A stretch of 64,000 nt of DNA from Betaproteobacteria bacterium (GTDB taxonomy: Bacteria > Pseudomonadota > Gammaproteobacteria > Burkholderiales > SG8-41): assembly GCA_016868035.1 (NCBI GenBank), contig VGID01000001.1, positions 64,289 through 128,288 of the forward strand. The letters run 5' to 3'. The position numbers were made by a program, and so were the translations under genes. This document shows positions 1 to 64,000 of this stretch, piece by piece (positions within the stretch are counted from its first letter, which is position 1; the number at the start of each line of letters is the position of its first letter). Under the pieces are notes generated by a model. The model was not told the DNA's origin. It saw only the letters and a list, made by a program, of their open reading frames with translations, and searched no databases.

Positions 1-581
1 TCGACGTGGAACATGCCGTACAGCGCTTCCAGCAGATCCGGGCGCTCTTCGCGCAACACATTGTGTATGGTGAGCGCGCTCACGAGCTTGCTCGCGCCAC
101 CGGACTTTGCGGCGCGCAGGCAGAACAGCCCGAGCACGTCCACGGGCAGCATGTCGGTGTGGAAATCCATGCGCTCGTTGGTCTGGTATCCGCGGGCGCT
201 CGGGTCGGCGTGGATGCGGCCCTCGTCGCGCACGTGGCCCAGCAGGTGGCCGCGCGCGTTCTGCGACACCGGAGTGCCGAGATGCGCGCCGAGACCCCAG
301 TAGAGCAGCTCGCAGTGCGCGTCGGTGTAGCGCGCGCGCGGAACGCCGCGCACCAGCACGAACCCTCGCCCGCGCTCGATCTCGTCCAGAATGTTGTCGA
401 GCTCCGCGGCAAAGCACGGCAGGGGAAAGACCTCCGCCGTGAACGGAATCCTCGCGCCCGCGCGCGTTACGTGCGCGAGCGCGGCATCGATCTCCTCGAT
501 GGCCGCCGCGTCCAGGCGATGGATCCAGGATTCGTCACGCTGGATTTCCGATCCGATCCAGGCGCCGGGGCCCGTGATCAT
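1..581 (-). CDS. TauD/TfdA-family Fe(II)/2-oxoglutarate dioxygenase (N-terminal part; 3' end runs off the window start)
   Basis: Hand translation of the minus strand from ATG 581-579 gives MITGPGAWIGSEIQRDESWIHRLD...GYQTNERMDFHTDMLPVDVLGLFCLRAAKSGGASKLVS... and stays open to position 1. HxD iron motif (FHTD) present. Missing from the ORF track because there is no stop in the window. The + ORF 6..890 is its antisense shadow. Confidence 0.8.
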   Translation of the reverse strand, partial: MITGPGAWIGSEIQRDESWIHRLDAAAIEEIDAALAHVTRAGARIPFTAEVFPLPCFAAELDNILDEIERGRGFVLVRGVPRARYTDAHCELLYWGLGAHLGTPVSQNARGHLLGHVRDEGRIHADPSARGYQTNERMDFHTDMLPVDVLGLFCLRAAKSGGASKLVSALTIHNVLREERPDLLEALYGMFHV

Positions 582-729
582 GCCGCGTGGTTGGCCGGCC
601 AAGGCATTCCTCGCATCTGCTTTCTCGCCTTGTCCGAAAGCACCGGGCTGGCGTCCCGATCGCCTCGAAATTGCCACTTCGGTTTCTCCCGAAAACAGCG
701 CGAACCGGGGTCTGAGCCCGCCTGCCCGC

Positions 730-999
730 TTACGGCGTATTGCGCTTGCGAGGCCTCTGGTGGAACTTCCTCGGCGGTCTCTTGCCGTGGCGCGGCCCGC
801 CGCCGGGATTGGGACGATCGCCGGGTGCGGTGCCGCTCGACCGACCGCTCTGCGCCGGTGCGCCCGGCCGATTTCCGGCGGCCAGCATGATCTCCAGCTC
901 ATTGAGCTCATCCCACTCGGCGTCGGTGCGCTGTCTCTCTGGAATCGACAGCAGCGCCTGCAGGCGGGCTCGGGGGGAATTCAGTTCTGGTCCATTCAT
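730..999 (-). CDS. small hypothetical protein (acidic helical N-terminus, Pro/Arg/Lys-rich basic tail)
   Basis: ORF track, 89 aa: MNGPELNSPRARLQALLSIPERQRTDAEWDELNELEIML... Sits 148 bp upstream of and co-directional with the TauD-like gene. No family recognised. Confidence 0.45.
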   Translation of the reverse strand: MNGPELNSPRARLQALLSIPERQRTDAEWDELNELEIMLAAGNRPGAPAQSGRSSGTAPGDRPNPGGGPRHGKRPPRKFHQRPRKRNTP

Positions 1000-1083
1000 G
1001 GCCGTATTATCTCATTCCCGGTCCCGGGTTGGAGGAGCGCGTTCGAACGGCCCGGCCTGGCGATGGAAGGGGGCAATGGGCTC

Positions 1084-1162
1084 GAAGTTCAAGGCTTGAC
1101 GTTTTGAGGTTAAGGGTCGCGCCCCCTACACTCCAAACTTTGAAATCGGAGCTTTGAAAAGG
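1084..1162. repeat. weak heptamer-type region (GTTCAAG / CTTTGAA units)
   Basis: GAAGTTC AAGGCTT GACGTTT TGAGGTT AAGGG ... CTCCAAA CTTTGAA ATCGGAG CTTTGAA. Degenerate. Confidence 0.35.
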
Positions 1163-2374
1163 ATGTCCGTCACCCTTCCCTCGTCACTCATCACCGGGGT
1201 CAGGACGTTCCTGCCCGCGCTGGTGCTCGTCCTCGCCCTTCCCGCGGCGGCGGCGGAGTTCGCGGCGTGCCTCGGCAAGCTCCGCGGCGAGGCGGCGGCG
1301 CAAGGCATCACCCGGCAGACGTTCGACGCCGCGCTGGCCGGCGTCACGCCCGACAAGAGCGTGCTCGCCGCGATGGACTTCCAGCCCGAATTCGTCACGC
1401 CGGTCTGGGACTACCTCGCAGGCCTGGTGGACGAGCAGCGCATCATTGACGGCAAGGCGAAGCTCGACGAATGGGCCGCGGTGCTCGCCGAAGTGGAGCG
1501 GCGCTTCGGCGTGGACCGCCACGTCGTCGTCGCGCTGTGGGGCGTCGAGACCGATTACGGGCGGCTCACGGGCAAGCGCCCGCTGATGAGCTCGCTCGCG
1601 ACGACCGCGTGCATGGGCCGCCGCCAGCCGTTCTTCCGCGGCGAGCTCCTCGCGGCGCTGCGCATCCTGCAGGACGGGGACGTGCGTTCCGAGGCGCTGG
1701 TCGGCTCGTGGGCCGGCGCGTTCGGCCAGACCCAGTTCATGCCCTCGACCTTTCTCCGGCTCGCGGTAGACATGGACGGGGACGGGCGGCGCGACGTCGT
1801 CGGCTCCGTGCCCGACGCGCTTGGCTCCGCCGCGAACTACCTGCGCAACGCCGGCTACGCGAGCGGAGAGCCGTGGGGCTACGAGGTGCGCCTGCCGCAG
1901 GATTACCGCGGCCCGTCCGGGCGCCGCGAGCGGCGTGCGCTCGAGGAATGGGGCCGGCTCAAGATCCGCAAGGCCGATGGCGGCGCGCTTACCGGAAGCG
2001 GGCGTGCGGCGCTCCTCCTGCCCGCCGGGCGCGAGGGCCCGGCGCTGCTCATATTCCGCAACTTCGAGGCGATCCGCTCCTACAACCCGTCCGATTCCTA
2101 CGCGCTCGCGATCGCGCACCTCTCCGACCGGCTGCGCGGCGCCAGCCCGTTGCAGGCCGCGTGGCCGACCGACGACCCGGGGCTCTCGCGCGCCGAGCGC
2201 CGCGAGGTGCAGGAGCGGCTCGCCGCGCGCGGCTACGACGTGGGCGAGCCCGACGGGATCATCGGCTCGCGCACCCGCGCGGCGATCGAGGCGTTCCAGA
2301 AGACCGCCGGCCTTCCGGTGGACGGGCGTGCGGGCCGGCGGATGCTCAGCACGCTGCGGAATGCATCGCGCTGA
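1163..2374 (+). CDS. lytic murein transglycosylase (MltB/SLT_2 type) with C-terminal peptidoglycan-binding domain
   Basis: ORF 1154..2374. Signal peptide present, VALWGVETDYG and GQTQFMPSTF motifs, C-terminal PG_binding_1-like LSRAERREVQERLAARGYDVGEPDGIIGSRTRAAIEAFQ. ATG at 1163 preferred over TTG at 1154. Confidence 0.9.
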   Translation: MSVTLPSSLITGVRTFLPALVLVLALPAAAAEFAACLGKLRGEAAAQGITRQTFDAALAGVTPDKSVLAAMDFQPEFVTPVWDYLAGLVDEQRIIDGKAKLDEWAAVLAEVERRFGVDRHVVVALWGVETDYGRLTGKRPLMSSLATTACMGRRQPFFRGELLAALRILQDGDVRSEALVGSWAGAFGQTQFMPSTFLRLAVDMDGDGRRDVVGSVPDALGSAANYLRNAGYASGEPWGYEVRLPQDYRGPSGRRERRALEEWGRLKIRKADGGALTGSGRAALLLPAGREGPALLIFRNFEAIRSYNPSDSYALAIAHLSDRLRGASPLQAAWPTDDPGLSRAERREVQERLAARGYDVGEPDGIIGSRTRAAIEAFQKTAGLPVDGRAGRRMLSTLRNASR

Positions 2375-2382
2375 GCGCTGTC

Positions 2383-2468
2383 CCGGGTTCAAAGTTCAAG
2401 GTTCAAGGTTCAATTTTCAAGGCTTTAGACGAAAGACTTTGAACTTGGAACCTTGAACATTGAACCGG
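2383..2468. repeat. palindromic heptamer array, GGTTCAA type
   Basis: GGGTTCA AAGTTCA AGGTTCA AGGTTCA ATTTTCA, a 13-nt loop, then ACTTTGA ACTTGGA ACCTTGA ACATTGA ACCGG. Sits directly after the transglycosylase stop. Confidence 0.9.
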
Positions 2469-2676
2469 CCGCCCGCCGTCGCCCAGATGCCACCGCTGGG
2501 CCCCTGCTTGACGGCCGGGCGCCACGGGACCATGCTTTTCGCGGCAACGGACCAGGTGGACCGGCCACTGTAACAGCGACGCGTACCGGTCCCATAAGAA
2601 AAACAACACCGTTGCACCGCAACGCGGCATCGGCGCGTTTGGAAAACGCAATATCAACCCAACACGGGAGGACCTC

Positions 2677-3282
2677 ATGAAACGCTTGTTTGCTTCCATC
2701 GCGGCGCTGCTGGTCATCGTATTCACCGCTTTCGGCTGCGCCACCCCGGGCGGCCCCGGTTGGGACACGCTGATTGACGGCGAAAAAGGCATGGAAAACT
2801 GGAACAAGGTCGGCGACGCCAACTGGCGAGCGGAGGGCGGCGCAATCGTCGGCGACAAGGGCAAGGGCGGCTTTCTCATGTCGAAGAAATCCTACAAGGA
2901 TTTCGAGCTCTACATCGAGTTCTGGCCAGACCACACAGCCAACAGCGGCATCTACATGCGCTGTGCCGATGGCAATAACCCCACCGACAGGACCTGCTAC
3001 GAGGCGAACATCTTTGACCAGCGGGCCGATCAGAGCTACGCCACCGGCGGTATCGTCCACCGCGCCGTGGTGAATCCTGCACCTAAGGCCGGCGGCAAGT
3101 GGAATACCTACGAGATCCACATGAAGGGCACGCAATTGACCGTCAAGCTGAACGGCGTGGTCACCGCTTTCATGGAGGACAAGGATTTGCCGTCCGGGCC
3201 GTTCGGACTCCAGTTCGGCAACCGCGGCAAGGAACCAGGCGGCGCCATCAAGTTTCGAAAAGTAATGATCCGGGAACTGTGA
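2677..3282 (+). CDS. DUF1080 (3-keto-disaccharide hydrolase-like) lipoprotein
   Basis: ORF track, 201 aa. Lipobox FTAFGC, motifs DFELYIEFW..NSGIYMR and GPFGLQ, SD GGGAGG before the ATG. Confidence 0.85.
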   Translation: MKRLFASIAALLVIVFTAFGCATPGGPGWDTLIDGEKGMENWNKVGDANWRAEGGAIVGDKGKGGFLMSKKSYKDFELYIEFWPDHTANSGIYMRCADGNNPTDRTCYEANIFDQRADQSYATGGIVHRAVVNPAPKAGGKWNTYEIHMKGTQLTVKLNGVVTAFMEDKDLPSGPFGLQFGNRGKEPGGAIKFRKVMIREL

Positions 3283-3333
3283 GCGCTCGCGCCATGTAGC
3301 AACAAGCAGGGTCGAGGCTCGACGTCTTGCGGG

Positions 3334-3361
3334 AAAACGCCGCACCGTGCGCGGCGTTTTT
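3334..3361 (+). terminator. rho-independent terminator after the DUF1080 gene
   Basis: Perfect 10-bp stem AAAACGCCGC / GCGGCGTTTT (3334-3343 and 3351-3360), 7-nt loop, T-run to 3361. A-run on the other side makes it potentially bidirectional. Confidence 0.8.
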
Positions 3362-3406
3362 ACTTACATCGCTCCTCATTCGTCACCCGTCCCCGGGTAT
3401 CATCCC

Positions 3407-3455
3407 CTTTTGCCTTTTGCCTTTTGCCTTTTGCCTTCTGCCTTCTGCCTTCTGC
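3407..3455. repeat. tandem heptamers CTTTTGC x4 + CTTCTGC x3
   Basis: Seven perfect head-to-tail units, counted base by base. Confidence 0.95.
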
Positions 3456-3530
3456 CTCAGGCTCTCCCCATCACCCGTCATCCTTGCGCGTCACCGGTGA
3501 CCTGTTGTATCAAACGAAGGAAAGCGAAGC

Positions 3531-4448
3531 ATGCCCGCTGTGAACGATCTGCCCGAAGTGCTGGAGACAACCGAAGCCGAGCGCCTCGCGACCGGTTACG
3601 TCTTCACCGAGGGCCCGCTCTGGCACCCGGACGGTTACTGGTACTTCGTCGACATCCGCCAGAACAAGCTCTACCGCATGACGCCCGGGCGGGCGCCGGA
3701 GCTCGTCAGGGAAACCGCAGGCGGCAACGGCACGACCTTCGACCTGCAGGGGCATCTCATCCTGTGCGAAGGCACGGCCCGGCGCGTCGTGCGCATCGGC
3801 TCCGACGGAAAGCTCGAGACGCTTGCCGCGCGCTACAAGGGCGGGCGCTTCAACCGCCCCAACGACGTGGTGTGCCGCTCGGACGGCAGCCTCTACTTCA
3901 CCGACCCGGACAAGCGCGTGCCCTACACCGAGCGGGAAATTCCGCCACCCGCCGGCGTCGACAATCTCTGGGACGGCGCGGCGGTGTACCGTTTGATGGC
4001 CGACGGGACGATCAGCGTGCTCGCGCTATGCGAGTATCCGAACGGCCTCGCGTTCTCGCCCGACGAGCGCACGCTCTACGTCGCGAACACCCGCTCCTCG
4101 AAATACATCCACGCGATCGAGCTCGACGCAGGCGGCAACATGGCGCGGCGGCGCATCTTTGCCGACATGAACGAGGGTGATTTGCCCGGCATCCCCGACG
4201 GATTGAAAGTGGACAGCCAGGGGCGCGTTTTCTGCACCGGACCGGGCGGAATCTGGGTATTCACCCCCGGCGGCGAGTGCGTCGGGATCATCCGGTTTCC
4301 CGAGCAGGCGGTGAACTTCGCGTTCGGCGGGCCGGACCTGCGGACGTTGTTGTGCCGCGCGCACACCTCCGTCTACGCGCTGCGGGTCAAGGTGCCGGGG
4401 CAGCCGCATCCATGGTACCGGGAAAAAGGGATGAAGGGCCGGGGATGA
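3531..4448 (+). CDS. SMP-30/gluconolactonase/LRE-family lactonase
   Basis: ORF track, 305 aa. Motifs TEGPLWHPDG, NRPNDVVCRSDGSLYFTDP, PNGLAFSPDERTLYVA, PDGLKVDSQGRVF. Confidence 0.9.
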   Translation: MPAVNDLPEVLETTEAERLATGYVFTEGPLWHPDGYWYFVDIRQNKLYRMTPGRAPELVRETAGGNGTTFDLQGHLILCEGTARRVVRIGSDGKLETLAARYKGGRFNRPNDVVCRSDGSLYFTDPDKRVPYTEREIPPPAGVDNLWDGAAVYRLMADGTISVLALCEYPNGLAFSPDERTLYVANTRSSKYIHAIELDAGGNMARRRIFADMNEGDLPGIPDGLKVDSQGRVFCTGPGGIWVFTPGGECVGIIRFPEQAVNFAFGGPDLRTLLCRAHTSVYALRVKVPGQPHPWYREKGMKGRG

Positions 4449-4484
4449 GCGCGGAATACGTTGACAACCTGGAGAGGTAACAAG

Positions 4485-5723
4485 ATGGCGTACGATCTCA
4501 TCGTTCGGAATGCGCGGCTCGCGGACGGCGATGCGGCGCGCGCAACAGTGGACATCGCCGTCGCAGACGGACGGATCGCTGCGGTCGGGCCCGGCATCTC
4601 GGGCGACGGCGAGACGGTCGATGCCGGCGGGCGTCTCGTATCGCCGGGCCTGGTGGAGAGCCATTTCCATCTCGACAAGACGAGGATCCTCGACCGCTGC
4701 GCGCCGCCGAAGGACCGGCGCTCGACCGACCACATGAAGCGGACCTCCGCGATCAAGCACACGTTCACGGTCGAGGACGTCTACGCGCGCGCGCGCGATA
4801 CGCTCGAGCAGTGCCTGCTGAACGGCGTCGGCCACATGCGGACCCACGTCGAGGTCGATCCCAACGTCGGCCTGCGCGGCTACGAAGCGATCGAGCGCCT
4901 CGCCAAGGATTACGCGTGGGCGATCGACCTGCAGTTGTGCGTCTTTCTGCAGGAAGGCTGGACCAACGTTACGGGCGCCGAGGCAAACGTCGTCCAGGCG
5001 CTGAAACGCGGCGCGACGGTGGTCGGGGGCGCGCCGCGGTACGACGACGACGGCCCGAAGCAGATCGAGCGCATCTTCGCGCTCGCGAAGGATTTCAACG
5101 TGGACGTCGACATACACCTCGACGGCGGCCACACCACCGACGACATGGCCATCTATCAGGTTTGCGACCTCACCGACCGGATCGGCTGGGGCGGGCGCGT
5201 GGCGATCGGCCACGGCTCGAAATATTCGTGCCTGCCGCCGGCGGAGCTGGAGGCGCTTGGCCGGCGGCTCGCCGGTTCCGGCGTCGCCGTGACGGTGCTT
5301 CCGGCGACCGACATGTTCACCACGGCGCGCCATATGGAGCACAGCGTCATCCGCGGCGTCGCGGACGCCAATGCGCTGATCGCCCGCGGCGCGAACTGCT
5401 CGATCTCGACCAACAACGTGATGAATCCGTTCACGCCGTATGGCGACTGCTCGCTGGTGCGGATCGCGAACCTGTACGCGAACGTCGTGCAGCGATCCAC
5501 GGAAGAGGAGCTGACCGAGTGCTTCGCGATGCTGACCAGCCGCCCGGCGCGGATCCTGCGCAGGAGCGACTACGGCATCGCGGCCGGCAATCCCGCCGAT
5601 CTCGTCGTGTGGAACGCGAAAACGCCGGCCGAGGTCATCGCGACCGTAGCGCCGCCGCTGATGGGCTTCAAGCGCGGCCGGCGCGTATTCACGCGCGAGA
5701 TGCCGACGCTGCACCGGCCCTGA
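4485..5723 (+). CDS. amidohydrolase-superfamily protein (cytosine deaminase-like)
   Basis: ORF 4461..5723. ATG at 4485 is preceded by GGAGAGG. HxH metal motif VESHFHLDK, later HLDG and GHG motifs. Confidence 0.85.
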   Translation: MAYDLIVRNARLADGDAARATVDIAVADGRIAAVGPGISGDGETVDAGGRLVSPGLVESHFHLDKTRILDRCAPPKDRRSTDHMKRTSAIKHTFTVEDVYARARDTLEQCLLNGVGHMRTHVEVDPNVGLRGYEAIERLAKDYAWAIDLQLCVFLQEGWTNVTGAEANVVQALKRGATVVGGAPRYDDDGPKQIERIFALAKDFNVDVDIHLDGGHTTDDMAIYQVCDLTDRIGWGGRVAIGHGSKYSCLPPAELEALGRRLAGSGVAVTVLPATDMFTTARHMEHSVIRGVADANALIARGANCSISTNNVMNPFTPYGDCSLVRIANLYANVVQRSTEEELTECFAMLTSRPARILRRSDYGIAAGNPADLVVWNAKTPAEVIATVAPPLMGFKRGRRVFTREMPTLHRP

Positions 5724-5842
5724 CGCCGGTCTCACGGGCGCGATATACTTCCGTATCCGCTGTTCCGATACGATGGTTGGCGTGTTTTCTTGAGTCGGAC
5801 GGAGGTCGGCAGGTTCTCGTTCATCATCTAGCCGGAGGTACC

Positions 5843-6829
5843 ATGTCCCGCAACAGTCTTATCCATCATCGCTTGTGGTTACTCATGATGTTGCTGGTGG
5901 GCGCATCGGCACCGGTACCGGTGCTCGCGCAGGAGTTTCCGGCGAAGCCCATCCGCTGGATCATTCCGTACCCGCCCGGAGGAACGTCGGATTTCCTGGC
6001 GCGGCTCATCGGGCAGAAGATCACGGATTCGTGGAAGCAGATCGTGATCATCGACAACCGCTCGGGCGCCAACGGCAACATCGGTACCGAAGCCGCGGCA
6101 AAGGCGCCCGCAGACGGCTACACGATGCTGCTCGTGGCGAGCACGTTCGCGATGAATCCGGCCGTCTACCCCAATCTGCCTTTCGACTCGGAAAAGGATT
6201 TCGCGGCGGTGACGATCATCCTCTGGCAGCCGTATCTGCTGTCGGTGCATCCGTCGTTGCCGGTGAAATCCGTGAAGGAACTCATCGCGCTTGCGAAGGC
6301 CCGGCCCGGCGCGATCGACTATGGCTCGGGCGGGGTTGGAAACGCCGTCCATATCGCGGCCGAGCGCTTCGCGAAGATGGCCGGGGTGAAGCTCAATCAT
6401 GTGCCCTACCGCGGCGTCGGGTTTGCAATCCCGGCGCTGCTAGCCGGAGAGGTTCAGCTGATGATGGCCTCGGCCGTGGCGGTACAGCCGTATGTGACGT
6501 CCGGAAAGATGAGAGTACTTGGGGTCACTGGCCCCAGGCGCGTTCCCGGGCTGCCCGATGTGCCGACCGTATCCGAAGCCGGACTCCCCGGTTTCGAAGA
6601 AGGCAACTGGCAGGCGGTGCTGGTCCCGTCGCGCACTCCCCGGCCCATCGTGACCCGGCTCAACCAGGAACTGGTGCGGATCGTGAAGACGCCCGATGTG
6701 AGCGCGCAGATCCTGCGCGTCGGTGCGGACGTCATCGGAAACACGCCTGATGATGCTACCGCGATCGTGCGAAATGACCTGAAAAAATACGGCGAGATCA
6801 TCCGGGCCCTGAATATCCGGCCCGAATGA
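5843..6829 (+). CDS. Bug/TTT-family (tripartite tricarboxylate transporter) periplasmic substrate-binding protein
   Basis: In-frame part of ORF 4811..6829. ATG 5843 preceded by GGAGG. Signal peptide, then FPAKPIRWIIPYPPGGTSD hallmark. Confidence 0.9.
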   Translation: MSRNSLIHHRLWLLMMLLVGASAPVPVLAQEFPAKPIRWIIPYPPGGTSDFLARLIGQKITDSWKQIVIIDNRSGANGNIGTEAAAKAPADGYTMLLVASTFAMNPAVYPNLPFDSEKDFAAVTIILWQPYLLSVHPSLPVKSVKELIALAKARPGAIDYGSGGVGNAVHIAAERFAKMAGVKLNHVPYRGVGFAIPALLAGEVQLMMASAVAVQPYVTSGKMRVLGVTGPRRVPGLPDVPTVSEAGLPGFEEGNWQAVLVPSRTPRPIVTRLNQELVRIVKTPDVSAQILRVGADVIGNTPDDATAIVRNDLKKYGEIIRALNIRPE

Positions 6830-6869
6830 GCCGCCGATCGCTGATGCACCAGGTTGCAGGGGTTGCGTG

Positions 6870-8258
6870 ATGCTGCCGTCCGCCGGGAACAATGACAAAA
6901 CCACGCCCCCTCCGTACCTGATCGAGATCAGCCGCTTCCTCTGCAACACGCGATTCGAGGACCTTCCGCCCGAAGTCGTCGATCGTTGCAAGCGCCTGAT
7001 CGCCGATTGCTTTGCGGTGGTCACCGCGGGCAACCAGACCGCCGAGCTGAAAGCGCTGGCGGCAAGCTACCTCAAGGATGCGCGGCCGGGGAACAGCTGG
7101 GTGATCGGAACCCCGCATCGCGCCGCCGCGCGCGACGCGGGTTTTCTGAACGGCATCGCGAGCACCTGGCACGATTTCGACGAGGGCAACACGGTCGGCT
7201 ATTCGCATCCGGGGAGCCAGATGGTCCCGGCGGCGATCGCGGCGGCGCAGGAGCTCGGCGCGTCGGGGCGCAACTTCCTGCTCGCGGTGGTCATGGGCTA
7301 TGAGGCGTGCGCACGCGTCGGCATGGCCTCGAAGATGCGCGTCTCGGTGCCGCAGCATGGAAACTGCGGCACGATCGGCTCCGCGGTGGCCGTCGCGCGC
7401 ATGAAGGGTTTCGACGAGGCCCGCATGCGCCACGTCATCAATGCCTCCGCGACGATGGCGATCACGGCGAACCGCCAGGCGATGCTCGACGAAGCGACCG
7501 TGCGCAACGTCTATTCCGGGCACTGCGCGCTCGCCGGGCTGAACGCGGTGACGCTGGTGGAAGCGGGCTTGACCGGACAGCGCGACGGGATCGGCTTCAC
7601 CTACGGCACCGTCATCGCCGACGGCTTCGACCCGCAGCGCATGGTGGCGGGGCTCGGGAAAGACTGGCTGACAACGAAAGGGTATTTCAAGCTGTATCCG
7701 GCGGGGCGCTTTTCGCACGCGGCGATCGACGCGCTGCGGGCGGCGCTTGCCACGGTGCCCGGGGGCAGGCTCGACGTCGCGGACATCGGGCGCATCGAGG
7801 TCAAGGCATTTCAACTGGCGGCGCTGCTCTCGGGCAAGAACATCAAGACCAGTTTCGGCACCAAGTTCTCGATTCCGTTTGCGCTGGCCACGATACTCGT
7901 TCACGGCCGTTGGGGCATCGACTGCTTCGAGATCGAAGCGGTTCGCAATCCCCACGTGCGCTCGTTGATGGATAAAGTGGACGTCAGCGAAGAGCCCGCG
8001 TATACCGCAGCGTACCCCGGCAAGCACCTGTGCGACGTGGTGATCCATCTCAACGACGGGCGCGCGATCCGCGGCCGCTGCGAAATCATGAAAGGCGAGC
8101 CGGGCAATCCGCACCGGCCCGAGGAGATCGAGAAAAAATTCTTCGACCTGACGGTGCCGGTCTGGAGTGCCGCGCGCGCGAACAAGCTTTACCAGGCGAT
8201 CATGGGGCTTGAGGGCACGGCGGATTTCCGCAAGTTCGGAGACGGGTTCGCGTTGTAA
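6870..8258 (+). CDS. MmgE/PrpD-family protein (2-methylcitrate dehydratase-like)
   Basis: ORF 6867..8258, 463 aa. N-terminal FLCNTRFEDLPPEVVDRCKRLIADC pattern typical of MmgE/PrpD. Confidence 0.88.
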   Translation: MLPSAGNNDKTTPPPYLIEISRFLCNTRFEDLPPEVVDRCKRLIADCFAVVTAGNQTAELKALAASYLKDARPGNSWVIGTPHRAAARDAGFLNGIASTWHDFDEGNTVGYSHPGSQMVPAAIAAAQELGASGRNFLLAVVMGYEACARVGMASKMRVSVPQHGNCGTIGSAVAVARMKGFDEARMRHVINASATMAITANRQAMLDEATVRNVYSGHCALAGLNAVTLVEAGLTGQRDGIGFTYGTVIADGFDPQRMVAGLGKDWLTTKGYFKLYPAGRFSHAAIDALRAALATVPGGRLDVADIGRIEVKAFQLAALLSGKNIKTSFGTKFSIPFALATILVHGRWGIDCFEIEAVRNPHVRSLMDKVDVSEEPAYTAAYPGKHLCDVVIHLNDGRAIRGRCEIMKGEPGNPHRPEEIEKKFFDLTVPVWSAARANKLYQAIMGLEGTADFRKFGDGFAL

Positions 8259-8291
8259 CCAGGCTCATCGAGCAAGAAAAGGAGGACTGTC

Positions 8292-8657
8292 ATGGCGAGC
8301 AAGAGGACCGGGCTGGGCGCGGCGCGTCATTTCTTGATGGTGACTTTCGAGATCGCGCCCGAGGATGAGGCGGAGTTCAACGAAATCTACGATAACGAGC
8401 ACGTACCCAACATCCTGCGCGTGAAAGGCGTGCACGGGGTCATCCGGTTCAAGGACGCGGCGCCGAACGCGGCCGGCTGGCTCGTCTACTCCGCGCTCTA
8501 TCTCCTCGAGCGGGCCGACCTGCCCGATACCCCGGAGTGGAAGGCCGCGTCCGACACCGGGCGCTGGGCGCCGGTCATGCGCCCGCGCCTGAAGTCGCGG
8601 CAGCGCCGGCTCGGGCCGGTGGTCGCCGCCGCGCTCCCCGTGGCGTCCATGAAGTGA
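8292..8657 (+). CDS. small hypothetical protein (DUF4286/EthD-like by pattern, tentative)
   Basis: ORF track, 121 aa. Strong [43 protein letters not shown]. Family assignment is from memory only. Confidence 0.6.
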   Translation: MASKRTGLGAARHFLMVTFEIAPEDEAEFNEIYDNEHVPNILRVKGVHGVIRFKDAAPNAAGWLVYSALYLLERADLPDTPEWKAASDTGRWAPVMRPRLKSRQRRLGPVVAAALPVASMK

Positions 8658-8674
8658 CGGGGGCCTTGTTGAGC

Positions 8675-8746
8675 GATCAAGGTTCAAGGTCACGACGTCA
8701 CACCCCGAACATTGAGCCCGGAACGTTGAACGTCAACCCGTGAACG
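8675..8746. repeat. degenerate palindromic heptamer array (GTTCAAG / GTTGAAC)
   Basis: GATCAAG GTTCAAG GTCACGA CGTCACA CCCCGAA CATTGAG CCCGGAA CGTTGAA CGTCAAC CCGTGAA. Confidence 0.7.
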
Positions 8747-8772
8747 GGGCTGGCGTCCGTGCGCCGGCCGTT

Positions 8773-9426
8773 CTAAATGCCGCGGCGGCGCTGCTCGCGC
8801 AAATACTCCTCGATTTTCCGGACGATATCCTGCACGCTGGCGAGGTTCGGATTCACCGCGAGCGCGCGCCGGAAGTACTCGAGGGCCTTCCCGTATTCTT
8901 CGAGTCGAAGGTAGATCAACCCGTAGCCCGAGAGCGCGCCGAAGTGCTGCGGGTTTCTCTTCAACACCTCGTCGCAGTCGGCGAGTGACTTGTGCATGTC
9001 TCCGGCCAGGTACCAGGCGGTCGCGCGCTTGTTCCAGCCCTCCGCGAGGTCCGGCTTGCGCCCGATGACCTTGCTGAAGAACTCGACCGCCCGCGAATAG
9101 CGGCCCGCGCCCATTTCCGCAACGCCGCTTTCCATCAACCGGTCGGTTTCCTCGTCGCCCGAGCGGCCCCAAACGAGCCACACGGCCTGTCCGGCCACGT
9201 CACGCACGACGGGATTTTCGTCGGAGAGGCGTTTCACCAGCAGCGGCCCGTCCGCCGCGAGGCCGTTGCGCCCGAAATAGACGACGCCCGCGAGGCGGAT
9301 GCGGGCGTCGGGATCCTCGAGCGCCGCGAGCGCGGCGGACCGCGTCATGATCTCGGGGTATGGCGGCTCGGCCGAGGCGGTCAGCGCGAGGAGCGCAGCA
9401 AGCAGGAGCGCGGAGAACCGCGGCAT
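8773..9426 (-). CDS. secreted TPR (plus HEAT-like) repeat protein
   Basis: ORF 8773..9468. Start at MPRFSALLLAALLALTASA (signal peptide). TPR-like AEGWNKRATAWYLAGDMHKSLADCDEVLKRNPQHFGALSGYGLIYLRLEEYGKALEYFRRALAVNP. Confidence 0.75.
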   Translation of the reverse strand: MPRFSALLLAALLALTASAEPPYPEIMTRSAALAALEDPDARIRLAGVVYFGRNGLAADGPLLVKRLSDENPVVRDVAGQAVWLVWGRSGDEETDRLMESGVAEMGAGRYSRAVEFFSKVIGRKPDLAEGWNKRATAWYLAGDMHKSLADCDEVLKRNPQHFGALSGYGLIYLRLEEYGKALEYFRRALAVNPNLASVQDIVRKIEEYLREQRRRGI

Positions 9427-9684
9427 CGTCGCGCCTAGCCTCGATTGCGACCCGTGCAGTTTGTCCATGATCGGGAAGGCGGTCCATCGCGACTTGCGAG
9501 CCGTGATTCGACCCCTTCGTCCCTCCGCTTACATACCAGAACCTATTTCATATATAGGCACGTGCGCGACGGCGGCGATGTGGGATGCAGTTCAAGGAGG
9601 AGGGCCCGAAGGAATATGTCGATATTTCGAGGGTCCCCGACGAAGAAATGCGCGCGGATCGCCCCGTCCCTGCGGGTTGCGCGT

Positions 9685-10065
9685 TCACACGGTCGCGATC
9701 GCCTCGATTTCGACGCGCGCGCCCGCGACCAGCCCCGCCGCCTGAAAAGTCGTCCGCGCCGGCGGGTCCTTCGGAAAGTATTCGTTGAACACCTCGTTCA
9801 TCGCCATGAGCTCGCCGAGGTCGGCGAGATAGATCGTCACCTTCACGACCCTGCCGAGCGAGGACCCGCCCGCCTCCAGCACGGCCTTGAGGTTCTCGCA
9901 CACCTGCCGCGTCTCTGCCTTGATCCCGCCCTCGGCCAGGCGACCGGTCCGCGGGTCGTTCCCGAGCTGGCCGGACGCGAAGACCCAGTCGCCCGCCCTG
10001 ATCGCCTGCGAAAGCGGAACCCTTGCAGGCGGCACCCTGTTCGTGTGTACGACGCTTCGCTTCAT
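9685..10065 (-). CDS. RidA/YjgF-family reactive-intermediate deaminase
   Basis: ORF track, 126 aa. SQAIRAGDWVFASGQLG and VKVTIYL motifs. SD AGGGAGGAAGAGG. Confidence 0.9.
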   Translation of the reverse strand: MKRSVVHTNRVPPARVPLSQAIRAGDWVFASGQLGNDPRTGRLAEGGIKAETRQVCENLKAVLEAGGSSLGRVVKVTIYLADLGELMAMNEVFNEYFPKDPPARTTFQAAGLVAGARVEIEAIATV

Positions 10066-10088
10066 ATCCTCTTCCTCCCTGCGTTAAC

Positions 10089-10116
10089 GATGATATGGGT
10101 GATGGGTGATGGGAGC
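10089..10116. repeat. heptamer run, TGGGTGA type
   Basis: GATGATA TGGGTGA TGGGTGA TGGGAGC, between the divergent ridA and hydrolase genes. Confidence 0.7.
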
Positions 10117-10264
10117 ATACAAGGATGAATGCGAGAGGAGAAAGAAGACACCCGCCATGTCGGGTTCCTCTCGCCTCTCGTGACTCATATGCCGTAAGAT
10201 AGCGGCCCCGGGATCGGGCAAGACCGGCCCCGGCACGGACAGTTTTCCTGAAGGAGACGGCACG

Positions 10265-11128
10265 ATGACCACCGCTTACAACCCCGCGAACCGCTACGAG
10301 ATCGAGGTCCGGGAAACCGAGTTCCGGCGCGCGGAGAAGCGCGCGCTGATGGCCCGCATCTACCAGCCGCAGGGCGCGGGACCGTTCCCGGTCCTGCTCG
10401 ACCTGCACGGCGGCGCCTGGAACAACAAGGACCGCACGGCGAACGTGCCGATGGACGAGGCGGTCGCGAAGAGCGGCATCCTCGTCGTGGCGGTCGATCT
10501 CACGCTCGCGCCCGGGGCGCCGTACCCGGCTTCGGTCCAGGATGCGAACTACGGCGTGCGCTGGCTCAAGTCGAAAGCCCGGGAATGGAACGGCGATCCC
10601 ACGCACCTCGGCGTGCTCGGCAGCTCGAGCGGCGGCCACATCGCGCAATTGCTCGCCATGCGCCCGCGCGATGCGCGCTACAGCGCGATTCCCCTGCCCG
10701 GGGCTCCAAGCGTGGACGCGACGCTCGCGTACGTCGCAACGCGCTCGCCGATCAGCGACCCGTACGCGCGCTTCCAGCAGGCGGAGAAAATGAAGCGCGA
10801 CGAGATGATGCAGAAGAGCAAGACGTACTTCAACCCGTGGGAGCTGGTCCACGAAGGCAACCCGCAGCAGATCCTCGACCGGCGCGAGCCGGTTTCACTG
10901 CCACCGATGCTGATCATGCAGGGCGGCGCGGACGACAACGTGCTGCCGGCGCTGCAGGAGAAATTCGCCGCGACCTACCGGGCGGCGGGCGGCGAGTGCC
11001 AGCTGGAAATCTTCGACGGCTGCGAGCACGAATGGGTCGCGCATCCGGGACCGCAGACCGACCGCGCGCACGAGATGGTGAAGAGCTTCATCGCGCGCCA
11101 GCTGAGGGCGCTGCGCCGTGCGGCCTAG
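10265..11128 (+). CDS. alpha/beta hydrolase (esterase/lipase fold-3 type)
   Basis: ORF track, 287 aa. Oxyanion HGGAW, nucleophile elbow GSSSGGH, late D and H. Confidence 0.88.
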   Translation: MTTAYNPANRYEIEVRETEFRRAEKRALMARIYQPQGAGPFPVLLDLHGGAWNNKDRTANVPMDEAVAKSGILVVAVDLTLAPGAPYPASVQDANYGVRWLKSKAREWNGDPTHLGVLGSSSGGHIAQLLAMRPRDARYSAIPLPGAPSVDATLAYVATRSPISDPYARFQQAEKMKRDEMMQKSKTYFNPWELVHEGNPQQILDRREPVSLPPMLIMQGGADDNVLPALQEKFAATYRAAGGECQLEIFDGCEHEWVAHPGPQTDRAHEMVKSFIARQLRALRRAA

Positions 11129-11133
11129 CGGCG

Positions 11134-11265
11134 GTGGCTCGTGACTCGTGACGGGTAAGCGGTAAGCGGCGAGCCGGAAAATCGCGAACCAGCCCGGAAC
11201 TCCGAACCCGGAACCCTGAACAGCGATCCCGGAACGCGAATTGCGCCCCGGGATTCGCGGTCCGT
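11134..11265. repeat. about 19 degenerate heptamers filling the whole hydrolase-peroxiredoxin spacer
   Basis: GTGGCTC GTGACTC GTGACGG GTAAGCG GTAAGCG GCGAGCC ... GAACTCC GAACCCG GAACCCT GAACAGC GATCCCG GAACGCG ... Also contains the hairpin GAACGCGAAT/ATTCGCGGTC. Confidence 0.75.
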
Positions 11266-11727
11266 TCAGAGCTTGCGCAGCTGCTCCAGCATCTCCGCGC
11301 TTTCGGGGATCTTGCCCGGCTCGTAGATCCTCGCGTAGCGGACCACGCCCTTGGCGTCGAGCACGTAGGCCGCGCGCTTGTCCGAGCCGCGCTCCTCGTT
11401 GAAGATGCCGTAGGCCTTGCCGACCGCGCCGTGCGGCCAGTAGTCCGAGAGCAGCGGGAAAGGCACGCCGCCCAGCTTCTCGGCCCACCCCTTGAGGCTG
11501 GCAACCGGGTCGGCGCTGATGTTGAGGATCTCGACGTTCAGCTTCTTGAATTCTTCGTAGTTCGCACGGAACCCGTTGACCTGGTTCGTTCACCCGGGGG
11601 TGAACGCGAACGGCATGAAGGCGACCACGACCGGCCGGCCCTTGAAGCTCGCGAGGGACACCTTCTGGTCGCTGTTGTGCGCGGCGAGCGTGAAATCAGG
11701 CGCGGCTGCGCCGGTCTGGATTTCCAT
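11266..11727 (-). CDS. AhpE/Bcp-type peroxiredoxin with in-frame UGA (probable selenocysteine) at the peroxidatic position
   Basis: Hand translation from ATG 11727 (SD GGGGAG): MEIQTGAAAPDFTLAAHNSDQKVSLASFKGRPVVVAFMPFAFTPG-[TGA 11592-11590]-TNQVNGFRANYEEFKKLNVEILNISADPVASLKGWAEKLGGVPFPLLSDYWPHGAVGKAYGIFNEERGS...LRKL. The length of 462 nt is divisible by 3. The ORF track shows only the 66-aa tail (11266..11466). Confidence 0.72.
11559..11589 (-). other. candidate SECIS region directly 3' of the UGA
   Basis: mRNA after UGA reads ACGAACC AGGUCAACG GGUUCCGU (7-bp stem with one bulge; the loop contains GGUC). An alternative is GGUUC CGUGC GAACU (5-bp stem; loop GU about 26-27 nt from the UGA). 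Folded by eye only. Confidence 0.45.
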
Positions 11728-11782
11728 GCGTTTTCTCCCCTGAATATGCGAAAAAACGGGGCCCGAAACCCCGTCTTTCCGC

Positions 11783-11822
11783 GGTGACTCCGTGACTCGG
11801 TGATTCAGCGACTGAGCGATTG
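11783..11822. repeat. octamer run, GTGACTCN type
   Basis: GGTGACTC CGTGACTC GGTGATTC AGCGACTG AGCGATTG. Confidence 0.75.
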
Positions 11823-11839
11823 CGGCCTTGCGAACCCTT

Positions 11840-12361
11840 TCAATGTAGCTGGATCACGCCGCAGGCGATGCGCGCCCCGGCGTTGCCGGTCGGCTGGGAC
11901 TTGTAGTCGTCGGGGTCGGTGTGGACGATGACGCCGCGGCCGACGATGTTCCCGGGCCCGGGCCGCAGCGTGATCTGGTCGAGCTCGATCCGGATGTTGG
12001 CGAACCCCTTCTTGTCAGCCTTGAGGTTGGGCAGGTCGCCGGCGTGGCGCTCCGCGCTGCCGTAATGCGCGTGCGGCTTGTTGAACGGATTGAAATGGCC
12101 CTTGGTGCTCATGCCGTCGCCCGAGCTGCAGTCGCCGACCTCGTGGATGTGGAAGCCGTGCTCCTGCCCCGGCTTGAGGTTCTGGAGGAACGCGACGACG
12201 AGCACCTTGTCGCCCACCTGCTCGAAAGTCGCCTCACCGAACGTCTTGCTGCCCTTGGTCGGCTGCAGCGCCGCCGACGCCACGAGCGGCGTGTCGGTGG
12301 GCACCGTCTCGCAGGCGGTGAGCAGAATCGTCGCGGCGACAGCGGCAAATGCTGTTTTCAT
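11840..12361 (-). CDS. sodC: periplasmic Cu,Zn superoxide dismutase (lipoprotein)
   Basis: ORF track, 173 aa. Lipobox LLTAC, metal ligands HGFHIHEVGDC, GHFNP, HAGDLPN, ARIACGVI. SD GAGGAGG. Confidence 0.92.
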   Translation of the reverse strand: MKTAFAAVAATILLTACETVPTDTPLVASAALQPTKGSKTFGEATFEQVGDKVLVVAFLQNLKPGQEHGFHIHEVGDCSSGDGMSTKGHFNPFNKPHAHYGSAERHAGDLPNLKADKKGFANIRIELDQITLRPGPGNIVGRGVIVHTDPDDYKSQPTGNAGARIACGVIQLH

Positions 12362-12577
12362 AATAGCCTCCTCGTTGAGAACCCCAATCTACTCAAATCC
12401 CCCGCGGCTTGGAAGCCCCTTTCGTCAAGGATGATCCACATTGTGTCCGCGCCCGGAATGCGCGCAATACGCACTCGCGGCCTGCTTCCTTTTTGGACAG
12501 GTAAACCGATAGGGACGTTGCAACTCTAACTTCTTGATTTTACGGCAACGCTGCGATCGGGAGCGGGGCCTCATCCT

Positions 12578-13240
12578 TCAGCGCTCGTCCGGGCCGCCGG
12601 GCTCCTGCGCCTCGTCTTCCCAGTCGTAGCGCTTGCGCGGCGGGATGTCCAGGCGCCGCAGCACGATCGCAAGCACGAGGCCGATCAGCGCGGCCGCTAG
12701 GTGGGTCTCCCAGGACACGCCGGGCCGGATCGGCAATACCCCCCACACCATGGTGCCGTAGAGGAAGTACACCAGCAAGGACGCGGCGATCGCGCGCCGG
12801 TCGCGCCGGATCAGGCCGGCCACGAAAATGTAGATGACGAGACCGTAGACGAGTCCGCTGGCGCCGACGTGGACGGTGGATGCCCTGGCGAACAGGAATA
12901 CCGCAACGCCGGGTCCGAGGTAGGCCGCCGGGATCACCTTGAGCGCGGAATTCGGGTAGAGATACAGCATCCCCGTGCCGAGCACCAGCAGCGGCAGGGA
13001 GTTCGCGAACAGGTGAGCGAAGTTGCCGTGCAGCAGGGGCGCGAGCACGATGCCGGGCAGCCCCGCGAACTCGCGCGGGCGCACTCCGAGCCGCTCCAGC
13101 CCCAGCTCCAGCCCCCAGTTCAGCACGTGTATCGCCCAGATCAGCGCGACGAAGCCTGCCGCGAGCTTCACGGCGAGACGGAAATTCGCCTGCGCGCGCT
13201 CGGAGGTCGTGTACTCCGAATCCGGAACGTGGAATTGCAT
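12578..13240 (-). CDS. rhomboid-family intramembrane serine protease
   Basis: ORF 12578..13243. Multi-TM, catalytic GASGLVYG (GxSG), downstream His in THLAAALIG. ATG 13240 preferred. Confidence 0.87.
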   Translation of the reverse strand: MQFHVPDSEYTTSERAQANFRLAVKLAAGFVALIWAIHVLNWGLELGLERLGVRPREFAGLPGIVLAPLLHGNFAHLFANSLPLLVLGTGMLYLYPNSALKVIPAAYLGPGVAVFLFARASTVHVGASGLVYGLVIYIFVAGLIRRDRRAIAASLLVYFLYGTMVWGVLPIRPGVSWETHLAAALIGLVLAIVLRRLDIPPRKRYDWEDEAQEPGGPDER

Positions 13241-13270
13241 CACCCGCCACCATACCAGACGGGCGCGATC

Positions 13271-13382
13271 TGCGTTCCGCGTTCGGGGTTCGGAGTTCGG
13301 GGTTCGGCTTCCAGTCCAGCGAACTTGAGCCTTCGAACCGACCGTATTTACCGCGTCACTTCATCAGTCGTCAGTCGTCACG
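13271..13382. repeat. 16-unit heptamer tract (GTTCGGG type changing to CAGTCGT type) overlapping a gene 3' end
   Basis: TGCGTTC CGCGTTC GGGGTTC GGAGTTC GGGGTTC GGCTTCC ... GTCACTT CATCAGT CGTCAGT CGTCACG. The last units encode R-D-D-stop of the 13371..14369 gene. Confidence 0.85.
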
Positions 13383-14369
13383 CTTGTTTGCGTTCAGCGC
13401 TTCCGGATTGACCAAGAATTCCCGGCCCGGGGTCTCGCCGTCGAGCACGCGCAGGAGGTTGCGCGTAGTGGTGAGCGCCTTGCGGTCGAGCGATTCGCGC
13501 GAGTTGCCGGCCATGTGCGGGGCGACGATCACGTTGGGCAGCGTGAACAGGGGATTGTCCGTGATCGGCGGCTCCGGCGAGAAGACGTCGATGCCCGCGC
13601 CCGCGAGCTTGCCCGCCGCGAGCGCGGCGTAGAGCGCCGCCTCGTCCACGATGCCGCCGCGCGCGGTGTTGATGAGCCGCGCACCGGGCTTCATGCGTGC
13701 GATCCGCGCAGCATCGAACATTCCCGCGGTCTCCTTCGTCTTGGGGCAGTGCAGGGTGACGAAGTCGGCGCGAGCGAGCGCCGCGTCGAGGTCGGTGGCA
13801 GGCTCGCATCCCGCCGCGCGCACCGCCTCCGCCGGGACATAGGGATCGTAAACCTCGACGGTCATGTCCATCGGCAGGCAGCGCCTGGCGACGCGCGTGC
13901 CGATGCGCCCGAAACCGACGATGAGCAGCCTTTTTCCGAGCAGCTCGGTGGGAAGCGCCGCGTAGCGCTCGGACCAGCGGCCCTGGCGCGGGATGGCATC
14001 CATCGCCGCGCCACCCTTGCACAGCGCGAGCATCATGAACAACGCATATTCCGCCACGGTGGGCGAGTTGTCGGTATGGCACGTCATCAGCGGTATACCG
14101 CGGCGGGTGAGCGCCGCCACGTCCACCGCGTCGAAGCCCACGCCGATGCGGCCCACCGCGCGCAGCCGCGGCGCGGCCTCGATGTCCTCCGCGCGCAACG
14201 GCGTGGACGTGAGCGCGACGCCGTCCACGTCGGCGAGCAGGCGCTGGAATTCCGGCCCCTTGATGCCCGGGGAAAATCCGATGGCCTCCACGTCCGCGCG
14301 GCTCTTCGCGTAATCCCAGCCGGTGCGCGCCATCGTGTCCGGCAGCAGCAGTCTCTTTTTCGTCGTCAT
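13371..14369 (-). CDS. D-isomer-specific 2-hydroxyacid dehydrogenase (PGDH-like)
   Basis: ORF track, 332 aa. NAD fold GFGRIGTRVARR, TARGGIVDE, catalytic HMAGNS. The last codons (RDD-stop) lie in a heptamer array. Confidence 0.9.
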   Translation of the reverse strand: MTTKKRLLLPDTMARTGWDYAKSRADVEAIGFSPGIKGPEFQRLLADVDGVALTSTPLRAEDIEAAPRLRAVGRIGVGFDAVDVAALTRRGIPLMTCHTDNSPTVAEYALFMMLALCKGGAAMDAIPRQGRWSERYAALPTELLGKRLLIVGFGRIGTRVARRCLPMDMTVEVYDPYVPAEAVRAAGCEPATDLDAALARADFVTLHCPKTKETAGMFDAARIARMKPGARLINTARGGIVDEAALYAALAAGKLAGAGIDVFSPEPPITDNPLFTLPNVIVAPHMAGNSRESLDRKALTTTRNLLRVLDGETPGREFLVNPEALNANKRDD

Positions 14370-14427
14370 CGTCTCATCCGAAACATTTCCGAATTCACGT
14401 ACTCACCGTGCCACCATAGCGCGCCGC

Positions 14428-14514
14428 AGTGACTCAGTGATTGAGTGATACAGTGATCAAGAAAGAGCCACCTGAGGTCGCCGATCGCTTAGTCATTTAA
14501 TCACTCAGTCACCT
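14428..14514. repeat. palindromic octamer array, AGTGAYNN type
   Basis: AGTGACTC AGTGATTG AGTGATAC AGTGATCA ... inverse arm CTTAGTCATTTAATCACTCAGTCACCT. Confidence 0.8.
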
Positions 14515-14515
14515 A

Positions 14516-14675
14516 GAGCGCGTAACGAAATCAAGAAATATTAACCGCAGATAAACGCCGATACCCGCCGACGAAAACATAAAACCCTTTGGCTGTTCAT
14601 GGGGTTGTTGTTATCTGTGTTCATCGGCGTTCATCGGCGGTTTCAAGTTTTTTGGGTCTTTTTGATACGAGTTCT
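14516..14675 (+). mobile_element. 160-bp MITE-like element, copy A (no coding capacity)
   Basis: Gapless hand alignment to the reverse complement of 57461..57620 gives 135/160 identical. Internal decamer arms CGCAGATAAA/CGCCGATACC and inverse GTTCATCGGC x2. Bracketed by TA on both sides. Confidence 0.65.
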
Positions 14676-14701
14676 TAGTCACTGCGTCAGCCACTACCGG
14701 C

Positions 14702-15811
14702 CTATAGTCGGATGCCAAGCAGCCTCGCGGCCGTTCCGCCAAGCATTGCGATTCTCTCCTCGTCGCTGAAGCCCGGTGCATTGAGGATGTGGTCCACCGA
14801 CTCGCTCTGCCACGGGATCGGGTGGTCGGTGCCGATCACCAGCCGGCTCGAGCCCACTTCCGCGGCGAGGTGCCGCAGTGCTTCCGAAGTGAACACGAGC
14901 GTGTCGTAATACATGTCTCTCAGGTACTCGGTCGGTTTTTTCTTCAGCTTGACGCCGGTGTCCATCTCCGGCGCGACGCGCAGGCAATTGTCCGACCGCG
15001 GCGCGTAGGAGGGCAAAAAGCCGCCGCCGTGGGCCGAGCAGATCTTGAGCCCCGGGAAGCGGTCGAGCGTGCCCTCGAAGATGAGATGCGAGAGCGCGAT
15101 CGTGGTATCGAGCGGGTTGCCGATGGTGTTCGCAAGCCAGCCGTTGCCCTTGAACCGGCTCGCGAGCTGCGGCGTGCTCTGCGGATGGATGAAGATCAGG
15201 ATGCCGAGCTCTTCCGCCTTCGCCCAGAACGGGTGGAACCGGGGATCCGAGAACTCCGCCCCGGCGACGCTGGCGCCGACCGCGGCCCCTCGCAGCCCGA
15301 GCTTCTTCACTCCGTGCACGAGCTGCTGCACCGCCAGATCCGGAAACTGCAGCGCAACCGACGCGAAGGCGACGAAGCGCTCGGGGTAGGTCGCGCAGAA
15401 CCCGGCGAGCTTCTCGTTCTGGATCTGGATGACCTTTTCCGCGACGTCGCGCCCGGCGCCATACCACTGCGGGTTGATGCTGAGCGCCTCGACATCGATG
15501 CCCTGCTCGTCCATCTCGCGGATGCGCCGCTCGCCGACTTCGCCGAGGCCCGGCCCGCGCTGGTCCTCGAGCTTCAGCCCGAGCAGGTCGAGGGCCTCCG
15601 GGATCACGCAGTGCGCGTGCACGTCGATCGTCTTCACGCGGCGGCCGGCCACCACGACCTCGCGGCGGCGCCCGGCGGGCTTCGTTCGCGCTTTCCCCGG
15701 CGCGGCCGCCTGCGCCTGCGCTTGCGCGGCGCCCAGCAGCTCGCAGCCGGTAAAGGCAATGCCGGGCATTGCGCTCCCCGCATTTCCCGCGACGTCTCTG
15801 TGTGTGTGCAT
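14702..15811 (-). CDS. amidohydrolase_2 (ACMSD-like metal-dependent hydrolase/decarboxylase)
   Basis: ORF track, 369 aa. KTIDVHAHCVIPE, SAHGGG, IGTDHP motifs. SD GAGGGAG before ATG 15811. Unusual Ala/Arg-rich 60-aa N-terminal extension. Confidence 0.85.
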   Translation of the reverse strand: MHTHRDVAGNAGSAMPGIAFTGCELLGAAQAQAQAAAPGKARTKPAGRRREVVVAGRRVKTIDVHAHCVIPEALDLLGLKLEDQRGPGLGEVGERRIREMDEQGIDVEALSINPQWYGAGRDVAEKVIQIQNEKLAGFCATYPERFVAFASVALQFPDLAVQQLVHGVKKLGLRGAAVGASVAGAEFSDPRFHPFWAKAEELGILIFIHPQSTPQLASRFKGNGWLANTIGNPLDTTIALSHLIFEGTLDRFPGLKICSAHGGGFLPSYAPRSDNCLRVAPEMDTGVKLKKKPTEYLRDMYYDTLVFTSEALRHLAAEVGSSRLVIGTDHPIPWQSESVDHILNAPGFSDEERIAMLGGTAARLLGIRL

Positions 15812-16106
15812 TTTTTTCTCCCTCGTTAACCGCCAAATGCGGCGAAGACCCCGATGCTTGCGGGGTCAGATTGCGAAACGGGACGGCGGCCGACGACGAG
15901 CACCCCGGAGCGCGCCAACCGCAGACGAACGCGGCGAGCCGCGGATCAACCCGAACCCAAATCAACAACCGCGCATGATAACCCAACATGGACTGGTGCG
16001 GTTTGCGCCGCGCACGCGAACACAACCCGCCGCACACGTGCATATAATGCGCCGGGCTGCTGGCCGCCCACGGCCAACCCCGAAAAAAAACGACTCGAGG
16101 AGTCCC

Positions 16107-16772
16107 ATGATCACGATCGAATTCCGGAAGACCGCGCCGGTCGCGGCGCTGTTACTGTTGCTCGCTGGGGGCGGTGCCGCGTTGGCGCAGCAATCGAACA
16201 TGACTTTCTTTATCACGAGCGTCGGCGCCGGCAAGGGCGCCGACTTCGGCGGCCTGGAGGGCGCCGACCGGCACTGCCAGAACCTCGCAGCGGCGGCGGG
16301 TGCCGGCAAGCGCACGTGGCGCGCTTATCTGAGCACGAGCGCCGCCGACGGCAAGCCCGCCGTCCACGCGCGCGACCGCATCGGCAAGGGGCCGTGGCAC
16401 AACGCCGAAGGCAGGCTCATCGCGCGCAATATCCAGGAGTTGCACGGCATCAACAACATTAACCACGTCACCGCATTGACCGAGAAGAGGGAACGTGTCA
16501 AGGGCAACGGCGATACCCCCAATATGCACGATATCCTGACCGGCTCGCAGCCGGACGGCACGGCGTTCGCGGGCAGCGACGACCGCACGTGCGGAAACTG
16601 GACGAAGAGCGGCGAAGGCGCTGCGATGGTCGGCCATCACGACCGCAGAGGCCTGCGCGACGACGAGGCAACCCGGTCGTGGAATTCCTCGCATCCCTCG
16701 CGCGGCTGCAGCCTCGACGACCTGAGAATGTCGGGCGGCGCGGGACTGATCTACTGCTTCGCGGCAAAGTGA
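16107..16772 (+). CDS. secreted Cys-containing hypothetical protein (DUF1554-like N-terminal pattern, tentative)
   Basis: In-frame part of ORF 15429..16772. ATG 16107 preceded by GAGGAG. Signal peptide AALLLLLAGGGALAQ, then FFITSVGAGKGADFGGLEGADRHCQ. Confidence 0.6.
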   Translation: MITIEFRKTAPVAALLLLLAGGGAALAQQSNMTFFITSVGAGKGADFGGLEGADRHCQNLAAAAGAGKRTWRAYLSTSAADGKPAVHARDRIGKGPWHNAEGRLIARNIQELHGINNINHVTALTEKRERVKGNGDTPNMHDILTGSQPDGTAFAGSDDRTCGNWTKSGEGAAMVGHHDRRGLRDDEATRSWNSSHPSRGCSLDDLRMSGGAGLIYCFAAK

Positions 16773-16809
16773 CGCGCCCGTCGCGTGCCCTGCGCGCGAC
16801 GGACCGCGG

Positions 16810-17796
16810 TCATTGCACGCGGATCTCCGCCCGCTTCGCAACCTCGCGCCACTTCTGCACGTCGACGCGGATCATCTTGCGGAACTCGGCCGGCGTGATG
16901 GTCTGCACCTCGGCTGCTTCGGCCGCGAGCCGTTTTTGCGTCTCGGACTCCCCAAGTATGGCCGCGAGCTCGCGGCGCAGCTTCTCCTGCACGCCGCGCG
17001 GCGTGCCCGCTGGCGCGACGACGCCCCACCAGACGTAGACTTCGTAGCCGGGAAAGCCGGACTCCGCGACGGTCGGTATGTCGGGCAGCGCCGCGGCGCG
17101 CCTGGCCGCGCCGACCGCGAGCATCTTGATCCTGCCGCTGCGCACGTGCGGCAGCACCTGTGTGACCGAGGTGAACATCACCGGCATTTGTCCCGCCATC
17201 ACGTCCACCATCGCGGGCCCGCCGCCTTTGTACGGCACGTGGACCATGTCGATGCCGGCGAGCTTCTTGAACAGCTCCCCGCCGAAGTGGTTGAAGCCCC
17301 CGACGCCGGTCGAGGCGTAGCTGATGGCCCCCGGCTTCGCCCGCGCGCGCTCGACGAGCTCGCCGAGCGAGGCGAGCCCCAGTCCCGGGAAGACCACGAT
17401 CGAGTTCGGGGACGAACCGATCATCGAGATCGGGTCGAACGACTTCTCCACGTCGTACGGCAGCGTCCGCACCGCGGCGTTCATCACGAACGACGTGGAC
17501 ACCATGAGCACGGTATAGCCGTCGGCGGGCGCGTTGGCGGCGAGCTCGGTGCCGATGATGCCGTTTGCCCCGCCGCGGTTGTCGATCACGAACTGCTGGC
17601 CGAGCCGGTCGCTCAACCTCGCGCCAAGGTAGCGGCCCAGCATGTCGTTGCTGCCCCCCGGCGGAAACGGGATGATCCAGCGCACGGATTTGGTCGGGAA
17701 CTCGGGGTTTCGCGCCCGCTCGGCCGCGTGCGCCGGCAACGCGCCAGCGAGCAAGAACAGTACGGAGAACACGGAAGCGGTGCAGTGCGCCTTCAT
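16810..17796 (-). CDS. Bug/TTT-family periplasmic substrate-binding protein
   Basis: ORF 16810..17886. ATG 17796 preceded by GAGGAGGGG. Signal peptide, then FPTKSVRWIIPFPPGGSND. Confidence 0.9.
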   Translation of the reverse strand: MKAHCTASVFSVLFLLAGALPAHAAERARNPEFPTKSVRWIIPFPPGGSNDMLGRYLGARLSDRLGQQFVIDNRGGANGIIGTELAANAPADGYTVLMVSTSFVMNAAVRTLPYDVEKSFDPISMIGSSPNSIVVFPGLGLASLGELVERARAKPGAISYASTGVGGFNHFGGELFKKLAGIDMVHVPYKGGGPAMVDVMAGQMPVMFTSVTQVLPHVRSGRIKMLAVGAARRAAALPDIPTVAESGFPGYEVYVWWGVVAPAGTPRGVQEKLRRELAAILGESETQKRLAAEAAEVQTITPAEFRKMIRVDVQKWREVAKRAEIRVQ

Positions 17797-18085
17797 GCTC
17801 AGCCCCTCCTCGTTGTCGCCCGCGACCGCGGCGGACGGATTCTGACAAAAAGTATAGTCCGCATTATGGTCGAGCCCAAGCCGCAAAACGAGCGCCCTCG
17901 CGAGCGGATCTGCACCCCTGGAGACTGGAATAAGTCAGGAGAATCAAGGCACAAGTATTGCCTCGTGCGGCAACGAAGCGCGCCACGGGCAAGACGGCCC
18001 GGGGACGTAAAGGGCCGCTCGAGGAGGTACCCGATTGGGGGGCGGCCACGAAGCCACGGCCGCGCGGCGCGACCGCCGCAGTCGC

Positions 18086-19309
18086 TCAGTCCGGCGTACC
18101 GGTGCCCGCCGGCGCCGCCTTCTTGCCGAGCCGCCGCAGGACCTTCACGCGCTGCACGGTGTCGCCCGCGAGGTGCGTCCACACCATCGCGTCGCGCACG
18201 AGCTTGTCCACGCGCGCGTGCATGATGCCGCCCTCGGCGCCGTGGATCTCCATGTTCAGGCGCGTGACGCGCTGTATGACGTCAGTGGAATAGTTCATGA
18301 CCAGGCCGGCGTTCGCGGAGTGCTGCCCGCGATCGTGCAGCCACGCCACGCGCATGACGTAGGAGCGCAGCGCTTCCGTGAGCGCGTGCATCTCGTTCAC
18401 CTTGAGCTGGACCAGCTGGTGCTCCATCAGATACTTGCCCGCGCGCTTGTGCTCCCTCGCGTAGCCGAGCGCCATCTCGCACGCGTCATCGCACACGCCG
18501 AGCGCGTTGGCCGCGAGCTCCAGGTCCCCGAACAGGTCGCCGCCGGTGGTGTCGCCCCGGCCGGCCTTCACAGAGCCGGTGCCCACCTCGCCCACGACGT
18601 TCGCGTGCGGCACCCGCGCGTTCTCGAAGATGAGCTCGGCGTTCTGGTAGAAGCGCCAGCCGCGCTTGTTGAAGATCTTGCCGACGCGGAAGCCCGGCGT
18701 GGTTTTCGGCACCATGAACAGCGTGCCGCCGTGCTTGATGTTGACGTCCGGGTTGGTGCGCGCGTCCACGAAGAACAGCGAGCCCACGCTCCCGTTCGCG
18801 ATGAAGCACTTCTCGCCGTTCAGGATCCACTCGTCGCCCTCGCGCACCGCCCGCAGCCGGTAGCCCGCCTTCGGGTCGTCCTCCGGCGGCATGCGGTTGT
18901 CGGATCCGGCGTTGGGCTCGGTGATCCCGCGGCCCATCACGTAGCGGTGGTCCGCGAGAAAGGGCTTGAGGAAGCGCTCCTTCTGGTCCGGATTGCACGC
19001 GATCGCGATCAGGTGGCTCCACTTCCAGTTCTGGCTGAAGGCCTTGGAAATGGCGCTGTCCCCGCGGGCGAGCTCGGCCATCACCACGGCCTGCGTCACG
19101 AAATCGGCGCCGGGACCGCCCCACTCCTTGGGCACCGCGAGCGTGCGGAAGCCGAGCTTCGAGCCCTTCTCGATGATCCCCCAGTCCCACGGCTCGAAAC
19201 CGCCCTCGATCTGGTCGCGCTCCATCGAGATCGGGCGGATCTCGTCCTCCGCGAACTTGCGCGCCTCGTTCTGCCAGTGGCGCTGCTCTTCGTTCAGCGA
19301 AAAATCCAT
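18086..19309 (-). CDS. acyl-CoA dehydrogenase family protein
   Basis: ORF 18086..19321. ATG 19309 (MDFSLNEEQRHW...) preceded by GGGAG. ACAD N, middle and C-terminal layout, GITEPNAGSD motif. Confidence 0.9.
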   Translation of the reverse strand: MDFSLNEEQRHWQNEARKFAEDEIRPISMERDQIEGGFEPWDWGIIEKGSKLGFRTLAVPKEWGGPGADFVTQAVVMAELARGDSAISKAFSQNWKWSHLIAIACNPDQKERFLKPFLADHRYVMGRGITEPNAGSDNRMPPEDDPKAGYRLRAVREGDEWILNGEKCFIANGSVGSLFFVDARTNPDVNIKHGGTLFMVPKTTPGFRVGKIFNKRGWRFYQNAELIFENARVPHANVVGEVGTGSVKAGRGDTTGGDLFGDLELAANALGVCDDACEMALGYAREHKRAGKYLMEHQLVQLKVNEMHALTEALRSYVMRVAWLHDRGQHSANAGLVMNYSTDVIQRVTRLNMEIHGAEGGIMHARVDKLVRDAMVWTHLAGDTVQRVKVLRRLGKKAAPAGTGTPD

Positions 19310-19324
19310 TTTCACTCCCAAAAT

Positions 19325-19430
19325 GCGTGATGACTGACGAGTGACGGCTGACAGCTAAAGACCGGCGCCCTTGTCATCTGCGCCGGGTTCATCGGTGTTC
19401 CTCACTCATCAGTCGTCAGTCGTCACCGCC
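19325..19430. repeat. palindromic heptamer array, GACTGAC / CAGTCGT type
   Basis: GCGTGAT GACTGAC GAGTGAC GGCTGAC AGC ... CTCACTCA TCAGTCG TCAGTCG TCACCGC. Spacer between the two ACAD genes. Confidence 0.82.
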
Positions 19431-19431
19431 A

Positions 19432-20664
19432 CTACGCGGCGAGCGGGCGCTGGTAGCCGGCGATCGCTTCCGCAATCCCAAGCTTGGTCGCGTCGTCGGC
19501 GTCCTCGGCGTGCAGGAACACCATCGCATCGTGCACGTATTTCTGCAGCGGCATGTCGCGCATGACGCCCATGGCGCCGAAGCACTCGGCCGCAAGCAGG
19601 GCAACCTGGTTGACCGCCTCCGCGGTATAGACGCGCGCCATCGTGTGCAGCGGCAGTGCGGCTTCCTCGCCGCCGGCCGCCGCCTCGGGATGATCCAGCG
19701 CCCACGCTGCCTTCCAGATCATGTTGCGCGCGAGTTCCAGCCGGATCGCGCAGTCGGCGAGCTTGAGCCCGATCGAATGGTGCTCGATGATGCTGTGGCC
19801 GCCTTGCCGGCGCAGCTTCGAATACTCCACCGCAGCCTGGTAAGCCGCACTTCCCACGCCGAGGTTGATCGCCGCCGTGAGTGGCACGCTGCGCACTGCG
19901 TCGGCTCCGCCCGCAAGCGCGCTTTGGCCTTCCCTTCCGAGCAGGTGGTCCTCCGGCACACGGCAGTCCTTGAACACCACCGCGGCGCCGGACCCGTGGT
20001 GCCAGCGGATCGCTTCGCCAACGGCTTTCGACGGCTCCCGGACCGAGAGACCCGCCGCATCGCGCGGCACGAGCAGCGTGCTCACGCCGCCAGCACCGGC
20101 CTTCTTCGGATCCGTCCTCACCTGGACCACGTAGAGCTTCGCGAGCGGCGCGTTCGCGACGAAGCTGACGGCACCGTTGATCACCCAATGGCCGCCCTGC
20201 CTGACCGCGGCCGGTTCGGCCGCGCTGTCGGGACGGTGATAGCGCCATCCGATCCCGGCGCCGGGCTCGCGCCCCGCAAAGGCAAGGTGGCAGTCCTCGT
20301 CTTCGAGGAATTTCGGAAGCCAGCGCGCGCGCTGCGCGTCCGTCATCAACCGGTCGAAGAGAACGTGGGCGAGCACCGCCGTGTGCCCCAGGACCGCCGC
20401 AATGTCCACGTCGCCCGCCGCCAGCTCTTCCATCACGATGCACGAGGTGAGGCAGTCGGCGCCTGCGCCGCCCGCTTCCTCCGAGAGCGCCAGCGTACGC
20501 AATCCCATCCGCGATGCCTTGTCCAGCAGGTCCGCGAGCAGCGGTTTCTCGAACGGCTCCAGACGGCCCGGGTGCCGCGCCGCGGGCTTCACCTCGCTCT
20601 CGACAAAATCCCGCACCGTTTCACGGAACTCGAGTTGCTCAGGGGTCAGCGTGAGGTCGTACAT
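19432..20664 (-). CDS. acyl-CoA dehydrogenase family protein
   Basis: ORF track, 410 aa. MYDLTLTPEQLEFRETVRDF..., ACAD architecture. Confidence 0.88.
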   Translation of the reverse strand: MYDLTLTPEQLEFRETVRDFVESEVKPAARHPGRLEPFEKPLLADLLDKASRMGLRTLALSEEAGGAGADCLTSCIVMEELAAGDVDIAAVLGHTAVLAHVLFDRLMTDAQRARWLPKFLEDEDCHLAFAGREPGAGIGWRYHRPDSAAEPAAVRQGGHWVINGAVSFVANAPLAKLYVVQVRTDPKKAGAGGVSTLLVPRDAAGLSVREPSKAVGEAIRWHHGSGAAVVFKDCRVPEDHLLGREGQSALAGGADAVRSVPLTAAINLGVGSAAYQAAVEYSKLRRQGGHSIIEHHSIGLKLADCAIRLELARNMIWKAAWALDHPEAAAGGEEAALPLHTMARVYTAEAVNQVALLAAECFGAMGVMRDMPLQKYVHDAMVFLHAEDADDATKLGIAEAIAGYQRPLAA

Positions 20665-20673
20665 GTCAGCGTC

Positions 20674-20705
20674 CCGGGGTCAAGGTTCAAAGTTCAAGGT
20701 CAGCG
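20674..20705. repeat. heptamer run, GGTTCAA type
   Basis: GGGGTCA AGGTTCA AAGTTCA AGGTCAG, 10 nt upstream of the ACAD ATG (20664). Confidence 0.8.
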
Positions 20706-20783
20706 AGCCGGCATCTTACCAGCCGCGGACGCGGGAAAGGACTCGGTGTCAGCATGTGGAACGCCGGGCAGGCGCCGAGGCGC

Positions 20784-20889
20784 CGTTCCGGGTTCCGGGT
20801 TCAACGTTCAGGGTTCAACGTTCGGAATACAGGGCTCTGGCGCCTCTCACCTCTCACCTCTCGCCTCTCTTCTCTCGTCGCTCGTCAGG
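20784..20889. repeat. 15-unit heptamer tract (GGTTCCG/GGTTCAA changing to CTCTCAC/CTCGTCG) ending on a stop codon
   Basis: CGTTCCG GGTTCCG GGTTCAA CGTTCAG GGTTCAA CGTTCGG ... GCGCCTC TCACCTC TCACCTC TCGCCTC TCTTCTC TCGTCGC TCGTCAG. TCA 20885-20887 is the Ldh2 stop. Confidence 0.85.
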
Positions 20890-21892
20890 CTTTGGCGCGC
20901 GCGAGCGCCTTGAGCTCCTTGTAGATCCCGTCGGAGAGCTCGACACCGTCCGCGCGCGCCTGCGCGGTGGCGAGCTGGCGGCGTGCTCCGGGCAACCGCA
21001 CTCCGTCGTCCGCGAGCATTCGGGTGATGAATTCCTCGAGGCGCGCGTAATAAGACTCTGCCCCGGCCAGGGCCTCCGGATCGATCGCGACGATCGCGTG
21101 GCCGATGCGCGGCTTGCCGCCCGGCTCGAAGTACGAATCGTTCTCGTAGGCGAACGCCGCACCGGTGAGAGCGACGCACAAGAGCTCGACGATCAGCGCG
21201 AGCATCGTGCCCTTCATCCCGCCGACCGCCGTGAGGCTCCCCGTGAGCGCCGCCTGCGCATCCGTGGTGGAATTGCCGTCCTTGTCGAGCGCCCAGCCCT
21301 CGGGGATCGGCTTTCCTTCCTTGGCGTAGAGCATGATCTTGCCGCGCACGACCTCGGTGAGGGAGAGGTCCACCACGACGGGAGCTGCGCCGCGCCGCGG
21401 AAAGATCGCTGCGACCGGGTTGGTTCCGTAGAGCGGCTTCCTGCCGCCCCACGCATTGATCGCCGCGGGCGAGTTCGTGAATGCGAGCCCGGCGAGTCCC
21501 GCCTCCGCGACCGGCGCAAGATGGTAGGCCGCGGCGCCGAAGTGATGGCTGTTCACCACCCCGACGAATGCGACGCCGTAGCGCTTCGCGCGCTTCACCG
21601 CCTCCTTTGCGGCGAGCGCCGCAGCGGGAATCGCGAGCCCGCCGCCGGCATCGATTAGGCAGGTTCCACCCTTTTTCTTTACTACCTTAGGCCGCGCCGA
21701 GCCATCGGCGCGGCCTTCGCGCAGGTGCTGCGCGTAGAGCGCGACGCGCGAGAGCCCGTGTCCGCCGAGCCCTTCCGTCTCCGCTGCGACGAGCGCCTGC
21801 GCGGTCGCGCGCGCGGCGGCGCTCGAGGCGCCGGCCCGCGTCAGCGCCCGCGCCGCGAGCCGCGTTGCATCGTCAATGGACAGTTTGGGCAC
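20885..21892 (-). CDS. Ldh2-family (malate/L-sulfolactate ComC-type) NAD(P)H-dependent dehydrogenase
   Basis: ORF 20885..22045. The upstream Bug gene ends at 21927, so the GTG at 21892 (VPKLSIDDATRLAARAL...) is proposed. GLGGHGLSRV and HHFGAAAYH motifs of Ldh_2. The start is uncertain. Confidence 0.82.
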   Translation of the reverse strand: MPKLSIDDATRLAARALTRAGASSAAARATAQALVAAETEGLGGHGLSRVALYAQHLREGRADGSARPKVVKKKGGTCLIDAGGGLAIPAAALAAKEAVKRAKRYGVAFVGVVNSHHFGAAAYHLAPVAEAGLAGLAFTNSPAAINAWGGRKPLYGTNPVAAIFPRRGAAPVVVDLSLTEVVRGKIMLYAKEGKPIPEGWALDKDGNSTTDAQAALTGSLTAVGGMKGTMLALIVELLCVALTGAAFAYENDSYFEPGGKPRIGHAIVAIDPEALAGAESYYARLEEFITRMLADDGVRLPGARRQLATAQARADGVELSDGIYKELKALARAKA

Positions 21893-21926
21893 GGCGCCAG
21901 AACCGGAAAAACCCTGATCTGCGGTT

Positions 21927-22895
21927 TCAATCGAGCCGGGTGCCGGAGCGCTTCGCGACGTCCGCCCACTTCTCGGCTTCCGCGCGGAAGTACGCGCCGA
22001 ACTCGGCGGGCGAGTTGCCCACGGCGACCGCTCCTTCCGCATCAAAGCGCTGCCTGAGCTCCGGCGAGGTCACGGCCTTCGCCATCTCGGCGTGGAGCAA
22101 ATCGAGGATCGCCTGCGGCGTGCGCGCCGGCGCGAACAGCCCGTTCCATTGCACCGCCTCGTGACCCTGGATACCGGCCTCCGTCATGGTCGGCGTATCC
22201 GGAATGACCGCCGAGCGCGTCGGCGAAGCGACGCCCAGCCCGCGCAGCTTCCCGGCCTTGACCTGGGGCCCCGCCACCGGCACTACGATGAAGGCAGCCG
22301 GCGCTTCCCCCGCCAGCACGGCGACCAGCACCGGGGCGGCCCCCTTGTACGGCAGGTGTCCGACCTTGATGCCGGTCCGCAGCCGCAGCAGCTCCATCGC
22401 CAGGTGCGACATGGTCCCGGCGCCCGCCGATGCGTAGTCGAGCTCGCCTGGTCTTGCTTTCGCCAGGGCGACGAGCTCGCGCACGTTGCGCACCGGCAGC
22501 GACGGATGCGCCACCAGAACGAAGGGGTAGGACGAGGCCATCGAGATCGGCACCAGGTCCTTGACCGGGTCGTAGTTGAGTTTGCTGAATACCGCCGGGC
22601 TGATCGAGAGCGACGAGTTCCCGAAGAGGAGTGTGTATCCGTCGGGTGCCGCCTTCGCCGCGATTTCCGCCGCGATGTTGGCGCTCGCGCCGGGACGGTT
22701 TTCCACCACCACCGGCTGCCCGAGCGCGGCGGTGAGCTTCTGGGCAACGAGCCGCGCGATGAGATCGGTGCCCCCTCCCGGCGGGAAGCCCACGAGCAAC
22801 CGCACGGATTTCACGGGATATTTCTGCGCCCACACCGCGCCCGGTAGCGCCGCCCCTATTGCGATCAACGCTACCGACAAGATCAGACGCTTCAT
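21927..22895 (-). CDS. Bug/TTT-family periplasmic substrate-binding protein
   Basis: ORF 21927..22940. ATG 22895 (MKRLILSVALIAIGAALPGAVWA). YPVKSVRLLVGFPPGGGTD. Confidence 0.9.
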   Translation of the reverse strand: MKRLILSVALIAIGAALPGAVWAQKYPVKSVRLLVGFPPGGGTDLIARLVAQKLTAALGQPVVVENRPGASANIAAEIAAKAAPDGYTLLFGNSSLSISPAVFSKLNYDPVKDLVPISMASSYPFVLVAHPSLPVRNVRELVALAKARPGELDYASAGAGTMSHLAMELLRLRTGIKVGHLPYKGAAPVLVAVLAGEAPAAFIVVPVAGPQVKAGKLRGLGVASPTRSAVIPDTPTMTEAGIQGHEAVQWNGLFAPARTPQAILDLLHAEMAKAVTSPELRQRFDAEGAVAVGNSPAEFGAYFRAEAEKWADVAKRSGTRLD

Positions 22896-22910
22896 GGTCA
22901 TCCCCCTTTT

Positions 22911-23022
22911 GTGGTTCCGGGTTCCGGGTTCAGTGTTCAAGGCTCAGGGTTCAACGTTCAACGTTCGAGCATCGGGTATCAATCATCAAACTTTGAACTC
23001 GGAACTTTGAACCTCGAACCGG
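22911..23022. repeat. palindromic heptamer array, GGTTCCG/GGTTCAA type
   Basis: TGGTTCC GGGTTCC GGGTTCA GTGTTCA AGGCTCA GGGTTCA ACGTTCA ACGTTCG, loop, then AACTTTG AACTCGG AACTTTG AACCTCG AACCGG. Confidence 0.9.
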
Positions 23023-23061
23023 TCTGCCGTCACCGCGTCAATGCGCGGCGGCACGCGCCCA

Positions 23062-24807
23062 TCAGCAGGAAATGTCGGCATACACTGCGCCCGCCGTTTC
23101 CCCGAGCAGGCTCTCGCCCGGCCTCACCCGTGTGAACTCCACGGGACGCGTCGTGATGCCGAAACGCCCGTCGTGTAAGGTGACGCACGTGTAGCGCGAG
23201 TTGGCAAGGTCGCGCACTTCCGGGAAGTCGGCGCGATAGTGCGCGCCGCGCGAATCCTCGCGCGCCATCGCGGCGAAACGGATCGATTTCGAAACCAGGA
23301 CCAGATTCTTGAGGTTCAGCCAGTCGTGCCAGGTCAGGTTGAACGCGAGGTTGCCCGCGTGAACGCCCGCCGCGTCGAGCCTCGCGTCGAGCTCGTCGAG
23401 CGCGCTTTCCGCGCGCTTCAAGCTCGCCGCGTCGCGCAGGATGCCCGCGTCCTCCCACATGACCTCGTAAAGGCGCTCGCGGATCGCGTTCAGATCGGCC
23501 GCCGGCCGTCCGAGCGGCGCGCGGCAGGTGGCGACCGCCGCCGCGAGCGCGGATTCGTCGGGCTCGTGCAGGACCCCGTTCCGGCCGACCCACGGCGCCA
23601 TCGCGTCACCTGCGATGCCGCCGAAAACAGTGGAGTTGGCGACGCCATTGCCGCCGAGGCGGTTCGCCCCGTGCACGCCTCCCGAGTCCTCGCCGGCGAC
23701 GAAGAACCCCGGCAGCTCGGTCGAGCAGTCGGCCCGGAACACCACCCCGCCCATCATGTAATGCGCGGTTGGCACGACGTCCACCAGTCCGGACACGAGA
23801 TCGAAGCCGCAGTCGGCGCAGCGCTCGACCATGCCCTTGAACTGCTTGCGCACCATCGCGGGATCGAGGTGGCGCATCGTGATGTAGAGCCCGCCGCGCG
23901 GACCGACCTTGCCCCGACGCATCTGGTCGAACATCGCCCGGCTCACGATGTCGCGCGTCGCGCGCTCACCGCGCGGGTCGTACTCGCGCATGAAGCGCTC
24001 GCTCGCGCCGTTGAGCAGGTGCCCGCCCGCGCCGCGCAGCCCCTCCTCGATGATGGTGCCGGTGATGCGCGTGTCCGGCCCGGCGATGAGGCCGGTCGGG
24101 TGGAACTGCACCATCTCCATGTCGCGCAGCGTCAAACCCGCCCGCAGCGCCATTGCCATGCCGTCGCAGCTCTTGTCCCCGGAGGGCGTGTGGTACTTGT
24201 ACATCGTCGGGCCGCCGCCGGTCGCGAGCAGCACCGCCTTTGCCTGCACGAACGCGAATTCCCCGGTGCGCATGTCGATCATCAGCACGCCGGCGAGCGC
24301 GTCGCCCGCCTTGTTCTTCACCAGCTCGACCGCGCGATGCTCCTCGAGCCGACGGATGCCGCGCGCCCACACCTGCTCGGCGAGGCGGTTGACGATCTCG
24401 ATGCCCGTGAGATCGCCCTTGTGCACGGTGCGGTCAAATGTCTGCCCCGCGAACGCCTTCTGGTGGATGGTGCCGTCGGGATTGCGGTCGAAGAAGCAGC
24501 CGAGCTCGTTCTCGAGCTCGCGGATGCGCTCGACCGCGACCGAGACCAGCGTCCACGCGAGCTCCTGGTCCGGCAGCCAGCTGCCGCCCTCGATGGTGTC
24601 CATGAAGTGGCGCTCGACGGAGTCGCCCTGCGCGAGCGCGACGTTGTAGCCGCCCTGAACCATGCGCGTGCAGCCGCACTTGCCGAGCAGCCCTTTGACC
24701 GCCACGGTGATCGACAGGCGCGGGTCGGCCTGCTGCGCGTGCAGCGCGGCGAACAGCCCGGCGCCGCCCGAGCCGAGGATCAGGATGTCGGTCTTGATTC
24801 GTCTCAT
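23062..24807 (-). CDS. FAD-dependent Sdh/Frd-type flavoprotein subunit homologue (no covalent-FAD histidine)
   Basis: ORF track, 581 aa. Dinucleotide fold DILILGSGGAGL, FHPTG, AHYMMGG, GANRLGGN. The SdhA/FrdA S-H-T-x-x-A-x-GG site reads GCTRMVQGG here. Confidence 0.87.
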   Translation of the reverse strand: MRRIKTDILILGSGGAGLFAALHAQQADPRLSITVAVKGLLGKCGCTRMVQGGYNVALAQGDSVERHFMDTIEGGSWLPDQELAWTLVSVAVERIRELENELGCFFDRNPDGTIHQKAFAGQTFDRTVHKGDLTGIEIVNRLAEQVWARGIRRLEEHRAVELVKNKAGDALAGVLMIDMRTGEFAFVQAKAVLLATGGGPTMYKYHTPSGDKSCDGMAMALRAGLTLRDMEMVQFHPTGLIAGPDTRITGTIIEEGLRGAGGHLLNGASERFMREYDPRGERATRDIVSRAMFDQMRRGKVGPRGGLYITMRHLDPAMVRKQFKGMVERCADCGFDLVSGLVDVVPTAHYMMGGVVFRADCSTELPGFFVAGEDSGGVHGANRLGGNGVANSTVFGGIAGDAMAPWVGRNGVLHEPDESALAAAVATCRAPLGRPAADLNAIRERLYEVMWEDAGILRDAASLKRAESALDELDARLDAAGVHAGNLAFNLTWHDWLNLKNLVLVSKSIRFAAMAREDSRGAHYRADFPEVRDLANSRYTCVTLHDGRFGITTRPVEFTRVRPGESLLGETAGAVYADISC

Positions 24808-24810
24808 TGG

Positions 24811-24900
24811 AAACCGCCGATGAACGCCGATGAACGCAGATGAGGCCCTACGGAGCCCGGCAGCGGAGGTATCGGCGTTTATCTGCGTTTATCTGCGGTT
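24811..24900. repeat. short decamer-arm hairpin element (related to the core of the 160-bp element)
   Basis: AAACCGCCGATGAACGCCGATGAACGCAGATGAG ... ATCGGCGTTTATCTGCGTTTATCTGCGGTT. It shares the GAAACCGCCGATGAACGC and ATCGGCGTTTATCTG-GGTT ends with 57491-57592. It fills the whole spacer between the hydro-lyase beta stop and the flavoprotein ATG. Confidence 0.8.
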
Positions 24901-24904
24901 GTGT

Positions 24905-25519
24905 TCAGCTGTTCTTGACGCCGAGGGAGGCGAGCGCGGCGGCGCGCTTCTCGCGCGCGGCCTTGTTGACCTGCGTGTAGATGCTGCCGCCGCGGCTGTC
25001 CATGGACACGAGCAGCGGGCCGAAGCCCTTCACGCGGAACTTCCACAGCGACTCGGGGTTGAGGTCGTCGAGATCCACGTCCTCGATTGCCTCGACCCAG
25101 GTGGTCTCGAGCGCCGCCGCGCCCCCGACGATCGCGAGGTAGGCGCCGCCCAAGTCCTTGAACGCGGAGAGCGAGCCCTCGGCGAGGCCGCCCTTGCCAA
25201 TGATGACGCGCACGCCGTACTGCTCCATGAGCGGGCGCGAAAAGCGCTCCATGCGCGCGCTGGTCGTGGTCCCGATACACAGCGGCGCATAGCCCGTCGG
25301 GTGCGCCTTGGACTTCTCGACCTTCCTGACGTTGGGAGCGGTGTGGATCACGGCGTGCCCGCTCATGTCGAAGCGCGTCTTGCGGCCGCGGTCGAACATG
25401 TGGATGTGGGTTCCGTCGCGGATGCCGTAGAGCGTGCCGTTCAGCGTGACGGTGTCGCCGATGCGCCATTCGCGCACCTGCTCCGCGGTGACCGGCATGT
25501 TGATGTCGTGATGCGCCAT
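24905..25519 (-). CDS. Fe-S hydro-lyase beta subunit (class I fumarate/tartrate dehydratase C-terminal type)
   Basis: ORF track, 204 aa. LRIGDTVTLNGTLYGIRD and VIIGKGG motifs. No SD before ATG 25519. Confidence 0.86.
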   Translation of the reverse strand: MAHHDINMPVTAEQVREWRIGDTVTLNGTLYGIRDGTHIHMFDRGRKTRFDMSGHAVIHTAPNVRKVEKSKAHPTGYAPLCIGTTTSARMERFSRPLMEQYGVRVIIGKGGLAEGSLSAFKDLGGAYLAIVGGAAALETTWVEAIEDVDLDDLNPESLWKFRVKGFGPLLVSMDSRGGSIYTQVNKAAREKRAAALASLGVKNS

Positions 25520-25567
25520 TCAGAATCCGTGAATGGTGAATGGTGAAACGTGAATCGAGAAAAACAT
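25520..25567 (-). CDS. candidate 15-codon coupling mini-ORF (MFFSIHVSPFTIHGF) inside the inverted heptamer array
   Basis: Strong SD AGGGAGGAG (25580-25572), ATG 25567-25565, and a TGA stop (25522-25520) that directly abuts the beta-subunit ATG (25519-25517). Hand translated. Confidence 0.3.
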   Translation of the reverse strand: MFFSIHVSPFTIHGF

Positions 25568-25616
25568 CGTGCTCCTCCCTTACGATTTGCGATTCACGAT
25601 TTACGATTAACGCTTT
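25520..25616. repeat. inverted heptamer arrays (GTGAATN / ACGATTT) filling the alpha-beta intercistronic spacer
   Basis: TCAGAAT CCGTGAA TGGTGAA TGGTGAA ACGTGAA TCGAGAA ... CTTACGA TTTGCGA TTCACGA TTTACGA TTAACGC. Confidence 0.85.
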
Positions 25617-26492
25617 TCAGAAGCCGTAGGTCACGCCCTTGGGCGTGAACGTCGCCGATGCCCGGCGCGCGGCGTGGCACTGCATGTTCACCGCCACCGG
25701 GTTCATGGTGATGTGTGTCGCGGCGAGCTCCACGTGCACCGCGAACGCGGTGGAGTCCCCGCCCAGGCCCTGCGGCCCGACGCCGAGATCGTTCACCGCG
25801 CGCGTGAGCTCTTGTTCGAGCTTCGCGCCCTCGGAATCCGCGCAGCGCGTGCCGAGCGCGCGCGTCGCCGCAACCTTCGAGAGGTACATGCACAGGTCCG
25901 CGCTGCCGCCCACGCCCACGCCCACGATGGTCGGCGGACAGGTTTTGCCTCCGGCGTCGAGCACGCAATCGATCACGAACGCCTTGATCGCGTCCACCCC
26001 CTCGGCGGGAATCGCCATCCGCAGCCAGGAATTGTTCTCCGAGCCGCTGCCCTTCGGGATCATCTGTATGGTCAGCTCCTCCGGCTGGTCGGAAAAGCCG
26101 ACGTGTATCGCCGGAATCCGGATGCCGCAGGAAGTGTGGTCGTTCACGCGCGTGATCGGATGCACCACTGAGGAACGCAGCGGATGCTCGTTGGTGGCCC
26201 GCGCGCACCCGCGGGTGATCGCCGCCTCGAGGTCGCAGCCGTCCACCTCGACCTTGCGCCCGATCGTCACGTTGTAGATCGGCACCCCGGTGTCCTGGCA
26301 CGTGAGGTTGTCGGTTTCCTCCGCCACCGAGATGTTCCTGATCATGGTGCCGAGGACCTTCTTCGCGAGCGGGTTGCTCTCCGCGGCGTCGAGCCGGGCG
26401 AAGCCCTGCTTCACGTCGGGCGGCAGGATCTTGAGGGCGCGGATGTAGAGCTCTTTCGCCGCGTCCTCGACCTTCTTCAGATCAACTTTCAT
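25617..26492 (-). CDS. Fe-S hydro-lyase alpha subunit (class I fumarate/tartrate dehydratase N-terminal type)
   Basis: ORF 25617..26534. Start at MKVDLKKVEDAAKELY (26492). NLTCQDTGVPIY Cys-ligand motif. Confidence 0.86.
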   Translation of the reverse strand: MKVDLKKVEDAAKELYIRALKILPPDVKQGFARLDAAESNPLAKKVLGTMIRNISVAEETDNLTCQDTGVPIYNVTIGRKVEVDGCDLEAAITRGCARATNEHPLRSSVVHPITRVNDHTSCGIRIPAIHVGFSDQPEELTIQMIPKGSGSENNSWLRMAIPAEGVDAIKAFVIDCVLDAGGKTCPPTIVGVGVGGSADLCMYLSKVAATRALGTRCADSEGAKLEQELTRAVNDLGVGPQGLGGDSTAFAVHVELAATHITMNPVAVNMQCHAARRASATFTPKGVTYGF

Positions 26493-26530
26493 GTCTAACC
26501 CGCACCGGTGGCCGCGCCAGGCGGCTTGAC

Positions 26531-26586
26531 CCACTCAATCCTCAGTCCTCAGTCCTCAATCCTCGATGCTCAGCCCTGCCGTCAAT
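26531..26586. repeat. heptamer run, TCCTCAG type, overlapping a stop codon
   Basis: CCACTCA ATCCTCA GTCCTCA GTCCTCA ATCCTCG ATGCTCA GCCCTGC CGTCAAT. TCA 26582-26584 is the Bug gene stop. Confidence 0.85.
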
Positions 26587-27544
26587 TAATGGCGAGCTTG
26601 CGCTCCCGGATGATGACCGCCCAGCGCGCGGATTCTTCCTTCATCGCCTTGCCGAACGCGGCCGGCGTATTGCCCACCGGGACCATCCCCAGTTCATCGA
26701 AGCGCCGCTTGATGTCGGCGCTCTGCAGCACCTTGACCAGGTCGGCATAGATCTTGTCGAGTATCGCCTTCGGCGTGCCGGCGGGAGCGACGAGCCCGAA
26801 CCAGCCCAAGTTCTCGAAGCCCGGCAGCGTTTCCGCGACCGTCGGCACGTTCGGCAGCTGTGGCGTGCGCTGCCTGCTCGTGACGCCGAGCGCCCGGATC
26901 CGGCCCTGGTTGATGAAGCCGATCGAGGCGGCGAGGTTGGGCGTGAGCACCTGGATCTGCCCGCCGACGAGATCGGTGAGCGCCGGGCCCTCGCCCTTGT
27001 ACGGCACGTGCGTCGCGTCGATGCGCGCCGTGTAGAGGAAGTTCTCCGCGGCGAGATGCGTCTGCGTGCCGATGCCCGCCGAGCCGATCGTGACGGCGCC
27101 CGGCTTCGACTTGGCAAGCGCGATCAGGTCCTTGATCGTCTTCGCTGCAACCGCGTTCGCGACCGCGACTACCTGCGGGCCGCTCGCGACGTTGGTGATC
27201 GGCACGAAGTCCTTCTCGGGGTCGTAACCGAGCTTCTTGTACATGTGCTGGTTCGCCGTCATCACCGAGCCCGACGGCATGAACAGCGTGTAGCCATCCG
27301 GCGTCGCTTTCGCCGCAAGATCGGCACCGATGTTGCCGCCGGCGCCCCCACGGTTGTCCACGACGATGCTCTGGCCCCACATTTCGGTGAGCGGCTGGGC
27401 GACCACGCGGGTGACGATGTCGGTCGCGCCTCCGGGTGCGAACGGCACGATGATGCGCACCGGCCGGTTGGGATAGCTCTGGGCCCAGCTGCCCGCCGCA
27501 ACGAGCAGCGCAGCTGCCGCAAGTAACAGCTTTGCAACGCGCAT
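26582..27544 (-). CDS. Bug/TTT-family periplasmic substrate-binding protein
   Basis: ORF track, 320 aa. SD AGGAGG. Signal peptide, then YPNRPVRIIVPFAPGGATD. Confidence 0.9.
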   Translation of the reverse strand: MRVAKLLLAAAALLVAAGSWAQSYPNRPVRIIVPFAPGGATDIVTRVVAQPLTEMWGQSIVVDNRGGAGGNIGADLAAKATPDGYTLFMPSGSVMTANQHMYKKLGYDPEKDFVPITNVASGPQVVAVANAVAAKTIKDLIALAKSKPGAVTIGSAGIGTQTHLAAENFLYTARIDATHVPYKGEGPALTDLVGGQIQVLTPNLAASIGFINQGRIRALGVTSRQRTPQLPNVPTVAETLPGFENLGWFGLVAPAGTPKAILDKIYADLVKVLQSADIKRRFDELGMVPVGNTPAAFGKAMKEESARWAVIIRERKLAIN

Positions 27545-27633
27545 GGCTTCCTCCTAATTGTTGGTTTGAATCAAGGCCTTCTTCGGACCTACCTTACCCG
27601 ATAGTCGCTAGCGCGGCAAGGCGCAGCCGCGCT

Positions 27634-29016
27634 CTACAAACCCAACGCCTCGGCCACGAGCTCCCGCAACTCGCGCTCGAGCTTCTTGCGCAGCGAACGA
27701 TAGGCGGGACGCCGGATCACGTTACGGATCTCGTACGGATCCTTGTCGAGATCGTAGAGCTCGTCGAGTTCGCCGGAGCGCCCGCGGTTCACCCAATGGA
27801 TGTACTTGTAGCGGTCGGTGCGCACCGCCTTGTAGGTCATGCCGACGAGCCACGGCATCGCGTTCTCCGACCAGTACTCGACGAGGAAGGACTTGCGCCA
27901 GCCCGCGCGCTTGCCGGCGAGCAGCGGCAGCAACGAGCGTCCCTGTATCTGCGGCCCCGGCTTCCCGCCCGCGAGCTCGATCAGCGTGGGCGCGATGTCC
28001 TGGCAGATGACGAGCTCGCGCAATCGCGAGCCGGCCTTGATGCGCTTCGGGTAGCGCGCGACGAACGGCGAGCGGATACCCTCCTCGTACGCAAAGCGCC
28101 GGTCCGGGCCCAGCCCGTGCTCGCCGAAGAAGAACCCGTTGTCGCCGAAGAACAGGATGAACGTGTCGTCGAGCTGCCCGGTGCGCTCGAGCGCCTCGAA
28201 CAACATGCCCACCCCCTCGTCCACCGCGGCCATCATGCACGCACGGCGCCGGATCTCCTCCTGCGTGCCCGACTGCAGCGCCTCGAGGATCGACTTCGAC
28301 TGCGGCGTCTGCCGCAGCTCGAACGCTTCCGCCCACGCCGGCTTCTGCTTGACCACCTCGGCCGCAGTAAGCATGTTGGGCCTCTTCGGGAACACGCGGC
28401 CCTTGTAGAGGTTACGATGCCGCTCGGCGACGAGGTAGCCGCCGTCCTTGACGACGAAAGTGCCGTCGCCGGCCTGCTCGGCATCCGGGTGCACGGCCTT
28501 GTGCGCGAAGAAGAGCGACCACGGCTTCTCGTGCTTCTTCTCGACGAACTCCACCGCCATTCGGTTCATGATGTCGGTGATGTAGCCGCTGTGCTGCACG
28601 TACTCGCCGTTCTCGTTCAGACGCGGGTCGGAGAGTCGCCCGTGGCCGTCGTAGCTTACCCACTGGTCGTAGCCCGGCCGCGGCTTGCCGTCGTTGCCCA
28701 TGTGCCACTTGCCGATGTGGGCGGTCTCGTAGCCCAGGCGCTGCAGCTCGAGATGGTAGTTCGGGAGCCGGTGGCTCGCGGCGTCGCGCGCGACATTGTC
28801 GATGATGCCGTGGCGGCTCGCGTACTGGCCGGTCACGACCGAGGCGCGGTTGGGCGAGCAGATCGGCGTGGTGTGGAACGCGCGCTCGAACAGCGCGCCC
28901 TCGTGCGCGATGCGGTCCGTGTGCGGCGTCTTCATGTACGGATGGCCGCCCGCGCCGAATTCATCGTAGCGCAGGTCGTCGATCAGGATGATGAGAAAGT
29001 TGGGTCTGCGGGGCAC
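27634..29016 (-). CDS. Cys-type sulfatase (arylsulfatase family), no signal peptide
   Basis: ORF track, 460 aa. GTG start preceded by GAGGAGG. NFLIILIDDLRYD. Formylglycine motif C-S-P-N-R in TTPICSPNRASVVTGQY. GKWH. Confidence 0.9.
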   Translation of the reverse strand: MPRRPNFLIILIDDLRYDEFGAGGHPYMKTPHTDRIAHEGALFERAFHTTPICSPNRASVVTGQYASRHGIIDNVARDAASHRLPNYHLELQRLGYETAHIGKWHMGNDGKPRPGYDQWVSYDGHGRLSDPRLNENGEYVQHSGYITDIMNRMAVEFVEKKHEKPWSLFFAHKAVHPDAEQAGDGTFVVKDGGYLVAERHRNLYKGRVFPKRPNMLTAAEVVKQKPAWAEAFELRQTPQSKSILEALQSGTQEEIRRRACMMAAVDEGVGMLFEALERTGQLDDTFILFFGDNGFFFGEHGLGPDRRFAYEEGIRSPFVARYPKRIKAGSRLRELVICQDIAPTLIELAGGKPGPQIQGRSLLPLLAGKRAGWRKSFLVEYWSENAMPWLVGMTYKAVRTDRYKYIHWVNRGRSGELDELYDLDKDPYEIRNVIRRPAYRSLRKKLERELRELVAEALGL

Positions 29017-29038
29017 GGCGCCTCCTCGTGTGTTGTTG

Positions 29039-29857
29039 TTATGATTCGCGCGCGCCGCGCCGCTTCAGCTTCGGACCCACCACGCCCAGGCCCACGCGCA
29101 ACGCTTCGGTCTCCATGATGTCCTGCGGCATGACGTTGGCGAGATTGACGTCGGGCCCGAATTCCTCGACCAGGAATTTCTTCATGTCCTCCGCCGCCGC
29201 GAGCGTTACGCCCTTGATCCACGGTCCCGGCAGCTCGATCAGCACTCTCGACATGTCGATCCCACGCCGCAGTCCGGCGATGAGCTTCGTCTTGGGTCTG
29301 CCGCGCTCGATCAACTCGGCCGCCTCCACCAGCACCAGCTCCGCGCCCGCCGCGAAGCAAGTCTCGGCCTGGCGCAGCAGTGCTCGCGCGTCGTTCTTCA
29401 TGTCCTTCGAGCCCACCTCGCCGAACACGGCGAGACCGCAATCGCACGCGAGGCGGATCTGCTGGCGCCGCTCCTTGTCCGAGAGCGGCACGCAGTTGTC
29501 GGAAATCTCCACCACGTCGAAGCCGACCCGCTTCGCCTCGATGAGAAACCGGCGCAGGGCACCGGCCCCGTAGGTCGCGTACACGTACTCCTGGAACTGG
29601 CCTCCGACGAACGGGCGGACGCGGTTCTTCTTGTAGAGGGCGAGCTTGCGGCGCAGGTACGCCGTGTCGTAGAGGCGGGAAGTGCCCACCGCGATCTTTG
29701 CGAGATCGATGTAGGGCCCCGCCATCTCCACCACGTCCCGCGCCTGGCCGTACGGAAGCCCGAAGTCGACCATCATGGTGAGTCCCGAGCGGCGTGGCTT
29801 GCGCTGGGTGCGCGCCCGCGGCAGCTCGACAAAGGAAAAAGGTGCTGCGCGTTTCAT
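29039..29857 (-). CDS. ComA-family (phosphosulfolactate synthase-like) protein
   Basis: In-frame part of ORF 29039..30286. ATG 29857 preceded by GAGGAA. GLTMMVDFGLP, IDLAKIAVGTSRLY, FDVVEISDN and FGEVGSKD resemble the ComA family. Confidence 0.82.
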   Translation of the reverse strand: MKRAAPFSFVELPRARTQRKPRRSGLTMMVDFGLPYGQARDVVEMAGPYIDLAKIAVGTSRLYDTAYLRRKLALYKKNRVRPFVGGQFQEYVYATYGAGALRRFLIEAKRVGFDVVEISDNCVPLSDKERRQQIRLACDCGLAVFGEVGSKDMKNDARALLRQAETCFAAGAELVLVEAAELIERGRPKTKLIAGLRRGIDMSRVLIELPGPWIKGVTLAAAEDMKKFLVEEFGPDVNLANVMPQDIMETEALRVGLGVVGPKLKRRGARES

Positions 29858-29898
29858 GTGTTCCTCACGATTGCGATGCGGCCGCCGCCCGGATCGAC

Positions 29899-30249
29899 TC
29901 AAAAAAACAGGTTCAGCGCGAAACCCAGTGCCGCCGCGATGCTCACGCCGGCAGCGGCCGCGAGCAGGCTCTTCTCCCAGTCGCGCCAGGCCAGGAATTC
30001 CAGCGCGAGCAGGCGCGCCCCGCCCGCCATGTGCGCCGACAGGAGCAGCACCAGCACGATCTCGGAGAGCTTCACCAGCGGCTGCTCGCTCCAGCGCAGG
30101 AAGGCGTCGAGCGCGGCCTCGCCCTGCAGCGCCTGGCCCAGCGCCCAGAAATGCACCGGCAGGAAGGCTGCGAGCCCCACACCCGAGATCCGGTGCATGA
30201 TGAACGCCCAGTACGCGGGGTGGTTGCGTGCGCGGAAGTCGCTTCTCAT
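29899..30249 (-). CDS. small integral-membrane protein, SdhC/FrdC-like anchor candidate
   Basis: ORF track, 116 aa. Three predicted TM helices. HRISGVGLAAFLPVHF His-containing helix. Position next to the Fe-S subunit cluster. Confidence 0.6.
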   Translation of the reverse strand: MRSDFRARNHPAYWAFIMHRISGVGLAAFLPVHFWALGQALQGEAALDAFLRWSEQPLVKLSEIVLVLLLSAHMAGGARLLALEFLAWRDWEKSLLAAAAGVSIAAALGFALNLFF

Positions 30250-30260
30250 ATGTCAGCTGC

Positions 30261-30436
30261 AATCGCCGATGAACGCCGATACACACCGATCGCCTTCGTG
30301 AAACGTGAATCGTGAATCGTGAATCGCGAAACCACCGGATCGATCGGGAAAGTCCGGGTGATCCTTCTGCGCATTACCCATTCCCCATGACCGGTTTCCA
30401 TCCGCGTTCATCGGCGTTCATCGGCGGTTTCAAATG
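30261..30436. repeat. composite repeat: decamer arm + GTGAATC heptamers + inverted decamer arm
   Basis: Left arm AATCGCCGATGAACGCCGATACACACCGAT. Then GTGAAAC GTGAATC GTGAATC GTGAATC GCGAAAC. Right arm GCGTTCATCGGCGTTCATCGGCGGTTTCA, whose TCA is the stop codon of the 30430..30786 gene. Confidence 0.8.
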
Positions 30437-30786
30437 AAGACGGCGTAGACGGCGCGAAAGCCGAGAACCGCGAGCACGATGCCGATCATCAGCACGGTCG
30501 CCTCCAGCGCCCGCCCGCGCCACTGGAACGTCTCCGAAAGCACCGTGCGCAGACCGATCGGCGCGTGGATCGCAACCGCCGCCACGAACAGCGCGTAGAA
30601 CGCGGCCCAGCCCACGCTGCCCCGGGTGCGCGAGAGGATCTCCGCGGCGGTGAGCCCACCCTGCACGGCGTAGATCATGGTGAGCAGATGCACGAGCACG
30701 CACGCGGCCAGAACCGCCGCGCTCGCCCGCTGCGCCGTCCACAGCAGAACCTGCGCGCGGACGCTGAGCTCTCCGTCACTCGTCAC
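30430..30786 (-). CDS. small integral-membrane protein, SdhD/FrdD-like anchor candidate
   Basis: ORF track, 118 aa. Three TM helices. GTG start and first codons lie inside a CGTCACT array 11 nt after the Fe-S subunit stop. Confidence 0.55.
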   Translation of the reverse strand: MTSDGELSVRAQVLLWTAQRASAAVLAACVLVHLLTMIYAVQGGLTAAEILSRTRGSVGWAAFYALFVAAVAIHAPIGLRTVLSETFQWRGRALEATVLMIGIVLAVLGFRAVYAVFI

Positions 30787-30808
30787 TCGTCACTCCGTCA
30801 CTCCGTTA
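30771..30808. repeat. CGTCACT heptamer array spanning a stop / SD / start junction
   Basis: CTC CGTCACT CGTCACT CGTCACT CCGTCACT CCGTTAC. It contains the Fe-S subunit stop (30798-30800) and the GTG start (30786-30784) of the next gene. Confidence 0.9.
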
Positions 30809-31523
30809 CCGCGAGCTCGCCGCGCAACGCGGCGAGCGCGGTGGCGCGCTTGAGCCCCGCGATCGAGGCGGTCGGAGCGAGGCCCTTGGGGCAGCGCTCG
30901 GTGCAATTCATGTGCGTGTGACACGCGTGGCATCCCGCGTCCCCGGCGACCGCCGCGAGGCGCGCCCGCCCGTCCGCGTCGCGCACGTCATTCAGCAGCG
31001 TCCACGCGCGGTTCAGCGCCGCGGGGCCGAGGTAATCGGGGTTCCATGCGACCACGTCGCACGAGCTGTAGCACACGCCGCACCCGATGCATTCGATCCC
31101 CGCATCCGCGAGCCGGCGCTGCTCCGTATCCGGGGAAACCCGCGCGAAATCGTCCTTGCGCGTGCGCGTGCCCTGGAACCGGCCGCGCGCGCGCGCCCAT
31201 TTGTCGAAGAAGGGCGTCATGTCGGCAACCAGGTCCTTGATGACGGGCAGGTTGGCGAGGGGCGCGAGCTCGAGCAAGCCGCCGGTGGCGACCTTCGCGA
31301 CGTGCGTGCGGCAAGTCCAGCGCGCGCGGCCGTTCACCGTCATCGCGCACGAGCCGCACATTCCGACTCGGCAGGCAAAGCGGTAGGAGAGCGTGGGGTC
31401 GAGGCTGCGCTGAATGTAAGTGACGACGTCGAGCACCGTCTGGCTCTCCAGCCGCGGCACGTCGAATGCCTGGAAACTTCCCTCTTCCCCGCCGCGCCAG
31501 ATCCGAACGTGGAGCGTGCTCAT
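30798..31523 (-). CDS. Sdh/Frd-type iron-sulfur subunit homologue
   Basis: C-terminal 241 codons of ORF 30798..32354, from ATG 31523 (MSTLHVRIWRG...). Cluster motifs CRVGMCGSCAM, CIGCGVCYSSC, CHACHTHMNCTERCP. Confidence 0.88.
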   Translation of the reverse strand: MSTLHVRIWRGGEEGSFQAFDVPRLESQTVLDVVTYIQRSLDPTLSYRFACRVGMCGSCAMTVNGRARWTCRTHVAKVATGGLLELAPLANLPVIKDLVADMTPFFDKWARARGRFQGTRTRKDDFARVSPDTEQRRLADAGIECIGCGVCYSSCDVVAWNPDYLGPAALNRAWTLLNDVRDADGRARLAAVAGDAGCHACHTHMNCTERCPKGLAPTASIAGLKRATALAALRGELAVTE

Positions 31524-31534
31524 GCTCGCGTTAC

Positions 31535-33244
31535 TCAATGCGCCGGGGCAGCGGCCGCGGCGGAGCCGCGCGCCACGATCGGCGCCGCGACGCGCTCGGT
31601 GAGCACGTTCACGCAAGCGGGGCGCCCCGATGTGCGCGCACGCTCGAGCGCGGCGGTCAGGTCGGCGGCGTGTGGCACGAATTCGCCGTGTGCGCCGAGC
31701 CCGGCCGCGACCTGGTCGTAGCGGGTGGGCAGCAGCTCGCAGCCGTGCGCCCGGCCGGGGCCGTAGTTGCGCAGCTGGATCTGGTGCTCCGCATTCCAGC
31801 ACGCGTCGTTGCCGACGACCGCGACGAAATCGAGATTCTCGCGCACCGCCGTGTCGAATTCGGCCAGGTGAAATCCGAAGGCGCCGTCGCCGCTCATCGC
31901 CACCACCGTTGCATCCGGGCGCGCCATGCGTGCGGCGAGCGCAAACGGCAGTGCGCTGCCGATCGAGCCGCCCTGGCCGTTGATCACGCGCGAGGGCGCG
32001 TGCACGCACGCCTGCGCCCATTGCCCGAACTCCCCGCCGTCGGAAACCAGCACGGCGTCGCGCGATCGGTCGATGAGCTGCTGCACCGCGCGTCCCACGG
32101 CGACCGGGTGCGCAGGACCCGTGCTGCCCGCGGCGAGCTTGTTCCAGGCTTCCGGCCGGAAGCGCACTGCGGCGTCCACTTCGCGCGCCCATTCGCCATG
32201 CTTCGGGCCCGCGCCGGCTGCACGCCTGGCCAGGGTTTGCGCGGCAGCAATGGTATCGGCGGCGACCGCGAGCGCGACGCGCTGCGGATCGCCCAGCGTG
32301 CGCTGCGCTCGCGCGAGCGCCTCCGCATCGGGATCGATGACGGCGAAACGGCAACCCGGAGCGACCGCGGGAGCTTGCGCAAAGCGCAGAGTGAAATCGG
32401 GTTGCTTGCCGAGAAGCAGGATGAAATCGGCCTGCGCCAGGACTTCGGCGAAGGCCCCGAGCGCAGGATCATTCACGCCGCGCGGGCTTTCCATGCACAG
32501 GACGGGGGCCGCGATGGCGGCGGCGAGGCGCTCGCGCAGCTCGCGCCCGTTCGCGTTTGCAAGCTGCGGACCGGTCAGCACCAGCGGGCGGCGCGCGCGC
32601 TTCAGCGCGGCGAGCACCGCGTCGGCGGCATCGCCTGCGAGCGCAACGGGTTGCGCCCGGAAGGCGGTTGACGGAGGCAATGCGCCCGCGCCATCCGCCA
32701 GCCTGGCCTCGAGCAGATCGAACGGAAGGCTCACGTGCACCGGACCCGGACGGCCTGATGTCGCGACACGTATGGCGCTAGCCATATCCTCGCCGAGCGC
32801 CGCGGCACTCTTCGCCGTCCACGACGCCTTGGCCACCGGGGCCGCCATGTCCGCCTGGCGCATTTCCTGGAATGATCCGAGGCCGAGCTCGGCGAGCGGC
32901 GCATGCCCGGAGAGCATGACCACCGGCGAATCCGCGGCGAGCGCCGTGTAGAGCGCGCCGACGCCGTTGGCATGGCCGGGTCCGCCCGTCAGGAGCACGA
33001 TACCCGGCTCGCCGGTGAGCCGCGCCCACGCATCCGCCATGTGCACTGCGGCGCCCTCGTGCCGGGTATGGATGATCCTTAACCGCGCATCGAGTGCCGC
33101 GTCGTAGACCGGCATCACGTGATTGCCGGACAGGGAAAAGAGATTTCGCACGCCGGCGGCCGCCAGCGCGCGCGCGAGCAGGTCGGCACCTCTCAGCGCA
33201 GCCATGTCTTTTCGGCGCAAGAGTGGCGCAACCGCGTGCGCCAC
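31535..33244 (-). CDS. thiamine-diphosphate-dependent enzyme (acetolactate synthase / oxalyl-CoA decarboxylase / Xsc superfamily)
   Basis: ORF track, 569 aa. GADLLARALAAAGV, TGGPGHANG, GSFQEM, GDGAFGF TPP-binding motif. An alternative start is ATG 33205. Confidence 0.87.
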   Translation of the reverse strand: MAHAVAPLLRRKDMAALRGADLLARALAAAGVRNLFSLSGNHVMPVYDAALDARLRIIHTRHEGAAVHMADAWARLTGEPGIVLLTGGPGHANGVGALYTALAADSPVVMLSGHAPLAELGLGSFQEMRQADMAAPVAKASWTAKSAAALGEDMASAIRVATSGRPGPVHVSLPFDLLEARLADGAGALPPSTAFRAQPVALAGDAADAVLAALKRARRPLVLTGPQLANANGRELRERLAAAIAAPVLCMESPRGVNDPALGAFAEVLAQADFILLLGKQPDFTLRFAQAPAVAPGCRFAVIDPDAEALARAQRTLGDPQRVALAVAADTIAAAQTLARRAAGAGPKHGEWAREVDAAVRFRPEAWNKLAAGSTGPAHPVAVGRAVQQLIDRSRDAVLVSDGGEFGQWAQACVHAPSRVINGQGGSIGSALPFALAARMARPDATVVAMSGDGAFGFHLAEFDTAVRENLDFVAVVGNDACWNAEHQIQLRNYGPGRAHGCELLPTRYDQVAAGLGAHGEFVPHAADLTAALERARTSGRPACVNVLTERVAAPIVARGSAAAAAPAH

Positions 33245-33259
33245 CGCGCGCCGCTTGCC

Positions 33260-34429
33260 TCAGGCACTTTCGTAGAGGCGTGTCAGCACGAACTCGCGGT
33301 GCCCGAGCGCTTCGGCGCAGGTGAGCCGGCCGTTGCACGTGCGCATCATCGCCTCGAGCAGCTCGTCGCCGCACTGGTCCATGTTCTTCTCCCGCTGCAG
33401 CAGTCCGGACACGTCGAGATCGACGTGCTCGCCCATCGTGCGGGCGGTGCGCGGATTGGCCGTCAACTTGATCACCGGCAGGATCGGGTTGCCGATCACG
33501 TTGCCCTGCCCCGTGGGGAAGAAGTGGACGACGAAGCCGGAGGCCGCGCACAGCGTCACCATCTCGGCGGCGGCGGAGGAGGAATCCATGAACCACAGGC
33601 CGGGCGCGGTCGGGGTCTCCGCCTTGTCGAGTACGCCGATCACCTTGCACTTCTTGCCGATTTTCTGGATGTTGCCGAGCGCCTTTTCCTCGATCGTGGT
33701 GAGCCCGCCGGCGATGTTGCCTTTGGTGGGCTGCGACTCCGAGAGGTCGTCGGTCTTGTGCCGCTCGACCACTTCCTGATAGCGGTTGAACATGGACATG
33801 AAGCGGTCGCGCACCTCCTGCGTCGCGCAACGATCCGCCACGATCTGCTCGCCACCCGTGATCTCGGTGGTCTCGCCGAAGCACAGCGTGACGCCCAGCG
33901 GCTCGAGCTTGTCGAACGCATTGCCAACGGTGGGATTGGAGCCGCACCCCGAGGTCGTGTCCGACTCGCCGCACTTGGTGGACACCCACAGCTCGCTCAT
34001 CGCGCACTCCTCGCGCCGCAGCTCCGAGGCCCACTGCACGTACTCCTTGGCGACCTGGGAGGCGCGCCGGATCGTATCGTGGTCGCCGTGGCCCTCGATG
34101 CCGAAGCCGGTGACGGGCTTGCCGGTCTTGGCGATCCCGTCCACCACGCGCTTGGTCCAGCCTTCCTCGATGCCGATCACCACCACCGCCGCCACGTTGG
34201 GGTTCGAGCCGGCGCCGATCAGCGTGCGGAAATGCAGGTCCAGGTCCGCGCCGAACTGCAGCCGCCCGTACGGATGCGGGATCGCCATCGCGCCCTTGAT
34301 GTTGTGCGCGACTCCCTCGCAGGCGGCGTTCGAAAGATCGTCCACCGGAAGGATGATGACGTGGTTGCGCACGCCCACGCGCCCGTTCTCGCGCCGGTAG
34401 CCCGAAAATGTCGTCTTGGCCGTAATCAT
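33260..34429 (-). CDS. UxaA-family dehydratase large subunit (SuyB-like)
   Basis: ORF 33260..34504. ATG 34429 ([23 protein letters not shown]) preceded by GAGG. Altronate-dehydratase C-terminal-type sequence. Confidence 0.87.
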
Positions 34430-34440
34430 TGCAATGCCTC

Positions 34441-34475
34441 GTGATGAATAGTGGGTAATGGGTGATCCATGACGG
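34441..34475. repeat. degenerate heptamers, GTGATGN type
   Basis: GTGATGA ATAGTGG GTAATGG GTGATCC ATGACGG, between the SAF and UxaA genes. Confidence 0.55.
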
Positions 34476-34511
34476 GCACGCGTGGCTCTGCCGCGCGTGC
34501 GCACGCGTCCG

Positions 34512-34793
34512 TTACCACCGCTTGGTCTTGATGTTGTGCACGTGCGCGTGCTCGCCGAGCCTGATGTCGGCGACCGCCCGCCCGATGTCGTGGCCGTACT
34601 TGATCACGGTGTCGCCTTTCTTGATCTCCTTGGTGGCGAGCTTGTGGCCGATCGGAACGTCGTTCAACGCCTTCACCTTGATGGTCGCGTCGCCTTCCAT
34701 CACCCAGCCGGTGAGCTCCTGCCCGGCCTTGACGCCCTCGACGACGACGACGCCGACGGTATCTTTCTTGTCGTGAACCAGAACGTGGATCAT
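34512..34793 (-). CDS. SAF-domain small subunit (UxaA N-terminal / SuyA-like)
   Basis: ORF 34512..34817. ATG 34793 ([18 protein letters not shown]...) preceded by [34 protein letters not shown] pattern. Confidence 0.8.
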
Positions 34794-34886
34794 CTCCTCT
34801 CCTCGCAGCAAAAACACCCGCAGCGGCGGTGCCTGACGAAGCTCGACGCCGAAGAACTGCAGGCGGGTTGGTCCAGGGAAGGCCTA

Positions 34887-36551
34887 TTATAGCTTCGCAA
34901 GCTCGCGCCGTGCGAGTTCGAGCTGGGCGGCGTCCTTGGAATTGCGCAGCAGCCACTGGAACTGGGCCCGCGCGTCCTCCCTGTAGCCCGCGCGGGCGAG
35001 ACTGAGAGCGGCCGCGAGCCGCGCCTGCAGCTCCAGCGCATCCGGGACGCGCGACTCGTTGAGCAGGGCCGAGCGCATATAGTAGTCCGCCGCGAACGGG
35101 AACTGTCCCGTTGCCTGCGCGATGCGCCCGAGCGCGAGCAGGATCTCGCGCCGGTGGGCCGTCGCGGCGAGCGGCAGCAGGACTTCGAGCGCTGCATCCG
35201 CGTGATCGAGCCGCCCCGCACCGAGCATCTCCTGGGCGAGGACGACGGCCCGTTGCATGGCCTCGGTCGCGAGCATCCGGCGTCCTTCCGCGGCGCGGCG
35301 CAACGCGACCATCGCCGCCTTCGCGTTGCCCGCGCGCCAGTGCACGGTGGCGAGCCGCACCTGCCATTCGTCGGCGGCGGCTCCAGCGGGCTCGGGCAAC
35401 CCCTCCCAGAACCGGGCGGCCAGCGCCGGCTCCGCGCGTGCTTCGGCCATCGCGCCCAGCCGATAGCGGGCCTGCGCCCCGAGCGCGTCGGGATCGATCC
35501 GCCCGTGCTCGAACAGGCGCACGGCTGCGAGATCGAGCTTCGCCTTCTCGAGCGAGAACGCGAGCTGCAGCTGCGCGTTCTCGCGCGTCGCGGGAATCAT
35601 CCCCCGCTGCGCGACATGCGCGAAGAAACCGCGTGCGAGCGCCGGCTCGGTGGCGAGACGCCGCGCGCCGAACTCGTACCACGCCGCGTCGTCCCCCGTC
35701 AGCAGCTGGTTCTGGTTGGCCGCGTCCTGCGCGCCGGCGAAGTAGCCCAGCCACAGCTCGCGCGCGCGGCTCTCCGCCTGCGCGCCGGGCGCCGCGAGCT
35801 GCAGCAGCTGCTCCATCGCCTCGATGCGCACGGGCGCGTTGCCCGTGCGCGCCGCGGCCTCAACGATAACGCGCCAGTGCCCGCGGGCGCCGCCCTTCGC
35901 GAGCTGCGCGCGCGCGTGGGCGATGGCTGTTTCCGGGGCGAGCAGATTGGCATGCAACAGCAGGAGCTGCTTCGCCGGGCTCCCGTCCTCCAGGTTCGAG
36001 AGCCAGCTCGCCGCCTCGCGCGCCATGCCGAGCTCGATGAGCGCCTCGACGAAGCGCGCGGCGAGCGCGCGCTCCAGAGGCGCGTAGTCCTGCGCGTAGC
36101 GCAGCATCGCGCGGAAGACCGCGTCGCCGTTGCGGTCCGCCATGTAGGCTTCGATGACGAGCAGGCGCAAAGCGCGCACCTCCTCCGGCGAGGAGTCAAG
36201 CTGCCACAGCGCCCGCGCGGCATGCGCGCGCGCCGCCGCCCCCTGCCCGAGCGCGATCCCGGCGCGCGCGGCGAACGCCAGCGATTCGCGCAGTTCCAGA
36301 ACCGGCATTTCCGCCGGCAGCGCGGCCGCGCGCGCGAGCACCTCGCGCTCGCGCCCGAGCGCGAGCAGCAGCTTCAACCGCAAGGCTTCCCACGCTGGCC
36401 AGCGCGGGTCCTTCGGCTCGCGCGGCTGCAGCTGTTCGACGCGGTTCAGCGCGAGCCGGACCGCGCCGCCCTGCTCGAGCTGGCGCGCGGTCTCCAGCGC
36501 CGAGGCGACACCGGCGCACGCCAGACAGATCAGCACGAGCAATATCCGCAT
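34887..36551 (-). CDS. secreted Ala/Leu/Arg-rich all-helical (TPR-like) hypothetical protein
   Basis: ORF track, 554 aa. Signal peptide MRILLVLICLACAGVASA. No family recognised. Confidence 0.6.
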   Translation of the reverse strand: MRILLVLICLACAGVASALETARQLEQGGAVRLALNRVEQLQPREPKDPRWPAWEALRLKLLLALGREREVLARAAALPAEMPVLELRESLAFAARAGIALGQGAAARAHAARALWQLDSSPEEVRALRLLVIEAYMADRNGDAVFRAMLRYAQDYAPLERALAARFVEALIELGMAREAASWLSNLEDGSPAKQLLLLHANLLAPETAIAHARAQLAKGGARGHWRVIVEAAARTGNAPVRIEAMEQLLQLAAPGAQAESRARELWLGYFAGAQDAANQNQLLTGDDAAWYEFGARRLATEPALARGFFAHVAQRGMIPATRENAQLQLAFSLEKAKLDLAAVRLFEHGRIDPDALGAQARYRLGAMAEARAEPALAARFWEGLPEPAGAAADEWQVRLATVHWRAGNAKAAMVALRRAAEGRRMLATEAMQRAVVLAQEMLGAGRLDHADAALEVLLPLAATAHRREILLALGRIAQATGQFPFAADYYMRSALLNESRVPDALELQARLAAALSLARAGYREDARAQFQWLLRNSKDAAQLELARRELAKL

Positions 36552-36621
36552 CGCGTAATTCTAGCTCCGACTGGCGCCGCCTGAGGAAACGAGCGCCAAC
36601 CGGAGAAAAAAGGCGGGCGGC

Positions 36622-36648
36622 ATAAAAAAAGGCGGCATGCGCCGCCTT
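36622..36648 (-). terminator. rho-independent terminator after rplS
   Basis: Minus strand reads GAAGGCGGC GCAU GCCGCCUU UUUUUA. 8-bp GC-rich stem (36629-36636 and 36641-36648), 4-nt loop, U-run (plus-strand A-run 36624-36630). Confidence 0.85.
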
Positions 36649-36668
36649 CTTCCATTCACCGCGCCGGG

Positions 36669-37061
36669 TTATTCGTCCGCCGGCGCTTGTCCGCCCTCTG
36701 CGGCGGCGAGCTTCTCGCGGATGCGCGCGGCCTTGCCGGTGCGCTGGCGCAGGTAATAGAGCTTGGCGCGGCCAACGTCGCCGCGGCGCTTCACCTCGAT
36801 GCTCGCGATGAGCGGCGAATAGGTCTGGAACGTGCGTTCCACCCCTTCGCCCGAGGAAATCTTGCGCACGGTGAAGGAGGAATTGAGCCCGCGGTTGCGC
36901 CTGGCGACCACCACGCCTTCGTAGGCCTGTGCGCGCTTGCGCTCGCCTTCGACCACGACGACGTTGACGATCACCGTGTCTCCCGTGGAGAACTCCGGTA
37001 TGTTCTTGGCGAGCCGCTTCATCTCATCGGCTTCGAGCTGCTGGATGATGTCCATGTTCAC
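36669..37061 (-). CDS. rplS: 50S ribosomal protein L19
   Basis: ORF track, 130 aa. [12 protein letters not shown]...[46 protein letters not shown]. Last gene of the rpsP operon. Confidence 0.95.
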
Positions 37062-37873
37062 GTCCCTTGCGCTTGGCTGCGGCGCGGCCCCGGGGGGCTC
37101 GCCTGCAATGAAACTTCGTTACGCTCGTTTTCCCTCTTGTACTCTTCCAGCAGCGCGCGCTCCTCGTCGCTCAACGCGCGCCCCGCCAGCAGATCCGGTC
37201 GCCGCCGCCACGTGCGCCCCAGCGCCTGCTTCAGGCGCCAGCGCGCGATCTCGGCGTGGTTGCCCGAGAGCAGCACCTGCGGCACCGCCTCGCCCTCGTA
37301 CACCTCCGGGCGGGTGTAGTGCGGACAGTCGAGCAGGCCGTTCACGAACGAGTCCTGCGCCGCCGATTCCGCATCGCCCAGCACGCCCGGCATCTGGCGC
37401 ACGATGCAGTCCATCAACACCATCGCCGCGAGCTCTCCGCCCGAGAGCACGTAGTCGCCGATCGAGACCTCTTCTCCGCCCAGGCGCCGGAGCAGGCGCT
37501 CGTCCACGCCCTCGTAGCGCCCCGCCAGCAGCACCAGCCCCCCGCCCGAAGCGAGCGCCATCACCATCCGGTGATCGAGCAGGCGCCCCTGCGGCGAGAG
37601 GTACACCGCCCGCGGCTCTGCAATCCCCGCGTCCTGCTGGCGCTTGCGCGCGGCAGTGATCGCTTTTTCCAGCGGCTCGGCCATCATCACCATGCCCGGC
37701 CCCCCGCCGTAGGGCCGGTCGTCCACCGTGCGGTAGGTGTCGGACGCAAAATCGCGCGGGTTCCACAGCTCGAGCCGGTAGAGGCCCTTCTCCCGCGCGC
37801 GCCCGGTGATCCCGTTTTCGGTCACCGCGTCGAACATTTGCGGGAACAGCGTAATGACGTCGAACTGGAACAT
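37058..37873 (-). CDS. trmD: tRNA (guanine37-N1)-methyltransferase
   Basis: ORF 37058..37903. ATG 37873 ([14 protein letters not shown]). [11 protein letters not shown] motif. ATGA overlap with rplS. Confidence 0.93.
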
Positions 37874-37884
37874 CACAGCCCGCG

Positions 37885-38397
37885 TTAGTACTCCGCGTCC
37901 CAATCCACCCGGACCACGCCGCGTTCGAGGTCCACGTCCCGCACCACATCCTGGATGAACGGGATCAGCCGCTCGCGCTCGCCGTCCACCACCAGCACAT
38001 CGTTGGCGCCCGTCTGCAGGATACTCGTCACGAGCCCGTAATCCTGCCCCGCGCCGTTCACCACCTTCATGCCGATGAGATCGGCCCAGTAATACACGTC
38101 GGGCGGCGGCGGCGGCAGCTGCGCCCGCGGCACCGCGACCGAGCCACCCCGCAATGCGGCCGCCATTTCGCGGCTATCGCAGCCTTCCAGCCGGGCGACG
38201 ACGGTGCGCCCCTGGACCCGGGCCGCCCCGACGACGCGCTCCTGCCATTCGCCGTCGCGGCCGACCCACCATATCGGATAGGCAAGCAGGTTCTGCGTTG
38301 CCGCGGTATAGGGCCGGATCTTGATCCAGCCCTTGACGCCAAACGGGGCGAGAATCCGCCCCATCACTACCGGTTTCTCAGGCGGATTTCTTCTCAC
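37885..38397 (-). CDS. rimM: 16S rRNA processing protein RimM
   Basis: ORF track, 170 aa. [17 protein letters not shown]. The start is ambiguous (38397 overlaps rpsP by 20 nt; the alternative is ATG 38364). Confidence 0.88.
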
Positions 38398-38632
38398 TAA
38401 ATTGCTTGATGAGCCGCGCTACCGTGGGCGAGATCTGCGCGCCCTTGGCTTTCCAGTGCGTCAGCCGCTCCGTGTCGAGGCGCAGCTGTTCGTGCCCTTT
38501 GGGCGCGCACGGATTGTAGAAGCCGAGGCGCTCGACGAAGCGCCCGTTCCGGGCGCGGCGCGAATCCGCCACCACCAGATGGAAAAACGGGCGCTTTTTA
38601 GCGCCGCCGCGAGCCAAGCGTATGACGACCAT
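38378..38632 (-). CDS. rpsP: 30S ribosomal protein S16
   Basis: ORF track, 84 aa. [41 protein letters not shown]. Confidence 0.95.
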
Positions 38633-38828
38633 GTCTTGCCAACCCGGAAATCGGAAAGGGCGTGATTCTACGCTAGTTTTCGCCGCCCGGGCAAGGCGCG
38701 CTCGCGGGCGGGAACCACGGCGCGCAGGTCCCGGGGCCTGGAGCTAACGCCATGATCCTGCTGCAGAACGCGAGCGCGCTCCGCAGCCGCTGCGCTAACA
38801 TGCCCGCTGCCGCCGCAAAGGAGCCAGG

Positions 38829-39677
38829 ATGACACGCAACGACGACACCCGCGCACGCATCGAGCGCGCCGTGGCCGGGCGCTACGGATCCGCAATCGCC
38901 ATCCCGCCCGGGTGCCCGGGCCTGGAGGAATTCGCGCGCATCGCTGAGCACCGCTCGCACCGCAACTTTCTGCCGCGTCCGGTCGCGCCGGAATTGCTGC
39001 GGCTGCTCTTCGCGTGCGCCTTTTCCGCGCCCTCCAAAAGCGACCTGCAGCAGGCGGACATCGTGCACGTCGCCAACGCCGAAAAACGAAAAACCATCGC
39101 AGACACCATACCGGAGATGCCGTGGGTCGCGGGCGCGCCGGTGTTTCTCGTGTTCTGCGCGAACAACCGGCGCATCCGCGCGATCGGCGAATGGCGCGGC
39201 AAGCCGTTCGTGAACGAGCATCTCGATCACTTCATGAACGCGGCGGTGGACGCGGCGCTCGTCATGATGAGCTTCATCCGCGCAGCGGAAGCCGCGGGCC
39301 TCGGCACGTGCCCGGTGAGCGCCGTGCGCAACCGCCCGGATGTCGTCAGCCGCGTGCTGGAGCTGCCCGCGGGCGTGTTTCCGGTCGCGGGGCTGTGCGT
39401 GGGCTACCCCGCCGAGGAAGGCCGTATCAGCCCGCGCCTGCCGCTTGATGTGACCGTGCACGCGGACCGCTACGACGAAAACGGACTGAAGGAGAGAATC
39501 GAGACCTACGACCGGCGCCGCCATGCGCTCGCGCCCTATCGCAGGCAGCGCTACGCCGACCGTTACGCCGCCGTCGAATTCTACGGCTGGTCCGAGGACA
39601 AGGCGCGGCAGTACTCGGTGCCCGAGCGCGCGGATTTCGGCACGTTCATCCGCAGCCGGGGTTTCAGCCTGAAATAG
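38829..39677 (+). CDS. NfsA-like NADPH nitroreductase family protein
   Basis: ORF track, 282 aa. [21 protein letters not shown], and the SAPSKSDLQQ pattern of the nitroreductase fold. Confidence 0.86.
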   Translation: MTRNDDTRARIERAVAGRYGSAIAIPPGCPGLEEFARIAEHRSHRNFLPRPVAPELLRLLFACAFSAPSKSDLQQADIVHVANAEKRKTIADTIPEMPWVAGAPVFLVFCANNRRIRAIGEWRGKPFVNEHLDHFMNAAVDAALVMMSFIRAAEAAGLGTCPVSAVRNRPDVVSRVLELPAGVFPVAGLCVGYPAEEGRISPRLPLDVTVHADRYDENGLKERIETYDRRRHALAPYRRQRYADRYAAVEFYGWSEDKARQYSVPERADFGTFIRSRGFSLK

Positions 39678-39679
39678 CG

Positions 39680-40414
39680 ATGCGATCTCCCGCACGGAGC
39701 GCCGCCGCCATGAGCGCAACCCGCGCCCTGCTACTTGTCGCGAGCGCCGTGCTCGCGCAGGCGTGCGCGCCCCCTACGCCTACGCCGGAACAGGTCTACG
39801 AGGAGGCCTCCCGCAGCGTCGCGATGGTCTACGCCGCCGAGCCGTCCGGGAGGATCGTGGGGCGCGGCAGCGGCGTGTTCCTGGACCGCGAGCTGCTGGT
39901 CACGAGCTGTCACGTCATCGCCCGCGGGAAGACGTTCCTCGTGGGACACCGCCAGAAGCGCTCGCACGCGCGCCTCGTGGGCTACGACGCTGAAAGGGAT
40001 CTCTGCGCGCTGCACGTCGCGGGGCTCGATGCGGTGGCTGCGCGCATCGGTGACGCCGCGGCCGTGCGGGTCGGGCAGCGCGTCTACGCAATCGGCACTC
40101 CCGAGGGTTTCGAGCTCACGTTGAGCGAGGGCCTGGTCTCCGGCCTGCGCGAGTCGCCCGCGGGCCCTTACATCCAGACCACGGCCGCCCTGTCCGAGGG
40201 CTCGAGCGGCGGCGGGCTGTTCGACCGCGAGGGGCGGCTGATCGGAATCACTTCCTTCGTGTATTCCTCCGGCCAGAACCTGAACTTCGCGGCGCCGGTG
40301 AATTGGGCCGCTGCCCTCGCAGTGAAGGCCTCGGGCGCGGCGAGCACCGCCGCGCCGGAAGTCGAGCTGCCGCCGGAGCTCGCCACGCAGTGGCGCCATC
40401 CAGTGCTCAGATGA
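39680..40414 (+). CDS. trypsin-like (S1C) serine protease, probable lipoprotein
   Basis: ORF track, 244 aa. Lipobox LAQAC. Catalytic triad contexts TSCHV, DLCALHV, SEGSSGGGLF. An alternative start is ATG 39710. Confidence 0.85.
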   Translation: MRSPARSAAAMSATRALLLVASAVLAQACAPPTPTPEQVYEEASRSVAMVYAAEPSGRIVGRGSGVFLDRELLVTSCHVIARGKTFLVGHRQKRSHARLVGYDAERDLCALHVAGLDAVAARIGDAAAVRVGQRVYAIGTPEGFELTLSEGLVSGLRESPAGPYIQTTAALSEGSSGGGLFDREGRLIGITSFVYSSGQNLNFAAPVNWAAALAVKASGAASTAAPEVELPPELATQWRHPVLR

Positions 40415-40475
40415 TGCGGCGTGACAGGCGAGGCGTGACGCGATGAGGCGTGACCGGCGAATCACGATTCACGGG
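40412..40475. repeat. 14-nt (2 x 7) repeat carrying GGCGTGAC, then a CACGATT pair
   Basis: GCGGCGTGACAG GCGAGGCGTGACGC GATGAGGCGTGACC GGCGAATCACGATTCACGG. Confidence 0.6.
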
Positions 40476-40497
40476 TCGCGATCCCCGCGGCATGTTA

Positions 40498-41850
<1,353 letters not shown>

Positions 41851-41878
41851 GGGTTAGGGTTGGTGTAGACTCGGGAGC

Positions 41879-42709
41879 GTGCCGGAAATTCTACCGTATC
41901 TCGCCAACGCGCTGCTCTACGGAGCGCTCGCGCTGTACTTCTGGCGCACGCGCTGGGCCCCCGCCGCGCACGCGCAGCCCGCGGAGCGCGCTCCCGGCGG
42001 GCCCGAGCACTACGCGGTGCTCGTGCCGCTCGCGCTGCACACGGTGCTCCTCGCGCGCGACGTCTTCGCGCACGACGGCCTGCGCCTCGGCGTGGGCAGC
42101 GCGGTCTCGGCGATCCTGTGGCTCACCGTGCTCATCTACTGGCTCGGCAACTTCTTCTACCGCCTCGAGGGGCTCCAGTCGCTGGTGCTGCCGGCCGCCG
42201 CCGCCGCCGCGCTGCTTCCGGGACTTGCCCCGGCGGTGGGCCCGCTGCCCAACACGGGCCTGCTCGTGTTCAAGATGCACCTGCTGATCGCGATGCTCGC
42301 ATACAGCCTGTTCACGATCGCCTCGCTGCACGTGCTGCTGATGGCGATCGTAGAGCGCCGCCTGCACGGCGGGACGCTGTCGCGCGTGCTGCAACAGCTG
42401 CCCCCGCTGCTGGCGATGGAGACGCTGCTCTTCCGCATCATCTGGGCCGGATTCATCCTGCTCACCGCGACGATAGTGACTGGCGTCGTGTTCTCGGAGG
42501 AGCTCTTCGGGCGCGCGGCGCAGTTCAATCACAAGACCGTGTTCGGCGTGTCCTCGTGGCTCATCTTCGCCGCGTTGCTCGGCGGCAGGCAGGTCTACGG
42601 CTGGCGCGGCCGCGTCGCCGTGCGCTGGACGCTCGCGGGATTCTTCACGCTGGTGCTCGCCTACATCGGCAGCAAATTCGTCCTCGAAGTGATCCTCGGC
42701 AGGGCCTAG
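41879..42709 (+). CDS. cytochrome c assembly family inner-membrane protein (CcsA/YpjD-like)
   Basis: ORF track, 276 aa, polytopic. Divergent from ffh, as in many proteobacteria. Confidence 0.82.
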   Translation: MPEILPYLANALLYGALALYFWRTRWAPAAHAQPAERAPGGPEHYAVLVPLALHTVLLARDVFAHDGLRLGVGSAVSAILWLTVLIYWLGNFFYRLEGLQSLVLPAAAAAALLPGLAPAVGPLPNTGLLVFKMHLLIAMLAYSLFTIASLHVLLMAIVERRLHGGTLSRVLQQLPPLLAMETLLFRIIWAGFILLTATIVTGVVFSEELFGRAAQFNHKTVFGVSSWLIFAALLGGRQVYGWRGRVAVRWTLAGFFTLVLAYIGSKFVLEVILGRA

Positions 42710-42851
42710 GGCCGGGAATTGAGCGGGAAGGATCGAGCACAGCCAGCGCGCTGCGCTCCCGATCCTGATTTCGCATTTCCCGGCCGTCCTTGACACTCCC
42801 AGGGACGCCTCCGATACTGGAATTTCCCTCCACTACCGCACGGCACCGCCC

Positions 42852-44120
42852 TTGGATGCGATTCCCCTATCTACCCTGTTCATAGTGCTCGCCATCCTGC
42901 TCGCGGGCTCGGGATTCTTCTCGATCTCGGAGACCAGCATGATGGCGCTCAACCGCTACCGCCTGCGCCATCTCGCGCGCAGCGGGCACCGGGGCGCGAG
43001 GCTCGCCACGCAGCTGCTCGCCGCGACCGACAAGTTTCTGAGCATGGTGCTCGTTGGCAACAACCTGCTCAACGTCGCGGCCGCGCTGCTTGTCGGGGAG
43101 ATTGCGTTGCGCTATGTCGGGCACAGCCAATATGCGCTGCTGGTTGCGACCGGAGCGGCCACCTTTGCGATCCTCGTATTCAGCGAAATCACACCGAAGG
43201 TGATCGGCGCGACGCATCCGGCGAAGATCGCGCTGCCGGCGAGTTATCTGCTCGCTCCGCTGCTGCGCATCACGCAGCCGGTGGTGTGGGTCGTGAACCT
43301 CTTCGTGCGGGCGCTGCTGTGGGCGCTGCGGCTCAAGCCCGCCGCGGCCGGCGTCGAGCACAAGCTCTCGGTCGAGGAGCTGCGCACGCTGGTGCTGGAA
43401 ACGGGCTATCTCCCGCACAAGCATCAGAGCATCCTGGTGAACCTCTTCGACCTCGAGGCGATCACGGTGGACGACGTGATGGTTCCGCGCAGCCAGATCG
43501 AGGCCGTGGACATCGAGGCGCCGCTGGAGGCGATACGCGAGCAGGTGGCAACCGCCTACCACCGCCGCCTCGTCGTGTACCGCGGCCATCTCGAGGAGGT
43601 CCTCGGAACGCTGCGCGTGAGGAATTTCCTCAACGTGGCGCAGAACGAGGAGCTGACCAAGGAGCGCCTGCGTACGATCATCCGCGAGCCCTACTTCGTG
43701 CCGGCCGGCACCCCGCTCTTCTCCCAGCTGCACAACTTCCAGGAGCACCAGGACCGCATGGGCCTGGTGGTGGACGAATACGGCGAGCTGATGGGTCTGG
43801 TGACGCTGGAGGATATCGTGGAGGAAATCATCGGCGAGTTCACGACCCAGTCGCCGCTGCAGGCCGGCGGCTTCGTCAAGCAGTCCGACGGCAGTTACCT
43901 GGTGGAGGGCGCGACCCCGCTGCGCGAGTTGAACCGCAAGCTCGGCTTCGTGTTTCCGCTGGAAGGTCCCAAGACGCTGAACGGATTGATCCTCGAATAC
44001 CTGCAGGACATACCGGAACCCGGCACCAGCGTGAAGATTGGCGGCCATCCGCTCGAGATCGTGCAGACCCAGGACCGGGTGGTGAAGGCGGTCCGGCTGC
44101 GCCCGCCAGCGGATGACTAA
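42852..44120 (+). CDS. HlyC/CorC (CNNM) family transporter: DUF21 membrane domain + CBS pair + CorC_HlyC
   Basis: ORF track, 422 aa. N-terminal TM block, central CBS region, C-terminal GHPLEIVQTQDRVVKAVRL. Confidence 0.9.
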   Translation: MDAIPLSTLFIVLAILLAGSGFFSISETSMMALNRYRLRHLARSGHRGARLATQLLAATDKFLSMVLVGNNLLNVAAALLVGEIALRYVGHSQYALLVATGAATFAILVFSEITPKVIGATHPAKIALPASYLLAPLLRITQPVVWVVNLFVRALLWALRLKPAAAGVEHKLSVEELRTLVLETGYLPHKHQSILVNLFDLEAITVDDVMVPRSQIEAVDIEAPLEAIREQVATAYHRRLVVYRGHLEEVLGTLRVRNFLNVAQNEELTKERLRTIIREPYFVPAGTPLFSQLHNFQEHQDRMGLVVDEYGELMGLVTLEDIVEEIIGEFTTQSPLQAGGFVKQSDGSYLVEGATPLRELNRKLGFVFPLEGPKTLNGLILEYLQDIPEPGTSVKIGGHPLEIVQTQDRVVKAVRLRPPADD

Positions 44121-44239
44121 GGCGGTATCGGGACCATGGCGTGGCAAATTAGGCTTTACAAAGGGGCGCAACAAGTGCATCATTTTGTGAACAAGCGTTC
44201 CTAACCTATTGGTTCATTGGGGCAAACGGGAGTTCTGCG

Positions 44240-45466
44240 ATGGCGACAGCGGCAGCGGCAGCGAGAAAGCCGGACGTCAAGGAATTCAATTTCACCTGGA
44301 CCGGCCAGGACAAGACCGGAAAGACCGTGCGCGGGGAGATGCGCGCCACCGGGGAAGCGCAGGTCAACGCGACGCTGCGCCGCCAGGGCATCAAGGTCGC
44401 CGGCGTCAAGAAACAGCGGCTGCGCGGAGGCAAAATCACGGAGAAGGACATCTCGCTGTTCACGCGCCAGCTCGCGACCATGATGAAGTCGGGCGTGCCG
44501 CTGCTGCAGGCCTTCGACATCGTGGGCAAGGGCCACAGCAACGCGGCCGTCGCCAAGCTCCTGCTCGACATCAAGACCGAGGTGGAAACGGGCTCGAGCC
44601 TCAAGCAGGCGTTCGAGAAGCACCCGCTCTACTTCGATGCGCTGTTCTGCAACCTGGTCGGCGCAGGCGAGGCGGCCGGTATCCTGGACTCGCTCCTCGA
44701 CCGGCTGGCCACCTACAAGGAGAAGATCCTCGCGATCAAGAGCAAGATCAAATCGGCGCTGTTCTACCCGATTTCGATCGTCGTCGTGGCGTTCGTGATC
44801 ACCGCGATCATCATGATCTTCGTGATTCCCTCGTTCAAGCAGGTGTTCGCGAGCTTTGGCGCCGACCTGCCCGGCCCGACGCTGATGGTGATGGCGATGT
44901 CGGACTTCTTCGTCGAGTACTGGTACGCGATCTTCGGCGGCATCGCGGCCGGTTTTTACGCCTTCTTCTGGACCTGGAAGCGCTCGCTGAAGATGCAGAT
45001 CATCATGGACCGGGTGTTGCTGCGGGTGCCGATCTTCGGCGATCTGGTGCGCAAGTCGGCGATCGCGCGCTGGTCGCGCACGCTCTCCACGATGTTCGCC
45101 GCCGGCGTGCCGCTGGTGGAAGCCCTCGACTCCGTAGCGGGCGCCGCCGGCAACTACGAGTACTACGCCGCGACCAAGAAGATCCAGGCCGAAGTGCAGA
45201 CCGGATCGAGCCTGACCTCCTCGATGCAGGGCACCGAAATGTTCCCGCCCATGGTGCTGCAGATGGTGGCGATCGGCGAGGAGGCCGGCTCGCTCGATGC
45301 CATGCTCTCCAAGGTCGCCGACTTCTTCGAGCAGGAAGTGGACGACGCGGTGGAGGCGCTCTCGAGCCTGATGGAGCCGATGATCATGGTCGTGCTGGGC
45401 ACGCTGATCGGCGGGCTCGTCATCGCGATGTATCTGCCCATCTTCAAGATGGGCCAGGCCGTCTGA
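44240..45466 (+). CDS. pilC: type IV pilus assembly platform protein PilC (T2SS-F family)
   Basis: ORF track, 408 aa. Duplicated T2SSF domains (FTRQLATMMKSGVPLLQA and WSRTLSTMFAAGVPLVEA). SD GGGAG. Confidence 0.9.
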   Translation: MATAAAAARKPDVKEFNFTWTGQDKTGKTVRGEMRATGEAQVNATLRRQGIKVAGVKKQRLRGGKITEKDISLFTRQLATMMKSGVPLLQAFDIVGKGHSNAAVAKLLLDIKTEVETGSSLKQAFEKHPLYFDALFCNLVGAGEAAGILDSLLDRLATYKEKILAIKSKIKSALFYPISIVVVAFVITAIIMIFVIPSFKQVFASFGADLPGPTLMVMAMSDFFVEYWYAIFGGIAAGFYAFFWTWKRSLKMQIIMDRVLLRVPIFGDLVRKSAIARWSRTLSTMFAAGVPLVEALDSVAGAAGNYEYYAATKKIQAEVQTGSSLTSSMQGTEMFPPMVLQMVAIGEEAGSLDAMLSKVADFFEQEVDDAVEALSSLMEPMIMVVLGTLIGGLVIAMYLPIFKMGQAV

Positions 45467-45529
45467 AGAAGTTTCGCGTTCCGGGTTTCGGGTTTCGAGT
45501 TCATCGACGGCTCGGAACCTGAGACCCGC
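45467..45529. repeat. heptamer run, CGGGTTT type, filling the pilC-pilD spacer
   Basis: GAAGTTT CGCGTTC CGGGTTT CGGGTTT CGAGTTC ATCGACG GCTCGGA ACCTGAG ACCCGC-ATG. Confidence 0.7.
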
Positions 45530-46390
45530 ATGTCCGTCCTGCAGGTATTCCAGACGACGCCCTGGCTGTTCGTCGCCGCTGCCGTCCTCATCGGCCTGGC
45601 GATCGGCAGCTTCCTGAACGTCGTCATCCACCGGCTGCCCGGGATGCTCGAGCGGCGGTGGCGCGCCGAGTGCGCGGAGCTCAACGGAAACGAGGCTCCG
45701 CAGGCGGAGACCTACAACCTGTTCACCCCGCGCTCGCGCTGCCCCCGCTGCGGCCACCGCATCACCGCGCTCGAGAACGTACCGGTCGTGAGCTATCTCG
45801 CGCTCGGCGGAAAATGTTCGGCGTGCAAGGCGCCGATTTCGGCACGCTACCCCGTTGTCGAGCTGCTCTCCGCGGCGCTCGCAGGCTACATCGCCTGGCG
45901 CTACGGCCCGGGCCTCGCCATGCTCGGGGCGCTGATCTTCGCGTGGGCGATGATCGCGCTCGCCTTCATCGATCTCGACACGTTCTACCTGCCGGACAAC
46001 ATCACGCTCCCGCTGCTGTGGGCCGGGCTGCTGTTCAACCTCGGAGGCGTCTTCACCGACATCGGCTCGGCGGTGATCGGCGCCGCCGCGGGCTATTTCA
46101 TCCTGTGGACGGTGTTCTGGGCCTACAAGCTCGCGACCGGCAAGGATGGCATGGGCTACGGCGACTTCAAGCTGCTTGCGGCGATCGGCGCCTGGCTCGG
46201 CTGGACGATGCTGCCGCTGGTGATCCTGCTCTCCTCCTTCGTCGGCGCGATCATCGGCGTCGCGCTCATCGTGTTCGCGCGCCACGGGCGCAACGTTCCG
46301 ATCCCGTTCGGCCCCTATCTCGCGATGGGCGGGCTCGTCGCGCTGTTCTACGGCGAGCAGCTCACCACGCGCTACCTGCAGCTGCTCTGA
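45530..46390 (+). CDS. pilD: prepilin peptidase / N-methyltransferase PilD (A24 family)
   Basis: ORF track, 286 aa. Cys cluster CPRCGH...CSACK. Catalytic Asp contexts FIDLDT and GYGDFKL. Confidence 0.92.
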   Translation: MSVLQVFQTTPWLFVAAAVLIGLAIGSFLNVVIHRLPGMLERRWRAECAELNGNEAPQAETYNLFTPRSRCPRCGHRITALENVPVVSYLALGGKCSACKAPISARYPVVELLSAALAGYIAWRYGPGLAMLGALIFAWAMIALAFIDLDTFYLPDNITLPLLWAGLLFNLGGVFTDIGSAVIGAAAGYFILWTVFWAYKLATGKDGMGYGDFKLLAAIGAWLGWTMLPLVILLSSFVGAIIGVALIVFARHGRNVPIPFGPYLAMGGLVALFYGEQLTTRYLQLL

Positions 46391-46992
46391 TGCCGTTCTG
46401 TGTCGGGATCACCGGCGGAATCGGATCGGGAAAATCGAGCGCGGCCGAAATGTTCGCGGCCCTCGGCGCCGCGGTCGTGGACACGGATGCGATTGCGCGC
46501 GAGTTGACGCAGCCCGGGGGGGGCGCGCTCACCGCCATCCGCGACGCGTTTGGCGCTGAATGCATCGCGCCCGACGGCGGGCTCGAACGGGCCGCGATGC
46601 GCCGGCTCGTGTTCCGCGATCCCGCCGCGAAAGCAAGGCTCGAGGCGATCCTCCATCCCCTGATCCGCGCCGAATCGCGCGCGCGCCTCGCGGCCGCCCG
46701 CGAGCCCTACGTCATCGTGGTAGTGCCGCTGCTGTTCGAGACCGGCGCTTACGAGGACATCGTGGACCGCGTGCTGGTCGTGGATTGCTCCGAGGACGAG
46801 CAGATCCGCCGGACCATCGGGCGCAGCGGCCTGCAAGAAGAAGAGGTGCGCGCCATCATGGCCGCGCAGTTGCCGCGCGCTGCGCGCCTGGAGCGGGCAG
46901 ACGACGTGCTGCATAATGACAAGGGCATGGAAGCCCTGCGCGAGCAGGTGCTCGAACTCCACGCGAAATACCTCACGCTCGCGCGCCCGTGA
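46390..46992 (+). CDS. coaE: dephospho-CoA kinase
   Basis: In-frame tail of ORF 45658..46992. The ATG overlaps the pilD stop (TGATG). P-loop GITGGIGSGKS. Confidence 0.92.
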   Translation: MPFCVGITGGIGSGKSSAAEMFAALGAAVVDTDAIARELTQPGGGALTAIRDAFGAECIAPDGGLERAAMRRLVFRDPAAKARLEAILHPLIRAESRARLAAAREPYVIVVVPLLFETGAYEDIVDRVLVVDCSEDEQIRRTIGRSGLQEEEVRAIMAAQLPRAARLERADDVLHNDKGMEALREQVLELHAKYLTLARP

Positions 46993-47127
46993 CCGCCCCC
47001 GCGCCCCCGCCCCGGGCCGCTAAACCTCCCAGAAATACAGGTTTAAAGTCTTTATTTTTTTCGGTTTTTGATGAATACTTGACTGCAGCGCCGGTCGTTT
47101 GACCGAATTCGAGGGGTCTCACCCGCC

Positions 47128-47883
47128 GTGATCAGTTATGAGTACCCGCTGAGCGAGCGCGTGCGCACGTTGTTGCGCCTGGACGACCTGTTCGAGCGCG
47201 TCGAATACTTTCTGCACAAGAACGACCGGCACGAGCACCACGTCGCGCTGCTCTTCATCTTCGAGATCCTCGAGGTGTCGGGCCGCGCCGACCTCAAATC
47301 CGACCTGCTTCAGGAACTGGAGCGCCAGAAGCAGGCGCTGGAAGTGCTGCGCGAGAATCCCGACGTCTCGCAGGAAGCGCTCGACAGCGTGCTGTGGCAG
47401 ATCGACCAAGCCTCCTCGAAGCTGCTCCAGGCCCCGGGCAAGATCGGCCAGGAGTTGCGCGAGAACGAATGGCTGATGAGCATACGCCAGCGTACCAACA
47501 TCCCGGGCGGCGTGTGCGAGTTCGACCTGCCCTCGTATCACTTCTGGCTGCAGCAGGACCCGGAGCAGCACCGCCACGACCTGCAGCGCTGGCTCGCGCC
47601 CTTCCTGCCGATGCGCGACGGGATCGCGATCGTGCTGCGGCTGCTGCGCGAGAGCGGCAAGACCACTTCGCAGGTCGCCTACCAGGGCGTCTACCAGCAG
47701 ATGATGGCCGGGCGCATGGCGCAGATGCTGCGCATCCGCCTGAAGCGGGAGTACGACTGCGTGCCGGAAATCAGTGCCAACAAGTACGCGCTCAACATCC
47801 GCTTCACGAAGCAGGAGGGCATGCACCGGCCCAAGGCTTCGGAGACCGACGTCGAGTTCGAGTTGACCTTCTGCAATCTCTAG
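47128..47883 (+). CDS. zapD: cell division protein ZapD
   Basis: ORF track, 251 aa. ISYEYPLSERVRTLLRLDDLFERV. Conserved coaE-zapD-yacG order. Confidence 0.87.
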   Translation: MISYEYPLSERVRTLLRLDDLFERVEYFLHKNDRHEHHVALLFIFEILEVSGRADLKSDLLQELERQKQALEVLRENPDVSQEALDSVLWQIDQASSKLLQAPGKIGQELRENEWLMSIRQRTNIPGGVCEFDLPSYHFWLQQDPEQHRHDLQRWLAPFLPMRDGIAIVLRLLRESGKTTSQVAYQGVYQQMMAGRMAQMLRIRLKREYDCVPEISANKYALNIRFTKQEGMHRPKASETDVEFELTFCNL

Positions 47884-47928
47884 AACTCTGCCGGGCCCGC
47901 GTCCGGCAAATTCCTTATTGAGCAGGAC

Positions 47929-48150
47929 ATGGATTCAAAGCCACGCGTCGTAAACTGTCCGACCTGTGGCAAGGCCGCGTCATGGACGCCAGGCAATGTC
48001 TGGCGTCCATTCTGCTCCGAGCGCTGCAAGATGATCGACCTCGGCGCGTGGGCGGACGAGAGGTACCGCGTCCCGGTGGCCGAGGACAAGGACCAGCTGG
48101 AGGTCCAGAGCCCCGATGCGGCGCCGACGGACGCCGCTGGACGCCGATAG
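47929..48150 (+). CDS. yacG: DNA gyrase inhibitor YacG (zinc finger)
   Basis: ORF track, 73 aa. CPTCGK...[14 protein letters not shown]. Confidence 0.9.
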
Positions 48151-48177
48151 GAACCGGCGTCGAGCCGCCAACGCGCC

Positions 48178-48250
48178 AAGATGAACACGGATGGCGCCGC
48201 AGATGAGCGCAGATATGACTCAACCTTCTGCCTGCCGCCTTCCGCCTCGC
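48178..48250. repeat. half-site of the decamer family followed by a CTGCC-type heptamer run
   Basis: AAGATGAACA CGGATGGCGC CGCAGATGAG CGCAGATATG, then TTCTGCC TGCCGCC TTCCGCC TCGCGG. Confidence 0.5.
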
Positions 48251-48299
48251 GGTGTGCCCACGAGTAGGTCAAAGGCGCTGTCCGCAGTATTCCAGATGC

Positions 48300-49031
48300 T
48301 CAGTTGAGCGTGGCCGCGATTTTCCGGATCTCGTCCGGCGTGCGCTCGCCTGCCAGTGGCGTTCGCGGGACCAGATGCTTGCCCATCGCGAGGCCCCCGA
48401 TCAGCACCGGCTCGTAGCCGATATCGCGGATCAGGCCCGACGCGATCGCGATCGCTTTCGGATCGTCGCTAGCGATCGGCATTCCGGCACGCTCCTGGCG
48501 CTGCGCAGCTTCCGCCATCCTCGTGTAACCGACCGCATTGAACGCGCGGACAATGCGCGCCCCGGGCAGCAGCTCCGCCGAGGCGAGGCCGGCGCCTTTT
48601 TCCCGCGCCCAGACCCCGACATCGCCATCGCGCTCGGCAAAAGGATTGCAGGTGTCGATCACCACTTTGCCTTTGATCAAGTCCCTCAGCTCTTTCCCCA
48701 CCTGCGGCAGCGCGTGGTACGGCACCGAGATCAGCACCACATCGCCGAATGCGGCGGCCTCGCGCGGCGTTCCGGCCCGGGCGTTGGCCCCGACGCTGGC
48801 GGCGAGCGCCTTGTCGTGTTCGAGATCGAGCGACGAGAACATCACTGCGTGCCCGGCCTTCGCCCAAACGCGGCCGAGCGTCCCGCCGACTCTGCCCGAA
48901 CCGACGATTCCGATTTTCATTTTTCCGGTTGCCGCGTATGCGGCAAACGGCAGGCTGCTCAGGGCAAACGTCGCCGCGGCAGCCTGGAGAAATCCGCGGC
49001 GGTTTTTCCTCGTGGAGTGGCCTGCTCTCAT
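48300..49031 (-). CDS. NAD(P)-binding oxidoreductase (F420-dependent NADP reductase / ProC-like fold) with twin-arginine signal
   Basis: ORF 48300..49118. ATG 49031 preceded by AGGAG. Tat motif NRRGFLQAAAATFALSSLPFAAYA, then Rossmann KIGIVGSGRVGG. Confidence 0.8.
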   Translation of the reverse strand: MRAGHSTRKNRRGFLQAAAATFALSSLPFAAYAATGKMKIGIVGSGRVGGTLGRVWAKAGHAVMFSSLDLEHDKALAASVGANARAGTPREAAAFGDVVLISVPYHALPQVGKELRDLIKGKVVIDTCNPFAERDGDVGVWAREKGAGLASAELLPGARIVRAFNAVGYTRMAEAAQRQERAGMPIASDDPKAIAIASGLIRDIGYEPVLIGGLAMGKHLVPRTPLAGERTPDEIRKIAATLN

Positions 49032-49294
49032 CACAAATCTCCTGACGGTTATCGCTAAGAAACCCACCGGACCCGGCACTGCTGCCAATACGTTACGCGG
49101 GCAACGGGTTCCCGGCAATGCCGAACCAGAAGCGAACGTCCGCTGTTGGCCGCTTGGGGGCCGAATGACGCCAGCGAAAAAAGAAGAAATGGCGCCCGCA
49201 GCCGCAGGGCCGTGTTTTCAGGCGCGCCGCTAGCGCAAATGCCGGGAGCTGGCGGAGGCGGAGCCGTGCTGGTGGAGGTCGTGCAAATACCCGG

Positions 49295-49699
49295 CTACTT
49301 GGTGCCGACCCAGCCGTGTTCGGAGAGGTCGATCGTCACGCCGTCCGGCCCCGTGAACTTGACCTCGATGTTTCCTCGCTTCGCCATCTCCTCCGTTCCC
49401 GGATAGGGACGGTGCACGGCGCCCGCCTTCTCGATTCGCGCCCGCGCCCGCACCATGTCCTCGACTTCGACGCCGAAGTGATGGACGCCAGTGTACTTGG
49501 GCGCGCCCTCCGTAGTGGCGGGGTCGTCGTTCCTGAACTTCAGGATCGCGAGGTTTACGTGGCCGTCGCTCAGGTAGTAGCCCTCGGCGGTTGCAGAGTT
49601 GACCCTTCCGACTTCCTTCAAACCGAGGCCTTCGATGTAGAACCGCGCCGTTGCCTCCGGGTGCCGCGTACCGATCGCGATGTGCCGAATCCTCGCCAT
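49295..49699 (-). CDS. VOC (glyoxalase/bleomycin-resistance/dioxygenase) family protein
   Basis: C-terminal 134 codons of ORF 49295..49957. ATG 49699 preceded by GGAGG. MARIRHIAIGTRHPEATARFY...HHFGVEVED. Confidence 0.85.
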   Translation of the reverse strand: MARIRHIAIGTRHPEATARFYIEGLGLKEVGRVNSATAEGYYLSDGHVNLAILKFRNDDPATTEGAPKYTGVHHFGVEVEDMVRARARIEKAGAVHRPYPGTEEMAKRGNIEVKFTGPDGVTIDLSEHGWVGTK

Positions 49700-49857
49700 T
49701 GTCGCCTCCGTGTTCCGGGTGATAAGAAGCTCGACTCGCCTGCTGCGCGCAGTGCGCAAAGGGCACTGCGCAAAATCATGCGCTCGACAGGCAAAACGGG
49801 TCAAGGACCAGCGCGCGGAGAGGGGTGCCGGTTGACCGGTCAACATGCCGGTCGAGC

Positions 49858-50310
49858 CTACCCGTGCGGTACGAAGCTCATGCGGGCAAGTTCCGCGCGG
49901 AGCCGCTCTTGGTTGGCCAGGTCCGGTAGCTCGATGTCCAGCCGCTGGATGATCCATATTCCGGCCTTGGGTAGTGGCGGGTTTTGAAGCGCGCCCTCGG
50001 GGCGCAAATATCGAATTTCGCCCAGCGTCACTCTGCCGCCGTGCCGGGCGGCGAATCTTGAGATCGAGTTGATGCGGTCTTGGAGTTGCTGCTTGGCATG
50101 GAGTGCATCCGGGCTGCGCGTTTCCACGGTTCCGGAGAAGAGGAGACGTGGAGCTTGATCGCCGGGTGTGCTGGCCCGCGCGGACACTTCGGGAATTATT
50201 GGAGCCGACAACCCGGTGGAAACGCGCGTGACGGACCTGCCAAGGGCCCCGCCGATGATGACCGCGATCAAAAGTATCGCTACCGTGATCCAGATGCGTG
50301 TGTTGGTCAT
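49858..50310 (-). CDS. membrane-anchored hypothetical protein downstream of tetR
   Basis: ORF 49858..50358. ATG 50310 preceded by AGGAG. N-terminal TM helix RIWITVAILLIAVIIGGAL. No family recognised. Confidence 0.55.
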   Translation of the reverse strand: MTNTRIWITVAILLIAVIIGGALGRSVTRVSTGLSAPIIPEVSARASTPGDQAPRLLFSGTVETRSPDALHAKQQLQDRINSISRFAARHGGRVTLGEIRYLRPEGALQNPPLPKAGIWIIQRLDIELPDLANQERLRAELARMSFVPHG

Positions 50311-50332
50311 TGTCGCTACTCCTGCATAAAAA

Positions 50333-50346
50333 AGACCGAACGGTCT
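50333..50346. promoter_or_regulatory. TetR-type operator candidate 2: AGACCG-AA-CGGTCT
   Basis: Perfect 6+6 inverted repeat between the tetR stop (50368) and the downstream gene start (50310). Same core as 50975..50988. Confidence 0.6.
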
Positions 50347-50367
50347 GTAAAAGTCCAAAAAAAATTC

Positions 50368-50961
50368 CTACGTTTTCAATTCACCGTTCACGTAGTCCAC
50401 CAGGCGCGCGATGACCCGGCGCAGGTGCACGGGATCCTTGTACAGGTTGCTCATCATCACGGCGCCCTCGAGCGAGGTGATGAACAACGTCGCCTCCGTA
50501 TCCGGGTGCACGTGGGGACGAATCTCGCCGCGGGAGATGCCCTTGGCGATAATGCGCACGAACATGTCCCGCCACTGGTCCATCGCCTGGCGCGCCCGCG
50601 CGCGCAGCACCGGACTGGTGTCGTCGCTCTCAATCGCGCAGTTCATCAGCGGGCATCCCCCGGCGAACGGCGCATCTCCTTCGTACACTTCGAACAGGGT
50701 GATCACCGCGACCAGGCGATCCACCGCATGCTCCTTGCCTTCCAGCGCCGCGCGGTACTTTTCTGCGATGCGCTCGACGGCATAGTCGAACGCCTGAACC
50801 GCCAAGTCTTCCTTGCTCTTGAAGTGGTTGTAGATGCCGCCTTTCTGCATCCCGGTCGCCTCCATGATCTCGGAGACGGACGAGCTCAGGAAGCCGCGCT
50901 GATTCAGGAGCTGCGCGGCACGCTCGAGTATGCGTTTCCGCGTTTGCTCACCTTTACTCAT
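50368..50961 (-). CDS. TetR/AcrR-family transcriptional regulator
   Basis: ORF 50368..50997. ATG 50961 (MSKGEQTRKRILERAAQ) preferred, because the TTG at 50997 is the TTGACA -35 box. HTH SVSEIMEATGMQKGGIYNHFKSKEDL. Confidence 0.9.
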   Translation of the reverse strand: MSKGEQTRKRILERAAQLLNQRGFLSSSVSEIMEATGMQKGGIYNHFKSKEDLAVQAFDYAVERIAEKYRAALEGKEHAVDRLVAVITLFEVYEGDAPFAGGCPLMNCAIESDDTSPVLRARARQAMDQWRDMFVRIIAKGISRGEIRPHVHPDTEATLFITSLEGAVMMSNLYKDPVHLRRVIARLVDYVNGELKT

Positions 50962-50968
50962 GCTGATT

Positions 50969-50997
50969 ATTTTAAGACCGTTCGGTCTTTTTGTCAA
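50969..50997 (-). promoter_or_regulatory. tetR promoter with embedded operator 1 (AGACCG-TT-CGGTCT at 50975..50988)
   Basis: Minus strand reads TTGACA-aaaagaccgaacggtct-TAAAAT-aatcagc-ATG. Near-consensus -35 and -10 boxes with a 17-nt spacer that is almost entirely the palindrome. Only 7 nt separate the -10 box from the ATG. Confidence 0.65.
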
Positions 50998-51083
50998 TTT
51001 ACATGGTCTGCGGGATCGCGGGTGGCCGCGATGTGGATCACATCAGGCAACTGAATTATCTGTATTTCCACAGAAAAACGTGG

Positions 51084-52076
51084 CTAGGCTGCCCAAGCGG
51101 CGCGCATCATGCTGATGCCGTGCGCGCCGGACCGCCACGCGGTTTCCAGGTCCGGCGGATTGAGCCCCCCGAGCGCATACACCGGCAACGGATAGTCGCG
51201 CACCATCGCGGCGAACCGCTTCCACCCCATGCCCCGCGCTTCCGGATGGCTGGGCGTGGGCAGGACCGGGCCCAGCACCACGAGATCCACACCGAGCGCC
51301 GCTGCGCGCGCGAGTTCCTCCGCGTCATGACACGAAGCGCCGACGAGCTCGAGCTCCGGCCTCGCCCCGATCCGCGCAAGCTGCGCGGCGGTGAGATGCA
51401 CGCCGTCCGCGCCCACCCGCTGCGCGAGCGCCGCATCGGCGTTCACCAGCACCCGCGCGCCGCTCGCGTGCGCAAGGCGCACGACTTCCGCAGCCAGGCC
51501 GCGCAGCTCGTCCGGGGCGAGGCTCTTTTCGCGCACCTGCAGCAGCTTGAGGCCCCGATCGAGAGCGCGCTGCAGCCGCCGCAGGAGCTCGGTCCGGCCG
51601 AGCGCCGCGGCATTGGTGATGCCATAGACCGGGGGGAGCCTCAGCGCGCGCAATATCGGTGCGTTCGCGGGCAGCAGCGGGCCCACGTCCACCGCCGCCG
51701 GCGACTGCCATACAAAACGCTGGTTTTCCCTGCCGTGGAGCTCGCCGGACCAGCGCATCACGCGGAAGAAGCGCAGCCGCACCGCGGCGTGCGCGTAGTC
51801 GTAATCGCGGGTGAGCCATGGGTGGGCGCTTTTCACCTCGATGCCGAGCTCCTCGTGCAGCTCGCGCGTGAGCGCTGCGAGCGGCGTCTCGTCGGCCTCG
51901 ACCTTGCCGCCGGGAAATTCCCAGTATCCGCCGTAGGGCTTGCCCGCCGGACGCTGCCCGAGCAGGAACGTGCCATCCTCGCGCAGGACGACGGCCGCGG
52001 CGACCTCCACTCTCGAGGGGGATGAATGACGGGCGACGGGTGACGGGTCCGCGGCGGCGTCGAAATTGCTGCTCAT
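51084..52076 (-). CDS. Nudix (MutT-like) hydrolase fused to a thiamine-phosphate-synthase-like (ThiE) domain
   Basis: ORF 51084..52151. Nudix box GGKVEADETPLAALTRELHEELGI. C-terminal TIM-barrel ThiE-like region (GADGVHL, VYALGG). The start is uncertain (GTG 52151, ATG 52076 or GTG 52010). Confidence 0.83.
   Translation of the reverse strand: MSSNFDAAADPSPVARHSSPSRVEVAAAVVLREDGTFLLGQRPAGKPYGGYWEFPGGKVEADETPLAALTRELHEELGIEVKSAHPWLTRDYDYAHAAVRLRFFRVMRWSGELHGRENQRFVWQSPAAVDVGPLLPANAPILRALRLPPVYGITNAAALGRTELLRRLQRALDRGLKLLQVREKSLAPDELRGLAAEVVRLAHASGARVLVNADAALAQRVGADGVHLTAAQLARIGARPELELVGASCHDAEELARAAALGVDLVVLGPVLPTPSHPEARGMGWKRFAAMVRDYPLPVYALGGLNPPDLETAWRSGAHGISMMRAAWAA
52021..52050. repeat. heptamer run, GACGGGT type, inside the annotated 5' end of the Nudix-ThiE gene
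   Basis: GATGAAT GACGGGC GACGGGT GACGGGT. Confidence 0.6.
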
Positions 52077-52170
52077 CGTTCCCGAGTCGCGTTCACGGCG
52101 TGACTTGCGGTTCGCGCGTCGCGTAGCGGCGCGGCTATCCTCAGCCGCCACTCGTCACCCATCGCTGCGG

Positions 52171-53055
52171 TTAACGTTTCTTGCCCCCCGCCTCCAGGGC
52201 ATGTCGCCCCGCCCAGTCGCGCGCGAACTGCCACGCCACGCGCCCGCTGCGCGAGCCGCGCGCGAGCGCCCACTGCAGTGCGGCGCGCTGCACCGTCTCG
52301 TTTTGCTCCGCGGTGGACTTGAAGTGCTCGAGCCAGACGGCGACGATCTTGAGGTAGTCGTCCTGGTCGAACGGGTAGAAGGAGACCCACAGCCCGAAGC
52401 GCTCGGAGAGCGAGACCTTCTCCTCGGAGGTCTCGCTCGGATGGATTTCCTCGCCGAGATGCTTGTACTCGAGGTTCTCGCGCATGAACTCCGGCATCAG
52501 GTGGCGCCGGTTGGACGTGGCGTAAATGACGCAGTTATCGGATGCCGCGGCGATCGAGCCGTCGAGCACCACCTTGAGCGCCTTGAACCCCGGCTCGTCG
52601 GCCTCGAAGGAGAGATCGTCGCAGTAGAGGATGAAGCGCTCGGGCCGCTGGTAGATGTGCTCGACGATGTCGGGCAGGTCCACAAGGTCGCGCTTCTCGA
52701 CCTCGATCAGCCTCAAGCCCTTCGCGGCGTACTTGTTGAGCAGCGCCTTGACCAGCGAGGATTTGCCGGTGCCGCGCGCGCCCGTAAGGAGCACGTTGTT
52801 CGCCGGGCATTTCTCCACGAACTGCCGCGTGTTGCGCTCGACCAGCTCCTTCTGCGCGTCGATGCCCTGGAGGTCGCGAAGAGCGATGCGGTGGACCTGG
52901 CGCACCGGTTCGATGTGGCCGCGGCCGTTGCGCTTGCGCCAGCGGAACGCAACCGAGCCTTCCCAGTCGGGAGGGGCGTCGTCCCGCGGGAGCAGCCGCT
53001 CGAGCCGCGCGAGCACTCCTTCCGCCTGCTTGATCAACTTATCCGCACTTGCCAT
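52171..53055 (-). CDS. DUF815-type AAA-like ATP-binding protein
   Basis: ORF track, 294 aa. Walker A GARGTGKSS, Walker B ILYCDDLSF. Confidence 0.86.
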   Translation of the reverse strand: MASADKLIKQAEGVLARLERLLPRDDAPPDWEGSVAFRWRKRNGRGHIEPVRQVHRIALRDLQGIDAQKELVERNTRQFVEKCPANNVLLTGARGTGKSSLVKALLNKYAAKGLRLIEVEKRDLVDLPDIVEHIYQRPERFILYCDDLSFEADEPGFKALKVVLDGSIAAASDNCVIYATSNRRHLMPEFMRENLEYKHLGEEIHPSETSEEKVSLSERFGLWVSFYPFDQDDYLKIVAVWLEHFKSTAEQNETVQRAALQWALARGSRSGRVAWQFARDWAGRHALEAGGKKR

Positions 53056-53081
53056 GCCGGGATTCTAACCGCCAAAGCACC

Positions 53082-53199
53082 GGAGAGGCGATAGAAGAGA
53101 GGGGATAGGCGTCAAACCCGGGCGACTGCATCGATGCCTTGCCCCTCTCTCCTCTCTCCTCTCTCCTCTCTCCTCTCTCCTCTATCGTCTATCGTCAGG
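53082..53199. repeat. purine arm + pyrimidine heptamer array (CCTCTCT x5, CCTCTAT, CGTCTAT, CGTCAGG)
   Basis: Left arm GGAGAGG CGATAGA AGAGAGG GGATAGG. Right arm 53144-53199, counted unit by unit. The last unit contains the argJ stop (53195-53197). Confidence 0.9.
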
Positions 53200-54433
53200 T
53201 ACGGTATTCGGCATTGATGGTGACGTAGTCGTGCGAGAGGTCGCAGGTCCACACGGTGGCGGCCGCCGTCCCGCGGTTCAGCGCGACCCGTATCGTGATC
53301 TCCGGCTGCTTCATCACCCGCTGCCCGTCGGCCTCGCGGTAGCCGGCGTGCCGGCTCCCGTTCTTCGCCACGAGCACGTCATCGAGATAGAGATCCACCT
53401 TCTCGATCGCGAGGTCGGCGACGCCGGCATTGCCCGCCGCGGCGAGGATGCGTCCCAGGTTGGGATCGGAGGCAAAGAAGGCGGTTTTCACCAGGGGCGA
53501 GCGCGCGATCGCGTGCGCGACCCGGCGGCACTCGTCTTCCTTGCGCCCGCCCTCGACGCGGATGGTGATGAATTTCGTCGCACCCTCGCCGTCGCGCACG
53601 ATCGCCTGCGCGAGCTCCGCCGCCACCGCGCTCACCCCGTCCAGCAGCGCCGCGTACTCTGCGCTTCCCGTCTCGGTGATTTCCGGCATGTCGGCGCGCC
53701 CGCTGGCGATCAGCATGAACGCGTCGTTGGTCGAGGTGTCCCCATCCACCGTCACGCAGTTGAAAGAGCGTTGCGCCGCCTGCGCCACCGCGGCGCGCAA
53801 GAGCGGCAGCGACACCCGCGCATCGGTCGCGACGAAAGCGAGCATGGTGGCCATGTTGGGATGGATCATGCCCGCGCCCTTCGCGATGCCGGTTACCGTG
53901 ACGCTCGCCGCGCCGACCGCGACCCGGCGCGAAGCCGCCTTCGGCAGGGTGTCGGTGGTCATGATCGCCTGCGCCGCGGCGAACCAGCGGTCCGCGCCCA
54001 GGTCCGCGAGACAGGCAGGAAGGCCGCCGGCGATCTTCTCGACCGGCAGCGGCTCCATGATGACGCCCGTGGAAAACGGCAGGACCTGGGACGAGGCGCA
54101 ACCGAGCAGCCGCGCGAGCTCGCTGCAGCTCTGGCGCGCGGCCGCCACGCCTTCCTTTCCGGTACCCGCATTGGCGCAGCCGGTATTGACGAGAAGTGCC
54201 CGCATCGAGGCGCCGGGATCGACCATGCTCAAATGCTGGCGCGCCACCACCACGGGTGCGGCGCAGAAGCGGTTCTGCGTGAATACACCCGCCACGCGCG
54301 CGCCCTCTTCGAGCCGGATGACGAGCAGATCGTTGCGGCCGGACTTGCGAATCTGCGCTTCGGCGACGCCCAGGGTCACGCCGGGCACGGGCAGGATGCC
54401 GTTCGGGTCTGGCGGCTTGAGGTTGACGGGCAT
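53195..54433 (-). CDS. argJ: bifunctional glutamate N-acetyltransferase / amino-acid acetyltransferase
   Basis: ORF track, 412 aa. Autocleavage site context [17 protein letters not shown] motif. Confidence 0.95.
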
Positions 54434-54625
54434 TGGTATCCGGATCGGATTCCGGAATGATCGCTTTGGGCAGGGTCGATTATATCGGGACGAGCGAAAT
54501 TTACATGAGAGTTTTCGCGCCCGGAAACCGATAACGCCCCGCGTGCGTGGCGTCCAGGTTCCTATTTCATCAGGCCGCTTCCATATGGCTGGGTCGCCAC
54601 CGGGCTAGCCTGCAATGGACTACCG

Positions 54626-57445
<2,820 letters not shown>

Positions 57446-57460
57446 CCGCGCCGGGCTCTA

Positions 57461-57620
57461 AGAGCGCGTGTCAAAAAGGCCCAAAAAGCTCGAAACCGCC
57501 GATGAACGCAGATACACGCAGATAACAACAAGCCTGTGAACACCCAAAACGCTTTTTGTTTTCGTCGGCGTGTATCGGCGTTTATCTGTGGTTAACATTT
57601 CTTGATTTTGCTACCGGCTC
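57461..57620 (-). mobile_element. 160-bp MITE-like element, copy B (inverted relative to copy A), in the secA leader
   Basis: See copy A. It starts 15 nt upstream of the secA ATG, ends 1 nt from the M23 terminator, and is bracketed by TA dinucleotides. Confidence 0.65.
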
Positions 57621-57621
57621 T

Positions 57622-57654
57622 AAACAAAAAGGGGTGGGGAACCTGCCCCACCCC
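57622..57654 (-). terminator. rho-independent terminator after the M23 peptidase gene
   Basis: Minus strand reads GGGGUGGGG CAGGUU CCCCACCCC UUUUUGUUU. 9-bp G/C stem (57631-57639 and 57646-57654). Confidence 0.88.
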
Positions 57655-57680
57655 CCTTCGGAATTCCTTTCTGTAAACCG

Positions 57681-58598
57681 TCAGCTTGGCAACCGCAGGA
57701 ATTGCGCCGGGTTCACAGGCGCTCCGCGCCTCCTGACTTCGAAGTGCAGATGAGTCCCCGTCGCCCGGCCGGTCCTCCCAACCTCCGCGATCTTGGCGCC
57801 GCGGAGCACCACGTCGCCGACCTTGACTAGCCGCTTGGATGCGTGCGCGTATCGGGAAACGAGTTCGTTGCCGTGATCGATCTCGATCATATTACCATAC
57901 TGCGCATGGAACTCGGAGTAGACGACGACGCCGCCGGCCGCAGCGAGGATCGGCGTGCCCTGTTCGGCGATCACGTCGATGCCCTCGTGAAACGCCCGCT
58001 GGCCGGTGAACGGGTCGATGCGCCATCCATAGTTGGAGGAATACCATCCGCCTTCCACCGGCAGCATGGTGGGGATCAGTTTCTTGCGCGCGCTGTCGAG
58101 CGTGAACAGCGACTCGAGGATGCCGAGCTTGTCGCCGCGATCGTCCATCCTGCGCGTGAGCAGCTCGAGCTGGCGCGTGAAGTCGCCGAGCGAAAGATCG
58201 TATGAAGGCAGGTTCGAGACCGCCCCGCCGCGTCCCGGAGCCTCGCCGAAGAGCAGGTCCTGCGGCTTGAATCCGGCAAGCTTGGCGAGCCGCTCGCCAA
58301 GGGTGTCCAGCCGCATCAGCTGCGCCTGCATCTGGCCGAGGCTTACCGCCATCGCATTGAGGTTCTCGCGCAGGTAAGACTCTTGCTTCTCGTCCCGCTG
58401 TTGCTGGGCGGAGAGAAGGACGGAGCGCACGTAGGGATGATCGCCATCGGCGGCAAAGCGCAGCGTCGCGTAATGCAACGCCACGGCCAGCGCCACCACC
58501 GCGCCCGCCATCCCGAGCATCAGCAATGCGAGATGCGGCAGGCCCAGGGTGATCGTGCGGGCTTTCGCCAGCTTTTCGGAAACTAGAATAATATTCAT
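57681..58598 (-). CDS. M23-family metallopeptidase (membrane-anchored, LytM domain)
   Basis: ORF 57681..58631. ATG 58598 preceded by GGGGAG. HEGIDV and THLHFEVR zinc motifs. Confidence 0.88.
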   Translation of the reverse strand: MNIILVSEKLAKARTITLGLPHLALLMLGMAGAVVALAVALHYATLRFAADGDHPYVRSVLLSAQQQRDEKQESYLRENLNAMAVSLGQMQAQLMRLDTLGERLAKLAGFKPQDLLFGEAPGRGGAVSNLPSYDLSLGDFTRQLELLTRRMDDRGDKLGILESLFTLDSARKKLIPTMLPVEGGWYSSNYGWRIDPFTGQRAFHEGIDVIAEQGTPILAAAGGVVVYSEFHAQYGNMIEIDHGNELVSRYAHASKRLVKVGDVVLRGAKIAEVGRTGRATGTHLHFEVRRRGAPVNPAQFLRLPS

Positions 58599-58619
58599 GT
58601 TCACGCTCCCCGCACCCGC

Positions 58620-59075
58620 ATGCCTGCGCACAAACTAGGCGATCTGCTCGCCAGCTCGGGCGCGCTTCGCGCGCTCTCGCGCGAGGCGCGGCACTTGGCT
58701 CGATTGCAACAGGTGCTGTTTGAAGCCGTTCCTCCCCCGCTCACAACGGCGACCCGGGTCAAGAGTCTCCGGGCAGGAACGCTAATCCTAATTACCGATC
58801 ATGCGGCCGCGGCTGCCAAGCTGCGGCAACTCGCACCGCGTTTGTTATTGCACGTGCAAAAACGGCACACGGAGGTTACTGGAATTAGAATTGAAGTGCA
58901 AGTTCAGACGCAACAAAAATCCGCGCGCGCCGCGCCCGGAAAATCCTGGCTACCCATTGATGCAATTGAACATTTTCGGGCCCTTGCGGAACGTGTGCAG
59001 GATTCCCCACTGCGCTCGGCTCTGACCCGTTTGGTGCGGCGCAACAAGGGAAACCGGAAATCCGGCACACCTTAG
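58620..59075 (+). CDS. DUF721 / DciA-like protein
   Basis: ORF track, 151 aa. LGDLLASSGALRALSREARHLARLQQVLFEAVPPPL and GTLILITDHAAAAAKLRQLAPRLL resemble the DUF721 family. Divergent from the M23 gene, with starts 21 bp apart. Confidence 0.68.
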   Translation: MPAHKLGDLLASSGALRALSREARHLARLQQVLFEAVPPPLTTATRVKSLRAGTLILITDHAAAAAKLRQLAPRLLLHVQKRHTEVTGIRIEVQVQTQQKSARAAPGKSWLPIDAIEHFRALAERVQDSPLRSALTRLVRRNKGNRKSGTP

Positions 59076-59076
59076 C

Positions 59077-59262
59077 TTAGATCACCAGCACCAGGCGCTC
59101 GAGCAGATAGAACACGGCAAAGAGCACCAGGAAGACGAACGCAAACTGGAGGATCCGCCACGCGAACGTGAGATAGCGGCGGTCGCGGGTGAAGAAATAG
59201 ATCGCGAGCGAGCCCGCGATGGACACCAGCACCAGGAGCCCGACCAGCCTGAGAACCAGCAT
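59077..59262 (-). CDS. small two-TM membrane protein (hypothetical)
   Basis: ORF track, 61 aa. MLVLRLVGLLVLVSIAGSLAIYFFTRDRRYLTFAWRILQFAFVFLVLFAVFYLL. Weak SD. Confidence 0.4.
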   Translation of the reverse strand: MLVLRLVGLLVLVSIAGSLAIYFFTRDRRYLTFAWRILQFAFVFLVLFAVFYLLERLVLVI

Positions 59263-59264
59263 TC

Positions 59265-59362
59265 GCCGTTCCGCGTTACGGGTTCAAGGTTCAAGGTTCA
59301 AGGCAGGCAACCAGAACGTCGACCTTGAACTTGGAACCTGGAACGTTCAACCCGGAACCCGG
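59265..59362. repeat. palindromic heptamer array, GGTTCAA type
   Basis: CCGTTCC GCGTTAC GGGTTCA AGGTTCA AGGTTCA AGGC, loop, then ACCTTGA ACTTGGA ACCTGGA ACGTTCA ACCCGGA ACCCGGG. Lies between the lpxC stop and the small membrane ORF. Confidence 0.9.
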
Positions 59363-59380
59363 GCGCTGAAGGCGCGCCGG

Positions 59381-60292
59381 TTAGGCCAGCTGCGGCTGCC
59401 AGGTCAGGAAAGCCGGGGCGTCCTCGATCCGCTCGAAGCTCGCGTATTCCCAGGCTTGCTCGTCCTCGAGCAGGCGCCGCAGCAGATGATTGTTCAGCGC
59501 GTGGCCCGATTTGTGTCCGTGGAACGCGCCGATCAGCGGGTGCCCCAGCAGGTAGAGATCGCCGATCGCGTCGAGGACCTTGTGCTTGACGAACTCGTCC
59601 TGGTAGCGCAGCCCGTCGTTGTTGAGCACGCGGTACTCGTCCATCACGATCGCGTTGTCGAGGCTCCCGCCGAGCGCCAGTCCCTGGGCACGCATCGATT
59701 CGACATCCTGCATGAATCCGAACGTGCGCGCGCGGCTCACTTCCTTGATGTACGAGGTGGTCGAGAAGTCCACGCACACCGACTGGCGCGCCTTTTCGAA
59801 CACGGGGTGATCAAAGTCGATGCTCATCGTGAGCTTGAAGCCGTCGTGCGGCTCGAAGCGCACCCATTTGTCGCCATCGGCCGCCTCGACCGGCTTCACG
59901 ATGCGGATGAAGCGCTTGGGCGCGCCCTGTTCCTCGATGCCCGCCGACTGGAGCAGGAACACGAAAGGCCCCGCGCTGCCATCCATGATGGGCACCTCGG
60001 GGGCGGTGAGATCCACGTACGCGTTGTCTATGCCCAGGCCGGCGAAGGCCGACATGAGATGCTCGACGGTCGAGATGCGCGCGCCATCGCGCTCCAGGCA
60101 CGAGGAGAGCCGTGTGTCGCTCACGGCGTACGGGTTGGCCTTGACCTCGACCGGCTGCGCGAGATCGGTACGGCGAAACACGATGCCCGAGTTGGGCGCC
60201 GCGGGACGTAGCGTGAGGTAGACCTTAACTCCGGTGTGCAGACCCACGCCGGTGGCGCGGATCATGTTTTTCAGCGTGCGCTGCTTGATCAA
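59381..60292 (-). CDS. lpxC: UDP-3-O-acyl-N-acetylglucosamine deacetylase
   Basis: ORF track, 303 aa. (TTG)[28 protein letters not shown] before the TTG start. Confidence 0.96.
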
Positions 60293-60520
60293 CGAAAACT
60301 CCCTGATTTTTCATGTCCTTAAGGCGCGAAGTCTACCACGCCCCGGTATTGCGGCGCAAAAAAATTGTAACGAAGCGTTATTCGCACGGCTCGTTCCCGG
60401 CATACGGCATTTCGCTTTCAGCGATCAGCGGCTGGTGGAGCTGCCGGCGAACGGCGATCGGCCCCTCCGCGGCAAAGCCGCGTGCGGCGGGTCTGTTCGC
60501 TGGCGGCTGCCGGCTGACCG

Positions 60521-61684
<1,164 letters not shown>

Positions 61685-61762
61685 CGAGTACCTCCTTTTC
61701 CTGGTCAACGATCAAAAACGAAAAAAACGAGTGCCCTTCCGTCCACGATGTGTCCGCCGTCC

Positions 61763-63001
61763 CTAGAAATTGCCGGTGAACCACGATTTCATCCTCTCGA
61801 CCGTCTGCTGGACCGGCCCGGCCTGCAGGCGCGCGAGCTCCTTCTGCCGGTGCTGCTGCGTGCCCGCCATGAGCAGTCCGACCCCGGTGGAGTAGCGCGG
61901 GTGGCGCACGTACTCCGAAAGCGCGCCGTTGTAGCTCGAATGCCCGACTCGCACCGGCATGTGCAGGATCTCCTCGCCCAGCTCGACCATGCCGCGCATG
62001 ACGCTCGAGCCGCCGGTGATCACCACGCCCGAAGAGAGCAGCTCCTCGTAGCCACTGCGGCGCAACTCGGCCTGCACCAGCGAGTAGAGCTCCTCCACGC
62101 GCGGCTCGATCACCTCCGCCAGCGTCTTGCGCGAGAGCTGCCGCGTCCCGCGGTCACCGAGCCCCGGCACGTCCACCATCTCCTGCGGATCGGCGAGCTG
62201 CGAGAGCGAGCACCCGTAGCGCTCCTTGATGTCCTCCGCGTCCTTGGTGGGCGTCCTCAACGCCATCGCGATGTCGTTGGTGATCTGGTCGCCCGCGATG
62301 GGGATGACGGCGGTATGCCGGATCGCGCCGTGCGTGAAGACCACGACGTCGGTCGTCCCGCCCCCGACGTCCACCAGCGCCACGCCCAGGTCCTTCTCGT
62401 CTTCCGAGATGACGGCCATGGCGGAGGCGAGCGGCTGCAGCACGAGGTCGCGCACCTCCAGCCCGCAGCGGCGCACGCACTTGACGATGTTCTGCGCGGC
62501 CGAGACGGCCCCGGTCACGATGTGCACCTTGACCTCGAGGCGCACACCGCTCATGCCGAGCGGCTCGCGCACGTCCTCCTGGCCGTCGATGATGAATTCC
62601 TGGTTGAGGATGTGCAGCACCTGCTGGTCGTTCGGAATCTGCACCGCCTTGGCCGTGTCGATCGCGCGCTCGATATCGGTCTGCACGACCTCCTTGTCCT
62701 TGATCGCCACCATGCCCTGGGAGTTGAAGCTCCTGATGTGGCTGCCGGCGATCCCCGTGTAGACTTCGCGGATCTTGCAGTCGGCCATCAACTCCGCTTC
62801 CTCCAGCGCGCGCTGGATCGAGTTGACCGTCGTGTCGATGTTCACGACCACGCCCTTTTTCAGCCCGCGCGAGGGGTGGCTGCCCATGCCGATGATCTCG
62901 AAGCCTCCCTCGGGCTTGATCTCCGCGACGATGGCGGCGATCTTGGAAGTCCCGATGTCGAGACCCACCATCAGTTTCTTGCTGTCTCTGGCCTTGGCCA
63001 T
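61763..63001 (-). CDS. ftsA: cell division protein FtsA
   Basis: C-terminal 412 codons of ORF 61763..63238, from ATG 63001. LMVGLDIGTSKIAAIV, VDVGGGTTD. Confidence 0.96.
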   Translation of the reverse strand: MAKARDSKKLMVGLDIGTSKIAAIVAEIKPEGGFEIIGMGSHPSRGLKKGVVVNIDTTVNSIQRALEEAELMADCKIREVYTGIAGSHIRSFNSQGMVAIKDKEVVQTDIERAIDTAKAVQIPNDQQVLHILNQEFIIDGQEDVREPLGMSGVRLEVKVHIVTGAVSAAQNIVKCVRRCGLEVRDLVLQPLASAMAVISEDEKDLGVALVDVGGGTTDVVVFTHGAIRHTAVIPIAGDQITNDIAMALRTPTKDAEDIKERYGCSLSQLADPQEMVDVPGLGDRGTRQLSRKTLAEVIEPRVEELYSLVQAELRRSGYEELLSSGVVITGGSSVMRGMVELGEEILHMPVRVGHSSYNGALSEYVRHPRYSTGVGLLMAGTQQHRQKELARLQAGPVQQTVERMKSWFTGNF

Positions 63002-63018
63002 GTCCCCGTTCCCGGCTC

Positions 63019-63759
63019 CTATCCCGCGCGCCGCGCCGCCGGCGGCCCGCTTTTCTTGTCGCGCAGTTCCGGAATGCGCACGGCGAAACCGTTCGCGTAG
63101 CGCAGGTCCACGTACTCGAGGCGCCGCTCGAGGCGCGCGAGCGTGCGCTCGTAGACCGCGACGAAGCGCGCGAGACGTGCCTCCATCTGCTCGCGCCCGA
63201 GCTCGATCGTGAGCCCGCTCGCGAGCTTCAGCTGCCACGCGCGGCGAGGCGTGATGCTCAGCTGCACCGGTGTCTCGCCGATCGGCACGAGGCTGCGGCG
63301 GAAGTACTCGAACTGGATCGCGATTTCCTTGGCAGTGCCCGCAGGCCCGATGAACAGCGGCAGCTCGCCCCCGTAGCTCGCCTTGAACACTTCACCATGG
63401 GTGTTCACGAGCGCCACGTCGGCCCAGCGCGCGAGCGGCCGGTGTTCCTCGAACCGGATCTCGAGCCGGTCGGGCCAGTGGCGCCGCACCTCGGCCCGCC
63501 GCACCCAGGGCAGCGTCTGAAACGCAGTGCGCGTTGCGGCGAGGTCGAGCGTGAAGAAGTTGCCCTTGAGCTCGCGCCTAGCAACGGACTCGATCTGCTC
63601 GCGGGTGACATGCGTGAGCTCGCCGTCCACATGCACTTCCTTCAGCGGGAAAGCCGGCGAGTGGATCACGAGCAGGATCGCGGCATAGAGCGCGAGCAGC
63701 GCCGCCGCACCGTAAAGCGCGTTCGCGATGGCGTTCAGCGTGTCCGGTCTATCCCACAT
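63019..63759 (-). CDS. ftsQ: cell division protein FtsQ
   Basis: ORF track, 246 aa. N-terminal TM helix, POTRA-like region. Position ddl-ftsQ-ftsA-ftsZ. Confidence 0.9.
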   Translation of the reverse strand: MWDRPDTLNAIANALYGAAALLALYAAILLVIHSPAFPLKEVHVDGELTHVTREQIESVARRELKGNFFTLDLAATRTAFQTLPWVRRAEVRRHWPDRLEIRFEEHRPLARWADVALVNTHGEVFKASYGGELPLFIGPAGTAKEIAIQFEYFRRSLVPIGETPVQLSITPRRAWQLKLASGLTIELGREQMEARLARFVAVYERTLARLERRLEYVDLRYANGFAVRIPELRDKKSGPPAARRAG

Positions 63760-63773
63760 GGCTACGCCCGCTC

Positions 63774-63800
63774 CGGGTTTCGAGTTCCGGGTTCCGGCTC
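63774..63800. repeat. heptamer run, CCGGGTT type, in the ddl-ftsQ spacer
   Basis: CCGGGTT TCGAGTT CCGGGTT CCGGCTC. Confidence 0.7.
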
Positions 63801-63815
63801 ATCGGTCGAACCCGC

Positions 63816-64000
<185 letters not shown>

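Follow-up and report, generated by a model that had tools for sequence, protein, structure and literature searches.

The spacer downstream of lpxC in an uncultured betaproteobacterium contains a long imperfect palindrome built of GGTTCAA-like units, and the question is whether this element is a hairpin kept for its fold, a terminator or repeat of a familiar kind, or a structure that arises in some other way. We analyzed the element (59265-59362) within a 64,000-nt stretch of DNA, hereafter the window, which falls within the metagenome contig ENA ERZ27247963 k141_306781; gene calls and Pfam hits covered the whole window and flanks of about 10 kb. The element comprises five GGTTCNN units, a 19-nt loop and five reverse-complement units, and its parts, with a neighbouring hairpin, are as follows.

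59268-59303, G-rich on the plus strand: left arm, five GGTTCNN heptamers (GTTCCGC GTTACGG GTTCAAG GTTCAAG GTTCAAG G)
59304-59322: unique loop of 19 nt, CAGGCAACCAGAACGTCGA, homologous to the loop of the orthologous element in relative L138
59323-59358: right arm, CCTTGAAC TTGGAAC CTGGAAC GTTCAAC CCGGAAC, five TTGAACC-like units that form a minus-strand GGTTCNN array
59359-59380, minus strand: small GC-rich hairpin, separate from the element, filling the gap directly after the lpxC stop

A repeat finder paired the two arms (59268-59303 and 59323-59358) over 36 nt with 78% complementarity, and the RNA fold of 59263-59380 gave z scores of -5.0 (minus strand) and -4.8 (plus strand) against shuffles. 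The element is flanked by lpxC (59381-60292, minus strand) and a conserved 61-aa ORF (59077-59262, minus strand) in an ftsQ-ftsA-ftsZ-lpxC ... M23-secA region. It lies 19 nt from the lpxC stop codon (59381-59383); on the other side, about 3-5 nt separate it from the start codon of the 61-aa ORF (59260-59262, minus strand), and in the RNA fold the base of the stem takes in the nucleotides immediately preceding the AUG at 59262.

The unit is strongly enriched in the window. GGTTCAA occurs 17 times, compared with 3.8 ± 2.0 times in shuffles, and a search for GTTC at 7-nt spacing, three times in succession with at most one mismatch, returned 37 matches against 0.26 expected, clustered in 10 loci. 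The GTTC core of the unit is invariant, and unit positions 6, 7 and 1 vary. About 3 of the 10 loci of this GTTC-N3 family are palindromic and approximately 70% are single arms; the loci other than the lpxC element include the following.

2386-2466: sister palindrome, arms 2386-2420 and 2439-2466
22913-23020: sister palindrome, arms 22913-22966 and 22989-23020
8675-8746: degenerate locus, a minus-strand GTTC-N3 array (8707-8731) and a short plus-strand stub
13267-13345: GTTCGGG units (array 13267-13305) 5′ of a rhomboid gene start (13240, minus strand), with a weak CGAAC-type partner
20678-20695 and 20785-20823, plus strand: two single-arm GGTTCNN arrays
11197-11235, minus strand: single-arm GGTTCNN array, nearer the right-hand gene and facing GTGACTC and GGTAAGC arrays (11134-11169)
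45471-45501, plus strand: single-arm GTTTCGG/GTTCCGG array, 5 nt past the stop of a T2SSF gene
63772-63797, plus strand: single-arm GTTCCGG array in the ftsQ-ddl spacer

An earlier note on this DNA had described four palindromic loci, placed them directly after the stops of the transglycosylase gene, the Sdh-like flavoprotein gene and lpxC, and predicted that RNA from either strand would form imperfect hairpins of 30-40 bp. The hairpins were recovered at three of the four (59265, 2383 and 22911), with RNA fold z scores between -3.5 and -5.8 against shuffles, but not at 8675-8746, where the fold was no better than that of shuffled sequence (z -0.4 and -0.3); the array region at 13267-13345 likewise had no significant fold. 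At the 2383 element (2375-2480) the two strands scored -4.2 and -3.6, and a 28-nt pair of repeats with 89% complementarity was found (2386-2413 and 2439-2466); at the 22911 element (22905-23030) the strands scored -5.8 and -3.5. The corresponding DNA folds gave z scores of -3.3, -5.1 and -1.6 at the 59265, 2383 and 22911 loci. The placement directly after stops gave half of the picture. The 2383 element begins 9-11 nt past the stop of an SLT_2/PG_binding_1 gene (1163-2374, plus strand), with the next called start more than 200 nt beyond it, and is the only one of the three palindromes that is clearly a 3′-end feature. At 59265 and 22911 the downstream start codon is the nearer boundary: the 22911 element lies 17 nt from a TctC start (22895, minus strand), with a good Shine-Dalgarno sequence between them, and 40 nt from the stop of a FAD_binding_2/Succ_DH_flav_C gene (23062, minus strand).

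Several familiar identities were considered for the three palindromes. An intrinsic terminator was rejected: the elements have no U-tract, as the earlier note had observed, and a terminator scan found no match at any of the three loci, although a canonical terminator was detected elsewhere in the window (57656-57636, minus strand). The suggestion that they act as terminators also fits poorly with a downstream start codon only 3 nt (59262) or 17 nt (22895) away, which makes efficient termination unlikely; termination is probably not the effect of the lpxC element. The proposed REP/BIME label was abandoned too, because the arms consist of tandem heptamers that are interchangeable between loci, each locus has its own loop and the copies lack a common non-periodic core; none of the genes called in the window and its flanks of about 10 kb carries a Y1 (RAYT-type) transposase domain. 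Rfam 15 gave no match at gathering score over the whole window, and at E values up to 1 returned only far sub-threshold miRNA-precursor hairpin models. An origin from tRNA T-arms, suggested by the resemblance of GGTTCAA to GGTTCRANYC, was dismissed, since ARAGORN detected no tRNA at these sites and a T-arm cannot be folded from the repeats. The G-quadruplex type of heptamer requires at least four G3 tracts in an array, and the units GGTTCAA and GGTTCCG have runs of GG at most. Finally, a MITE was rejected because the lpxC element diverges in place and has no clean empty site, in contrast to a 10-mer element at 57446-57625 that is described below.

The GGTTCNN arrays are one part of a much broader excess of 7-nt periodicity. 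A self-match scan of the window found 12 arrays of period 7, compared with 0.1 in shuffles, together with 3 of period 10 and 5 of period 14, while all other periods from 4 to 15 were at background level; Tandem Repeats Finder returned dozens of period-7 rows. At least eight unit types were distinguished (CCTTTTG x7, CCTCTCT x6, CTCAATC, TCGTGAA, GTGAATG, ATGGGTG, GTGACGA and CAGTGAT, besides GGTTCNN), and at least seven heptamer types other than GGTTCNN share the architecture seen with it. Examples are given below.

53083-53196: GAGAGG-type array, loop and CCTCTCT x6, adjoining the ArgJ stop
19327-19426: GTGACGA/TCGTCAC palindrome, RNA fold z -2.9
25529-25616: GTGAATG/ATTCACG-like palindrome that fills the Fumerase_C-Fumerase spacer
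14437-14512: array, loop and inverted array of another unit

Spacer DNA amounts to 7,753 nt, or 12% of the window, and holds 17 of the 20 period-7 arrays. Heptamer arrays make up much of the non-coding DNA in this window.

These arrays follow a rule of placement and polarity: an array adjoins a gene end, and its G-rich strand runs 5′ to 3′ away from that gene, whichever way the gene is read. In the window, 15 of 17 intergenic arrays obey it, including all 10 that are not of the GGTTCNN type. Arrays of the same unit family at both ends of a spacer are reverse complements of each other and form a 30-40-bp imperfect palindrome, which can therefore be read as two rule-obeying arrays that face each other. 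Where the facing arrays belong to different families no hairpin results, as with the GGTTCNN array at 20785-20823 and the CCTCTCA array at 20843-20884 (fold z -0.9).

The rule extends well beyond this genome. A search for three consecutive GGTTCAA units in one genome per species yielded at least 120 loci, and among the matches listed at least 12 phyla carry GGTTCAA arrays, with a few cultured strains (Methyloversatilis sp. XJ19-49, Methylobacter psychrophilus Z-0021, Salegentibacter echinorum DSM 24579 and Galbibacter sp. EGI 63066 are examples of cultured carriers); the carriers listed belong to the Desulfobacterota, Acidobacteriota, Bacteroidota, Planctomycetota, Chloroflexota, Methylomirabilota, Nitrospirota, Verrucomicrobiota, Patescibacteria and Chlorobiota and to the Beta- and Gammaproteobacteria. 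Of 128 GGTTCAA arrays among the matches listed, 30 had TTGAAC units within 130 nt downstream and none had them upstream; a more sensitive score added degenerate partners downstream of 16 more arrays and again upstream of none, giving 46 versus 0. Put differently, 16 of the 79 arrays that had been scored as single among these matches have a degenerate partner on the expected side. Single arrays among the matches listed lay close to the 5′-side gene (median 9.5 nt) and far from the gene beyond them (median 103 nt), an asymmetry that holds in co-directional, convergent and divergent spacers, and at palindromic loci in the same set both arm ends lay near gene ends (medians 15 and 11 nt). Sense strands are C-rich just before start codons and G-rich just after stops. 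The sampled loci (846 kb) contained 252 arrays of period 7, compared with 22 of period 8 and 8 of period 9, in about 70 unit types; inverted pairs of the same family were G-rich-first in 17 cases, C-rich-first in none and neutral in 4, and, judged against the nearer gene, the rule was followed in a ratio of 64:15 by the GGTTCAA family and 15:6 by other units. The opposite polarity (TTGAACC x2, 5-35 nt, GGTTCAA x2) was found at 6 loci in the whole metagenome collection, where only this divergent pattern was counted.

Simple causes of the polarity were also examined. Avoidance or use of stop codons does not account for it: (TTGAACC)n carries TGA in all frames and (GGTTCAA)n carries none, but other units follow the rule for which this explanation fails. 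Purine skew was not significant as the governing variable for other units (13:10), and G-C skew performed better (15:6 for other units; 10 of 10 in the window). Passive accumulation of junk beside stop codons was rejected because arrays with a C-rich sense strand adjoin start codons instead.

Orthologous spacers indicate how such arrays change. The relatives named by LpxC similarity are metagenome-assembled genomes (MAGs) labelled Betaproteobacteria or Burkholderiales bacterium. Between the window and the relative L004, lpxC is 98.8% identical at the DNA level, the 61-aa ORF 98.4% identical and the 228-nt ftsZ-lpxC spacer almost unchanged, whereas the heptamer spacer is just 68% identical, mainly through unit-level differences; both versions nevertheless fold (z -5.0 in the window and -8.2 in L004). 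Elements at the orthologous site are present in L004, L138 and L140 (LpxC identities 99%, 90% and 88%), of which L140 comes from the same MAG as the pattern match L016, and the series of units differs among all four orthologues. The element is absent from L005, L007, L009 and L139 (LpxC identities 88%, 86% and 84%). The element-free spacers measure 41 nt in L005 and 53 nt in L007, and these two genomes keep a small hairpin after lpxC, like the carriers; relatives without GGTTCAA carry heptamer arrays of their own with other units. These comparisons show that the arrays are remade in place, at a far higher rate than the DNA around them changes. The spacer is identical in three independent assemblies (L001-L003), which gives no hint of fast copy-number switching in the population, although consensus assemblies cannot show minor variants.

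Is the pairing of the two arms itself maintained? Duplexes formed between arms of different loci were as stable as, or more stable than, those within a locus (for example, -49.2 kcal/mol cross-locus versus -40.5 kcal/mol same-locus), which argues against locus-specific matching of arms. RNAalifold detected no covariation among the four orthologues (window, L004, L138 and L140; covariation term +2.44, unfavourable); 2 of 27 stem pairs changed on both sides, and the invariant columns were the GTTC and GAAC cores. The numbers of units in the two arms were uncorrelated (rho 0.03) and loop lengths ranged from 3 to 107 nt (median 22), both of which speak against concerted growth of the arms. Growth outward from the loop, suggested at 59265 by perfect units on the loop side and decayed units on the gene side, was not borne out by any gradient in 110 arrays. 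Covariation, arm matching, arm lengths and the decay gradient therefore give no support to selection on pairing, although these tests are not decisive either way because any two arrays of the same family pair well.

We accordingly read the flagged element as a convergent pair of hypervariable heptanucleotide tandem arrays of unit GGTTCNN with a GTTC core, a reading to which we assign a probability of roughly 0.6, and with comparable confidence place it among the intergenic heptameric simple-sequence repeats, not in a repeat family defined by its hairpin. All four features of that class were observed here, namely the period-7 excess, the intergenic bias, the asymmetry of placement and convergence, and fast change between relatives. 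New in this case are a unit that does not form G-quadruplexes, a new host lineage, evidence for a general rule of placement and polarity, and the occurrence of GGTTCAA across phyla. Intergenic heptamer repeats have been known for decades (cyanobacterial STRR heptamers were reportedly described by Mazel et al. in 1990), yet to our knowledge they still have no accepted origin or function.

Among described systems, the Xanthomonas GGGAATC and Nostoc GGGGA(C/T)T repeats of Rehm et al. (2015) are tandem, strongly intergenic heptamers that lie 28 nt from the 5′-side ORF and 160 nt from the downstream ORF, occur as 70-75 convergent pairs of opposite-strand arrays per genome, vary extensively in length and sequence between close species and show no link to gene function (PMC4692102). 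The arrays described here share their intergenic bias, closeness to the 5′-side gene, convergent pairing and variation between close relatives; they differ in a GGTTCNN unit without G3 tracts, to which the G-quadruplex/i-motif explanation offered for those repeats is therefore inapplicable, in a Burkholderiales-type host and in the presence of the unit in many phyla. The published rule of placement and convergence is thus not specific to units that form G-quadruplexes. Nostoc heptamer repeats have also been found to affect the expression of recF and recO (bioRxiv 10.1101/2022.06.06.494920). The LSSR5-11 repeats of Mrazek et al. (2007), as summarized in PMC4679880 and PMC4692102, have heptamers as the dominant unit length, occur in free-living bacteria with large genomes, with Burkholderia among the richest, and were attributed to polymerase slippage with a footprint of roughly 7 nt; that work, as summarized, did not describe an orientation rule or palindromic pairing, and the excess here consists of period 7 and a separate 10-mer element. 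TAACTGA direct repeats, known from Beggiatoaceae, cyanobacteria and Bacteroidetes, mostly precede the start codons of unrelated genes by no more than a few nucleotides (PMC4679880). They resemble the present arrays in being short heptamer arrays whose unit occurs in distant phyla, but they are almost never inverted (one indirect repeat in 170 sets; PMC4679880), whereas approximately 30-40% of the arrays here have a facing partner.

Paired arrays have precedents as well. In Geobacter metallireducens, classes 1-3 comprise 4-5 tandem units of 7-8 nt in dozens of copies, mostly as opposite-strand pairs at variable distance (PMC2700814). Tandem heptamers paired on opposite strands are common to both systems; the Geobacter units differ (MTYCTGA, GTTGCTYN and GGACCGG), and their label as regulator sites is an annotation only (PMC2700814). 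In the Haemophilus influenzae hmw 5′-UTR, an ATCTTTC array forms one arm of a long hairpin whose cleavage by RNase III controls expression (PMC12721329), which is the sole tested mechanism for such a structure. Its partner arm is a unique G-rich sequence and not a second array, its pyrimidine-rich arm comes first, opposite to the polarity seen here, and it has at least 11 units with phase-variable copy number, whereas no copy number was seen to vary among our three assemblies. The genes flanking the present arrays are housekeeping or metabolic; phase-variable contingency simple-sequence repeats are defined by copy-number polymorphism within a population, in a promoter or the 5′ coding region of surface or restriction genes. 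REP/BIME elements and REPINs are likewise imperfect palindromes that lack a U-tract, lie outside genes in many copies and often separate co-transcribed genes, but a REP is a conserved, non-periodic palindrome of about 35 nt tied to RAYT transposases, whereas the present elements have heptamer arms, variable numbers of units and unique loops. In annotation, such palindromes should not be called terminators or REPs by default.

How might such arrays form, and what might they do? We suggest that replication slippage or unit conversion, strongly favouring steps of 7 nt, both creates the arrays and drives their turnover, and that the hairpin would be a by-product of two facing arrays, not kept by compensatory evolution. 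With just 3-17 nt between the element and the start codon that follows, the downstream gene would have no space for its own promoter, so the element must be transcribed, presumably as an intercistronic or 5′-UTR stem with a predicted stability of -40 to -60 kcal/mol. An effect at the RNA level is plausible. It would most likely fall on the ribosome-binding region of the downstream gene, which at 59262 lies inside the base of the stem, and predicted hairpins of this kind cover the ribosome-binding regions of downstream genes in operons such as ftsZ-lpxC-secA. Processing as long double-stranded RNA by an RNase III-type enzyme, leaving a 3′ stem on the upstream cistron, would be the other likely effect; by analogy with the hmw 5′-UTR, a stem of 30-40 bp would be a plausible RNase III substrate. 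We consider this account as a whole, from slippage-born arrays through a by-product hairpin to a transcribed stem, somewhat probable, with its RNA-level steps inferred. Two observations run counter to a mere by-product: facing pairs in the window, counted by eye, are of the same family in about 8 cases and mixed in about 3, an excess that could reflect selection for pairing or inverted duplication, and an always-foldable element has been kept at the lpxC site although the LpxC proteins differ by up to 12%.

That the palindrome is a functional intercistronic RNA stem under selection, of which single arrays are decayed halves, appears unlikely. Such a stem might block 3′-to-5′ exonucleases in the manner of REPs, be cut by RNase III or couple stop and start codons at its base. 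Consistent with it, folds are strong on both strands and retained in four diverged orthologues, arm ends at palindromic loci sit close to genes (the medians of 15 and 11 nt), degenerate partners accompany 16 of the 79 nominally single arrays among the matches listed, the nucleotides directly ahead of the AUG at 59262 fall within the stem base, and the hmw 5′-UTR offers an experimental precedent (PMC12721329). Yet covariation and locus-specific arm matching are lacking, arm lengths are uncorrelated with loops spanning 3-107 nt, and more than half of the arrays among the matches listed have no detectable partner; divergent spacers contain palindromes too (4 of 23 among the matches listed), stem energy is equal for both polarities although only one is seen among the matches listed, and relatives that lack the element retain the small GC hairpin after lpxC. 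Binding of a protein to the arrays is rather improbable, whether by a single-strand RNA or DNA binder that advances in heptamer steps (of the cold-shock-domain or S1 type) or by a global DNA-binding regulator, the hairpin then being incidental or competing with binding. The invariant GTTC core with variable positions 6, 7 and 1, the orientation-dependent position (C-rich sense before starts, G-rich sense after stops) and the recurrence of GGTTCAA in many phyla would suit such a protein, and S1, Csp and CsrA have been proposed for TAACTGA repeats (PMC4679880), as regulator sites have been annotated for the paired Geobacter heptamer arrays (PMC2700814). One sequence-specific binder would be insufficient, however, because at least eight unrelated units share the architecture in this genome and about 70 units occur in the sampled loci, and in addition the flanking genes are functionally unrelated and the unit sequence shifts quickly between close relatives.

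Spread of the palindromes by a transposase, as MITE- or REPIN-like copies, is highly improbable. It would explain the many extragenic copies and the presence or absence of the element at the lpxC site among relatives, and the 10-mer palindromic element of the same window does behave in this way; but the loops are unique, no non-periodic sequence is common to the loci, the lpxC copy diverges in place with a loop homologous to that of L138, target-site duplications were not observed, no Y1 or other transposase domain is encoded by the genes called in the window, and roughly 70% of the family loci are single arms. The slippage account that we prefer has its own gap, as plain slippage leaves unexplained the strict polarity (46 versus 0 among the matches listed) and the sharp preference for 7 nt. 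A more far-reaching reading, in which bacteria share a conserved, orientation-aware process that uses a 7-nt ruler to write or select arrays at gene boundaries, is doubtful; the near-exclusive convergent polarity, the recurrence of GGTTCAA from Acidobacteriota to Bacteroidota and the operation of the rule in units that form no G-quadruplex, together with a stem energy independent of polarity, would point to such an unrecognised mechanism. Candidate mechanisms are the addition of repeats to 3′ ends as breaks are repaired, with a geometry like that of two telomeres fused head to head, a single-strand-binding protein that works in heptamer register and marks stops and starts, and long stems that join an upstream stop to a downstream start for ribosome hand-over. 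Both the rule of polarity and the 7-nt ruler merit further work, and cultured carriers (Methyloversatilis, Methylobacter and Salegentibacter) make the question accessible to experiment.

The window also contains the separate palindromic element with 10-mer arms (AACCGCCGATGAACGCC...), which behaves as a mobile element. Its copy at 57446-57625 is a 162-bp insertion that is missing from L004 and has a TTAGAG(CC) direct repeat at both flanks, and two copies of this element share about 150 nt of unique sequence.

Across the whole metagenome contig collection, heptamer hairpins of opposite polarity (TTGAACC units first, GGTTCAA second) were rare, being confined to 6 loci (contigs L132 to L137), two of them near-identical. 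This shows that the polarity rule, by which the G-rich strand of each array runs away from the adjoining gene, is strong, yet not absolute.

Heptamer arrays of other sequence occur elsewhere in the window, the longest perfect ones at 3406-3457 and 53144-53196; a GAGAGG-type partner of the latter lies at 53083-53113. Coding sequence is touched by only three period-7 arrays in the window, one of which, at 30771-30806, spans the junction of two genes.

Heptamer arrays of the window and genes at the junction
3406-3457, CCTTTTG/CCTTCTG array (7.4 units), upstream of the SGL gene
30430-30786, Sdh_cyt gene
30771-30806, CGTCACT/CTCCGTCA array, across the Fer2_3 stop and the Sdh_cyt start
30798-31523, Fer2_3 gene
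53144-53196, CCTCTCT array (5.7 units), extending into the stop codon of ArgJ

Lengthy arrays built from other units were likewise found in the mur/fts cluster of two of the relatives whose DNA around lpxC was compared, L004 (1331-1388, 4140-4251 and 5223-5291) and L140 (1983-2099 and 5239-5318). Their units include GGCGAAG/GGTGAAG (8 copies), ACGAGAG and CGAGATG (9 copies), and facing pairs are formed by GAGGGCG with CATCCCT and by GAAGGCA with TCATCCT. Some gene calls at these arrays exceed the length of their counterparts in relatives, which probably reflects read-through of stop-free arrays. In the window, heptamer and octamer arrays (11134-11239 and 11782-11813) surround an AhpC-TSA/Redoxin gene that was called in two short pieces, at 11266-11466 and 11590-11727 (66 and 45 aa), and that is probably disrupted.

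A second repeat family in the window has arms made of tandem 10-mers (AACCGCCGATGAACGCCGAT... on one side and ...ATCGGCGTTCATCGGCGGTT on the other).

Copies of the 10-mer family
14515-14665
24808-24904
30255-30430, in the spacer between two Sdh_cyt genes
57446-57625

The copies at 14515 and 57465 have approximately 150 nt in common. When the window was compared with L004, which is 98-99% identical, the copy at 57446-57625 proved to be a 162-bp insertion missing from that relative. Because a TTAGAG(CC) direct repeat flanks this insertion on both sides, the element looks like a MITE. The loop of the copy at 30255-30430 contains a heptamer array (TCGTGAA, 5 units, 30296-30330), and thus one repeat type is nested inside the other. 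A further small structured indel between the 98-99% identical genomes was observed in the ftsA-ftsZ spacer, where L004 (8475-8545, corresponding to window 61734-61787) carries an insertion of approximately 67 nt that consists of two hairpins and has no counterpart in the window.

One canonical intrinsic terminator follows the M23 peptidase gene, which shows that U-tract terminators are used in this genome.

57636-57656, minus strand, intrinsic terminator, GGGGGGTGGGGCAGGTTCCCCACCCC followed by TTTTT

Immediately 3′ of the lpxC stop codon, at 59359-59380, lies a short GC-rich hairpin that was found in all relatives assessed (L004, L005, L007, L138 and L140; L009, L010 and L139 stand outside this count), both with and without the heptamer palindrome, and that may be the conserved 3′ structure of lpxC.

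ARAGORN called a 98-nt tRNA-His at 18508-18605 on the minus strand; it sits within an acyl-CoA dehydrogenase gene (18086-19309) and is very likely a false positive. Genes for TctC (Bug-family) periplasmic binding proteins are numerous and dispersed across the window (5843, 16810, 21927 and 26582), and also occur upstream, in L142; such scattered abundance is typical for Burkholderiales.
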